DNA of 64,000 nucleotides, from NCBI GenBank assembly GCA_052426225.1, contig JBNJNM010000009.1:992001-1056000 (forward strand), in the 5' to 3' direction. Each line of letters opens with the position of its first letter. Within the stretch, counting starts at the first letter, position 1. Positions 1 to 64,000 of the stretch are shown piece after piece. The stretch is from Zancudomyces culisetae HAW-14-8 (lineage: Eukaryota > Fungi > Kickxellomycota). The notes under the pieces were generated by a model that saw only the letters and a list, made by a program, of their open reading frames with translations, ran no database searches and was not told the DNA's origin. The position numbers and the translations under genes were made by a program.

Positions 1-3000
1 GTTGAGTTTGAGGCTTTTCTTTATTTACAGTGCTGTGTCGTTTCGTTGTAGCTCGTTATATAAATGAAACTGTATAAGTATTATATATCATTTGCCAACC
101 TACGACCCAAAGCAAGGAAATAGGTTTGCTGGTTTTTTTTTGTCATGGGATACTAAGCACCCATTACTAAGTTTTGCAGTAAATCAAAATATTGGTGGGC
201 TTTTTTTCGACCAATGGCTTTAGTGATTTTTGAAAATAGCTGCACTTTCTGATGGGTTCACACATTTGGCTCACATCAGCAATCAAGAGAAATGGGCAAA
301 ACAGTATTGAGAAGGTTGATTAGTAATCTTGCAAAATCTACAGATTTTTGTTTGGAAGTATTATGAAATGGAACTTGTAAAAAAATGAGCATAGGTGAGC
401 ATAGAGTTATCACATTGGCCAGCTTCATTTTTTCTATAGCATAAAAATATATTTAATACTATTTCTCCAATACCAGTTATTCTGTCCTTTGAAAAAAAAA
501 AGTTTTTACCATAATTTAGCTGTCGTATTATTTCCCATTTAAATATTTTGCCTAGCAAATCAAGATTCTGATAGGCGTAAGCTTCCTTGGAATTCAAACA
601 TGGAAATAGACGAAGCCATCCGACTTGCCAAAAATGAAATGAAAATTTCAAGTATATAGTAAACTCACATTTAGCGCTAGGAATCACTCTATCTAAGTTT
701 AATGGTACCAAAAACGCCGCTTGGGCTGCTATATTTGGTGAGTTTTATATGACCTTTACTAAAAATCAAGTGTATAATTTGAGCAATGTATACTGGTAAC
801 ACAAACTAGCTGAACCAAACCAGAGACCATGGGGAGGGAAAACAGGCTGGCTTTGAAGATATCTTATCAATTTATGAGGAAATTTACCTAGAGTATTGGA
901 GTATTTTTTGAGTATTATAGATTATTGTAAAAGTTAATCATGGAAAGAGCTTGTTATTTTTCTTTCGTATTACAGATTTTCGCAACATTTTTAATCAGGT
1001 TTGGTGTGAATAGAAAATTGGAGCTTGTGTGCGTTACAATGTAAATACCAAAGTTTATTTGGGATGTGTAAAAGCATGTGGTCATGCTTTTTTGCTTTGA
1101 CCTAACGACCTTTTCGCTCTACATTATATCAACTAATGAAAAAAACCTCGATATAAAGCATGTATTATATTGATTTACTGCGAAGTTAATTTTGATTCAA
1201 ACATTGTATGTTGATCTGTACTATTATGTATTTGATGCAACCCAATTATCTGTCAAACCACTATTTTAAAATCCATATATATCTATTGGCTGTATTAATT
1301 TTTTTTCTACAAAAATTTTGGATATATGTTGAAAATCCATTCATCTAAAACAAAAACAAAAAAAGCATTTAGCATTATGGAGTGTTACTAGATGATTTAC
1401 TAATTAATTAAATTTTTGCTTGATTATATGCTCTAAAAAAGCTGATCAATCTTTAATAATGCAACAACACATGTTAAAATTCGCTAAAGAGAGCAAACAA
1501 AATATAAAACATGACAGAGCACTAAAATGGCCATTAAAATAGTATAGCTATGAGCAAACGTGCTGAAAAAACATAGCAAATAATGCAAAGTTTTCTTACT
1601 TGCGAGAAGAAATGCGCTTTTACGTTAATGGTATAGTAAAGAAAGCTGAGAAAAGAAAATTCATATCCAACGAGTGCTAGCTGTATATCTGAAACTAGGG
1701 GCTCTGATCGGAAATATTCTAGGATCTATACCCGCTGTTTACCATTCATCCACTCCTGCTCTTGCTTAATCTTTTGTTTTTTGCGTGGGTAAACAAATAT
1801 AGATATATTTACATAATATTACAAAACCAACCTGAGCTGATAGAGAATTGGCGCGTATTTTTTTCTGCAAGTATTTTCAATACATTGCTTTTCTGCTGGT
1901 GTCAATCTAAAACACCAGTTTCGCATATACTAAAATCAAATTGAGAATGAAAAATGAAACTGAAACTGAAACTGAAAGGATTGCAAATAATCTAGATGGT
2001 TTTTTTCGGAGGAATTTTAACTATTTTGGCTTATAGATTTTCAAGGTAAAAAATCAAAATCCACAAAAAGTGTTCTCCCATCTCCCATAGCGCCCAACTT
2101 CGGTAGCAACAAAGATCTAATTACAAAATAGCAACATATTATTGGGATTTTTATAGATGTTACATACGAACTGCTCATCAGATTCCAGCGCAAAATTTAT
2201 AATTTATACTATTGTTTCTGTTCTCGGAATCCAAAGCTCTTTTATTAAATGGGCCAGGTGATACAAACTCGCATTGTACGAATTCTCAAGGTACACTTTG
2301 TGTTTAACTAAAAATAAACCTCGCCAATTGATGATTTGGTTTTAAACCCAATGTCATCTTGTGATGTGTTTTTCTGAACATAAAAAAAATGGAACCACTA
2401 TTTTCATTGCAGTTTTAGTTAGTGAATTTGGCAACTCGAAATGGGTGCAGCACTTGGTTCAATGGAATTTCTGTAAAAAAAAATTTTCTTTGGATTTCTA
2501 AGATTGTACTGCTCTCCGATTTTACAAGTTTTATTGTGTAATTAAAAGAAATTAATGGGAGAAAAAGTCCAAGTGATTATCGATTCATTGCGAACAATAT
2601 TTTACTAATTTCCAGTTAATTTTACACTAGGCAATATCAAGCTCTTGGAAGTGTGTAAACTTTTTCTCTGCATTTTTAAAAAAAAAAGCAGAATACGGAT
2701 TTCGTAAAGGAAAACACATTTACTTGCATATCTCGCACAAAAAGAGGACCGGGGGAAGAGAATAGTTCAAAGTGCGAACTCTCAATGAGGTCAAGTAAAC
2801 TATGGGAAATATACGTTGAAAAGTATGCTGAAAACCAACAATTATACATACAAAGTTTTTTTTCACTAGCCAACCTTTAGGTACACCGCCGAAACACTGA
2901 ATCAAAAAAAGGAAATTACAAACGTACAGAATAACAGGAGTTGGGGTGTTCCGATGTATCTGGAGATACCAACAGGACCTCACATCTTTGTTCTGGGTAG

Positions 3001-6000
3001 TCTTAAGCGCTTTATTATCTACATAGAGCACATGCAATGTAATGAAAAAAACATTAATGACTGTATCATATATTTCTATTCATTTTATTAGAAACTATGC
3101 ATGTAAAAGAAAGAAAAACCAAGAAATGCAAATGGCGGAAGGTTAAGTGTAGTCACCACAAAAGGCTACCAAGTAAAGTTTATCTATACAGGAGTCGCTT
3201 GGTCTTTGTGCTTAAGATTAAATAAAGGTTATTAACACTGGGACTACGAGCAATATCTATACAAAGGCACCAACCTATAAACACAGTAAATAAAATTGGG
3301 TTGGGCAGCAAAGGCACCATCAAAAACCATAAATAGGCAAGCGGATCACTCAATTGTGACCGGAGGCCGTGGTGGCGGTGGGTAATCCCTTGCATTTCTA
3401 AAAACGCTTTTGTCCGAAGTAAGGCTCATCGTATCCACGTTCTTTTTGCGTCTTTTTAGCTTCTCTATGCCCTCCCACAAGCCGATTTTTCCCGAAACAA
3501 AAAACCAAGCAATCACTTAGTTTTCAGAAAGATACTTTTCCTGAGTAAAATCAAATTTGTTTTAGTTTTGATATGTTGAATACCTCTTCTACTTTATGGA
3601 GCAGCATTTAGTGATCTATTTATATTTTTTTCAAAAAAATTTTTTGAAAATAAAAAAGGGAAATAATGAAAACTGAAACGTTGTATAAACACAGTTCGGT
3701 CTTCTGATTGATTTGGAGGATGGGGTGGATTTCAGAGGAATTGAGTTTAGTAATCAAAAACTAACACCTATTGTCCATTCTAGCATCGGTATTAAATTAT
3801 AACATCCTAGAAAAAAAAATGCGGAAAAAAATCTTATCAAAATGGGTTTAGTAATGCATTACATAAAACATATTTATGGAGCTTGTTATTTTGGAGATAT
3901 GCATTTTTTTTTTTGAGAATGCAAATACATGTTGTAAACGCTGCTAATCATAGGTTTTCGGAAGAGCCTGTTTGATGAAAAGGAAAATATTTCCAATTTT
4001 GGATACAAATAGACACTATTGCGGCCCTTTTTTTCCTTGAATATTTTTAAAATTGGGCATAATACCCGCAAATTTTGGTGGAGATAGTTGACAACTGAAA
4101 CCTTGGACTAGTTGGCATTAAGTTTGTCATTTGTTTTTCATACTTGAGTGCTAGTTTCCACAAGTAAAATTATATCTCTATACAAGTTATGAAAATGACA
4201 CGTTCAAGATATGTGAATTGGAAATAAAAATTTCTTGAATTTTGTTCGGCTCATAAAAGAAAGAAATACATAGCCTTTTTTGGTTCGCAAATATGGGGGT
4301 TGGTTTAAAAACCTTGGATATAAAAAAGTCGTATTCTCTTTTAACGAGACCTCCCAGCTAATGAACCAACAAATCTGGTAAAACTTTTTTGACCGCTTTT
4401 TTTTTTAATTGTTTTGACTCAGTAAGTGTGAAGATGCAAAAAATGCGATCATTATATCCCCACAACTAGGTAGTGTAGTATTTGGTGCATCTAAGGATAA
4501 CGTCTCAAACACAGTTGAATCCTTGGTGCACATATTAGCCTATCTGTTGAATACAGTGGATCGAGGATCGTGGTTAAAATAAACCGTAGTATGATTTATG
4601 AAAACAAGCCCAACTCCTTGTAGTGCGCTGGGCTTAACGAATCTATGAGTCATGGGCAATATTATAGTTACCAAAAAAAGCGGTACAAGAACTGTATACG
4701 TCAATTTCAGTATGAAGGTATATCATTGATCGTGCTATATTTAATAAACCTACCTCAGTAACTAAAGGTTCTGCTATTCCTAAACTGTGTATATGTATAA
4801 GCAGTAGCCGGTGGAGTTTTTACCTCCCCCCCCCCCAAAGCCCGCATTCTACCATGTGGTTCTATATACTATTCTAAAAATGTCTCTTATCTGTGTACCA
4901 TTTGTGCTGTTTTTTTGTATTGGCACTTTTGTGGTCAGTATTATATATTCATCTCAATTTAATATATTATTTAGCTGTATACATACACCACGAACAATGA
5001 TAGTTTAAAATTCCAGCAAGAAACAGATTACGCTGATATCACAAGTTCTAAAAAAAACGTTTCTATAAAGTAGATAATAAACATATTTCCGATAATTGGA
5101 TTGAGTGCGGCAAAATAAGCATCTTGGCCTAACCAATTGAAAAAAAATACAGTTACAAAGTGTTTTCGTTAGGCTTGTGACCTTATCCTTTTGAGTATAT
5201 ACTTATTCAATTGTATATTGTACTTTCCATAATATCGTGTCTAGCGGATAAAGGCCTGTTAACATGGTAATATAACACTGAGTAATTTCACGGATTACCA
5301 AACATATCTATTTTATTTTTCTAAAAATGGCTAAATGAAACAAATGTAAAACTATTTCCAGATTCTAGCTATACCTTTTTCTATCTTATAAAAATCCTCG
5401 GCTGTCTCGCACATTTAAGCTAAGCTCTTAACACCAATACCACCACTCCACTATTTTTCAAAAAACTGTTGAATGATTTATTTGATTTTTTCTCCTCTTT
5501 TCTTCTTTGAGCTTTCCATATCTCTCCCCACTTTAATACCAACAGACATTTGTTTGCATAAAAAAATGTACTACACAAAATTTATTTACTATTACTCGGC
5601 CACAATAACACCTAATCTCGTGATTCAAAAGATGGTATAATTCATTGATGAAAAACAACAGAAAGCTGAATGCATTCGTCATGTACCATTTTCACTATAA
5701 GTTTGTGTTACATCTGCTGATTTCAAATACCCTATCAATTGTATTTATCTGATTATATAAATAAAAAAGTACTCATCTTTTCACTACAACCAGTATTAAG
5801 CTCACACAACCAGAAATGTAGCTACTGAGCCTAGAACAGCTCAAACCATGTTAAAAACCAGCAATATCTGTAGAAGATGAAATTCGTAAGAAAAGGTATC
5901 AGGCCAGTCCCAACGTGGATATTTATATTGATTTTTGGTATATATAATCAATGGGGTTTTCACTAGCAATTACGAGGCGTATTGCTATGAGACAAACCAC

Positions 6001-7936
6001 GTATTAAAAAATGTTGGGAAACTGGTGTTTATATATTTTCCAATCCGATGTCACTTGAAGCATGTGGAATATTCTATTAACTCAGAGAAGTGTAATTTTA
6101 TGATGAAAATAATACCATCAATATTTAGCTTTAAATAACTATGTAAATAAATACCAACAAAAAAAAAACAAATTCACAGTCGCACTTAACCATGAATTCG
6201 AAAACCCAAAATTGCTTTGAAGAGTGCTTGGAACTAATATTTTATCAGATTGTCTCTTTTTTCTCATTCCAGCAATAGTGTTACTGGAACAACAAGCTTT
6301 TTTTTTAGTGCATACATGTACTTTGCATCATGTGTGTTTATTACCCAAATAGTATCAAATTTACAAAACCTTTTTTTTTTCTGCTTACTTTTGTTTCTAG
6401 AAAGTGCAATGGAGAAAGATTGAGTGCATAAATATGGCATTATGACCTGAGTTTACACTAACCTCCAGAAAAAGAAAAGATTAGTTAATTTCACAAACAA
6501 AAATGTTGTTTTGCGTTTTTGATGTGAAATTACACCAAGCTAATCGCCGCGCTTTTCTCAAGCTTGCTTTCACAGTTAATTTTGGTTTGGTCCATTGTTC
6601 AACCTATTGCACTACTTTGAAACATACGCAAAAAATTATTATTACCTATTTCGATCAATTTTACTATTAGCACATGCTTTCACCAATTTGATAGTTGAAA
6701 GCATCTCCACAACATGGGCAGGATTTTATTCTCCAATTTAACCATAGTAGCCAGATAAAGCGTTCTAGTTGAAAAGCACACCTTTGCGTGTATACACACA
6801 TCTTTAACAGAAAGAGACATGTTTATCCGTAAATATTGTAAAATTAAATTGACGAATATCCCCTTTGCCAGTAAATAATGGGGTTATCTTCTATTATACG
6901 CGCTTTTCTTTACAATGTTTCTTTAATATAATACAGGATAGGTGTGCATAATCAAAATCAAGTTTACAGTGGAAGTGTAGTATTCATAAAAATCAGGACA
7001 CTACTAAAAAAAAAGCCTGCCCCGAACCCTATGTGTGTACCATCGCGGTGCAGACTTTACTACAATAAAGACATAACAACAACTCTTCATCTTATCCCTG
7101 GTTTGCCCCTTTTTTCCTGGTACTTTATTCCTTTTATATAACAATGCAAGGCTAGTTTATCACAGACGCGCCTGTTGGTTATGGTAATTAGCTTAGTTTA
7201 CTATTTGAATACCGGCCAACACCTAGTTCTAACGATTCCGGATAAAATGCATGCTACTGTTGAGTGTTATTTCAAAATATATAGCTACATAATCATGTGA
7301 GCATAAGATTAGCGCACAATGCTCAACACTCGTGGCTCCTCCGTCCTGAGAGAGATAATCAATATATAAGCGTGAGAACATATAGATATGCTACGCTCTA
7401 CTAAAGTATTTCCGACCATAGCAATGACAATCTAGTAGGTAAACAACTATATAAAATACCACTAAAACCTGAACACGCGAAACTGTTGAGTGAAAGGCAT
7501 ATAAAATACCGGTGTCATCAAAGAACCAAAATAATAAATATATGAAATACTCCCCAAGCAGTTTTCTTTTTTGCTTTCCTTTGTTTTCCTACAAAAGCTA
7601 TGGGATGATTCCACCAAAAGATGATGAGTGAGGCAGGTATCGCGATATACTTTATGCGCCTATCAGACTGGGTAAACGTTCCAAATCGTAGTAGTTACTT
7701 CTACCAAACTTTCTAGGGCCCAGGGAAACAATACCAGGCGTGATAAGTATGGAGTTAATAAAATAGGTTATCCTAGACCATAAATAAAAAAGATAATGGC
7801 ATATATTCGGTACACACATAGGAAAAAGTATCTTTATTTAGCTGAACAATAGCTGGTAACAAGACAAGATGGTTCGGGAATCCCATCTTCACTATTGAAA
7901 TGAAGTAGATAAGTGGGCTGTCGAAACAAAATTAAA

Positions 7937-8300
7937 TCAGTCGAGTTTAACTGGGAAAGAGCCAGAATCTATTTGCTCGTCCCAATGAGCGATCTATTTT
8001 TAATATTTTTTCAATATTTTAGTACTCAAGTTATAGTAGAACGGGAATGAATGATACTTGTACCCTGAATATATACATTCGCATGACTGTATTTAACACA
8101 ACATTGAAAAAAGCACTTACCCAATCATCAGGGCAGAGGGATCTAGATACCTTGAAAAACTCCTTGCATGCTGGGAAGTCTTCGCCCTTCTTGTTCTTGC
8201 ATCTTTGGTAGTCAACGTAGTTTTGCCAGCAATGCTTTGTTTGATTTACGAATGGGAATCTTCCATCGTATTGCGGTGTTTTCAATTCGAATTCTGACAT
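7937..8300 (-). CDS. COX12: Cytochrome c oxidase subunit 6B (Cox12), 78 aa, 2 exons (8300-8121, 7993-7937)
   Basis: MSEFELKTPQYDGRFPFVNQTKHCWQNYVDYQRC...CKEFFKVSRSLCPDDW, then a GTAAGT...TAG intron joins in frame to IAHWDEQIDSGSFPVKLD*. COX6B RFP-NQT-HCWQNY motif and Cx9C/Cx10C pattern. Confidence 0.95.
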
Positions 8301-10660
8301 TTTCAAGTTTGGTTTGCCTTTAATCAAAGTGGAATTTGTTTCTAAACAAAACGAATTTTTAGATAAGCAAAGTATAATTCAAAAAAAAAATTCAATTCTC
8401 CATTTATCTATTTAACAGTCATTCGCTTTATTTATCATAAAAAAAAGACCTGCTATCTCATTTGAGCCAAAAACCTAGTGGTGGAAAAAAAGTTGGCCTT
8501 ATAACTCAGACAACCACATTTAGTTTGGAAAATATTATGGGCTGATAGAACGAAAATGTTACTAACAAACTCGCTCTGAAAAAATTTTTTGAAATTTTTT
8601 TTTGTGTTAAAAAGTGTAATATTCGCCATTTATTGGTTTTTAAAAAAAGCTGAATGCCTGAGTGTGGAAGCCAATGAGCGTTAAAAACTATCCGCAAACT
8701 CAATCTTTCAAAGCGCTATTTTAAAGCGATGACACTGATTAGTAAAAAAGAAGGAACGTTCGATTATACCCCCTTAATAGAGATGGATGTGTGTGTGTCA
8801 ACATGAGTTTACATCAATCTTTTTTGCCACACAAATCTACAACATGCTATTCAAAATAAAGGCTTGAGGTTTGATTATGCTTTTTTACTCGTAAAACGAA
8901 TATAACAGTCAAGTGGTTATTTGATTGTCCCACTCTATCTTCCCAGACAGCCCATACATGTATCCATTCAAAAGAATGTAAACTTAAGTGTGATCATCAC
9001 ATTTGAGCGACTTAGTGTCCTGTTTATTACTCCCAAGTTGATTGAGTATGTATAGAACGTTACAAATCATGCATAGGAAGGGGCGGGAGAGTAAGGAGGA
9101 ATATGGCAACAGATTTTCTAATACGTCGTTAGTTTCGACATGATCAGCGGGGTTCATTTAGTAGTAATATCTAAGCTTTTGGAGCCTTTGCACTCGATTT
9201 TCAAGAAATTTTATTTAATAGAAATCGTGCATCAATAAACTATTCGTGTAACAAGTACACAGCAGTGGTGATGTGTGTGATCAACTTTTTCACCGCTCAC
9301 TGCTAGTGTTTTCGACTGTCGGCTCAACCAAACAGAACTTGCGAGCAAAGCTAGAGCTAAAAACCAAATAGAAACAGCAAATAAAAAAGGATTTTCCTGT
9401 GGGTGTGCACATAGCTGATATCCAGGTTAAAAGAACGGGTAATTACCCAGTATAGAAGAGGCCAAGGCAGTTTTGAGTTAGGGACTGAACCATGCGCATC
9501 CCTGTTGTTCCATAAAAAAGTTCAGTAAAGACACATAGTTTAGCAAGGTTTATAGATTTATAGATTTTTTCAAGCATTTCTTTTTGAACTAGAATTACAC
9601 CGCAGGTCGCTTCGACTTATTATAAATATATTTAGTGTACTTAGTAACTTCTTTTATGCGAGTGCGAAAAACAAGTTTTCTTGAAGTTATAATCCAGTAT
9701 TAGTCACTTTTTGAAAAAAATGCAGAGAACGGAGTAATCTTGAGAGTACTTTAAAAGCACACAAGTTGCTTAATTGTAGGAATAGCAAAATGGTAGTATG
9801 GGGTTATTTATGATGGAAATATTCGGCCATATATCTAGTTACGAAGCAACAACTAACAGGCCTTGAATTCCCTGTTCGGCACTATCTGCTGCACTTTAGA
9901 GTATGATAAAACAAGAGCAGGTTTATCTTGAACTATTATCAATGTCGGTATTGTTAGTACCACTATCATTGTGAATGCACGTACAAATACACATGTATAT
10001 AAGTACACACATATGTTCATGTTAGTTTGTCGAAAAGGTGATGCTGTGAAGAGATAACTACAGTTGATGTTAGCATTTATGTTATCATACCAACATTCAG
10101 TACCACTGTGTATAACTCATGTCGCGAAAAAAAAATACAAATATACAAAAATACAAACATACAAATATACAACTTTGTGGGATCTTTAGACCTTTGTGAT
10201 CATAACATTAAAGCTAACGTTAGCAACAAATTTAAATTGGTGTTCAAACCTCCCCCCCCCCCCACAATAACCAAAATGTCCAAAATGATCAAGTGCCCAA
10301 ACCACCCAAATTGCCCAAAATATTCAAACAGGTTAATTGGGTCAGAATTGTTGAAGGCACCAATAAAAAGATGTTTCTACTACAATTTTTTTTAGTGTCA
10401 TGACCTACTTTGGCAATATCTCAATATCCAAAGTCATTTAGTATATGAAAGTAGTATGCAGCTGGAATAAAAACAAGGCAAACCTGTTGCATTAACGGGC
10501 CCAAATAGTATAAAATACAGAACTACAGAAATAATGGTGCATCTATAATGAAAATAGACCTGTTAATTGTTCACACATCAGTTTATTTGGGTTTTTTTGC
10601 TTCTTGTAAAAGAAGATGGTAACGCACCAAATATGGTTAGAAATAAGGAGGCCAAAAAAC

Positions 10661-10668
10661 TATAAATA
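10661..10668 (+). promoter_or_regulatory. Putative TATA box (TATAAATA) upstream of MetE
   Basis: Consensus TATAAATA about 110 bp before the ATG at 10771. Weak evidence in an AT-rich background. Confidence 0.35.
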
Positions 10669-10770
10669 GTTCGAAATCTACCTAAAAAGAAAAGAGAAAA
10701 AAAATCAGCTACAACACTGTTATAGGCAGAAAAAACAAGTAAAGAACAAGATAACGCTAAATACTCCGAA

Positions 10771-13176
10771 ATGACTGCAGAAAAGGTTGCAACAATACTC
10801 GGCTTTCCCAGGATGGGAAAAGACAGAGAGCTGAAAAAGTGTGTTGAGGGATACTGGAGCGGAAAGATAGATGTTGAAGAGCTTATAAGCATTTCCGACA
10901 AGATTAAGGAGGTTCACTGGGAATTGCAAGTAAAAAATGGGTTGGATGTAATACCTGTTGGCGATTTCAGTTTGTATGACCACATTCTTGATACTGCATT
11001 TATGTTCAATGTTATTCCAGAGCGGTATATCAAAGCTACAACCAATGGAGAGGGCTTGACTGGATATGATCTGAAAAACATCAAAGCGAAGGTAGATACA
11101 TATTTTGGGATGGCCAGAGGCATTACAATGTCAGGAAACATCGAAACAGATGGTTCAGCACAAGGTGTACAAGCATTGGAGATGAAAAAGTGGTTTGATA
11201 CTAATTACCACTGCATCGTTCCAGAAATTGATGATTCAACAAGCTATGCATTGGTGGGAGATTCTCTAGTTAATGACTACAAAAAGGCAGTGAAGCTGGG
11301 GTACAGGGCCAGACCATGCATCATTGGCCCAGTCACGTTCTTACACTACTGTAATAATGTTGGAAAAAGACTATCTAAAGCTGATCACGCAAAAAAGCTT
11401 GTAAATGTTTATGTAGACTTGATAAAAAACCTCGCTGGTGCAGAGTGGATTCAGCTAGACGAACCAGTACTGAGTTTGGATCTGGATCAAGAATACGTTG
11501 ATCTATTTTTGAATACGTACAATGAGCTTCTTTCAGGTGTTCACGGGATTACAAAGGTTATGTTGGTAAACTATTTTGGGGCATATGAAGATAATTTTAC
11601 TAAAATAGTTTCAAAGCTCCCAATTGATGGTATCCATTTCGATCTTGTTTACGGGCTGTCTGATTTTGAAAGCACTCATGCTATTGATAAAATAAAAAAC
11701 ACCATATCTGCCATTTCACTAGGTGTGGTAGATGGAAGAAATATTTGGAAGACAGATCTTGCGATTTCCCTAGAAAAAATTACTCAAATCTGCAAGTCAA
11801 TAGGGAATGCCGAAATTGATATATGGTTTAATTCATCTTGCTCGCTGCTTCATGTTCCACATAGCTTAGATGCAGAACTTGGAAGAATGGATAGTGAGAT
11901 ATTGCAATGGATTTCGTTTTCAGTGGAAAAAATCCGCGAATTATCATTGCTTAAGAATGCTTATATTGAGCCATCCTTGTTTACTGAACAGATAAACAAA
12001 AACAAACATGAGGTGACCTCACGTTTAACTTCACAAAAAGTAAAAAGCATACCTGTTCAACAACAGCTCAAAGAGATACCATCCACAAGTACTGATGAAA
12101 GCGTGTTTTCACGAAATACAGATAACTACGAAAGAAGAAGAGTGCAACGTGAACTTTTCAAACTCAGGAAATTTCCTACAACTACGATAGGATCATTTCC
12201 TCAAACTTTGGAAGTTCGCAAAAAACGTCAGGAGTACCTAAAGGGTATTATCAGCAAGAAAGAGTATGATACGTATATTAGGGAAAAGACTAAAAAGTGT
12301 ATTGAGTGGCAGCTGGAGTTGGGGTTGGATGTTTTGGTTCATGGTGAGTACGAAAGAACAGACATGGTGGAATTTTTTGGTGAGCATTTTACAGGGTTCT
12401 GCAAAACTAATGGTGGATGGGTTCAGTCATATGGCTCTAGATGTGTCAAACCACCTATCATCTATGGTGATATCAGTAGGCCTAAACCCATGACTGTTGA
12501 ATTAATAGAGTATGCACAGAGTCTGCTCAAAGGCACCGGAAAATACGTAAAGGGGATGCTTACTGGCCCTGTCACCATTCTAAGGTGGTCGTTTGTTCGC
12601 AATGATCAGAGCCTACAAACAACTGCCACGCAAATAGCTTTAGCATTGCAAAAAGAAGTTCTAGATCTGGAGGTAGCGGGTATCAAAATAATTCAAGTTG
12701 ATGAGCCTGCAATCCGCGAGGGATTGCCATTGCGCAAAAAAGACCAGATATCATATTTTAAATGGGCTGCAAATTGCTTTAAACTTGTTTCGCAACATGT
12801 TAGCAACTCAACACAAATTCATACGCACATGTGTTATTCGGATTTCAATGACATTTTGCATTTGATAAAGGATATGGATGCCGATGTTTTGACTATTGAG
12901 AACAGCAAATCCAGTTTGAAAAACTTCAAGGGTGTTAAGGGATACTACGAAGCCGATATTGGTCCAGGTTTGTACGATGTCCATTCCCCACGAATTCCAC
13001 TGGTTGAGGAAATGAAGGCAAGGGTACACGAGCTACTGAAAATCTTTACCATCGAACAACTATGGATAAATCCTGATTGTGGTAACAAGACTAGAACTGA
13101 AAGAGAAGTGGACCTTGCGTTGAAAAATATGGTTCAGGTTTCTAGGGAGCTTGAAGCCAGTTTTAAAAAGGCTTAA
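10771..13176 (+). CDS. MET6: Cobalamin-independent methionine synthase (MetE/Met6), 801 aa, intronless
   Basis: LGFPRMG..RELKK N-terminus, KWFDTNYH, PTTTIGSFPQT, WVQSYGSRCVKPP, GMLTGPVT, and zinc-ligand motifs HMCYS, TIE and NPDCG. Confidence 0.98.
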   Translation: MTAEKVATILGFPRMGKDRELKKCVEGYWSGKIDVEELISISDKIKEVHWELQVKNGLDVIPVGDFSLYDHILDTAFMFNVIPERYIKATTNGEGLTGYDLKNIKAKVDTYFGMARGITMSGNIETDGSAQGVQALEMKKWFDTNYHCIVPEIDDSTSYALVGDSLVNDYKKAVKLGYRARPCIIGPVTFLHYCNNVGKRLSKADHAKKLVNVYVDLIKNLAGAEWIQLDEPVLSLDLDQEYVDLFLNTYNELLSGVHGITKVMLVNYFGAYEDNFTKIVSKLPIDGIHFDLVYGLSDFESTHAIDKIKNTISAISLGVVDGRNIWKTDLAISLEKITQICKSIGNAEIDIWFNSSCSLLHVPHSLDAELGRMDSEILQWISFSVEKIRELSLLKNAYIEPSLFTEQINKNKHEVTSRLTSQKVKSIPVQQQLKEIPSTSTDESVFSRNTDNYERRRVQRELFKLRKFPTTTIGSFPQTLEVRKKRQEYLKGIISKKEYDTYIREKTKKCIEWQLELGLDVLVHGEYERTDMVEFFGEHFTGFCKTNGGWVQSYGSRCVKPPIIYGDISRPKPMTVELIEYAQSLLKGTGKYVKGMLTGPVTILRWSFVRNDQSLQTTATQIALALQKEVLDLEVAGIKIIQVDEPAIREGLPLRKKDQISYFKWAANCFKLVSQHVSNSTQIHTHMCYSDFNDILHLIKDMDADVLTIENSKSSLKNFKGVKGYYEADIGPGLYDVHSPRIPLVEEMKARVHELLKIFTIEQLWINPDCGNKTRTEREVDLALKNMVQVSRELEASFKKA

Positions 13177-15177
13177 CTCGATATTGGGTAAAATAGTCTT
13201 TTGTTGTTCATTTTTTTCTATGTTTCTTTATTTCTTTGCTTTTTTTTTTAAATTATAAATATATCGGATTTAACTTGATGTTTTCAAAACAAGCGATATC
13301 TTAAGAGGGTATGATCAGTCTTTTTATCCCTGGATTTAATCTTGTGTTCAATTTCAGACCTATCAAATACTTGCGATATAATAGAAACGATAAGCACATA
13401 TGTTTCCTTGAATTAATGTCTAGCGAATGTGTCGTTTTTAAGGGGGTATAGGTGAATTAACAAACCCATTTTAACTAGAAACTTTTTTTTTTTAAATAAA
13501 AGGTATTATAGACAGTGTTTAGTTAACACACTTTTCGAGCCAAAAAAGGACCTTTTAAGGCTTTACTAGCACGTTTCTGAAGATGTGACACGCCTATTTT
13601 TTTTTAAAATACCCATTATTTTGATCAGAAGAATATACACTAAACAAGTCAAAAAAAATAATGATGAGTGGGAGGAGCGAACAGCACCCAGTTAAGAACT
13701 AAAACTAGTTTAGACTGTAAACTTAAAAAAAATATTTTATAACTTCAGGATTTATATCTTTTACTTCGAGTTCGCAGGGGTTGAATCAAAAATATGAAAC
13801 CAAGGATCTAGGACGACCCGGTTTTTGTGTGTTTTTACTAACTAGTCCTGTTAACTGGCGTAAAAAAAACTTCAATTTAAACCCCGAGCTAAAAGAGCAG
13901 CCAGTGCGCCTTAAATGGTTTCAGTTTATTAAGGTGCAAAAATATGCGTATCTCAAACAAGGCCAACTTAAAAGCTGATCATCATATCCTCTTATTGCGC
14001 ATGAGAAAAAAAAAACTCAATATACGTATACTCTAAAAACCAAGAGATCTTACTCATATCACTGATTGACAGCGTTTGTATGACTAAATGTATAAATAGG
14101 CTGGTCACATGAGGATGCTCATAACAATATTCCACATCCAAAGAAAGATACCAAATATGTATTTCTTTTTTCAAAGTAAAATACTTTGTTTAAACACTTG
14201 TAGAGGATCTAATGTACACATTTACAAATGGACTTGAAAAATTCCAAGTGGGAGTGAACTTGTGATCAATTAATGATGGTACTTCAGTCTCTATGTTGAT
14301 TTATTTCCCAGCGTTTGATTGGTAAAAATATAGATGCTGATGTGTAGATAGATGGATATAACTGAGTGGAAGGGAGGTTGGTGTGTCTAGAGATACTTGA
14401 TCACATGAAAAAGCGGACTGGTTTAATATATGACTAGTATTGGGGGGAAGTGGCTGGCTATGTGTAACTACGACTCCAGAGATATCATTGTTGTTACACC
14501 ATACAAACTTCCTGGTAAATATGCTACCCCTAATTTATGAAACGTTTAGATTTTCCACAGAGTGCACGCAAATATACTAAAGGCCAGGTTTTGTATTTCT
14601 TGAGAAACGATGCAATAATCCGGAATAAATAAGGAAAGATGAAACTTAAAAAAAAATAAAATAAGTGAAGCTGAAAGATGCTTGGATACTTAGCTTTGTA
14701 GATGAAAATAAATTTACTACAAGATTCAGATCTTGACTCAATAAAAATAATGATGAACAAAAAGAGAAAATAAATTAATCACAAAAAGCGAAACGAGCCA
14801 AACAAAACGCGGAAAAACTTTACCTCTTTCAAATAATTTCGCGGTTGGGGAGGGGGGAGGAATATGTTGGGAAACACCATTTGAATGTAAAGTGTCATCT
14901 AAGGGGTTGGGAATTCAACGCAGGAAAATAATGCTAATGACAGTCTATGCAGCCTTTAATATTATGTATGTACAAGCACACATATACATCTTCTTATATA
15001 GGCATACCTCTCCACCTTTTCGAATAAGTAACACAACCTTAATAACGATGAAGTGTTTGCACACATACCATCAACTCTATTTATTTTGATCGTGAAGTAA
15101 AAATATTAAAAATTTTGCAGATACACAAAAACATAAATTCAAGAAAGCAATAGGACATCAGATAGATCTACCAAAGC

Positions 15178-18100
15178 ATGATTAAACTTGTTCTTATACC
15201 CATACTTTGTCTGACTAGGCATTCACTAGCAACGCCTGCATTTAATGTAGTCAACGGCGTTGATGTTAATGGGCAGAAATGTCCACTACCAACTCTAAAC
15301 AGACTTGCCTGCCCACTTATTTGTGTTACTGATATTTCTAATTGTCCGGAAGGTACCAAACCCAGTTGTGGTAAGGGACTAACATACTGTCAAGATGGCA
15401 CCTGTAAGAAGACATGCGCTAGCGTAACCTCTTCGCCATGTTATTGTAAACAGGACCTTACGCTGCTTTCAGATAATGTAAAAGAAATGTACCCCTGTGG
15501 TGATTACATTGCTAGTAGAGTTCAAAACTTTAACGCATCGGATTCATCGATAACAAAAAACGCCTGCCTAAATGCTCTTGGTATCAGTGAGATTGACGAC
15601 TGGAGTCTTGGCTCGGAAGCAAGCAGCATATTTTTGGATTGTCCTACCGTTGCTCCACCAACAGTCACACTAAAAGAGCCTATGTTTCTTGCATTTTGGA
15701 CAACTTTGGCTCTGCAATTTGTTACATTTATTTCCTGGTTCTTCTACAAGCGATCCGCGGAAAGTGCGATGAAGGAAAGAGGTGTAGCACGTAATAACAG
15801 TGATTCAAGTCTAGTGAGTGATGAAAAAGCATATTTATCAAAACTAGAAAAGGATGGATTATACAACCATGAAAAGGATGACTTTGATAATCAATTCAAC
15901 GGGCATAGGGCAAGTTCCGCGCAGTTTTCATCAACTGGTGTGGATTTGGGATACTTTAAAATTAAATCATATAAATCAAGCACTTTAGGGAAAATCGGTC
16001 TATACAATATATACTTAACAATGGCACTGTGTTCTTCATTCCTCTTTACGCTATGTCTGGATTACTATGGACTTTTAAATGGCGTTGGAGCAGGGCTATT
16101 TTACGCAAATTATGACTGTCTTGGACAGTATTTCATAGTGGTATGGTCGTTTTTGCTTGTATGGGTTATTGTTCTTTTGGTGTTCCGCGAACGAATCTTG
16201 AACTTTTTCCGAATTAATACCACCCTAAAAGAAGGTGATTATGTTCAAGTCGAACAAAAAAAGGATCCAACAGTACTACAAAAAATTAGGTACTCATTCC
16301 TTGTAAGATTGGTTCTTAAGTGGGAAAAGTGGTATAAACACCGGTTCGGCAAAGACATGATTGTACAAACATACAAAATAATGAAAGGAACAAATGGAAC
16401 AAGTTATTTCATGTATAACAACGTACGGTATGTCTATAATGAACAAGAGGCAACATACCTACCCATTACATACAATCTTGGTGAAACCAACAGACAACTT
16501 CTCCAACATGTCGGCGGTCTAACCTCAGAAGAGGCTACCAGAAGACTAGAACGAATAGGACCAAATTTTGTTCCAGTACGCGTTCCAAGCTACCCGAGAG
16601 CATTGTTTAATGAGGTTATGGGATTTTTCTATATCTATCAATTTATGATGCTTTGGCTTTTCTATTACTATGCATACTGGCAAATCGGTATAGTTAACAC
16701 TGTAGTAATATTGGTTTCAATCCTGATCAAAGTAATAACTGGTGTTAAAGCAACAAAGAGATTGAGTGACCTTGCCGAACACAGAGATATCTGCCATGTT
16801 ATCAGGGATGGAGTAGTTACAGAAATAAGCACTACAGATCTGGTGGTTGGAGATATGCTGGTACTTGAGGGCAATAAATTTTCACCATGTGACTGTGTAT
16901 TAGTATCCGGAGATGTGGTTGTGGACGAGTGCTCATTGACAGGCGAGGCAATGCCAGTGAGAAAATTCCCCGTTAAAGATGACGACAATTTGTATGAAAA
17001 ATTATCTTCAGGAAGACTAAGCACACTTTTGGCTGGAACACGCGTTTTACAAAGCAACCCAACAAACAAAAGCCATGCATATGGGCTGGTTACTGCCACT
17101 GGAATCACCACTGAAAAGGGCCAAATGATACAGAAAATACTTTACCCTACCGAAATCCTATTTATCTTCAACATTGAGATGAGAGTGGTATTGGCTATCT
17201 TGGGAACCCAGGGTGTCATTTGGTTCTGTCTTGCATTGTACTTGCTGAAGTACAGTCCTGTTGGTTCATGGTTTTTTGCTACCTATGCACTTATCGAAAT
17301 TATAAGTCCTATTTTGCCTGCTGCTCTGGTTATTGGACAATCTGTTGCTGTTCAACGATTAAAACAGAAGGGAGTGCACTGTGTCGATGTTCCAAGGGTA
17401 ATGCTTGCTGGAAAAATTCAAATATTTTGTTTTGATAAGACAGGGACATTGACAAAGGAGGGGTTGGATTTTTATGGCCTCGTACAGACGGAATATGGAC
17501 GTGACTCTAATCTTGAAAACATGTTGAGTCTAGGAAACCCCAATACTGTTAAAGAGCTAACTGATTCATCAACCGATAATGTCAAGGATTTTGGTGCATT
17601 GACTGAGCTTGCATTGGGTACTTGCCACTCTGTAACAGAGCTTGATGGAAAATTGATAGGAAACCCAGTAGATGTTGAGATGTTTACAAATACACACCGT
17701 ACAATTAAGCTAAACGAATCTGATAGCAGTAAAGCTATAGTCAGCCCACCTCAAGATGTAAAATCAAACGCAAATTTCATTACCGATCATGCTGAGGTTG
17801 TCAAGCAATTTGAATTTATTCACCATCGACAATCAATGAGTGTGGTTGTAAGGTATCCAAATTCAGCCAATTCACGTCTTTTGCACGTATTTGCTAAAGG
17901 ATCCTTTGAAAAAATTCTTGAAAAGTGTAACCCGGGATCAATCCCAGCAAACTACCACTCGATAGCAGAGTGTTATGCAAAGCAAGGTTGTTATGTTCTG
18001 GCTATTGCTCACAAGGTAGTAGACGAAGTTCAGGCTACTAAGAGAGCTGCAAATCTTAAATTAGATACAGACGGAGCCGAAAATTCAGATGAGTGGAACA

Positions 18101-19560
18101 GGGATGAAATCGAATCGGACTTGAATTTGGTATGTTTGATCTTGTTCAAGAACCTACTGAAAGAGGATACTGGTGCAGCAATAGATGAGATAAAGAAATC
18201 AAATACCAGAGTTGTAATGATTACAGGTGATGCGACACTAACAGGAATAAACATAGCAAGGAAGTCGGGAATGATCAATTATGGAAGAAGAGTGATCTTG
18301 GGTGATGTTTCTGAATCCGAAGCACAAAATAGACCCAACCAGTCTCCTAATGGCATTCAAAACACAGATACGGTTGCATGGACTGATGTGGATACAGAGC
18401 AAAGTGTCGATATACACGAACTTGAACAGTCAGGAAGCGAGCCATATGACTTAGCACTTACCAGTAGAGCCTTCAACAGGCTACACAACGCAGGAAAGCT
18501 GGACAAATCCATTTTGATGAATACAAGAATTTTCGGGCGAATGACACCAAAGGATAAGGTTGATTGTATCAAGCTACACATGAAGTACGGGATTACTGCA
18601 ATGTGTGGCGATGGAGGAAATGATTGTGGCGCTTTACGTGTTGCACATGTGGGGCTGGCCATGTCAAACTCTGAAGCTTCTATTGTCTCACCATTTAGTA
18701 CTGCCAAAAAGAGCGTGTTTTCGTGTGTAGAGTTATTGAGTCAGGGCAGAGGTGCGCTAGCAACTTCATTTGCCAACTACAAGTTCTTGATGCTTTATGG
18801 CCAAACCATGGCTATGTTTAAATTTTTTTCCATGTACTTCTCATCCCTTCTTTCTCTACCAGTATGGATAACTATTGATGGACTTATTACTGTTGGTATG
18901 TCCTTGTCAATTTCGCTGAGTAAGCCCGTGGAAAAGCTAGCCAATATCAGACCTACAGCCCGTTTGTTTGGTCCTACAACCATGCTTTCTACTGTGGGCC
19001 AGGTTTTGATAAATTGGACTTTTATGATAGTGTGCCTCATTATCCTATACAGACAGCCTTGGTATAGATGTCACGAATTGGATGCTTCCACAATTGATTT
19101 GAAGATGTGGTGGTTGCTTGGAGACAACTATGAGGCCATGACGGTTGGAATTACAATTATGTTCCAGTTTGTCAACAGTGGGTTTATCTACAACTTTGGT
19201 TATAAATTTCGTCGATTCTGGTTTAGGAACTACGTTCTAGTTATAATTTATCTGGCCTTTATTTCTGTGCTAACTGTTGTTGTCTTGTTGCCACCAAATG
19301 TCATTGGATGTCTTTACAGAATGAACTGTGGTGATAAGGATGTTTTGCAAGAGTTGGGATATAAACCTCCAGGCATGTACATCGAACCATATAATATCCC
19401 ACAAGGACACAATGTCTATCCTCCCAAGTTTAGGCTTTTCATGTGGATATACTGCCTTGCTAATGTATGTGTTGGAATATTGTGGGAGGTTCTAGTCGTT
19501 ATTGGTCCTATCGGTGCATACTTTTCAAAAAGACACGGTAAAAAGAATTACTACCAGTAG
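15178..19560 (+). CDS. P5-type P-ATPase with N-terminal signal peptide and Cys-rich domain, 1460 aa, intronless
   Basis: DECSLTGE actuator motif, CFDKTGTLT phosphorylation site (about 17434-17454), KGSFE, MITGD, MCGDGGNDCGAL hinge, and the P5-type features CHS, GNPVD and RPTARL. Confidence 0.93.
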   Translation: MIKLVLIPILCLTRHSLATPAFNVVNGVDVNGQKCPLPTLNRLACPLICVTDISNCPEGTKPSCGKGLTYCQDGTCKKTCASVTSSPCYCKQDLTLLSDNVKEMYPCGDYIASRVQNFNASDSSITKNACLNALGISEIDDWSLGSEASSIFLDCPTVAPPTVTLKEPMFLAFWTTLALQFVTFISWFFYKRSAESAMKERGVARNNSDSSLVSDEKAYLSKLEKDGLYNHEKDDFDNQFNGHRASSAQFSSTGVDLGYFKIKSYKSSTLGKIGLYNIYLTMALCSSFLFTLCLDYYGLLNGVGAGLFYANYDCLGQYFIVVWSFLLVWVIVLLVFRERILNFFRINTTLKEGDYVQVEQKKDPTVLQKIRYSFLVRLVLKWEKWYKHRFGKDMIVQTYKIMKGTNGTSYFMYNNVRYVYNEQEATYLPITYNLGETNRQLLQHVGGLTSEEATRRLERIGPNFVPVRVPSYPRALFNEVMGFFYIYQFMMLWLFYYYAYWQIGIVNTVVILVSILIKVITGVKATKRLSDLAEHRDICHVIRDGVVTEISTTDLVVGDMLVLEGNKFSPCDCVLVSGDVVVDECSLTGEAMPVRKFPVKDDDNLYEKLSSGRLSTLLAGTRVLQSNPTNKSHAYGLVTATGITTEKGQMIQKILYPTEILFIFNIEMRVVLAILGTQGVIWFCLALYLLKYSPVGSWFFATYALIEIISPILPAALVIGQSVAVQRLKQKGVHCVDVPRVMLAGKIQIFCFDKTGTLTKEGLDFYGLVQTEYGRDSNLENMLSLGNPNTVKELTDSSTDNVKDFGALTELALGTCHSVTELDGKLIGNPVDVEMFTNTHRTIKLNESDSSKAIVSPPQDVKSNANFITDHAEVVKQFEFIHHRQSMSVVVRYPNSANSRLLHVFAKGSFEKILEKCNPGSIPANYHSIAECYAKQGCYVLAIAHKVVDEVQATKRAANLKLDTDGAENSDEWNRDEIESDLNLVCLILFKNLLKEDTGAAIDEIKKSNTRVVMITGDATLTGINIARKSGMINYGRRVILGDVSESEAQNRPNQSPNGIQNTDTVAWTDVDTEQSVDIHELEQSGSEPYDLALTSRAFNRLHNAGKLDKSILMNTRIFGRMTPKDKVDCIKLHMKYGITAMCGDGGNDCGALRVAHVGLAMSNSEASIVSPFSTAKKSVFSCVELLSQGRGALATSFANYKFLMLYGQTMAMFKFFSMYFSSLLSLPVWITIDGLITVGMSLSISLSKPVEKLANIRPTARLFGPTTMLSTVGQVLINWTFMIVCLIILYRQPWYRCHELDASTIDLKMWWLLGDNYEAMTVGITIMFQFVNSGFIYNFGYKFRRFWFRNYVLVIIYLAFISVLTVVVLLPPNVIGCLYRMNCGDKDVLQELGYKPPGMYIEPYNIPQGHNVYPPKFRLFMWIYCLANVCVGILWEVLVVIGPIGAYFSKRHGKKNYYQ

Positions 19561-20007
19561 ACACATGTTCTTGTGCTACTAGCCCCTTTGTGTGTTACAA
19601 ATATGTTGGGTGTCCTTATTTATTTATTTTTTGCTTTTAGTTTCTGCAAGCTTTATTGTTGATTTGTTAATTTATTAATTATTATTTCTACAGTTATTTA
19701 CCCAATTAAATACTAATGTTAATGGTTTTTCACAAAAATAAACTCATGTTCACACATACCTTTTTATGGTTAAGATACTTTAACTTCCGCAACTCCAAGA
19801 AATACATCATATCGAGTCAATAAAGAGTAGCGTGAAAGTGAAAAACTAAGTACCGTTTCATGAAAACTACAGAATTTTGCTGAAATAACAAGAGCATTCA
19901 AACTTTTTTTCCCCATTTATTCACAAACTAAATGAAAGCTATTGCTTGACAATTGGTCTTTTTTTAAATAGAGGAAATCCGGGGAATTAATGTAGCGGTA
20001 TTCCACA

Positions 20008-23000
20008 ATGGCGATGAACGACGTAGAATATTATGGAATGGAATTAAGCCATTTTATAATATATGCTCCAACGCTATCAAAGAATGAAGAGGATGAGCAT
20101 GAACAGATTTTGTATTATGTGGCAGCCAAGGCGCCAGCATTTTCAGGAAAAGAAGAGATAAATAATGAACGAGTTGCGGGAACAAACAGCAATAGGGGAA
20201 ATAAAATGATTGTTGTTGAGGATGGGAAAGATAAGAATACTGCGAATAAAAAGAATCTAAACAGTCCAATCGGGCTGGGTGCTTTGAGTCACAAAAGAAA
20301 TGAAAATCTTGGTTTTGGGGAGAGTAGTGTCAGACGTAGCAACCTAAATCAGGACTTGAGGGAAACTATGTTTAGAGGAGAAGATGTCAGTGGGGTTCGA
20401 GGAGAAACAGTTGATTTGACATCAACCACAGCTATAGAGCCAACTTCACCAAATGTGGCCAAGGCCATTGGAGTTGGGGTTGGAGTTGAAACTTCAGAAG
20501 AAGAAATAAAGGTAGAAAGGGTAAAGAGCAATGAAATAGTAGTGTCATTAGAGGTAAAACTGAAAGAGATTGGGATAGGGCAAGGTATGGTATTGTTTGG
20601 AGAAACGTTTTCGGCAAACAAAGACGGAGAAACACGGTTGGAGCAAGGAAGATACTCGGCACACACGATGAAGAGAAGGACGGTGGTAACAGAGCTGGAA
20701 AAAGGTAGTGTGTGGGCAATTCTGACGGTGGTGTTACCAAGGAAGGTATGGAGCATCGGCCAAGAAAACAACAAGTATTACTATAAGAGCAAGAGAGCAG
20801 GGTTCGGGGGGAAGGGTTACAGAGATATAAAAGCGATAGAATTTTTGGAAGCGGAGGTTGGAGATAAAGAACTCCATGATTTTGTTACGCAGGAATATGA
20901 GATGTACAAGCTGCTTCATGGTAATATAGACATAAAGAATTCAAAGGAGCAGTTTGATGGGGGTATTACTCTTCGAGGAGGAGGAGGAGGAGGCGTGAGG
21001 TATATGAGTACTATAAGAAAAAAACTGAATGAATACTATGGAGGTGTGGTATGGGGTTGGACACAGCGATGGAGAAACAGGAGGTTCAACCAAGAGACAA
21101 ATATTAGTGCTACAAATATACCAGATGAAAGGATCTTGGTGCAGGGGGAATTGGATTTAATACATAGTCTAGGAGGATTGGAAAAGAGGCAGCTTACACA
21201 AGTGACAGTGGATGAACTGGAGGATTTGTATTTAAGGGTTAAAGAGCAGGTTGAAAAGGATAAACTGTTAGAAAAAGGAGAGGTAGAGAATAAGTGGTGT
21301 AAGTTGGAAGGAATGTTTGTATTTTATAGAGGACAGGAGCTGATATGGACGAATATAACGGGTAAAGGAAATAATAGTGATAGAAAGAAGAGAATAAACA
21401 AAATTAGGGCGTTCCAAACGTTTGTGCAGGAGATATTTTCGGAGTATTTTGAGAAACTGGAAAACGAAGGAGGTAAAAGAGGGAATATGGAGCAAAGCCG
21501 AGCGCTGGCTAAGATGAAGGATAGATATACAAAAAAAGAGGATAAAAAAGACGGATTGCGGTGGATAGTGGGCAAAAGAATGTATAAAGAGGAAACGGAT
21601 AGGGTCGAGGAGGATATCAATGCAAAGCTAAATATAGAAATAAACAAGCGAAAGCAGTTAAGTGGAGGTAGCGAACATGACGAACAAAAAACCCCACAAC
21701 AGTATCATAAGGAAGCAAAAGTTGGGGGTAAAGATGAACAAGGAAATGAACAGCTAAAGGGACAGATAGGAAAGAGGAGGGAGAGCCGAAACGAAGAGCA
21801 AGATAATGATGATGGGGCCAAAAATAGTAGCAATGATAAAAGCCATCTTGCGTCCAGTGAAAGTAGTTATTCGTCAGAATCGTCAAGCATCAGCAATATA
21901 GGAACAAAAAGCGGGCATGAGGAGACAGCAGAGTCAACAAGAAATGTAGCGAGTGTTTTGTCCAGGGTAGTTACAGCATTGGTTGAGCCGAAAAAGGCAA
22001 AAGAAGAGGCGACATTTATCAAACCTTCAGCTAGTGAAAATAAGCTAGACATGATGATGATGATGAATGCGGATGGGAAATTAAATAATGCGATGGGTAT
22101 AGGGAATAAACAGTTTGACTATGGGTTTACTAGCCGAAACATCAGCATCAATACAAGTAATTCAGCACTGAAACCTCAGATTTCAACGACACTTATTATC
22201 AACAATCCTTTCTCACATGTAGAGCAAAACGAATTGTCAGAGTCAGTCAATAACAGCCTTAGTAATAGTAGTGACGAAGGGGATGATGAGAGTGGGAGTG
22301 AGTGTGGGAGTGAGAGTGGGAGTGAGTGTGGGAGTGAGAGTGGGAGTGAGTGTGAGAGTGAGAGCAGTAATAGCGCTTTGCTAGCCACACCTAATTTGAG
22401 TAGTGCAATTGTAAACGAAGCATACCGGACTACGTCACCGCTAGCCAGAGTTCAACCACTTGATATTGCTGGAAACGCAAGTATTAATGCATGTAGGAAA
22501 GAGCTACAATCCGTGGATTTGAATGAAACGAGGGTGACTGGTGGCAAAGCCGGTGAATATTTAACTACGTTTGACAAGTATAGCAACTGTAGGAACAGGC
22601 CACTTTCAATCAATACCCCTATTTATATAAACACAGACTCTGAATTTCCTGTGACACCAAGCACTATAGTCGCTTACAGAATTAACAGCTATCTATATAT
22701 ATATTTATTGAAGAAAGATGGCAGGAAGGACCAAAACAACAGTTTTAGCACCCAGGGGATACAGTATACAAGTAGACGATCCTCCCAAAGAACTAGTCGA
22801 CTCCGCAGCGATGAGGTGATAGCAGGGCTTGATCTAAGTGAACCTATTTTCAAGACTATTGAGACATTTACTAACCAACATCATGCAATCATCCACAATA
22901 ATATAAAGTGTGATAATGATATGTTTACCAGAGCAACACTAAAACCCCTTATCGCATCACCAAATGCAGTGACGAGTACCACAAACTCGTCTCAAACCAG

Positions 23001-24012
23001 TGTTGGAAAATTTGCCTATCTGAATGACCACGCAAACTTGGTATATTGGGACAGCCAGAGCAGCTTGGTTTTGAGTCTCTGTAAATTGGATAGATACAAC
23101 GAGTATGACTTTAAAACTATTGACGGGAAGTTATTAAAATACAAGAGTCTTTTTGGGTTGCCAAAAGCACCTTTTATCTCTTCTCAGCCATTTATCGAAA
23201 ATATTGACAACACTATTGGTGATGGTAACGATGATGATAATAGCAACAAAGTTTCCACAACCTCTGCTATGAACAATAACGAGGTCGGTATCAAGGACCC
23301 AATTATACCAACTTCATCATACCTTTCTTCTGCTCTTATAAATCCACTCTCCAACTATTATTCTACATTTAACAAATTTGTTGCTCATTCTGCATCTCCC
23401 ATTCTTACTTTTTTGTCTTCGCCAGTATTGTCTTTTTCTCCAGAATCTTTCCGACCATTCGGTACCACCAATTTGAATCCAAACATCAAGTCAAAGCTCA
23501 AGAGTGAGGACAGTAGTTCATTTTACAGTAATGGCAGCCATCGTGGAATTTTATCATTAGGCTTTCCCAATTCTGTCGTGCACCCGCTTTATGCTATAGT
23601 TAGCGACTATTTTGACTCGCGAACAGGTTTATTTGTTAATCAGAATCGCAATCAAAACCAAAATTATGGTATTAACATTGTCGAAATATACGCAAAACTA
23701 CCAAGTTCTGGTTGGTTGATTTCAAAAAAATTGCCCATAAACACAGATCTCAACTCTAAAATTAACACCGACAGAAACGCTAACAGTGAGCTTTCTGGGC
23801 CTGGCTGGTCTTTTTACTTTGGTTTTGTAGACTCGGCTGACACAATCGATTTCTCCAGCATTCGAGGTAAGTACATATACATCATATACATCATATACAT
23901 GTTGTTGTCATTCAAAGTCTGCACTCATTAAAAAAACATGTTTTTTTTTAACGACGTTTGTCATTTTTTTATAGAGTATGTAGCCTCAGTGGATAGAAAC
24001 ATCTTGAAGTAA
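20008..24012 (+). CDS. CCZ1: CCZ1-like vacuolar fusion protein (Mon1-Ccz1 GEF subunit), greatly expanded; exons 20008-23866 and 23975-24012
   Basis: N-terminal LSHFIIYAPTLSKNEEDEHEQILYY and LKEIGIGQGMVLFGETFS resemble the CCZ1 longin domain. C-terminal EIYAKLPSSGWLISKK. A GTAAGT...TAG intron restores EYVASVDRNILK*. Confidence 0.75.
22288..22365 (+). repeat. Coding tandem repeat of about 24 bp, (ESGSECGS)n, within the CCZ1-like gene
   Basis: GAGAGTGGGAGTGAGTGTGGGAGT repeated about 3 times. Confidence 0.9.
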
Positions 24013-24366
24013 GCTGCGTTTGCATATGCTTGAATTTCTGTGCTGGTATTTGTAACAGTATAGTTATTATCATTGAATTCGATGGTCTGTGGTTATGTCT
24101 AGTCTATATTGTTTTCACATTGTAAAAATAGTGTTTAATAGAATATTCTACTTTAATTTTGGTCCTGTTACCAAATAACAGTAAAAAAAATTATTATTTT
24201 TTGCCTTTTAGTGGTTAAAAAGATCCTACTAATGAAAGCAAGATGTATGCACCATTTTTGATCAATGTTATTGAAAAAGGGCAATGGTTCAAGGGTCGAT
24301 TCCTGTTATAAATGTGAATAAACCTGTGTGAATAATGGTTAGTAAGATGTATGTTTCTGAATAGAT

Positions 24367-24404
24367 ATGGTTATGGTTATGGTTATGGTTATGGTTATGG
24401 TTAT
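24367..24404. repeat. (ATGGTT)n hexanucleotide microsatellite
   Basis: About 6 perfect copies in intergenic DNA. Confidence 0.9.
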
Positions 24405-24903
24405 ACTTGCCTATATCCGTGAGTGTAGAAACAGCAGTAAGAGAAAATAAATGCACATAAACGCACCAATACATTCTCCCCTCAAGTACTCTATCTTGTG
24501 GTATTTATGTTATTCTATCATACGACTAGAACATATTCAGTAACAGTCGGTGGTCTTTTTTGTGGTGGTAAAAGCCATAGATAACCCATCAAGATAATGA
24601 ATAGCCATATACTTACACCAGAAGCATGTTTAATGGATAAAATCAATGATTAGGATCCCGCTTCACTTGCTTTTTTTTTTCTTTGATTTTAATTTGCGCG
24701 TTGCAAAAAAAAAATCCAATATTTGAGCCACTAAACACTTTAAGCTCAGAATAATTCTACTCTTTAAAACACACGAAGTTTGGTACTACAAAATAGAAGC
24801 AATACTTTCTTTCAATTCTAATTTCATTTTTCTTATTCATACCAACTAATCAGCAATTCCTAGTCATTCCCACTTATCATTTAATATATAAAGCACTGTA
24901 CAA

Positions 24904-26323
24904 ATGAGCAAAAGGTAAATACAAAAGGTTTCCCCAACAGGTAGAATAATGGTTACTCGTGACGACGATTCTATGATTAATCAAAATCCAGCTTGTGTGT
25001 TATATACTTCTTTTTTTTGGTACGAGTGTTTATAATTTCAATACCAAAAAAATAGACCCACGATTCTGCCAACCGCGGTAGTTTGCGAAAATGCAGTAAT
25101 TGAAGGCGATGTGACTATAGGTAATGCCCAGCTCTACTAAATTTCAGGTCTTCTTTATATAAATATGAATATAGAATGAAAATCCCAGTTTCCCCCAAAA
25201 GATCTGTTTATTGTTTTAGTACATTCTCTTATTATTATTGTATACACAACTGCTATTTGTATAATACTTAATACTCAATTGCTTACTTTGTCAACCATTA
25301 TAGGTTCAGGTATTTTACATTATATCTACTTACCCCAATACAAGTCATATCATTGTGTATTCTTCCCCCTCCCCCCGTTTATTTTGTCTGTTTTTTGTAC
25401 AAAGCTTTTGTGCTAACGAAATTACTCGGTTTTTTCTTCTAGGCACAATTATCCAAACTGATGTTAGCATTATTGCTGAAAATGGACCTATTATCATTGG
25501 AAGCAATAACATTATTGGAGAGCAGGTTACAATATACAACAGGTATGTCGAAAAACAAATACGAAATATCACCATGCATGTTAAGGTTACTTTGTTAACC
25601 CCCATCTTCAAAACATTTCCTTGTAAATAAATAGGTCAGGTAAACCGCTAACAATTGGCGATGAGAATACCATCGAAACCAGAGCGTGTACGTCTTATAA
25701 TATGAAAACCATATGTGAATATAATATTGGCGAATGATGAACATATTTAACATGGATAAAACTCATAAACATCACTAGATATTGAATGTCAGAACATTGG
25801 GCATAGAAACATTATCCAAACATGTGGAAAAGTTACAGGTATTTCGAAAATAGGAAACAACTGCATCGTTGGGCTGGGGTGCAGTCTAGCGTACGACGAG
25901 GAGATATCAGATGGAACAGTTGTGTATGGGCGAGATAACATGAAAAGGATCAGAAATGATGATAATAATGTAGGTCTATAATTTATTGTCATTAGCCTCT
26001 TCAAAGACTGGTTCTGTTAAATAAAAATTTTGATATAGACGGATACATGTCCATATTTATTGCTAATTATTCTATGCTGCTGGATCTTATAGGATTACTT
26101 GGAAACTTTGAACAGTCATTTAGACTATTTGAGAGAGGTAAACACACTTTCTGAAATTTGTCGCTGCTTGGACAAAATAACACAATTGCATCGAATAAAT
26201 ATTAGCTTTATTTGCGCTTTATATAAACTCACACCGAAAAAAAATGCTAATATGCGATAATAATGATAATATACATGTATATAGGTTATTCCAAAATACA
26301 ATGTCGTCCGAAAAGTAAACTAG
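24904..26323 (+). CDS. DCTN6: Dynactin subunit 6 (p27), 8 exons including a probable 6-nt microexon at 25304-25309
   Basis: Spliced translation MSKRPTILPTAVVCENAVIEGDVTIGSGTIIQTDVSIIAENGPIIIGSNNIIGEQVTIYNRSGKPLTIGDENTIE...VVYG...HLDYLREVIPKYNVVRKVN*. Left-handed beta-helix hexapeptides matching p27. All introns are GT-AG and phase-compatible. Confidence 0.9.
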
Positions 26324-26633
26324 TTCCTCGATTTCCATGCGTTTCTCTTTAGTGTATTCACTCCCCGTAATATCTACAAAAACATCTTGTTTTTCACACA
26401 CTTCTTGTATTTGTTTTTAGTCTTGTTGCTCTCCCATCTTTTTTTAGCATTTTCTTTTTTTAAAAAAACATTGAATAAACACAATCCCATCTTGTGAACA
26501 ATGATCGAAAATGGGTATTTTAAAGCCTCAATCTGAATTTTCCACCTGCAATTACTCCCTCTTCGCACACTTGATCTATTTATTTCCAAATAGAAAAAGA
26601 GATTGCATATGAGATGAATGTTTACCCGTCACT

Positions 26634-27131
26634 TTATTTGAATTGCACCAAGGTAAAAAACGCTGGCAAGGTAATACAAGCGAAGGCAAAAGCCATTAAT
26701 ATTAAAATTCGGTTCTTACGTTTTGGGTTGGCTAGAGCAGTAGTTTTCGGTTTATATATTATCGTTTCCTCTACAGGTAGTATAAAATACAATGATAAAA
26801 TGAAATGCTGCAACATTGAAGCGAGAATAAAGTCACGCAACTCAAGTAACGATTCAAACAGAAAGTGCTACCTTGATTCGTCTCATCTTTTTTTCCAACA
26901 CCAAGCAATGCATCATCCCAACCTAAATTCCAGAATATAACGTTCAGTATGATAACTACATATTAATTTATCCCATTAATTCTCACAAACAAAAGGAATG
27001 AACGAGCGAGGGAAGGGGTGTGAATCTGTGAGTTGAATTTAGTAAATACCTTTTAAAAGAAGTCGTTCAACCTCCTCTGCGTTAAAAGCTTCGAGTCCTA
27101 GACCTTTGCTATTTTCCAATTCTTCCGACAT
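26634..27131 (-). CDS. Hypothetical small protein with C-terminal hydrophobic helix (about 3 exons; 3' end uncertain)
   Basis: ATG at 27131 gives MSEELENSKGLGLEAFNAEEVERLLLK, then a GTATTT donor; middle exon ...GWDDALLGVGKKDETNQ with a GTAGCA donor; last exon EETIIYKPK...RILILMAFAFACITLPAFFTLVQFK*. Phases are compatible. No family recognised. Confidence 0.5.
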
Positions 27132-29989
27132 GTATTCGCCCTGACCGTTGTTTATGTTGGCTTTTTGATTTCTCTTTTTTAAAAAAAATGTATATACACA
27201 AAGCTCAGTAAGATTGAGGAATTAAAAAGAAATGGTAATTAAGGATTTAAAAAAATCACCAAAATAATTATTTTTTCTGGGTATCAAACAAACAAATATG
27301 AAAATCCATTTGGGGGGAAAAAAACTACATGCTTCCTGAACGGAGGTGTACGTGGCGAGGCCCAAATAAAAGCCATTCAAACATACAATAAAGCTGGTTA
27401 TGGTGTAGGAGTATACTAACACATATATGGTATTGTCAAGAACTTCTTGTTTTCTACATCAACAACGAAATACGAAAAAAACAGTTCAGAACCAGATAGA
27501 TTTTTGTAAAATAATTTAAGGATGTACATTCTCTGTTCTACTACTCTGTGATTTAGAACCAAGAAGAGTAAGGGATGGTTGTGTGTGGTGTGGTTAGAAA
27601 GATACTAAAACACATGGATTAGTAGCTATCCTTTTGTGACACTTTTTGCAGATAAACAGATAGCTATAGCATGTTTCGACTTGTCAGTTTATATTTCTAT
27701 ATATTTCAATGCTCAAAGCTATAACGAAGGTTTTCAAAAATTAAAAATATGGGTAATTTCAGTACTATGACATAGCTCATAAAATCATATCGTTTTTTTT
27801 AAAAGAAAGGATGTACCATCTTACAAATACTGTGTGTTTGAGGGAATTAGGAACACGTAACCAGCCCCACATATTCCTTGGTAGTTTTCGGCTAACCATG
27901 CACCAAAATAGTGGGAAAGCCAATGGTCGTATAATCACAAGCGGTCTTGTACTTTTGCTTCTAGACCTCTAAAAAAACCGAATTTTGCCACTGGTTATGT
28001 TAAAAATGGAATAAAACATTCGTGTCTTTGAGTTTACCAGTGATTTTACTAAATCCTTATCTTGGCTATATTCGTACATTCAAAAGATCAGTTGAAGTGT
28101 GGAACTAGAAACGCGAAAAGCTAAATAAAAAAATACTGAAGATGAGCCTTTTTGACCTACTTTTCCCTGTTCTCTCTCTTTCTCCTCCCCCCACGTGCTT
28201 TCAACCATCGAAATTTAGGGTGGGGATGCGATTCTCTTGTAAGCTAAAATCACAGCCTTGATCCTTTCTTTTTTTTTATTTTTTTAAAGTCTAAAGCATT
28301 GGATATTTAATAGCCAAAGCCGACGGCGAGGTTTAAGTAATTAGTAGACATGACGTAAATGCAATATCATTAACTGCTAAGGGGGCAATTTACACTGATC
28401 TTCCATATAGATTTACAGGTTTTCGCAAATGATTAAATTGTAAACCCAAGTTTGCTGTGCCTGAGAAATTTATAATTAGTAAAGTATAGGAAAATTTGCA
28501 GATTTTCCAATTCTAAATTTTTGAATTTGTTAATATTGATGTGTTTTCAAAAAAAGAAAAGGTGCTAAAACAAATAAGCAATGTAAGGACATAGTGAAAA
28601 TCATCAAATCCCAACTCTCGCATGGTTAACAACAATACTAGGTTTGCTAGCAAAAGAAAAGGGGAGGAAGGAATGGGGTGTAGAATGTGCTGCAAAGCTA
28701 GAAAAAAAGTGTGTGGATATAATGTAAAACAACATCAATATATGAACAGGTAGGTTTTTTTGGCTAGATTAATTGAAATTTTGATGATCAACTAGGTATA
28801 TTTGAATCAATGACAAGGTTAAATGAATATGATAATGAGGTAGATTTAAAAGTATAGTTAAAAGCGATTATCAAAAGATGAGGGGATATGTGTAGTATAG
28901 AGCAAAAAAAAAGGTGACGTATTTCCAGGATCGCAACCACATCTTCCTTTTGTACCCCCTGGCACTTTCTAATGCTGGTCACTTTGTGTACGGGAGGGGA
29001 GAGGGAAAGAATATCAGATACGCTTGTGCTGTTTTCGTTAATAGTATTGAATATGTATAAATTAATGCTTTCTAGAAACCGCTCCTGATATGAGCTGGAG
29101 TTGTTTTTTTGAGGAGCGAAAACCTGACAGGGAGGACGACGGCGGAGGATGGTAAAAAGGCTAATAAATAGGTGTGGTTACATTCAGTTTTCAGCTTGTG
29201 CTATATACAGGTTTTTCTTTTTAAAAGTTACCTTAAATTTTCGATTGTGTAGATCAACCTGATTTTAGGATATGCTAAATTTAAATGAATAAAAAACCCT
29301 AGCGTATGGCTATTGACTTAATAAGAAAGCACAATGGAATGTATTGACGCTATTGTATTGAAATATTAATCATGGGAAATTAATTCAAAAAACAGTATAA
29401 TATCATTTGAGAAGCTCAACATAATCCAAAATCAGGACAAGGCGTGTTATGATGTATTATAACATAATCAGACAATAGAGTAACACATCAAAAAAAAATG
29501 AACCCAGAAAAGTATAGAGTTCGGACATACAAAACATTGTGCGCCCCTTTTATAAGATGCTAATTGTGGTACCAATATAATTCGGAAAATAAAATAAACG
29601 ATACCTATTTTTATCTTTTCGCTTACAAAATACGTAAACCAGGATATTTAAGGAGTAATAAATACTGTATTGTTAGCTGGTACAGGCGAATACGAGGAGT
29701 TATTAGTGCGGATCTCTTGTGTGTAAAGCAGTATTTGTCATAATAATAACACACGGAGAGTAATATATATACTACAGACAAAACGGCTGTTATAAAGAAG
29801 ATATAACTCCGTATAACACTGGGTGGATTTGTTGGATTAATATCTTGTGCAAGAAAAAAAAAGAGAGAAAGGCATTCGTTGTTTAAAAGCTGGAAGCCAC
29901 AGGTTAGCTAAAAAGGAACAGTAATAGTAAGATAGTTGTAAGCAAAGTAAAATATCACTATTTGATTACAAGTGGGAAGAAAAATTGAT

Positions 29990-32794
29990 ATGATAATGGA
30001 TGAAAGAACGGTTCAGGGTAAAAATAACGAAAAAAAGAAGCGTGGATTCAACTTCAAGAGCATAGGAAATGTATTCAAGCACCTTGTGGGGTCTACAGAA
30101 CCCAACAGAAAAGAGAAGGGTACTCGAAATACATTTATAGACAAGATACAAAAAGATCTGGATAGTAATATTGGGGATCGCTCTAGTAAATATTTTACCC
30201 TAAGCGGTGGTAGTGCAAGAGCCGAAAAACTGAAAAGAAAGAAAAGTGTGGGCAGTCTTTTTGACGGCACAAAAAGTGAATACGATAATCCTGAGAAAAC
30301 ACTAAATTTATTTGGTACGTTTGGGAAGAGTGATTTCAAAAATATTTCTCATGAAAACTATAAAGATACAGGGATACAGAACGAGCGGGTAGAAGGTGAT
30401 GAAAGTAAGGAAATTGGGGGACAGAAAAGTGTCAAGAAAATGAGTTCTATAAGCAGACTTAGAAAATCGATATCAGTATACTTTGAGAGCAAGTTTAGCA
30501 TTGGACCTCACACTAAGGAAGAAGATATGGACAACGAGGAAGTACATAATAAGCTGGTGAGAAAGGGTAAAACGAAATCAGAGAATGTTGATATTAAATC
30601 ACTTTCCAACCTATTCAACAGTGATAAAAGGGCTGAACAAGGCAAAGGGAGTCATAGAAACACATCAACTAATTTAAACACCCATTTACTGACAAATAAC
30701 AAGGGAAACCTCAAAAAACACAAGAGCTTTGACAGTATCAATAGCGAAAATACATACAGTGAGAGTGCACGAAGCTACAGCTTGCGAATGAAAACGGTTG
30801 GTGCTAGAGGTGAAATTCCAGATAGACGAAGATCGCTGGCCTATGCCAAGTTTATAGTAAATGAAAAAAAGAAAAGTGGTACAATTGAAGAAAGTATGGT
30901 CAGTATAAATGATGGTGCTGAATACAGTTGTAGTGATAATAGTGATCAAAGCTATAAAGGTAAAGGCGGCAGAAAGAATGAGAGCAAAGAAAAAATTGTG
31001 AGCAAGAGGGGGTGTAGTACTGGAAGATATAGTGCCGAGGATGAGGCAACAAAAATAAAAATACTCAAGCAGGCGGCAGCAGCAATTGATAAACAGATTG
31101 AAAGTAAAAAGAAAAGCAATAGAGATGGATATGCACAGAATAGATACGTAACAGTTGTTGATGATGCTGGTAATAGAAACAGTGTATTTATAAACGACCC
31201 GAGACAGCACGGCGGAAATGGAGATGCAGACAGTAGGTTAATAGATAGCGTTCTTAGCAACAATAAAGAGAGTCGTGGAGCCTCCAGTGAATCAGTAGAA
31301 AGCGTTACCAAAAGTTACTATTCATATGGAGAACAAAAAAATAGTGAAAAAGGAAAAGACGCAAACAAAAAAGAACTGAGTTTGGAGATAGAATCGCCAA
31401 TACTCATATCCATCCAAAGAGATAATGACAAGATCAAGCTTGTTCCACTTCAAAGAATTGAAAGTGTTCGGATAGTTAAGCAGAAAAACGAAACCAGTGT
31501 TGATGATTCAAGTGACTCAGATGCAGAAAATGGGATCGAAAGCTTTACAGTCGTTCAAATAAAGAATACTCCAAATCAAAAGGCTGATATTACAGAGAAA
31601 GCTGAGAAAATGGTAAATTCTGATAAACTAAACAAGAGAGGAAAAGTAGAAGAATGTGAAAAAACGAATGTTAACAGCATAGGCCGTAATTATGAAGAAG
31701 TACAAAACAGCAGTGACTTAGAAGCCATCTTTGATGAGCTGGAACGACTGGCAGACAAGTGTAGAAATAGCAGTGTTGGGTTAGCATCGCCCAAGCGCGA
31801 AAACAAAAATGCGATAAAAAACCTCAAAAAAATGATGTACAATGACAACGGCTTGTTGTCCGACAAATATCTGAATGTAAAAAGTTCAATAGACAATGTC
31901 AATACAAGATTCAAAGAAAATAGTACAGAAAACAAGCCCAGTACAATCGAGATAGGTAACAGTCTGCTCGCTGAAAACGCACGAGAATCATTTTCAACCA
32001 ACAACACATGCTACTACGAAAGACTCAAGGACGACTTGACCCACTACGTAGATGCTGAAGAGCTATTTAAAGACTCTAATGGCACATGCGTGGACGGAGA
32101 ATCCCCTGAGGCGAAAAAACCACGCTCAAAAACTGGAGACTCGCCAAAAAAAAATCATTACATAGATTTATCTAATAACGCATCAAGAAAAAACTCTACC
32201 TCCGAATCCAACAATCATATAGCGCAGTCAGAGCTCGATAGATTTGAGCTGCTATGCATTGATGATGGATTCGACGGTTTTGTGCCGTTAAATTCTTCCA
32301 GCTCTCTGGCAAATAATCAGTCCACCCCCTCCCCCAGTCTGCCTGCTTTATCTAAATCTTCCGTCATATTTTCTCCAAAGCTCAAATTTGACAAATTTGA
32401 GACTCCAATCACCCCCAAAAAAAGCTCTGAAAATTCTCGTTTTCCAAACATATCGGACTTTAGTCCCGCCAACACTGCCAGCTCAGCTTCTCACGACCAT
32501 CAAGACTCGATGTCTTTTCAAAAAGTGTACAACGATGCGGGAACCAGCATATCACCAACCTCACCCCTAAAGGAGTTTTCCAACAATACACTTGTAGAAA
32601 AAACCTTCAGATTTAACGAGACTGTGCTTATCTATCCCACATACAATTCTGAAGAGTACGACAGACTTGGCTGTGATGTCGAAAAGATCTCATCTGAACT
32701 TGCCCATGAAATCCGTGTGGAACTAAACAATTTCAAATACTACGAAATGATAGTGCATAAAGATTCCATATGTAACACGCATTTTATTGATTAG
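29990..32794 (+). CDS. Bni4/Afr1/Phactr-like PP1 (Glc7)-targeting protein, mostly disordered
   Basis: C-terminus FRFNETVLIYPTYNSEEYDR...LAHEIRVELNNFKYYEMIVHKDSICNTHF matches the Bni4/Phactr PP1-binding C-terminal module. First ATG at 29990. Confidence 0.8.
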   Translation: MIMDERTVQGKNNEKKKRGFNFKSIGNVFKHLVGSTEPNRKEKGTRNTFIDKIQKDLDSNIGDRSSKYFTLSGGSARAEKLKRKKSVGSLFDGTKSEYDNPEKTLNLFGTFGKSDFKNISHENYKDTGIQNERVEGDESKEIGGQKSVKKMSSISRLRKSISVYFESKFSIGPHTKEEDMDNEEVHNKLVRKGKTKSENVDIKSLSNLFNSDKRAEQGKGSHRNTSTNLNTHLLTNNKGNLKKHKSFDSINSENTYSESARSYSLRMKTVGARGEIPDRRRSLAYAKFIVNEKKKSGTIEESMVSINDGAEYSCSDNSDQSYKGKGGRKNESKEKIVSKRGCSTGRYSAEDEATKIKILKQAAAAIDKQIESKKKSNRDGYAQNRYVTVVDDAGNRNSVFINDPRQHGGNGDADSRLIDSVLSNNKESRGASSESVESVTKSYYSYGEQKNSEKGKDANKKELSLEIESPILISIQRDNDKIKLVPLQRIESVRIVKQKNETSVDDSSDSDAENGIESFTVVQIKNTPNQKADITEKAEKMVNSDKLNKRGKVEECEKTNVNSIGRNYEEVQNSSDLEAIFDELERLADKCRNSSVGLASPKRENKNAIKNLKKMMYNDNGLLSDKYLNVKSSIDNVNTRFKENSTENKPSTIEIGNSLLAENARESFSTNNTCYYERLKDDLTHYVDAEELFKDSNGTCVDGESPEAKKPRSKTGDSPKKNHYIDLSNNASRKNSTSESNNHIAQSELDRFELLCIDDGFDGFVPLNSSSSLANNQSTPSPSLPALSKSSVIFSPKLKFDKFETPITPKKSSENSRFPNISDFSPANTASSASHDHQDSMSFQKVYNDAGTSISPTSPLKEFSNNTLVEKTFRFNETVLIYPTYNSEEYDRLGCDVEKISSELAHEIRVELNNFKYYEMIVHKDSICNTHFID

Positions 32795-33193
32795 AGCTGT
32801 CATATTATATTGTTAGATTCAGTTTTTCTTTTTCTATAATATTTTTTTGACCTATGTTTGGCTGAGGTTGTAAACGGTCTAGCAGCACACAAGACGTATC
32901 TTTTTTTAAAGCAACACACATCGTGGATTGCCCACTTCTTGTATCCTCCCTCCTAAGTGTTCCTCTTTTCTAATCACGTTTTCATCGTGTGCTAATTCGT
33001 CGAAATCAATTAATTAATTTTTTTTTCTTTTCCTTTTTATGACCATAATCTTGTATTTTTTTTTTCAAGGTGGTTCTGGCTCAAAACATTGAATTGTTCA
33101 AATCAAAACTCTTAAATCAATTAGCAACTCTAAATTGATAAAAAAAATTTCTACAATTTGTTTAGTTAGCAATAATTGAAAAGATATCGAAAA

Positions 33194-34167
33194 ATGAGTG
33201 ATAAAGGCGAGTCAAAATGTCCAGTGGACCACACTAAGCAACAGATACAGGTCAATAAAACCAGTGAAAATACCACAGCAAAATGTCCGAGTGCAAACCA
33301 TAGCAAATTCTATGGTGGGAAAATAAACCCGTTGAACAACATGCCGGAAGACTTGTCACAATCTCTACCTGGCGCACAACAAGCAAACCTTCCAAAGGAA
33401 AGAGAGATTTCTTCGATTCCAAGATCTGATGGCCAAAACGGTGAGAACTGGGAGTATCCATCGCCTCAACAATTCTTCAATGCATTGAGCAGAAAGGGGA
33501 TGCCAGTTGGTGAGGAACATGTTGAAACAATGGTGCACATCCACAACTTTTTAAATGAAGGTGCTTGGGACGAAGTGTTGAGATGGGAGAAACGTATCGA
33601 TAAGTATGTCGTTTTTCTTATTTTTTTTCTTTCTGATTATATACATATATATTTTGCCCAGGAACAATAGTCAAAAGTTGCGATTCTAATTTGGTTATTG
33701 ATATTAATAGCAAGTGTAAAATCCACCGATTAACTCGATTACAAGGAAGACCCAACGAACCAAGTCCTAAAGCGAGGTTTTTCAGTACATTTTTGTAAGT
33801 ATAACTATACATCACAAATGCTAAATCCCATTTGAAAAGATTTTTTTTTTCTTGCAAACTTTACTGCTCACTATAATCGTCAAAACGAGTCTGTGACACA
33901 CACACACACGCATAATACATACGTCTATATACTAATATATGTATCATATACCTTATGAATCATCAAAATAGTGGCACGAAGCCCTTTGACCGCCATGATT
34001 GGTATGTTGATAGATGCGGAAAAGAAGTAAGGTACGTAATCGACTACTACGAGCTCCCCAGCGAAGACGGAAACCCTGCCTTTAGTCTTGATGTTAGACC
34101 TGCTTTGGACTCGTTTGAAGCTCTGTTCAGTAGGATCTCCATGTTTTTTTCTTCAAAGGATCAATAG
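33194..34167 (+). CDS. CYC3: Holocytochrome c synthase (cytochrome c heme lyase); exons 33194-33603, 33711-33794, 33972-34167
   Basis: CPVDH heme-regulatory motif, [61 protein letters not shown] and YPSPQQ indicate the Cyc3 type rather than Cyt2. Confidence 0.93.
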
Positions 34168-34437
34168 TCCAGACCTAGCCCTAGCCTCTTCCTACTACGC
34201 ATGTCGCGTTCAGGTTTATAATTTTGCCAATGTATTAAAGTATAATAAAAGTTTTAGAGAAAAATAATAGAGTTCGGCGATCTTGAACCGTGCTTTATAA
34301 ATGTACGAATTCAAACGGACGCAAAATAAACGTTAACTGGATGTGCATTGGTGGTTTGATACTAACAATCTTGTTTTTTGAAAGAAAAAAAGTACAAATT
34401 AAACTAGGTAAAGCAAACAATCTAAACTTTTGAGATT

Positions 34438-35535
34438 CTAGGGGCGGTATGATGGCGGTAAGTCGGTTCCAGCATATTCACCACCACAAACATCAGTGCT
34501 ATTGCCGCCAGCATTGTTATGGCTTGGGTTTATGGCGCGGTTTGTACTAACAACTACTGGTGGTCTACCGACGCTTACATTGGGTGCTCCTAATGCATGT
34601 TCATACGAGGGTAACAGCTCGTGGTGCTGAGGAACTTCTCCTGTTTCTATTAAAGTTAAACATTTTGGTGTTGCCGTGAATATGAATATCATGACTTTAT
34701 CCGCTTGTTCTAGTAGAAGATAGATTTAATAATAGAAAATGTGTAATTACCTCTCATTCGGTCCATCAATTCCCGAGTCATATTGTAAAACGCATATCCG
34801 CCTATAACATCCAGTGTTTATCCATTCAGTACTCTTGTGCCTGTTGGTGTCAAGCTTTTATAGATATTTAAGAGGTATTATGGGTGTGATTATTTACCTT
34901 CGCTTTTAAACGTTAGTTTCAATAACGGAGAGCTCTTTAACCCGCCACCAGGAACCTATACCATTACCAACCAGCAAGTTAATTCTTATTTTTTGTTTAA
35001 TGGTGTTTTAACGTTGTTTCAAAATAGACTTTATAAGAGTATTTACTTACCGGCTCGACCTCGGCTTGGAGATAATTGGCTCCAAACAGCGGTTGTTTAT
35101 AAAGAACATCCGAAAGCATAGTCAAATGTGCCGAAAAGCTCTGAAATTCGTCTTGTGCTGTATTCCTTTGGCTTGAAGACGAATTCATCGCCGCATTCTC
35201 ACCAACTTTCAAATTAGACGAAATGTAAAACATCCGCAAATTTGATATATATGCCTGGCCTTTTGAGCAGGTACGCTTCATCCAATCCCCTGGGTATCCA
35301 CTATTGGTTTACGTTTGTATTGTCTTATTATTATCATTTTCTCTATATCTCTTCTTTATTCTACTTTGGTATTTAATGATAGCTGCTCAAGAATATGGCG
35401 AAAAACGTCAAATTAGTAAATTTACCTTCCGCATTCAATGTCTAGTTTTACGCCATCTGCTTTGAATAATATATTTTCGTTTGGTAGTGGGATTGGAGTA
35501 AAATCCTCCGAGTATAGCACGCTATTAATAGACAT
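34438..35535 (-). CDS. WW-domain-binding protein 2-like (PH-GRAM plus PPxY), 5 exons
   Basis: MSINSVLYSEDFTPIPLPNENILF...GQAYISNLRMFYIS...FQSFS...KQPLFGANYLQAEVEP|VPGGGL..LKLTFKSEG|GYAF..., ending in LPSY and LPPSY motifs as in WBP2. Confidence 0.85.
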
Positions 35536-35981
35536 CTCCAATCTTATATTCGCAATTTGGAAATCTACTGTGGTGTTCAAATAGTCCTTTTCATATTTTA
35601 AAGTAAGCCTTTTAAGGTCAACCTATATCAAATGAAATATCATGGGCGATTACTTTTTGCGACAAAATTAAGCCAGGAATACCAACAGCTTTCCAAATAA
35701 ATAATGTTCACGTGATTTTTATAGCAGCCAATAGCCTGGTATGGAAGATTTGGATTATGACAATGACTCAACCATCAAGAAATTTTGCGAATGAGATTCA
35801 ATTGGACAGTTTCAACTGGACTTGGATTGCTTTCATGTATTATTTACTGCTCACGCACTAAAAAAAACAAAGTCACATTTTACTGTTTCAAAAAATATTA
35901 CATACTACATATAGTCGAAGGCATAAAGTAAAGGATTTATCAAAATTAAAAAGGGAATAGCAAGGTAACTCACAGTAGAAA

Positions 35982-37546
35982 ATGGGAGACCAAAGCATAA
36001 ATCTAAAGGATTTGTACAAAAAGGCAAAGGATCAAATTAAAGATTTGGAAGATTCCACGCTGAGGGGTGACTCTGAAGAGTATCAGGTAAATGATTCTAC
36101 TTTTTATTCTCATTTCAAGCTTGTTTAAAGTCTGAGTATTTCAGAGAGTCATGGATGCATTTGTGGATTTACAGAGTAAAATAAAGTTATGAGTTTGATT
36201 TCTATAGAATAAAGTTGCAGATGTACTAAAAAGTCTCGATCAGTGCCAAGAATTTGTACACAAGCTCTCATTGTTTAGTGAAAACGAAACGATTGAGGAT
36301 TATGGCAACGCAGAAATAAGGTAATGCGTATGTTCAATACTTAATGTGATTTTATGTGCATTTCAACTCTTAAAATTATCAACTCATTGAAGCCAAATAA
36401 ACCAAAAAATTACTGAATATATATACAAAGGTTTTTGATGATACCAAGACTACAGGCCTCTATGCTAAGCAAATTAAGAGGTGATAGAATGGTCTCTGTG
36501 GAAAAATCCAAGGTAAATATGATATGTTATTACTTGTAAAGCTGGATTGGCTATATTGTTTTAATTTCCAATATGTTTACATGATTGAAAATTTGGTATA
36601 AGAATTGGTATAAAAGCTAGAAAGGGTTTTCTTATTGTTAGTTGAAGCTACTGGAGTTCATTGAGAAATTGATTGACCTGGAGATTGTGAATGACGAGGT
36701 AAGAACGATATTTATTTATTTACTTGATGGTTTTTGTGTCAAATTGTGGTAAAGTAATGCATAACATACAATTCTCATGATTGTAGGATGTAAAATACTT
36801 TGAGGATGTAAAAAGAGGAGTAAAGCCTGACGCTGTAAAACTTAGAGAGCTCAAAATAACAAGATTTAAATCGCAAATGGCGTTAAAAAAGGAATTGAAA
36901 GAGGTCCAGAGCATGCTGGATGGGATGAAAGAGCTTGATGATGAATTGGAGGACGATGAGCTAGAACGGAAATGTTTGATAAAAACACTTGAGCTTGAGG
37001 TAAAAGTGTGTATTGACGACTTGGCCGCCACTATGGAAGAAATAGAATTGATAAAGCATTTTGAAAAAATAAAAGTAAACACTGGAGATGAACAAGCAAA
37101 CAAGGAAGAGAAAGTGGATAGCACTTGGAGATTGGATGGGGGGCTTCATGGAAAAAAACTGCTAGACGGCAAAGGGAAGCCACTAAAAACATTTACACTA
37201 ACAAACGACAGAAAAACCATTACGAAAAACGTCTTTAGACCAGGATATTCGCTGCCTACAAAGACCATTGACGAATTCCTTGAAGACGAATTTAAGAGAG
37301 GAGGTGTTATTACATCTTCAAAGTAAGTACATATAATAGCACCTGTATTTTGGCAAACTAAAATCTAGAATACTAATCCATAAATGCGTTATACCACATA
37401 GTAATGGCCCAGAGATTGATCCCGATGAAGACGATAATGATGAGGAACTAAAGGATAATGATGCTGAGCTTTACAAGCAGCGAAACTGGGATGACTTTAA
37501 GGACGATACCCCTAGAGGCTCAGGAAATAGAACAAACCATGGCTAG
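35982..37546 (+). CDS. TAP42: PP2A-associated protein Tap42/alpha4 (IGBP1), multi-exon
   Basis: LSLFSENETIED, RELKITRFK, GKPLKTFTL, VFRPGYSLPTKTIDEFL, and terminal RNWDDFKDDTPRGSGNRTNHG*. Confidence 0.92.
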
Positions 37547-37901
37547 AGCCATATTGTAATTATCTCTCCCTATACATGCCATTTTACGAGGCAGTTTCTA
37601 TTCCCGAGTATGGCACACTGGTTCGTTTTATTATTTTTGCTACTTTACTACATATTTTATTGTTTGGTAGGTAGCTCTACCCCAAGTCAAGAATACTCAA
37701 ATGAAAATAACATCTGCATATATCCTATCACTTTTACTTTCACATACTTTTCTACTCTATCTCTAGCAAAATTTTGTAACCTTTAGCAAAAACTTAAATA
37801 AAATCGGAAATAAACAAGACCATGGGTGCTAGCCTCTTTGTTTGTTCGTGGGTTCATTTTTTGCAAAATGCGATTGTCTATGGAAAAATACAACAATGGA
37901 T

Positions 37902-38171
37902 TTAATCTTGCTCCCCCTTCTCCATCTCTCTTTCTCTCTCGATTTTTTCTTTGCGCATCATTCTCTGTTCTCTAAATGTCTGTAATTGAGCTTGTATACC
38001 CTCTACATTTTGCGCTGGTCTGTTTTTAGGGATTGGATGAAAATCAAAGTAATCTCTCTCTACATACCTATCGTAAAAGTATGGTGCCCCGAAGAATGTC
38101 ATTGTGCCAACAGGCAAAAATACATAGACAGCAAACTTGATAATTTCAACTTTTCCGCTTCCACCTAACAT
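37902..38171 (-). CDS. PET100: Cytochrome c oxidase assembly factor Pet100
   Basis: MLGGSGKVEIIKFAVYVFLPVGTMTFFG: the E-x-x-KF-x-x-Y-x-x-x-P-x-G N-terminal TM pattern of Pet100, followed by a charged tail. Confidence 0.85.
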   Translation of the reverse strand: MLGGSGKVEIIKFAVYVFLPVGTMTFFGAPYFYDRYVERDYFDFHPIPKNRPAQNVEGIQAQLQTFREQRMMRKEKIEREREMEKGEQD

Positions 38172-38950
38172 TGTGCTTGTTTGATTTTACCTCGATGTAT
38201 AATTTATTATTCAAAGTTTAATGATATCAGAAAGGCAATCTTATTTTTTTCTGAAAATATTTTGAGATTAATTGGCAAAGCTTTTATAGCTAACATATTC
38301 TCCCAAAACCCACAAAAATAACACCACTATCAAGAGGGAACGAAGGGAATGCATTTGATAAATGTTTCCATATCACCAGCTTTTTTTTTTTTTTGGTTTT
38401 TGTAACCGCATCAGATTGCGGATAATTAGCATTAATAAAAAAAACTGTGCCAACCAATAAGAATAAAATAATAATTAGCGCGAATTGTTACTTGTTTTCA
38501 AATTGATGAAATAGAAAACATCAAACATATTTTACAGCGACAATTTCTTGCAAAAGCTGCTTGAAGAAACAAGTTTACATCGAAGAATAAATACTTATTA
38601 TTACATATATCGATATATGGATAACGGCTCCCATCGAATTCTGTGAAAACGCTGAAAATACATAGTGCGACAATAGTTTTGTTTATAAATCAAAATAAGG
38701 ATTCGGCGGAATACTTGGAACAATATTCAAGATTGTAACGATCACCGATATATATAAGACGGACTAGCACATCCCCATCCCCTTCTTTTTTGTACAATAC
38801 TGAGAAAAAGAGTATTATTGCTTGCCAGTATTTTAGACCGCTCATTTCTTTTACAAAGTTGTTTGGAGGCTTTGTGTAAATCGGGGCAAGAGATTAGAAT
38901 CAGAAATCCTCAACTATTTCATACCGCAAGTGTGGCAATTCCGAGACAAA

Positions 38951-40471
38951 ATGAACGTTAAATCTGATGGGATGGCAGGATATAGTATGATATACAACGA
39001 AAACTCGATCGGAAGGAATTCAGTCACTGGAAATGATTTCGTATCTGAAATATCCTTTGCTCGGCTAAAAGAAGCTGTTTTAAGCAAACAGAATACCAAA
39101 ACTATTACAGTTACAGCGATATACTTTGTATTTGGCTTAATACTGTGGCTATTTGGTATATTGGAAAGAAATCTAGGTAAGTTGAAACGAAAAGCTTGAC
39201 TATATAATGAAATATTTGTTACTGAAGGTGAATAATGATTATATATTATAGTTGCAGCAAGCTATGGCTCGGTTCTTATCTACGATTCGGCAAATTACTT
39301 TATATCGATTGTATATCAGGCAATTCCTTTTTCTCAGAATCATTCTTCCACGACGGAATATCCATTTGGGTAAACTCGCATTAAATTACCCATACAGTTA
39401 CACAACTATACTATACTGTTGTCCACCATATAATAATGACACCTTTTTGACTATTTAACACAAATAGGTTAAACAGGTTGCCCGTTTTATCGGTATTTAT
39501 AAACGCCCTAGTATTCCTATATGCGGGGATAAATACACTCAAAGAATCTCTTGAACACTCAATGTCTGGACATGATCACGTAAAAGACAGTAGCGATGAT
39601 ATAACAACGGAGCTCACTTCATATAACACCACTTTTTATGTGTTTTTGGTTTTTTTTTCGCTTCTTATGACGGCAAGCTCAGCTTATGTTAACAAGACCT
39701 TTCATCTAGTTCCAAGCAGTAAGAGTTGCTAATTTTCCGCTAATTACCAACATTTGTGTTTTTTTAGCTAAATATTCACGTATGGAAACTATGCGTTTGT
39801 AGGACAACTAGCAAAAAGATGGCAGCCCACCTCTAAACTTCAGGAAGTTGTTATGCTAGTGAGAGTTAATTCTTTTGGAACGTTACTGGTCTCAGGAATC
39901 ATTCTTTTACACAAAATCTTTATGAAAACATTGTAAGTACACAATTTTATAGTTTTTTTTGTGCTGAATTGTTTATAATAACATGTCTAACACAATTCTA
40001 TAGAATCTCTGAGGCAGTTCTGTTAATAGTGCTATCGGCCACAATCTTTTATCTAAGTATTCCTGTACTTATCCAATCCGGTAGGATACTGATATTTGCT
40101 GTTTCGTTTGGGACGGCCAAGTTTGTGGATCAAAAACTAAATAATGTAATTCGCATGTACTTTAAATATACACACTTTCTTATTTTATACATAAATAATC
40201 TTAAAGGTTGTTTAATACCTGTAAAATGATCTGAAACATAACAATACTGTACTAAAAATTGCTAATGTTTTAGATTGTTACAATTCCTGGTGTCCTTTCG
40301 TATAACGTAAAATATCTATGGCACAGCACATTCAACAAACTTGAGGGTGTTATTGAAATTTATGTAAATTCCAAAGCCAACTACATCCACCTTAGCCAGC
40401 AAGTCGAATATTACTTGTTCAATAACCTGAAGGGCCAGTGGACAGTTCAATATATATTTTTAGATGAGTGA
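38951..40471 (+). CDS. Cation diffusion facilitator (Zrg17/ZnT5-6-like), multi-exon; start codon uncertain
   Basis: STTEYPFG|LNRLPVLSVFINALVFLYAGINTLKESLEH...HDH (CDF YPFG-xRxxVL signature), PVLIQSGRIL, and C-terminal domain IVTIPGVLSY...LW. Stop TGA at 40469-40471. Confidence 0.75.
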
Positions 40472-40807
40472 CCATGTTGAAAATAGACTTTATATCTTTT
40501 CTTACTCCTTTATTTTTACACTTTTGTACCGTTTGACGAAGAGCTGGGTTTGACAAATTTGCGTTAGAATTTCATAAATACAATTATATACTAACAGTCT
40601 GTGCAGGAGAATTCATGGTTATAGCAATCATGTCTTGCGATAATGAGCACAGTTGTTAATGACAAGAAATATTTGTCACGTTGCACCGTTTTTTTTACAC
40701 AGATTTCAGTGATGGATCGAATTTTATTAGCATTGCATATCATTAGGCAATTTCTTTGAAAAGAAAAAATGGTAAAAGAATGGAAAGAAAACATAATTTG
40801 TGATAAC

Positions 40808-41519
40808 TCATTTAATTTCAAGAAGCGCCTTTGTGCTTTCCAAAAGCTCGATGGCATCCTTCAGCTCCTGTGTACCTGCAAACTCGCTGTTTCCATACGC
40901 CTAATATATCAAAATGCAAAATCAAAAATCACATCAACGAAACAAAAATTCAGAAATGCTAAAGTAGATACATAAAGTGTGGTTATCCCCACATTATGAA
41001 GAAGTACAAAATACCAATTGAAGAACCGGAGTGAAACTTACAACGAGATTATCTAGATCTTGGTAGGCACTCAGTATCCTCTTGTCGCAGCTAGGATACA
41101 TTGCAGTCGTTTCGTTTAGAGCCTCCCTCTATGAATGTGGTTTATAAATATGTTATTTTTGTAATATATACTCCTAATGAAGTACAGTCTTAATAAAATC
41201 AGCGTATAAAATTGAGTGTGTAAGACCCTGGCAATTACCATTTTATTTATAGCTGCTGGCTCAGCTTCTTTCGCAATTAGATCTTCAATTCTCTTGAGAA
41301 GGTCCTGTTCCTCAAACTTGTAAACATCTTTATCCTTGATAAGTCTATTTTTTTGGTATATTTATATGATTTGAGACCATATTTCAAATATGGTTTTTTT
41401 TTCAAATTATAGAAAGCTCATAATAAATGTAAAAAAAAGTAAAACAAAAAACGGAACACAGGTTGTTGCTACCTTTTTAGAGATCCTGTTTTTATCTTGA
41501 GCGATTTGAGAGCGGACAT
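40808..41519 (-). CDS. RBL2: Tubulin-specific chaperone A (cofactor A), 4 exons
   Basis: MSALKSLKIKTGSLKR|LIKDKDVYKFEEQ...|REALNETTAMYPSCDKRI...|...ELKDAIELLE. The LKIKTG-xKRL and L-xE-xxM-xP motifs of TBCA. Confidence 0.9.
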
Positions 41520-41902
41520 TTTCGCAATTGATTTCCCTAGTTTGATTCTGTTATGGTTCAAATTGTATGATGTATTAAAAATGAGCAAACTACACTCCCC
41601 AACTTTAAATTTGGAAAATGTAAATAAAAGGTGCCGCTAAAATGATCAGGTTTGTGAAAACTAAAATCCGCAAATTAAGTTAAGAAGAAGAGAAAATAAA
41701 GACCAGTAATAACGAATTGGCATTTCTAAGCTGGCCAGTAATTTTGATTTCGGGCCAGGTCGTAGCCAACCATCAATACATTTACTATGTGTTTGGCTTT
41801 TCAAAAAAAAAAAGTAGGTATAAAAAAAAGCTGCTGAATCTTTGATGCATCAAAACACAAAATACAAAATACAAAACACAAAAAGCAAATATACGGCGCA
41901 TA

Positions 41903-44900
41903 ATGGGTAGGGTGGACGATATAATCCTGAAGTGCAAGGCGGAAGTAGGAGGAATAGATCAATATTTGAAATCTTTAGCTATTTTGTTGGTAGAGTTTAT
42001 ATACTGGAATGAGGAGTACTCGAACAATCGCAAAGACCCCAAACCAATCCAGGACGGAGAAACAGATATAGATCTTATTTCACTTGGAATTAGAAATATT
42101 GATATAGATAATGAATACATCGCCGCTACAAACAGGGAAAGCGACGAGAACTGTTTTGCGAGTGACATTTCAAGTCCGCCAAAAGGTGTTATTTTGTCGG
42201 GGGAATCTGGTTGTGGAAAATCCAAATTAGCAGAGACCCTTGCAGGTATGGGATTTTTTTCACTATCTTTATATGTTTGATATATTCACCAAACAAAAAC
42301 ATTATTTATCAACGTGCTACGGTAATGGTGTTAAAAAATAATAACGAAAACATACAACCTCTATAGGGAAGAGTGGGATCAACTATCAATATGTAAATTG
42401 CACAGATCTGTTTCGTTCAGGTACTATAATACCATACACATATAGACAGATATACATTACTTTTTTGGTAAATTTTTGATAGGTATTCTCAAAAGAACAT
42501 AGAACTATAGTGCTAACGAACGTGAATGTAATAACCACATGTTAGGAATTGGAGAAAGTGAGAGGCTATTAATGTCTATTTTTGAAACTCCAAAGTTTTC
42601 AACCAAGATACTGATTATGGAAAACTTGGAAATAATATGTAGCAGTGGTGAAGTTGAGGAACGGCTCTACGGCCTACTGATAGAGCTAATAGATAAATAC
42701 AACAATGTCTTCATTATTGCAACGACTGGCAGACCGGAACAAATATCGAAACAGATTATGCGAGCTGGTAGGCTTGATAGTACAATAAGTATAACGCTTG
42801 GATCACCACTAAGAAGAGCTGAAATTATGAAGGTGATGCTGCAAGGTACGTTTCAATATGTATACTTTATATCTCCTACTTTGTCAATTGGCAAAATTAC
42901 ATGAATTACTCGGTGTGGCAAGGTGGGCCGTTTATGAATTTCTATTGAAATCCAAAAAAAATTACAGATTTAAATACGACATTTTATAACAATCTTTATA
43001 ATCCCACGAGATATACAAGATAAAAATATGCATCAATAACGATTATAGGCTATCCAGTAAATAAAAATGATATTGAGGAAATCAGCAGGTATATTGGTGC
43101 GAATTCACATGGGTTTTCAGCAGCAGATTTAAAAAACTTGTGTTTGGAGGCATACTATATCTACATAAAAAGATCACATAAAGGCGGTTCTGAGGAAAAT
43201 CTTAAAAATGTAAGTGGTTTCTTGCTGTGGTTATGGCTTGATCTTTTTTAGGCAAAATATGAGTTGAAGCAAGTAATATTTGGATGTTCATGGCTGATTA
43301 ACTAGGAAATGGCACAGAAAGACTTTGACGAGGCGTTGAATACAGTTCAACCATCGCTACTCCGAGATTATCAAATTAAGGTAATTATATATGTCCCATT
43401 ATGCACACAGTACACACTAATATCTGGATATTCTGGCTCTTGTAGATACCTAAATTCAGATTTTCTGATATTTACGGACTGGACAACATTAAATCCCTGT
43501 TGCACGTAAGTCTATTTTGATATTTTTAATAGTAACACGACCAACATTTGGCTTATAGTATATTTAAAAAATATTATTTGTCTATCAGTTTGTGATAATT
43601 GTATTAAACATGATTGTACGAATCATCCAAAAATAGGAAAGAGTTGTCATACCCATAATTAATTTGGAGAACATTTCAGCAGCCAAAAATAACGAAATAT
43701 CATCACGTCCACCAAAGGGAGTTCTAATACATGGACCCTCTGGTGTGGGGAAATCGATGCTAGGGTATGCCATAGCCAACGAAACGGGAATAAATGTGAT
43801 TTTCGCAGACGCTAGTGAGATCAGGTCGATGGTTGTTGGGGAATCCGAAAAATCAATACAGAGACTATTTAAACATGCGCGTGCTAGCTCACCTAGCATT
43901 ATTATCTTTGATCATGTAACGAACATTGTTGAACAATACTTGTATTTGAGGTTCATGTACCATAGTGGTGTTTGTAAAACCAGAAACTATAACAAATATA
44001 CCTTTATAACCTTGCTACGATTATAGGTTGATACACTTGCGATAAACAGACAAGGAGAGGATTCAACGTCTGAAGGGAGCTCGCTTCGGATTTTAACGAC
44101 ACTTTTGACAGGTAAATAAATTGTGAAAGGATCGAAAATGACGGAGTTTTATGTTCCTAGAAAGAGAGTGCTACAATGAATGGCGGGGAATAATTGAAAT
44201 GCTTTACTAATTTAGAAATAGACGGGTTTGACTCGGATAACAGTAATTCTGAAAGTGATTTTGTGATGATAATAGCAGGTAAGCATCACTTGATTTTAGC
44301 TAAGTATCCATTACGGCCACGATCGGAGGAATATGTATATATATATATTTTGGTAAACTCTTATTTTATGTAATAAATGTTGATGAAAATGTGTGAATGT
44401 GTGTGTGTAAACTGAATAGTTTGCAACAATGTGGAAAGTATTGATCCGGCATTTCTCAGGCCTGGGAGGTTGGATATTCACATTCAACTAGAGTTACCTG
44501 ACCAAAAAGTAAGTGAGAAAAACACAATTTTACTCGATGGTAAAGGGGGGAGGGGGGGGGGGGGGGTATGTGGTCGGGGTTATATTTGTAAGCATCGATA
44601 ATAACTCTGATATTTGGATTAGGAGAGACTAAAGATACTTTGTGGAATACTGGACAAAATTCCAAATAATTTCACTATGGAGTACTACCATGAGCTGTGT
44701 GACCTCACATCTGGATGGACAGGTAAAACATTTAAAGATGAAGATTATATTGATTTTGTTTTATTTTCTTTTTGTAACATTGAATCTCTAGAAAAATAAC
44801 AAAAAATAATAAATGAACAAATAGGAGCAGAGTTGTATAATCTGTGTAAAACAGCGGCACTACTTTCATTACGATCCAATATTGACTCTAAGACTGTAAG

Positions 44901-45124
44901 ATTTCCTTTTATGTTTTTTATGGATTTTAAAGGCTAAATACACAAACAATGCCACAAAATTCTTCTACTTCTTTCTTTCTCTCTCTCTCTCTATTCCATT
45001 GCTCTCTAGTTACTAAAAAACATACTCTTGTTTATTTATGTTGTAGGTTGATCGACGAAATCTTGAGGAAGCCCTAGAAAAATGCAACAAGTATCGGAAT
45101 GTAATACTACAAAAACCACATTGA
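41903..45124 (+). CDS. Two-domain AAA+ ATPase of the CDC48/AFG2-like family, lacking an N-domain; many introns
   Basis: Walker A GESGCGKS and GPSGVGKS, RAGRLD and RPGRLD arginine fingers, HGFSAADL, VVGESEK, and LTTLLT|EIDG. Confidence 0.85.
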
Positions 45125-45543
45125 TTAGGAAGATTTTCAGTAATGCTGTGCTTTTTCCGTTATAAAGTGCCTTTATTTCATTTGTACACTTGCACATTTG
45201 CACATTTGTACATACTATATTGAAATACTCTACACTATTTTTTTCCTTTCATTATCCCCTCTCTTACACATTTTTTTCCCTAGTCTTTCTCCCTCCTGCT
45301 TCCCCCCCCCCCTTTTTATTATTCACTAATATTTCCAAATTAATAGAGAATTAAATATTATTGTGAAAATCGAGTTAAATATAACAAAATAAAATAATAC
45401 TTTATAATACAAAATAAAACAGAAATACCGCTATTTCAATAACTGAGACTTTTTTTTTCGTGGTAAAACAAAATAAACTATTTACAATACTTGAAAACAA
45501 ATAAATTATAGGGAGGTAAAATTGATAGTTTCAGTGAGTTACG

Positions 45544-47101
45544 ATGTTTCAAATTCAAGAGTATCTTGATGGTAAGTGTATATGAGAAAAACAAAAAATA
45601 AACCAACTGGGAAAAAAAAAGATAAAATGAGGGCGTAATGTAAATATAGCGATAGAACGATTACCGCAAGAACTGCAGAGGCAATTCACCTTGATGAGGG
45701 AGCTAGACGCGCTATCTACAGGTTAGAACCACTACTTTATATATACCAGTTTCTACCCTTTTTTATTTTATTTTATTTTATTATATTCTTTGTTGACATG
45801 TATTCACAATTGGAGAAAGATAATATTAAACAAAAAAAACTTGTACAAAATAGATTTACAAGATCAAATGAAAAATGAGACGATGGATTTTATCGAGAAA
45901 CTACCACAACTTCCGCGCGAGGAACGAGTCAAACGGTTGCAAAGCTTTTCAGAGCTGCTAGGCGGGTTGATAAAACATGGGGAGGAAAAAGTGGCGCTGG
46001 CAGCACAGACATATGAGTATGTGGACCAGCAAGTGAAATGTATTGATATGGGAATGCAAGAGCTGGAGGAAGGAAAACGGGGTGATGAAAAGGATAAAGA
46101 TAAAGTGGGTGGTGGTGGTGGTGGTGGGCATATGAATCCAAATGCTGGATCTAGTACAGGAGCGGGTAGTGAGGGAGGAAAAGGTAGAGCTGGGGCTGGA
46201 GCTGGGTTGGGAACCAGCGATGAAGTGGGAGTGGGAGAAGGAGGTGTGGCAATAAAAGAAAAGAGTGGCAGGAGACATAACGATGGTGGTGGTACCAATA
46301 AAGGAGAAACAGGTGGTGCAGGATTAAATGTAAATTCGAAAGCTGAAGGACTTGGTAGTGAGGGTAAGAGGATAATTTGGGTGTATAACTATTGATAGCA
46401 AGATAAATAAAATACGAACTACAAAATGTGGAAAAATAAAAAATAAAACTATTTGTTTATTTTCTTTAGGGCTTTTGGCGTTGCAAGGGGCGGCATCTGC
46501 AGGATTATCGTCAAGAAGTAAGTGGGGAATTTTGAACTTAGGGAGGAAGGAAGAGGGCGTCTCAATTGGGTTTTTATTAAAAAAAAATGTAAATGAAATT
46601 GTACAAATAGAGAGGAAGAGTGTTAAAGAGGGTGGTGGTAGTAATTCAGGATCGCCAAGTGTTGGAGGGGGGCGAGGAAGAAACAAGACGCAGAAAAGGT
46701 AAAGTGGATGGTTGATTCACAAGATAGATGTATAACCAACTAGCTAACTAACTAACAGTGGTGCTAATAATAACAAGTATAAAACCAAACTAATAAATAG
46801 TGGGGTAGGAAGAGGCGGGGCAGGAATAAAAGAGGATATAGAAGAGAAAAAGGAGAAGGAAAAGGAAAGCGGGGAGAAGAAGGAAGAGGAGGTGGAGGAG
46901 GAAGAAGATCCAGAAGAGCCGCGGTACTGTTACTGCAACCAAGTGTCGTATGGAGAGATGGTGGCGTGCGACGACGAAAACTGCGAGATCGAGTGGTTCC
47001 ACCTGGGATGTGTGAAGCTTAAGGAGCCGCCAAAGGGTAAATGGTACTGCAAAGAGTGTCTGGTTAACCGTAAAAAGAAAAAAGATTCAGTGGAAAAATA
47101 A
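45544..47101 (+). CDS. ING-family PHD-finger chromatin protein (Yng2/Pho23-like), multi-exon
   Basis: QEYLD|[35 protein letters not shown], and the PHD finger [45 protein letters not shown]. Confidence 0.93.
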
Positions 47102-47127
47102 ATAAATTTTTATTTATTCAAAAATAA

Positions 47128-48717
47128 TTATTTTTCAAACAAAACGCGGGTGATGATATTCTCAGTGATACCACTGATGCCGGCGTAGATCACATTGATG
47201 TCTTCTGGATCTGGTAGCGTGATGTCTGCCACGTAGTATGCTATCTCTCCTCGAGAGTCAGATGCCTGTTTGTCGACGTTATACTTTGAAAGGATCGAGT
47301 TGATCTTCTGCAGCACTCCTGGCACGTTCTGATGCACATTTACTATGCGCAATCTATGTTTGTCGCTTACTGCACCAGGTTTCAAGTCGATTTCTGGGAA
47401 ATTCACTGCGTTCAGTGATGCTCCTGTGTTCATATATCCAACTATTGCTGATGCTACCTCGATTCCAATCATTCGCTGTGCCTCTTCTGTTGATCCTCCA
47501 ATGTGTGGTGTCAAAATTGTGTTGGGACATCCTGCTAGTTCACTTTCAAAGAACTTGCCGTTTTCAAATGGCTCCTGTGGAAACACATCAACTGCTGCTC
47601 CTGCCAAATGCCCATTGCGAAGCGCCTGTGCCAGTGCCTTGATGTCTACCACTGTTCCTCTGGATGCATTCAACAGACATGCTCCCTTCTTCATCATCCG
47701 GATTTCATCTTCTCCAATAAGATTTTTTGTTTCGCTTGTCTCTGGAACGTGTAGTGTCACGTAGTCTGCCTTTACCAACAACTCTTCTAGAGATCCAACA
47801 CTCTTGCTTCTTCCCAGCGGCATCAGTGGCAAGACATCATACCAAATCACCTTCATTCCCATTGACTCTGCCAACACGCTCAGTTGTGTGCCGATATGTC
47901 CGTATCCAATAATTCCCACTGTCTTTCCTCGTATTTCGTGACATTTCTTTGATACCTTGTTCCATTCTCCGGCGTGCATTTCATTATTTCGATCTCCCAA
48001 CTTTCGTGAAAGCATTATTATCTCTGCAATAATCAGTTCTGCAACACTTCTGCTATTGCTGAATGGTGAATTAAATACTGAAATCTATTCGTTATTATTT
48101 TATTTATTATTATTACTTTTCCACTTTTCTTTTTTAAACATGTGCATGTATATATATATATATGATTTAGCTTCTTCAATCATAATAATTCAATTAATAA
48201 TTCAATTCAATCCTGATCTTTTTTCTTACCCCTCTTGATGCTGCATATTCTAAATCTACTTGGTTTGTTCCGATACAAAAGCATCCAATCACTTGCAAAT
48301 TGTCTGCTGCTGCAAGAACCCGGCTGTTCAGTCTAGTCTTGCTACGGATTCCAATTCCGTGTACATCCTTGATTTTTTCAATTAGTTCTTCTTCATTCAG
48401 ACTTCTAGAAACACTTTCTACCTATTTTTGCCACAATACTATTTATAACTTGCCTCACATACATACGAACTTTTCACCCTTCCGATAAGCAACTACTACG
48501 CATTTATAATATACTTTTTAGCATGTCTACAAAGCCAACTTACTTGATATCCTGCATTCTTCACTATTTCCACAGCTTTTTCACTGATATTTTCCAGAAA
48601 CAGTATCTTGATACTTTCACTGCTAACTGGCTGTAACTTCTTAGTACCTGCTTCACGCTTGTTAAAGCTGTTTCTACGCGACACAGTAGCGCTGCTTCTT
48701 CTTTCGGTATCTGACAT
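47128..48717 (-). CDS. SER3: D-3-phosphoglycerate dehydrogenase, 3 exons
   Basis: KILFLENIS, GIRSKT, GCFCIGTNQVDL, NSPFSNSRSVAEL, GIIGYGHIG, LTPHIGGSTEEAQ, and an ACT domain HQNVPGVL. Confidence 0.95.
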
Positions 48718-50550
48718 TGTTATCTGTTTTATTTATTTATAGTACTAACCAAGTCTCTTTTTTCTTTTTTTTTTTACTAGGTCTTTTGTTTTTCTGGCGT
48801 TGTGCTTTATCCAAGGAGTTTGTGGTTTATCAACAAACTATAAGGTTCTTCCTTTCTTACTCTTTCTTTTGTTGGTTTGTATATTTTCTAATACTACTTT
48901 ACTTTGTATACTATTGTAAACAAAATAAAATTTATGGATAATCCTCTTGTTTTTATAAGAAAATAATCAAAAGTGAATATCCAAAAACCTTCTAACTTTC
49001 TTCTCCTTTTCCTCTTATATTTGGGCTCAATATACTCCATATCTCACTTAGAACGTCATTATAAAAAAAATTTCCAATTTTGCTAAACATGTTCCAATCA
49101 AAATATTCTTTGAATCTCTCAGCATTTATTTGATTTGCTTAATAATCTTGAACCTCCCTCTGCTTTTGTTGTTTTTCTTTTTCTTTTTTTTTTTTTATTT
49201 AGTCGATTTTTCCGCTTTATCAATTCACAGTACACTAAAAAGTACAAATAAAATATATATATATACATATTAAAAAAGATAAATGAGTAAATAAACTCGT
49301 ACGCTTTATTTTCACATTTATGTTATTATTGGGTCTTTTTTCTTTTCTTTTCCTTTCTTTTCTTTTCTTTTTTTTTTGGTATCGGTATCAGTACTTGGTT
49401 CTAAGTTTGCATATTGTATTTAATCAATTAGTTGCGCCGAACACTTCCCTCCCCCCCAGTTCACAAGAAATTGTATTGTTGTACTCTTTTTCTTTTTTGT
49501 CCTTATATCACATATCATATCATTAGTGTACGGAATCATACTTTATGCTATTCAATGATTCAGATATTGAACCGTGTAAACACACATTGATATACCTTTT
49601 CACTTTTCTTTTTTTTTACCACGGGAGTTCCAGCTATTTTCCCCGTCTAAAATCCATATTTATTTTTATTTTTTCTTCACTTTTGTTTGTGGTATAATTT
49701 TTCAAATCCTCACTCCCAAAATAAAAATACACCAGAACAATCTGCAAAGCTGTACATTTTCCATTTCCCTCCTCCCTCTTCCCTCTTCCACCTTCCGTCC
49801 CTCACCTTTGCACTCTTCATCTCTCACCCACTCCCAGTACTATTTTTGCATCCCATTTCACATTCATAGCTGTTATTATGGCTTGCTGTCTTTACCAGTC
49901 ATTTAGTTTGTTCACAATTGGTCAATACGTTTGATTTGGTAGTTAACTTATACTTACAGGCCGTTGGTCGTCTTTTGTGACCAATGTAATTTAAGGCGCT
50001 ATCGATAAGTGATATACCTTCAATTGAAGACAATTGCTTGAAACTTGTTGCTTTATCGATTACTGAGGATTTGTAATATAAATTGATGGTACCAGTGACA
50101 AATATACGAACAATCTTGCAAATTTTACATTATTCATCAAGATTATAATAGGTGAAGAATAAGGCTATCGGATTCGAAGACCTCTTAAGCAATCCCTGTA
50201 AAACCAACAGATGACAAATCCACAAAATATCCCAAATCATTATAGGCCTGTGAATACGCACTGTGTATATGTACTCTGCACTCTAGGCTAATTCTTGGTA
50301 TGTACCTGCACATATTGACTCACTGACTATCTTGCTCGCATCTTACTCACAGCCTCCCGAGTACAATGCTACTTTCTTCCCCCCCCCACTTTGCCTGCTC
50401 ATTTGATAATTTCTACATATCTCAACGCTTATGATCGTCTCTATATATATTCCCTTCATTTTGTAAATAGATGTTTTCCTTTCAAATCTTGATTTTTCTT
50501 TTTAATTCTTAAATTCTACTACTCGAACAAGGATGTGGTATTAGTATGAG

Positions 50551-50585
50551 CTTGTTCTTGTTCTTGTTCTTGTTCTTGTTCTTGT
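50551..50585. repeat. (CTTGTT)n microsatellite
   Basis: About 6 tandem copies. Confidence 0.85.
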
Positions 50586-51202
50586 AAACAGTATGGTCAA
50601 GATATCAAACTAGTAAAAAATATTTTTTTGAACCAAACCTGTATTAACAGAAAAAAATACATTACTACCTGCCTATTTTGATTTAAATAGACACTACTTT
50701 CCATGTTTGATGAAACACAAAATCATAAGATGCCAATATAGAAATCAACCGACTTGGTCTTGGTTTAAATTCTCTTAAAAGAACGCAAGGATGATGCTCA
50801 GAGCCAACCATATTCATTGCTTCTTTTACCAATATTCTTGTTTCCTCCTTTTTTAATGTTTTTGAAAATATTAGGTGTATAGCCTTTCTGTAAAAAAAAC
50901 ATAAATTAAACCTTGAATGTTGTTTTAGTAAACTCCTGATGCCTTCATATGTGAGTTTAGCTTAAATAACCGCAAAATATCAGTGCATATCGGCCTTTTT
51001 TTGTTTCTGCTTTTCTGCATATATTCTCCCCTTCCTCCCCACCCCCCTCCAAAAAAAAAACACTCGCTCAAGTAGCTCTTCAAATATATACCCCCTCTCC
51101 ACCGTACTTAATTAACCGCTAATACTTTTTTCCAAGACTAGGTTATATATACCTTTAAATTTAACAAAAAAAAAACAACAATACTTGAAGAAAAAGGGAG
51201 GA

Positions 51203-53494
51203 ATGAACTATGTGTATATAGGAAGAATAGTTTTGTTTTTCTTGCTAGTGATTGCTGCAGAGTGCAGGGGCGGGATAGAAAACAACGGTTTGTGTATTGC
51301 GATATTTCATAACACAAACAGCTTGTGCGCATCGGATATGCATTGGTTCTTGGCTACAGAAAGCGTTGTAGCAGAAATAAATTTAAAAGAACGCAATACA
51401 TACTATAAAGAGCTGGCAGAGTGTGAAAAGCTGGAAAGCATTAAAAGTTATATAGCATTTAATACAATCAATAATAAGCGCGCGAGTACGGGTATTGAAA
51501 AAAAAGACATAGCTGATCAAAAGCACATACTTAAAAAAAGAGATACCAACACGTCATTATGCTGTTACAATTTAAACAAGTCGATACCACAAGACGTTTC
51601 AGTCCTTTTAAAACATATTAACCAAGTGGAAATAAATGAAGGTGTTGGTGATGTAGATAGAGAACTTAGCATGAACCCAACTCAATCCCCTGGGTGTCAA
51701 AAAATACAGCCAGTTGACATATCCAAGGATTTAAAAAACGAACAATGTGGAAACTTTTCACCTCCTAGGTTTGTATTTACCCTCAAACACAACCACACGG
51801 GAAAAATGGCAACAAAAAACCCATCTGGCGATCGTATAGTTTTTGGCACAAGGAAACGGAATGAAATCAAAGTTATTAACTGGCTTGGTTTAGAGATAAG
51901 CGAGTGCAGAAAGCAACAAAAACAACTCGCGCTTACTGATAAACTTTTAAATTGCTTTAAATGTGCTGGGGAACCATTTGGTGACTCCACCTTCTTTGAT
52001 AACAATTATCCTGTAGGTAATGATGACCCATATTTTCAAAAGTCTGTTAGAGATGCACAACTTTTGTGTCTAAAACAGTATATAACTAAACATGGCGGAT
52101 CGATTGATCAAGACCCGAATAAAAACAAAGAGGAAAATAGAACTACTGATAACGAAGTTGAAAACACTTTAAATTCTAAAGAAGTGCAAAATGAGGCTAT
52201 ACATAAATCTGCCCTCTTGGATGAAATCGAAAACCCTACGCAGATTGATACAAATAGTGATGATGTCGCCTTAGCAGAAAAACCCAAGTTCCTTCTCCCG
52301 ACCTCGCACGAAGACGATCCGGATAAAAAAAAAGAGGTAACTAGAACTATTGATGAAGACAAACAAGATTTTACAGCAAATGAGCGCAACAACTCGTCTC
52401 CATCTTCGAGCAGTAAAAAGGGCATAGAATCTGAAATTAATGCTACAAACGAACAGAATTTTGTAGCTGATGTTTCCAGAACAAATTTAATCGGTGATTC
52501 ACAACAAAACAAAGCAAGTGATATAATTTCGAAAGAGCAAAAAGGAAATGGCTCAGAGAGTAGTGATTCAAATCTATTAGCTGAAAATGTTTTACCGAGA
52601 TTTAGTGAAGTTGAGACGACTATCATAACTGCATCACAGAAAGTAGATACTCAGCTTCAAAATGTTGGTTCTGAAATTAACCCTGTTGGTATAGATAGTA
52701 CAAGTAAAGCACTGCCATTAAGGATGCAATTATTGACTATTGGATCGAGTTTAGAAATTTTAAAACAAGGATTGGGTCCTGAGGTGGAGATTAATCGCGA
52801 ACTATCTACTGAAGAACATAGCAGCGGAGGTGAGTTGAAAATTACAGGTTATACTACTGCTGTAGTAGATAAAAAAGCCAAAGAAATCACTGTTGCCTCT
52901 ACATCTAATATTAATGACTCTGAAGATATAAAAACACAGACAAGTGTAATTGTACCTGCTACCCTAAGCAAGCAAGAGAGTGAAAGTAAAAACAAAAACA
53001 GAGGTAGTAGCGAAAGCTCCACTTTCACTTCCAATGTAAATGGATCTAATACCATATCAAAGTTAGTTACTTTTACACCGGAATCTACTAGTTATGCCAG
53101 TCAAAGTCAAATATATCATCTAGTGAATAACAATGAAGAGGTTCAGAGTCCTGATACTCACACGCAAAAAGATAATTTTATAGTTATTGGTACAGAGAAC
53201 AAAGATAGTAACGATATCAATAGTAATAGATATAGTGAAGATGAGGATGTTGGTAAAGACAATGGTAAAGATAATGGTAAAGATAGTGGTACAAATAATG
53301 GTAAAGATAGTGGTACAAATAATGGTGAGAGTGAGAGTGAGTTTGTGTGTGGGCGTGACTTCACACTATATATCCCAGTCACTGTACCAATGAACGGGTC
53401 GACCAGTGGTCCTTACTCCCGTTTAAAACTAGGTGGTCTCATAGTTTCTATATTTATGTATTTAATTATGAGCGCTGTTGGTGGTACCATTTGA
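51203..53494 (+). CDS. Secreted or cell-surface protein of unknown function (signal peptide, Cys-containing N-domain, Ser/Thr/Asn-rich stalk, hydrophobic C-terminus)
   Basis: MNYVYIGRIVLFFLLVIAAECRG signal-like start; C-terminal LGGLIVSIFMYLIMSAVGGTI hydrophobic tail; 2.3-kb intronless ORF. Confidence 0.8.
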   Translation: MNYVYIGRIVLFFLLVIAAECRGGIENNGLCIAIFHNTNSLCASDMHWFLATESVVAEINLKERNTYYKELAECEKLESIKSYIAFNTINNKRASTGIEKKDIADQKHILKKRDTNTSLCCYNLNKSIPQDVSVLLKHINQVEINEGVGDVDRELSMNPTQSPGCQKIQPVDISKDLKNEQCGNFSPPRFVFTLKHNHTGKMATKNPSGDRIVFGTRKRNEIKVINWLGLEISECRKQQKQLALTDKLLNCFKCAGEPFGDSTFFDNNYPVGNDDPYFQKSVRDAQLLCLKQYITKHGGSIDQDPNKNKEENRTTDNEVENTLNSKEVQNEAIHKSALLDEIENPTQIDTNSDDVALAEKPKFLLPTSHEDDPDKKKEVTRTIDEDKQDFTANERNNSSPSSSSKKGIESEINATNEQNFVADVSRTNLIGDSQQNKASDIISKEQKGNGSESSDSNLLAENVLPRFSEVETTIITASQKVDTQLQNVGSEINPVGIDSTSKALPLRMQLLTIGSSLEILKQGLGPEVEINRELSTEEHSSGGELKITGYTTAVVDKKAKEITVASTSNINDSEDIKTQTSVIVPATLSKQESESKNKNRGSSESSTFTSNVNGSNTISKLVTFTPESTSYASQSQIYHLVNNNEEVQSPDTHTQKDNFIVIGTENKDSNDINSNRYSEDEDVGKDNGKDNGKDSGTNNGKDSGTNNGESESEFVCGRDFTLYIPVTVPMNGSTSGPYSRLKLGGLIVSIFMYLIMSAVGGTI
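53252..53326 (+). repeat. Coding tandem repeat (GKDN/GKDSGTNN)
   Basis: GGTAAAGAY AAT/AGT units repeated within the surface-protein ORF. Confidence 0.8.
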
Positions 53495-53813
53495 ACTTGT
53501 CACTAATACATTGGTCGTTTTCAACTTTCATCTTTTATCTTTCAACTTTCATCTTTTATCTTTCAGCTTTCAGCTTTTATAATTTCTTTTTCCTTTTTCC
53601 TTGCTCTTTTGTTTTTGCCTTTATTTGCAGCCAATTATGATATAGTATGGAACTTCCACAATTTAAATAAACACCAGCATTTGCCTCGATTTGAGTGGCA
53701 TAAAATTACTAGAAAACCAGAAACCATTAAAACCATTAAATCTTAGAAACCAAGCATACAATAGCAGGCTTCGGAGTGCAGAATTTAAGTGTAGAATAAA
53801 TAAAATACAGAAA

Positions 53814-54737
53814 ATGAATCAGGTGGGTAAATCGTGTAATAATTTTAGTTTTAATGCATTATTTAGTGATACCAAAGTAGTTTTTGGATGGAGATTTGGA
53901 TGAAGGTCTTAAGATTAGAGGTGACAAAGTTTTTTCTAACCTCTCCCCTTCACAATAAATAGAGAATCAAATTGGCCAATTCGGCAACTGAGCGCATGAG
54001 ATATGACAATCTGGCAGAGTTGTATGCAATATTGGTTTCCATTGAACAACTTGAGCTGGCCTTTGTAAGAGATTCGATAAGCAAAGACGAGTAAGATATT
54101 CACGCCAATATCATATATTAGCACTCTCCTGAAATTTACCAACTAAATCCTTTTTTTGTATTTATTCACACATAGATATACGGATGAATGTTCAAAGTTA
54201 CTTGTGCAATATAAATCGGTTTATAATATTGTGGGAAAAGATATTGGTGACCTTAATGAATTTGCGAAAATGTACAAATTGGAATGTCCTGCAGCTTTCA
54301 GTAGAATAGAAATAGGGGTTCCATCCACAGTTGAGCACATGGGTGGTGGTAAAACAGATGGGACTATTGGAGGTGGTAACGCTGGAGGAAACAGTGGCGG
54401 GAACGGGAGAAGTACTGGCATGATATCAAATGCGGCACAGGTGGCGCATACAGTACAGGCATATATTACGCTTATGGATTCGATTAAACTGTCAATGGTG
54501 GCAGTAGACGAATTGCACCCATTGATGGGAGAGTTGGCACACTCACTGACATCTTTGGGATTTGTTCCGCCAGATTTTCTGGCTAGGACCAAGATCAGAG
54601 AGTGGCTGATTACCCTTAATAAAATGAAGGCAAGCGAAGAGCTCGATAACGATCAAATCAGACAGCTCAGCTTTGATATGGATAATTCGTATAGAGAATT
54701 CTATTTAATCCTTAATAACATCAATAGTTCAAAATAA
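53814..54737 (+). CDS. VPS28: ESCRT-I subunit Vps28, 3 exons
   Basis: MNQ|RIKLANSATERMRYDNLAELYAILVSIEQLELAFVRD...|YTDECSKLLVQYK...YITLMDSIKL...DELHPL...WLITLNKMKASEEL...RQLSFD. Confidence 0.95.
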
Positions 54738-54799
54738 AGAAAAGTAGTGGGACATAAACCTGGTTTGAAAGGACAAAAGGAAGAAAGGAAAGAAAGGAG

Positions 54800-56282
54800 T
54801 TAGACGGATTTTGCAACCGAAACATAGGCGTTTGCAGGGTGTTCGTACTTTTTTATAAAAAGCTCGTCGGAAAACTTTTGCATAAACCGAAGCAAATCAC
54901 CCAAATAATCTTTCAGATAGCCAAGAGCATCTTCATCCATATTTGTGTGAGAAACTAGGACGGGAAGCTGAACAAACAGTCGAAGCAAATGCTCGGCGCC
55001 ATAAATATTAGACATTTTTTCACCTGGATATTTGGTTAGAATCTGTTGGTATTGGTACCGCTCAAATCTGTACAGCAAAATGGTTCCTAATGCCTTGTCA
55101 AAATATAACTTTATTCCCTCTAGTATCTCCTGTGTGATTTTCTCATCTTTTCTATTAAAATAGACATATTCATCTTGTAGTCAAAGCTAAGGATTAAAAG
55201 AAAAAGGTATAAAAGTTTTACTTGTTTCTTCGTTTTTCTGGATTTTCTGTGATATACTTGTAATACTTTTCAAAAAGCTGTGAAACATTAGGGGTACGTG
55301 GTAGTGGGATAAGTAGTTTGTCTTTGGTAATTTTTTCCCAGTCATCGATAAGTTTAACTTTTAGATGGTTCGGTACGACTATTTTAAATTCTGGTTTTTT
55401 ACTACCCTCTTCTTCCTATAAATGTGAACATCCGGGTTTATTTGATTGTAATTTGGTGGTGCATTGTGATAAATATAATTTACCCAACTTACCTTGTCCA
55501 TTGATGCATCCCTTCCTCTTTTCCTTCCCCTCTGATAATCTACCTCGTCCGTGCTCTTAAGCCTTGAAGCACCAGTTGAGGCAGATCCTCCAGAAACCAG
55601 TGATTTTCGAGAACTTGAGCCCCCTCCTCCTAGCTCTGGTGTGCTCATGTTCGATCCTTTTTTCTTGTTTGCTAAAATTGCTGCCTGTCTCAGGCTCTTT
55701 TGCTTTTGCAAATTTTCATCTTTCCATTTCAACAACCTCGAATCATCCACCCATTCATCCCAACTATTTTTCCATAGTTTATCTGTTTGTTTATTTATCT
55801 ACTAATTGTTTAATCCAGCTTCTCCAACGTGGAAGGTTTTGTTCATTCGAAATCAAAAATTATTCACACAAAGAAAATGAGATGTTACGTTTGTTTCCAG
55901 CCCTTATAATGTACAAAATAATGAGTCCCAGGTTCGAGTTTCTCTGTATCCTCCTCTTGATCTTCCGTTTTCAGTATCTAAATATTTTGCGCATTAAAAT
56001 GTTGATTATATTTTCAAGCAAAGCTCTTATACAGTATATTCTTCTTTATAATAAAAAACACGAGAACCACATGAAGATAAAAATAATTCTTCAGATTCAA
56101 AAAAAAAACATATTTTTCGACGCGCTATATACATTTTGCTTAGCCATCACCTTCGAATTATTCATATACAGCACTAAATTTTCAAAATATAATTATACCT
56201 TAGCCTCGTATAACAATGGTCCGTGGTAACATAATACTCTTTCGCCTGTCTGGAATTGTAGTGCTTTACTCCTATCACTCAT
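54800..56282 (-). CDS. EAF3: MRG-family chromodomain protein Eaf3/MRG15, multi-exon
   Basis: GERVLCYHGPLLYEAK, YFVHYKGW, WDEWV, LIDDWE, LYFDKALGTILLYRFER, IYGAEHLLRLFV. Confidence 0.95.
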
Positions 56283-57033
56283 CTATCTATGAAAATCAAA
56301 GTTTATTTGTTACAAGATGGCAAAATCGGTATTAATCGGAGGTTTAATATTTACAACTTGGTTTTTGAAAAGTATTATTTTCTTTTGCCTAAAAACTAAT
56401 AATGATAAAAAACAACAAAAAAAAATATTACGAAGCAATAATTTTACTTGGGCAATTATTTGCTGATAAATTTTGTTGTTTTCTACTATTTTAATTGACT
56501 TTATTCGCGAATAATTCGCGAAATTTGTTTGTGTATCCCATCACCAGTACTTTTTGTTGGGATGCTATTTAAAATGGCAATAACAAGAACGAATCATCAT
56601 GAATACCAAACATTAATAATGCAAGCCAGGGCTAAATAGCCAAGGCAGAGTGATAGCTCCCAACTAGTGCAAAAAAAAAATTATTATTGGAGAGTGCGAG
56701 AATCAACTATCTCTAGGTTGGGTGACATCTTTGATGAAAAATAATTATAAATAATGTCCCAACTTGCTTCGCAGCGAGCAGGCCGATCACTACTAGATCA
56801 CAATATAAATCGTTTATACAACATCACCACCTTTATACTTCTTTTTTTATTCAGTCAGCTTTCATTTTTGTAGGACGGAGGGGAAGTGGTTTGTGTGGTC
56901 GGACTTTCAAGTGTCTCTATCTTTTAGTTCACGTTTGATCTTTTATTTCCAAAAATAAAAAGGAGTTATGCACTTTTAAAAAAAAGTTCTTAGAGTAAAA
57001 AATAAATACATGTAAAATGGAATAGTGACAAAT

Positions 57034-57642
57034 CTAGTCTCTGTTGTATTTGGCTACAACCTTGGCAAAGTATGCACCATGGTTAACGGCGGCTTCGTTC
57101 TCCTCAACGTTTGCTGGCTTAGATCCATCTGGTCCAGAAAGAACTCCTGGGCCATATGCCGAGCCTCCAACAGTCTTTTCGTATGTTCCTACTGCCTTGT
57201 TTGGACCAATTGGTACATAGATCATACCAAGGTGAGTGGCATTAATGATAAATGAGAGAGGTGTGGTTTCCATACCACCACCCTGTGAACCGGATCCAAA
57301 GAATACTCCGTACATTTTTCCTAAAAGAGCACCAGCAACCCAGAGACCACCTAGGGAATCAATGAATGATTTTACTTGACCTGGAAGAGTACCAAATCTT
57401 GTTGGGAATCCGAATATGTAAGCATCTGCTTCTTTCATCGCATCAACGGTGTATATAGGGACACTTTCATCCTTTGGTGGGGCGTGCATCATTTCCAAGA
57501 CATTTTGTGGCAATGTTTCGGCAAACTGGAAAAGCTTTACGTTTACGAGTCCAGTTTGTTCCAATCCCTTAACAACTTCCTTTGCGAGACCGGCCATGTG
57601 TCCGTATGTTGAATAGTAAATTACGTGAACTGTTGGTGCCAT
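57034..57642 (-). CDS. Flavodoxin-like NAD(P)H:quinone oxidoreductase (WrbA/Pst2/Ycp4 family), intronless
   Basis: YYSTYGH FMN loop, FGFPTRFG, GSQGGGMETT, HLGMIYVPIG, GGSAYGPG. Confidence 0.95.
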   Translation of the reverse strand: MAPTVHVIYYSTYGHMAGLAKEVVKGLEQTGLVNVKLFQFAETLPQNVLEMMHAPPKDESVPIYTVDAMKEADAYIFGFPTRFGTLPGQVKSFIDSLGGLWVAGALLGKMYGVFFGSGSQGGGMETTPLSFIINATHLGMIYVPIGPNKAVGTYEKTVGGSAYGPGVLSGPDGSKPANVEENEAAVNHGAYFAKVVAKYNRD

Positions 57643-58113
57643 TTTCTTTTTCTTTTTCTGTTTTGGTTTCTGTTTCCTTGGTATATCAACTGAATTATCT
57701 TGATTGAGTTGTTATTTTGTTAAAAACGAGATGCGTTTATATACTTTTTTTCACTTGAGTAGAACCTTCTCAATAACTTTTTTGAAATTGTGTTTTGTTA
57801 TGATTTTTCTAGAATAAACCCGGTTTTAGAAATCATTTGGATCTACTACTTTTAATAGCCTCAAAACACGTTGCAATTCGCTAAAAAAAAAAGGGGTTTA
57901 GGAACAATGGAAATAATTTAAGTAATAACAATACTATGCATTTATTGCACAATTTTATCAGTGCTTTCATTGCATCCCTATCATCGCAAATTTACATAAA
58001 CACTTATTGGCTAACCGAATCGTGCTTTACACTCCATTTTTTGTTGACCAACTTTGGTTTGGGCTAACTTATCCCCAAAATTTTTGAAATGGCACAGAAC
58101 CAGCTCGATTTGC

Positions 58114-58298
58114 TTAGTAATTCCACTTTTTGATTTTTTATTACTAATCATAGATTAAAATCCCTTTGATCAATTGCCCAATTTATGTTGAAGTTCCCAA
58201 CCCTTTTGTTTCGATTTTTAAGAACCAATATTTCATTTACCGGTTTTACACGCACTGAATTGTATTCAAATACTGTTGTAAATTGTTGTATTTAGTAA
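58114..58298. promoter_or_regulatory. Three Yap1/Pap1-type elements TTA(C/G)TAA upstream of the WrbA gene
   Basis: TTAGTAA at 58114-58120 (within TGCTTAGTAA), TTACTAA at 58141-58147, TTAGTAA at 58292-58298. Confidence 0.45.
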
Positions 58299-59675
58299 AC
58301 AAACAAGCTGTAGGTTAACTATGGAAAAATGCAGAATGGGCTTCCTACCTTTTTTTCTAACTCTATTATTTAGAATTCCCTGCTTGTCTGATTGTATTGC
58401 AATTAATATGAAACGATTTGGCCCAAAACAAGAAAACGGATTATGTTCTAATTCTGATAGGTAAATGGATAATCAAAAATATAGAGGGAGGAGGAAGGCA
58501 ATCAATGAGTTGCGAGTTGGGTTTATGTATAGGTAGAGTTGGGTGATACACGTCAACCATTGGTCATTTTCTAAAAGTTTTGTAAAGGCAATACAAAGCG
58601 AAAACATTGAATTGGAGGAAAGCACTGGTTTTTTTTAGTAGCAATAAACATATCTGCACTATTCTAATCTCAGAACAAAAAAATATGGTGTTTTTTTTGT
58701 GCTACTTTGTAGATTTAGCAACGAACGGGCTCATATTGCGTCAAAAGCAAATAACAGACTAATCGATTTTAGACGCAATTTTCTTTGATTAAAGACGTCA
58801 AAATGGAGTAAAAGAATGTCTTTAAAATATTTCTAGTGAAGTTCTTGTACGCTTTTCTTTGCATGTTGTCGTATGTTGTTGCATGTTTGGTTTTATTTTC
58901 AAACAACTTGGCACATATATAACACAGCTTTAAAACACCATTAACGACAAGTTGATCAGAGAAAAGCAAGCAACAAAAGTAGGAATTCTTCTTTATGGTT
59001 CTCTGATAGAGGATGCACTACTGTACACAGAAACTACAGTAAAAGACTGCGTATAGTTCATCCTTTAATTTACTTTAGACCATAGCGTTAGTTTAAACTA
59101 AGTGACATATTCTGGACTAATGAACAGGTTTAGTTCTACGTGACGAAAATGAACTTCATGTTTTTACTATCTTTGCAGCGCAAAAGAGTTAATAGTTATG
59201 ATATGATATGACAGGATCCCTCCCCTCTCCAAATATACTATCAGCTTATAGGCAGAGGTAATTTTAGGGATTTCTTGTGGCACAACCCAAATTAAAGTGT
59301 CTTGGAAAAAATAAATGAGTAGAATATCGAGTACAAGTCGAGTTAGCTTGGAGTTAAGGAGGTATAATCGCTTACGAACTAAAGATAAACTAGAATATGG
59401 CAATTTGGGGTATAATATATACTTATCGACACCCAATTTTTTTTATCTGTAATTTGAAACGACAGTTCTGAGGGAATATATCGTATTTAATTTAACTTTA
59501 TCTTTGGTGTGCTGTAATTTTTGTTCGCTCCAGGAGGTCTAAAATGATCTGCTTGTAAAATTTTGGGCTATCACCAGTGAATTGGAAACGGTGGGATCTA
59601 TATCAAAACAATTAATGGAAACGGAAACGTACTAACATTTTAAAAAGAAAACCTGTATTCAACTGATCAACTTTG

Positions 59676-60623
59676 GCTATTGGATAAACCTCAGAACTAT
59701 ATATCTCTGGGGTTTTAGTAGTTGGCACGAACCGAAAAGTCACAAGTGGCTGTCAGCAGTGTTAGGTGTATTAAATAATTCACTGAATAATAGTAAAGTA
59801 AAAAAAACACAATGGCTGACTGGTGCTTCGTTTGAATAACCTGTGCTAGGAGACAATGTAAATCAGCAAACAAGTCATGCTATATGCCTGTATAAGCAGT
59901 CAAGAGATGCCAGACTTACTGAGGATTTTTATGTTGATAAATATATGAGTGCGCGAATAGCAATATTGCCTCGGCTATGCTCTAGTCCAACCTTCTTGAT
60001 TCTGTTGGTTAGCTTTCTTTGTTGGATGATAAAGGCTGGAAAATATTGGTTTGTGGTGGTAATTCCAAGGTAATTGTAGAATATTTTCTTTTTGAGCGGT
60101 TTTTGCTATTGGCTAGGTTGTTGAAATATTGGACTTAAGAGTGGGTCGTTGATGTACTTGAGGAAAGCTGTCGAAAAAGCTGGGTAATTATTGACAACAG
60201 ATAGCTATTTTACTTCAATTCATTGGAGACACATGTGAGGGAGAGTTTGGTGTGACAATTGCATTTCTGATGTATTTAGAAAAAAATAGACGCCAGAATT
60301 ACTTAATAGCAGAGGGGGGGAATAAAAAAAATCAGACATTGTTCCAAAAATTAGCGAATCGAAGTAAAGCCTCGACCGAAATCAATGAGATGTGTGGAGG
60401 GGAGGAAAAGTATTGGGGGTGTAGTGGGAAATCTTGTGACAGACAAAGTAGGCAAGAAATGGGGGCAGAGCAAACAGAACTATTAAAAGAAGTGATCCAT
60501 TTTTGCTATTGGGTGGCACCTATATTTTTATATATAATTTATATGTATGCACTGAAATAATGGGTGTAAGCAGTCAATCGAAATGCGTATAGATTTGCTT
60601 TTTGGCGAAAGAAGCCCAATAGC
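59676..60623. promoter_or_regulatory. Four copies of GCTATTGG/CCAATAGC upstream of the metallothionein
   Basis: At 59676, 60105 and 60505 on the plus strand and 60616 on the minus strand. The copies at 60105 and 60505 share TTTTTGCTATTGG. Confidence 0.5.
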
Positions 60624-60757
60624 GTGATATAATTCGCTTACCCACTTTTTAATTTAGTGTGTTTGTAAAAAAATGGTCTAAATCCAGTTTATGCAAAAGT
60701 AGTAGAACAAAACAAAATACAAACATTAGCCAGAAAAACGGATGCGGGGGAAAAAAG

Positions 60758-60765
60758 TATAAATA
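60758..60765 (+). promoter_or_regulatory. TATA box of the metallothionein gene
   Basis: TATAAATA about 140 bp upstream of the ATG at 60899. Confidence 0.45.
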
Positions 60766-60898
60766 CTCGATGACTTTTTCGAAAAGGAGAAGCCATCAAC
60801 CATAAAACCATCTAGTATTCTTATTAATCACAAAAGGAATCAAGAAGCCTACAAGGTAACTATTAAGATCAACACAAACCAGAATAAAGAAAACAAGA

Positions 60899-61504
60899 AT
60901 GAGCTCATGCGATAAGAAAACCTGCTGCAAGGAAAAGGTTGCATGCACCAAGGAGAGTCAGGCCTGCCAATGTACATCTGGAGGCGCATGCTGTTGTGAG
61001 GCTGGCAAGTGCCAGTGTGCAGGAAAGAAGGGCGAATGCTGCAAAGAAAAGGGTGAATGCTGCAAGAAGGGAGAAGCATGCAAGTGTACATCCGGAGGCC
61101 CATGCTGCTGTGAGGCTGGCAAGTGCCAGTGTGCAGAAAAAAAGGGTGAATGCTGCAAAGAAAAGGGTGAATGCTGCAAGGAGAAGGCTGCATGCTGCAA
61201 GAAGGGAGAAGCATGCAACTGTGTATCTGGAGGTACATGTTGTTGCGAGGCTGGCAAGTGCCAATGTGCAGGAAAGAAAGGTGAATGCTGCAAGAAAGAT
61301 TCCAGCGTCTGTTGCAGATGTACAGAAGACAAAAAATGTATCTGTAAAGAAGGAGAGTGCAAGTGTGCAGGAAGACACATATGCCAGTGCAGAGAGGGCA
61401 AGGAATGCACTTGTAAAGATCCATGCAAATGTGAACAAGCAACATGCGAATGCAAGGAAGCAAGTGGCAAGCCATGCCACTGTGAATCTGGATGCAAATG
61501 TTAA
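60899..61504 (+). CDS. Long modular metallothionein, 201 aa, 56 Cys
   Basis: About 28% Cys in CxC, CC and CCC motifs, rich in K/E/G/A, no aromatic residues, no signal peptide. ATG in an A-rich context with an upstream TATA box. Confidence 0.88.
   Translation: MSSCDKKTCCKEKVACTKESQACQCTSGGACCCEAGKCQCAGKKGECCKEKGECCKKGEACKCTSGGPCCCEAGKCQCAEKKGECCKEKGECCKEKAACCKKGEACNCVSGGTCCCEAGKCQCAGKKGECCKKDSSVCCRCTEDKKCICKEGECKCAGRHICQCREGKECTCKDPCKCEQATCECKEASGKPCHCESGCKC
60962..61297 (+). repeat. Three tandem coding modules within the metallothionein
   Basis: Units at 60962-61075, 61076-61210 and 61211-61297, each encoding ACxC(T/V)SGGxCCCEAGKCQCA(G/E)KKGECCK with near-identical DNA. Confidence 0.92.
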
Positions 61505-62405
61505 GGGGTGATAGTGTAGTCAGCACTGTACATCCATGGTGTTAAGTTTGTAGTCGGGGGAGAGGGATGGGCGCTCACTGCGATTTCTCTTTAGTGAGTT
61601 TTGAACAGGATTCAAGGGCTTTTTTAAAAAATCAGCGAATATTTCAGTTAGAAAAAAAATTTACCACTAGTTTTTTTTGGCTCTTTACGCCTTTTTATAT
61701 CAATATCGTTATTTTTATTGTAGTTTTATATTATTGAGTATCTGTATTCAGGCAATTCTATTTTCCGAGAATAAAAAAGTATCTGAATATTTAAACTAGA
61801 ATGTTACACACAGCCCAGTTATAATTAAAACAATGATAAGATTTAGCTTAGTTTTGGTACCTGATCTCAAAAATGGTACGTTAAATGATGAAGGAGAAAG
61901 TTTTTGCAGCTAGGTAAAATTGTGTTTGATAATAGAGGGATTCACGCTTAATATCAAATTTTGTACAAATGTTCTATGCATCTGGGTGAGTAATATACTG
62001 ACTCGAATTTGACCCATAAACAATCTGAACAATTGTTTTCAATAATGACATGGTACTTTATTGCTTTTCAGAAAGGAAATTGTATAAACAAAGGCCACCC
62101 ACATCACCTGCCACCACTACCACTACCACTACCAACAGTGTTAATATGGACAAACAAACAAGCAAACGACTTGTATTTGGATCACAACCCGGTATGGTCT
62201 TTTGGGTGAATTAACATCATTGGTATTATTATTAAAACAGGTTTACAATCAACAGCAAAAAAAAAAAGATAGCATACTAAAGTGTAATGTAGTATATGAT
62301 GGTTATAATGTGCCATATAAAAGTACTCGAAAAAGAGATATACTATAAAATAGAAATAAAAATAAACGCGAGTGAGAAAAATAGGGTATGAGAGAAAATG
62401 TGATG

Positions 62406-62929
62406 TTAGAAGGGTAGAGATGGTTTGTTTTTGATAGTTTCTTTGAGCTTGTTGTCTTTCCATTCTGTAATCTTCTTTGGCATATCTTGAAGCGCTTTTT
62501 CGACCTTTTCTTTCCTATAAATAATATTGTAAATTTTATGATAAGACTTGTTTCATAGCTACAATTAAAAGTGATATCTAACAAAATCTAATTGACGTTG
62601 GGTGGGTTGAGTAAAGATGAAAAAGAAAAGTAAAAAACAAAATAAAAATACCTTTCCAAATAATCCCGCTGCTCTTTATGTCCTTTTGGTGGTTTACTTC
62701 GAAGTGCTTTCTTCTCTTTTAGTGGTGGGAGGCCAAGAGTTACTACTGGATCTACATCATGGAGCAAACATGCTTTTCTCAAATCTGCCTGCCTCCTAAG
62801 ACTAAACCTTGGACCTCTCCATTTTCCATTTACAAAAGTCGGAAAGAAATTGCTTTTATCGTTTACTTCTATTTTTGTGCCCGATAGGTATTTCAAGATC
62901 TTGTATGAAAACTTTCTTTGTGTTGCCAT
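62406..62929 (-). CDS. MRPL25: Mitochondrial ribosomal protein mL59 (MRPL25); exons 62929-62652 and 62514-62406
   Basis: GKWRGPRFSLRRQADLRK, KPPKGHK, and spliced KVEKALQDMPKKITEWK...LPF*. Confidence 0.88.
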
Positions 62930-63649
62930 TTTTTTGGATTTGATTGTGTTTCGATTTAAAATTGTAGGATATTCGAATTTTTGTATTTATTTATTTTTGT
63001 TTGTTCCTTCAGTATACTTCGCTCCTTTGCCTCTAATTACTGGAAAGATGTAGAATAAATCGCTCTAGGTTCTATAGGCGCGTGAATGTAGAAAATCTAT
63101 AAAAGGAAATTGGAGAATTGCTTGTAAAGACTATATTCCTAATTCTCAAGTGATCAGAGTATATCAACCAAAGATAACCAAGTTAAATGTTTAAAGCCTG
63201 CTATTATTCCGCTTCGTTTTTTTTTCTTCAATGATGTTTTTAGTAAAGAATTGATTTGGCTTCTCACCCAATTAGCCAACAAATCGTTAGAGGATAAAAT
63301 TGATAAAAAAAATTTTTTTTCTGCCATTTTTGTGGTATGACTTCCAAAATTCTGCTTAGCTGGACCGGTATTATAATGGCAAAACGGTGGGAGATGTAGA
63401 ACAAGCTCTAGAGATCTATTTCTTTGCGTGCTATACACCAAGGAAGAAAAAAAAAGTAGATAAAAGGGATCTGGCATGTACTGGCACAAAGATGTTAGTT
63501 GGACCAATTCGGTCAAAGCAGTCAATAAGCAGATATTTTAATAGTATTATTTATTATAATTGTTTAGAGCATAGTAAATAAAGCAGATAATAAACACAAC
63601 ATATTGAATAGCTAAAAATTAAATAAAATAAACAGAGAAAAAAATAGGA

Positions 63650-64000
63650 TTAGTTGTTTTTTCCACGTTTGGCTCTAGTGGGAGACTCGGCAGAATTGCT
63701 AGCACTGGAGGTAGTTCGTTTATGAGAAGAACCCGCAGATTTTTTACCAGAACGTTTGGGTGTGATGACAACAGGTTCGGGCTTTGAAGGGGTAGAGGCA
63801 GGTTTTTCCACATTAGGAGTAGCAGTTTCGGTAGACTCATCCTCAGATGTCTCGCTGGAGGGATCCACACAGTGGCCAAAAATACGAAGACGGCTAACAG
63901 CACCATCTGGGTAGATGGTGAGTTTGACATGGGAAAAAGGTTCTTTGGGAAGAGATAGGACAAATTTATTTTGGGTATTTGGGTCCAGAGGTTTTTTGGA
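63650..64000 (-). CDS. DAL2: 3' end of allantoicase (gene begins beyond the window), with a low-complexity C-terminal tail
   Basis: The frame open from 64000 reads ...FSHVKLTIYPDGAVSRLRIFG, matching the allantoicase repeat signature (HV.L.I.PDGG..R.R.FG). It continues into a Ser/Thr/Lys-rich tail to TAA at 63650. Confidence 0.8.
   Translation of the reverse strand, partial: SKKPLDPNTQNKFVLSLPKEPFSHVKLTIYPDGAVSRLRIFGHCVDPSSETSEDESTETATPNVEKPASTPSKPEPVVITPKRSGKKSAGSSHKRTTSSASNSAESPTRAKRGKNN

Follow-up and report, generated by a model that had tools for sequence, protein, structure and literature searches.

Predicted metallothioneins in Zancudomyces culisetae: a long modular member and a dispersed gene family bordered by LINE tails

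What does an intronless, cysteine-rich reading frame in the genome of Zancudomyces culisetae HAW-14-8 encode, and how was it built? Z. culisetae (Harpellales) lives as an obligate symbiont in the hindgut of larval mosquitoes, midges, and blackflies. No paper pairing metallothionein (MT) with Zancudomyces or Harpellales was found in the literature searched, which comprised sources outside subscription journals; the leading papers returned for related taxa are silent on it, and the genome paper for the species does not mention metals (PMC12611240). The frame lies in a 64,000-nucleotide stretch of DNA, hereafter called the window, and its features are collected in Table 1. The account given here is of a cytosolic, modular, high-capacity MT and the history of its family, and we hold it as a whole with good confidence; expression, metal binding, metal preference, the regulator, and the mover are parts of it that we infer.

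Table 1. Features of the window MT gene and its surroundings (window positions)
Feature	Position	Strand	Remarks
MT-like ORF	60899..61504	+	intronless, 201 aa, 56 Cys; long member of the 20-gene family; housekeeping context
Core 1, 7-Cys, CxC-x5-CCC-x4-CxC	60965..61018	+	aa 23-40
Two 21-bp CC heptads after core 1	61022..61063	+	aa 42-55
Core 2, 7-Cys	61079..61132	+	aa 61-78; DNA 91% identical to core 1
Three CC heptads after core 2	61136..61198	+	aa 80-100
Core 3, 7-Cys	61214..61267	+	aa 106-123
Single heptad after core 3	61271-61291	+	aa 125-131
C-terminal 64-aa domain	61310..61501	+	19 Cys, nine CxC pairs
TATA box TATAAATA	60758..60765	+	at -141 of the window gene
19-bp conserved upstream box, core TTYGCTA	60494..60512	+	candidate metal-sensing-factor site
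Second conserved upstream box, 20 bp	60424..60443	+	conserved in upstream alignment
Inverted second TTYGCTA site	60352..60358	-	at -547
Third TTYGCTA site	60102-60108		window gene only
FQR1/WrbA-type quinone reductase	57034..57642	-	divergently transcribed, 3.3 kb from the window MT gene

Translation of the 201 codons that precede the stop yielded a protein with 56 Cys (27.9%), 37 Lys, 25 Glu, and 23 Gly and with no Phe, Trp, Tyr, or Leu, which confirmed the length, cysteine count, and lack of aromatic residues reported in a first-pass annotation. The same annotation had described three seven-cysteine cores followed by two, three, and one heptads, and this arrangement was recovered at aa 23-131. 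Its eight CxC pairs at aa ~147-201 were also present, with a ninth lying just before them, from aa 139, so that aa 138-201 contain nine. Over the whole protein, the clusters amount to 15 CxC, 8 CC, and 3 CCC. The three cores share 82-91% of their DNA sequence, one heptad after core 1 and one after core 2 have an identical 21-mer in common, and Tandem Repeats Finder returned periods of 114, 135, and 21 bases. The earlier proposal that duplication had occurred at two scales is supported. The maximum hydropathy over 19 residues was 0.43, and neither a hydrophobic segment nor a signal peptide was present.

It is unlikely that the repeat array is an assembly artefact, given that the source assembly was built from PacBio HiFi reads at 48x (PMC12611240) and that the cores diverge by 9-18%, the modules differing from one another mostly at synonymous sites. 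The 2016 Illumina assembly contains a contig bearing the FQR1 gene that stops before the MT gene is reached. Inspection of 254 kb of the genome revealed no other frame of at least 100 aa with more than 11% Cys, family frames excepted, and the cysteine-rich window frame is therefore not attributable to chance. Reverse-strand and shifted ORFs overlapping the gene were rejected as shadows of its repeat. The neighboring quinone reductase is 99% identical to a Z. culisetae FQR1; no evidence of a functional link between it and the MT gene was found, and the FQR1 contig of Smittium culicis has no cysteine-rich frame within 7 kb upstream. Elsewhere in the window (15178-19560, + strand), a 1460-aa P-type ATPase was observed with a long, cysteine-rich, signal-peptide-like N-terminal extension before its ATPase domains.

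A search of the organism's own genome revealed 19 further family genes on seven contigs. A DNA-level search, from which 40 matches were scored, recovered 19 full cassettes and the window gene and no incomplete cassette. The family thus has 20 members, a count supported by two upstream sequence patterns that gave 20 and 19 genome matches, all at family genes. The first-pass annotation was accurate for the lone gene and had missed its membership in this dispersed family. Eighteen of the 19 paralogues are intact; each specifies a different protein of 131 aa, with 33-34 Cys and one Tyr as its aromatic residue. The remaining copy, L027 (G000:C21 ~2213615-2214008, - strand), is a pseudogene: a frameshift close to codon 39, with a stop further on, has reduced it to a frame of 46 aa, and its promoter boxes have stayed intact.

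The window protein and the paralogues have in common an N-terminal heptapeptide and the C-terminal domain, the latter being 70-77% identical between the window protein and all 19 paralogues, with a dN/dS of ~0.12 in that comparison. Between these elements the paralogues carry two degenerate, older cores, some of whose cysteines have been lost, and no heptad arrays. The window cores are 54-68% identical to either paralogue core, and the paralogue cores are ~54% identical to each other. That the window cores are closer to one another than to the paralogue cores implies that the triplication and the heptads are specific to the window gene and arose after the split. Together with the failure to find a homologue outside the species, this upholds the earlier suggestion of an independent expansion.

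Assignment of the family proteins as metal-chelating MTs, which we consider likely to be correct, follows from their composition, the Lys-flanked CxC spacing, and the lack of aromatic residues and of any hydrophobic segment. The Cys content of the window protein lies within the ~15-33% in CxC, CC, and CCC clusters that characterizes the MT superfamily, and the protein is likewise hydrophilic, free of aromatic residues, and devoid of a signal peptide. A Pfam search of 13 family members at an E value of 10 gave no match, MT families included. Searches of the genome for PF00131 and phytochelatin synthase were blank, as were their controls, and are thus uninformative. Outside the species, where MT genes often lack annotation, no homologue was found by a word-index protein search, and a full HMMER search over 1.84 billion representatives returned only the partial Z. 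culisetae protein AX774_g4253. PDB sequences and metagenome contigs yielded no relative of the family. The first ESM Atlas match for a paralogue was an MT cluster (PF02068, score 0.81, 177 shared features), which is a weak lead only. As no Pfam MT model and no relative among known MTs was matched, the MT call rests on composition.

The pattern of substitution is indicative of purifying selection on the family genes. dN/dS was 0.33 among the 18 intact paralogues (dS 0.11), ~0.12 between the window gene and the paralogues (dS ~1.4), and 0.10-0.14 between the internal cores of the window gene. The coding alignment contains no gap columns, as compared with 12-64 per 200 bases of flank, and 33 of 34 Cys columns are invariant, eight of them with synonymous TGT/TGC changes. 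Taken with the conserved promoter boxes described below, these sequence data support an MT that is probably expressed, and the MT-like nature proposed in the first-pass annotation gains support from the selection as well as from the Cys pattern and the missing aromatic residues.

Upstream of the coding regions, all but one of the 19 paralogues have a TATA box near -150. The 19-bp box has exactly 20 genome matches at up to two mismatches, one before each family gene and nowhere else, and every one of the 19 genome matches to the 20-bp pattern also lies upstream of family genes. Fifteen of the 19 paralogues also have the inverted TTYGCTA site, close to -500. Upstream identity between the window gene and the paralogues is ~62% overall, with the TATA box and the two boxes almost perfectly kept. 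No canonical MRE, Ace1, or Mac1 consensus site was found upstream. TTTGCT occurs in the Mac1 element, and the TTYGCTA core recalls copper-fist sites. The genome's single copper-fist (Ace1/Mac1-type) DNA-binding domain was located at G000:C14:266341-266457 (+ strand, 79.9 bits). The most likely mode of regulation would be metal induction acting on the conserved TTYGCTA boxes, with this copper-fist factor as a plausible reader, to which we give somewhat less than even credence.

The surroundings of the paralogues were read for 5 kb on each side. The cassette common to them begins sharply near -620 and reaches at least about +830. For 17 of the 19, an ankyrin-family or trypsin-like gene is found no more than 5 kb away (0.7 expected), the order of the genes varying. 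Housekeeping genes surround the window gene, which is 286 kb from the nearest gene of either family. Island genes seen were all intronless and mostly in the same orientation as adjoining LINE tails. The trypsin-like genes (L016:6749-7888, + strand, and ~25 related places) encode a signal peptide and a hydrophobic C-terminal tail; the catalytic His is absent and the Ser mostly so, and the family probably consists of GPI-anchored pseudo-proteases. The ~1000-aa ankyrin-repeat family (L025:1-3027, - strand), with 50 motif matches in G000, is dispersed together with the cassettes of the MT and pseudo-trypsin genes and has a conserved, F-box-like N terminus that gave no Pfam F-box match. A 270-aa frame at L016:9189-9998 (- strand), also without a Pfam match, resembles by eye DIRS/Crypton-type tyrosine recombinases in their N-terminal part.

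A 135-base junction repeat gave 36 matches in the 19 loci, all 36 on the MT strand, of which 14 end at -661 to -622 and none is at the window gene. The matches are partly circular, the model having been built from the same loci, and the evidence lies in their fixed position and in the reversed controls, which gave no match. In two loci a zf-RVT frame ends within the repeat, and in others the repeat runs into decayed ORF2, by which it is recognized as the 3' portion of an abundant LINE, made up of the ORF2 end, the 3' UTR, and the A-run. A structured RNA, of the H/ACA or another type, was rejected as its identity: the repeat encodes the LINE ORF2 C terminus and showed no Rfam match and no covariation. 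At least 14 of 19 paralogues have a LINE 3' tail on the same strand directly against the cassette, which starts right after the A-run; five copies have only a decayed tail, seen by alignment and not by HMM, and in six copies a LINE tail is present at the other end of the cassette as well. At least two LINE lineages, rather than one clade, are represented among the upstream tails, and no target-site duplications were identified at the cassettes. Terminal inverted repeats and Helitron termini were not evident by eye at the aligned edges, and the 3' boundaries are ragged.

Two further observations concern the LINEs themselves. A young, abundant family in G000 comprises many ORF2 frames of 1278-1281 aa that are 92-94% identical to the query piece, and a second family is present at ~37% identity. 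The young elements form head-to-tail arrays of 5'-truncated copies (e.g. C21:2604377-2606420 and C13:1943646-1952128), suggesting insertion at their own A-tails.

Given these borders, ectopic recombination between same-strand LINE remnants would be the most likely means of spread, and we favor it by a modest measure. It would move whole, promoter-bearing cassettes, consistent with the lack of truncated copies. LINE-mediated RNA transduction, either by read-through from an upstream LINE or by a cassette RNA that acquires the tail of a LINE and integrates at an A-run, is the nearest competitor, and we consider it possible though distinctly less probable. The intronless, mostly co-oriented island genes would fit it, as would cassettes that begin right at an A-run and in six cases meet a LINE tail at the far end, the many young head-to-tail LINEs, and the preference of the fungal L1-clade element Zorro3 for poly-A tracts near promoters (PMC1965478). 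Retrotransposition leaves many 5'-truncated copies, however, and none was seen among the 40 scored DNA matches; the expected target-site duplications were likewise not seen, and Zorro3 gave 0/30 3' transductions (PMC1965478).

The preferred history, with recombination as the mover, would be as follows. Multiplication of a CxC-E-x-G-x-CxC unit would have given an ancestral MT, which split into two lineages (dS ~1.4). In the copy at the window locus, triplication of the 7-Cys core and addition of 21-bp CC heptads would have increased capacity per molecule. In the sister gene, encoding 131 aa with 33-34 Cys, capacity would have been raised through gene number, a promoter-plus-gene cassette of 1.5-1.8 kb having been dispersed, amid ankyrin and pseudo-trypsin cassettes, to 19 sites. 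Gene conversion would keep these copies alike (dS 0.11). A more far-reaching reading, in which integron-like accessory islands use LINE 3' tails as joints to shuffle and amplify MT, GPI pseudo-trypsin, and F-box-like/ankyrin cassettes, and in which the resulting dispersed, co-regulated 20-gene family was selected against larval-gut metals with a new metal-response element, is put forward tentatively, as a speculative extension.

The 19 dispersed copies are 95% identical in coding sequence and exchange sequence by gene conversion, an ongoing process to judge from mosaic haplotypes and from the pair L019/L021, in which cassette identity dips to 90-94% between flanks that are mostly 98-100% identical. 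Incompatible site pairs made up 26% within 30 bases as compared with 51% beyond 100, and none of 5000 permutations gave a value as low. An independent, older Illumina assembly also has one MT copy, beside the ankyrin gene of L022. This allele (L036:7779-8127, GCA_001969505.1), annotated as AX774_g4253 in a truncated 73-aa call, shows 17 differences from L022 and only 6 from L024, as would result from inter-locus gene conversion or from short-read collapse.

Whether the number of copies was selected is a separate matter. It might instead reflect passive hitch-hiking in repeat-rich islands, or in part assembly duplication, with no selection for dosage. Several paralogue pairs are 96-100% identical over kilobases, 6.2% of BUSCOs are duplicated in the HiFi assembly, the paralogue dN/dS of 0.33 exceeds the values at deeper splits, and some module cysteines have been lost, all of which could be so explained. 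Against this, however, the members of most near-identical pairs share a contig, on which 20-95 kb separates them, rather than occupying separate haplotigs, and 12 distinct paralogue loci on seven contigs remain when near-identical groups are collapsed. With 18 of 19 paralogues intact and all distinct, and promoter boxes kept in every copy, a purely passive origin of the copy number appears rather unlikely. The near-identical island duplicates were seen on C8, C15, C21, and C23 of G000, several of them inverted.

In a functional MT, the Cys residues, which have Lys beside them, would be reduced and as thiolates would enclose Cu(I), Cd(II), or Zn(II) in clusters, module by module, and arithmetic by analogy with the Cu5-(7-Cys) clusters of Cryptococcus and Tremella (PMC4755600) would give a load of up to about 40 Cu(I) or ~18 divalent ions per molecule. 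The first-pass annotation had further proposed that the N-terminal CC/CCC part prefers Cd/Zn and the C-terminal CxC part Cu, making a two-metal MT. The N part does contain three CCC and seven CC, compared with nine CxC in the C part, CCC/CC mark CdMTs and CxC/CKC mark CuMTs in Tetrahymena (PMC4862169), and the two parts have evolved under different regimes, the C part conserved and the N part remodelled. A CxC-(E/K)-x-G-x-CxC unit nevertheless fits both the C-terminal pairs and the second half of each core, CCC being a CxC in which x is Cys. Its spacer similarity (p ~0.006 against shuffles, an optimistic value given that the unit was picked by eye) points to one ancestral 4-Cys unit in both parts. 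CKC accounts for only three of the nine C-terminal CxC pairs, the Tetrahymena rule is lineage-specific, and Cys pattern alone predicts metal preference poorly across lineages. The K:N ratios of the two halves (27:1 and 10:0) are high throughout, which in snails points to divalent metals in both, although that rule fails in tests (PMC7796288). The division into a Cd half and a Cu half is thus weak, and we think it unlikely.

Least probable is an intracellular Cys/Lys/Glu-rich structural or redox protein that chelates no metal, such as a cross-linked wall, septal, or holdfast component or a thiol sink for host ROS: the lack of an MT family match, the head-to-head quinone reductase, and co-amplification with surface pseudo-proteases and ankyrin proteins, suggestive of host-interaction or dosage-demanding products, could be read in its favor, but the strictly spaced CxC pairs with neighboring Lys and the lack of aromatic residues are the signature of an MT, there is no signal peptide or hydrophobic segment, and a low-confidence AlphaFold model with no confident fold (pLDDT 56) is expected of an apo-MT, though uninformative.

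The window protein is long but not a record, and the term "giant" applied to it earlier was an overstatement. CnMT1 and CnMT2 of Cryptococcus neoformans have 122 and 183 aa, and TmMT of Tremella mesenterica has 257 aa and 57 Cys (PMC4755600). These MTs, which form Cu5-(7-Cys) clusters, resemble the window protein in tandem 7-Cys units, comparable total Cys, and internal duplication (PMC4755600). Their unit, however, is a Neurospora-type all-CxC box (three CxC and a single C), in contrast to the window core with its nested CC heptads, and they are encoded by multi-exon genes in one or two copies, whereas the present family is intronless, Lys/Glu-rich, 20 genes strong, and from Zoopagomycota. 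No sequence similarity between the two groups was found. In Tetrahymena, CdMTs are up to 191 aa long with up to 54 Cys, and the family 7 MTs (7a CdMT, 7b CuMT) share a module/submodule hierarchy, CCC and CC clusters, and 26-30% Cys with the window protein (PMC4862169). The 7b repeats, CKC-x2-5-CxC, resemble its C-terminal domain; the 7a submodule is C2-3X6C1-2X6 with CXCCK ends, whereas the window protein has CC-x5 and no CXCCK terminus. The likeness is convergent.

Saccharomyces cerevisiae CUP1 and Candida glabrata MT-IIa form near-identical tandem arrays at one locus. Dosage through gene number is common to these and to the present family, which differs in having 19 diverged, dispersed, LINE-tail-bordered copies on seven contigs, interspersed with genes of unrelated families. 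Zorro3 is likewise a non-LTR element with a C-terminal zinc-binding region and poly-A insertion near promoters (PMC1965478), a targeting that fits the constant position of the LINE tails before the cassette; it has not been seen to carry 3' flanks, whereas LINE tails here border host-gene cassettes. Surveyed mushroom fungi have one to three characterized MTs per species, of 32-59 aa (PMC12508003). What is unusual in Z. culisetae is the dispersed, promoter-carrying, LINE-bordered family of 20, which is larger than any fungal set found described.

The family has a module type of its own and combines, in one genome, two routes to capacity, namely internal expansion and 19-fold dispersed amplification. 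The 201- and 131-aa proteins, with the same C-terminal domain, are a natural pair in which the effect of the CC/CCC modules on metal load could be compared, and the 19-bp box is a footprinted candidate metal-response element. The arrangement would also expose a LINE-linked route for moving promoter-bearing genes in fungi. If real, the family would point to strong metal pressure on a commensal of the mosquito and blackfly larval gut, a proposal open to test given that the fungus can be cultured.
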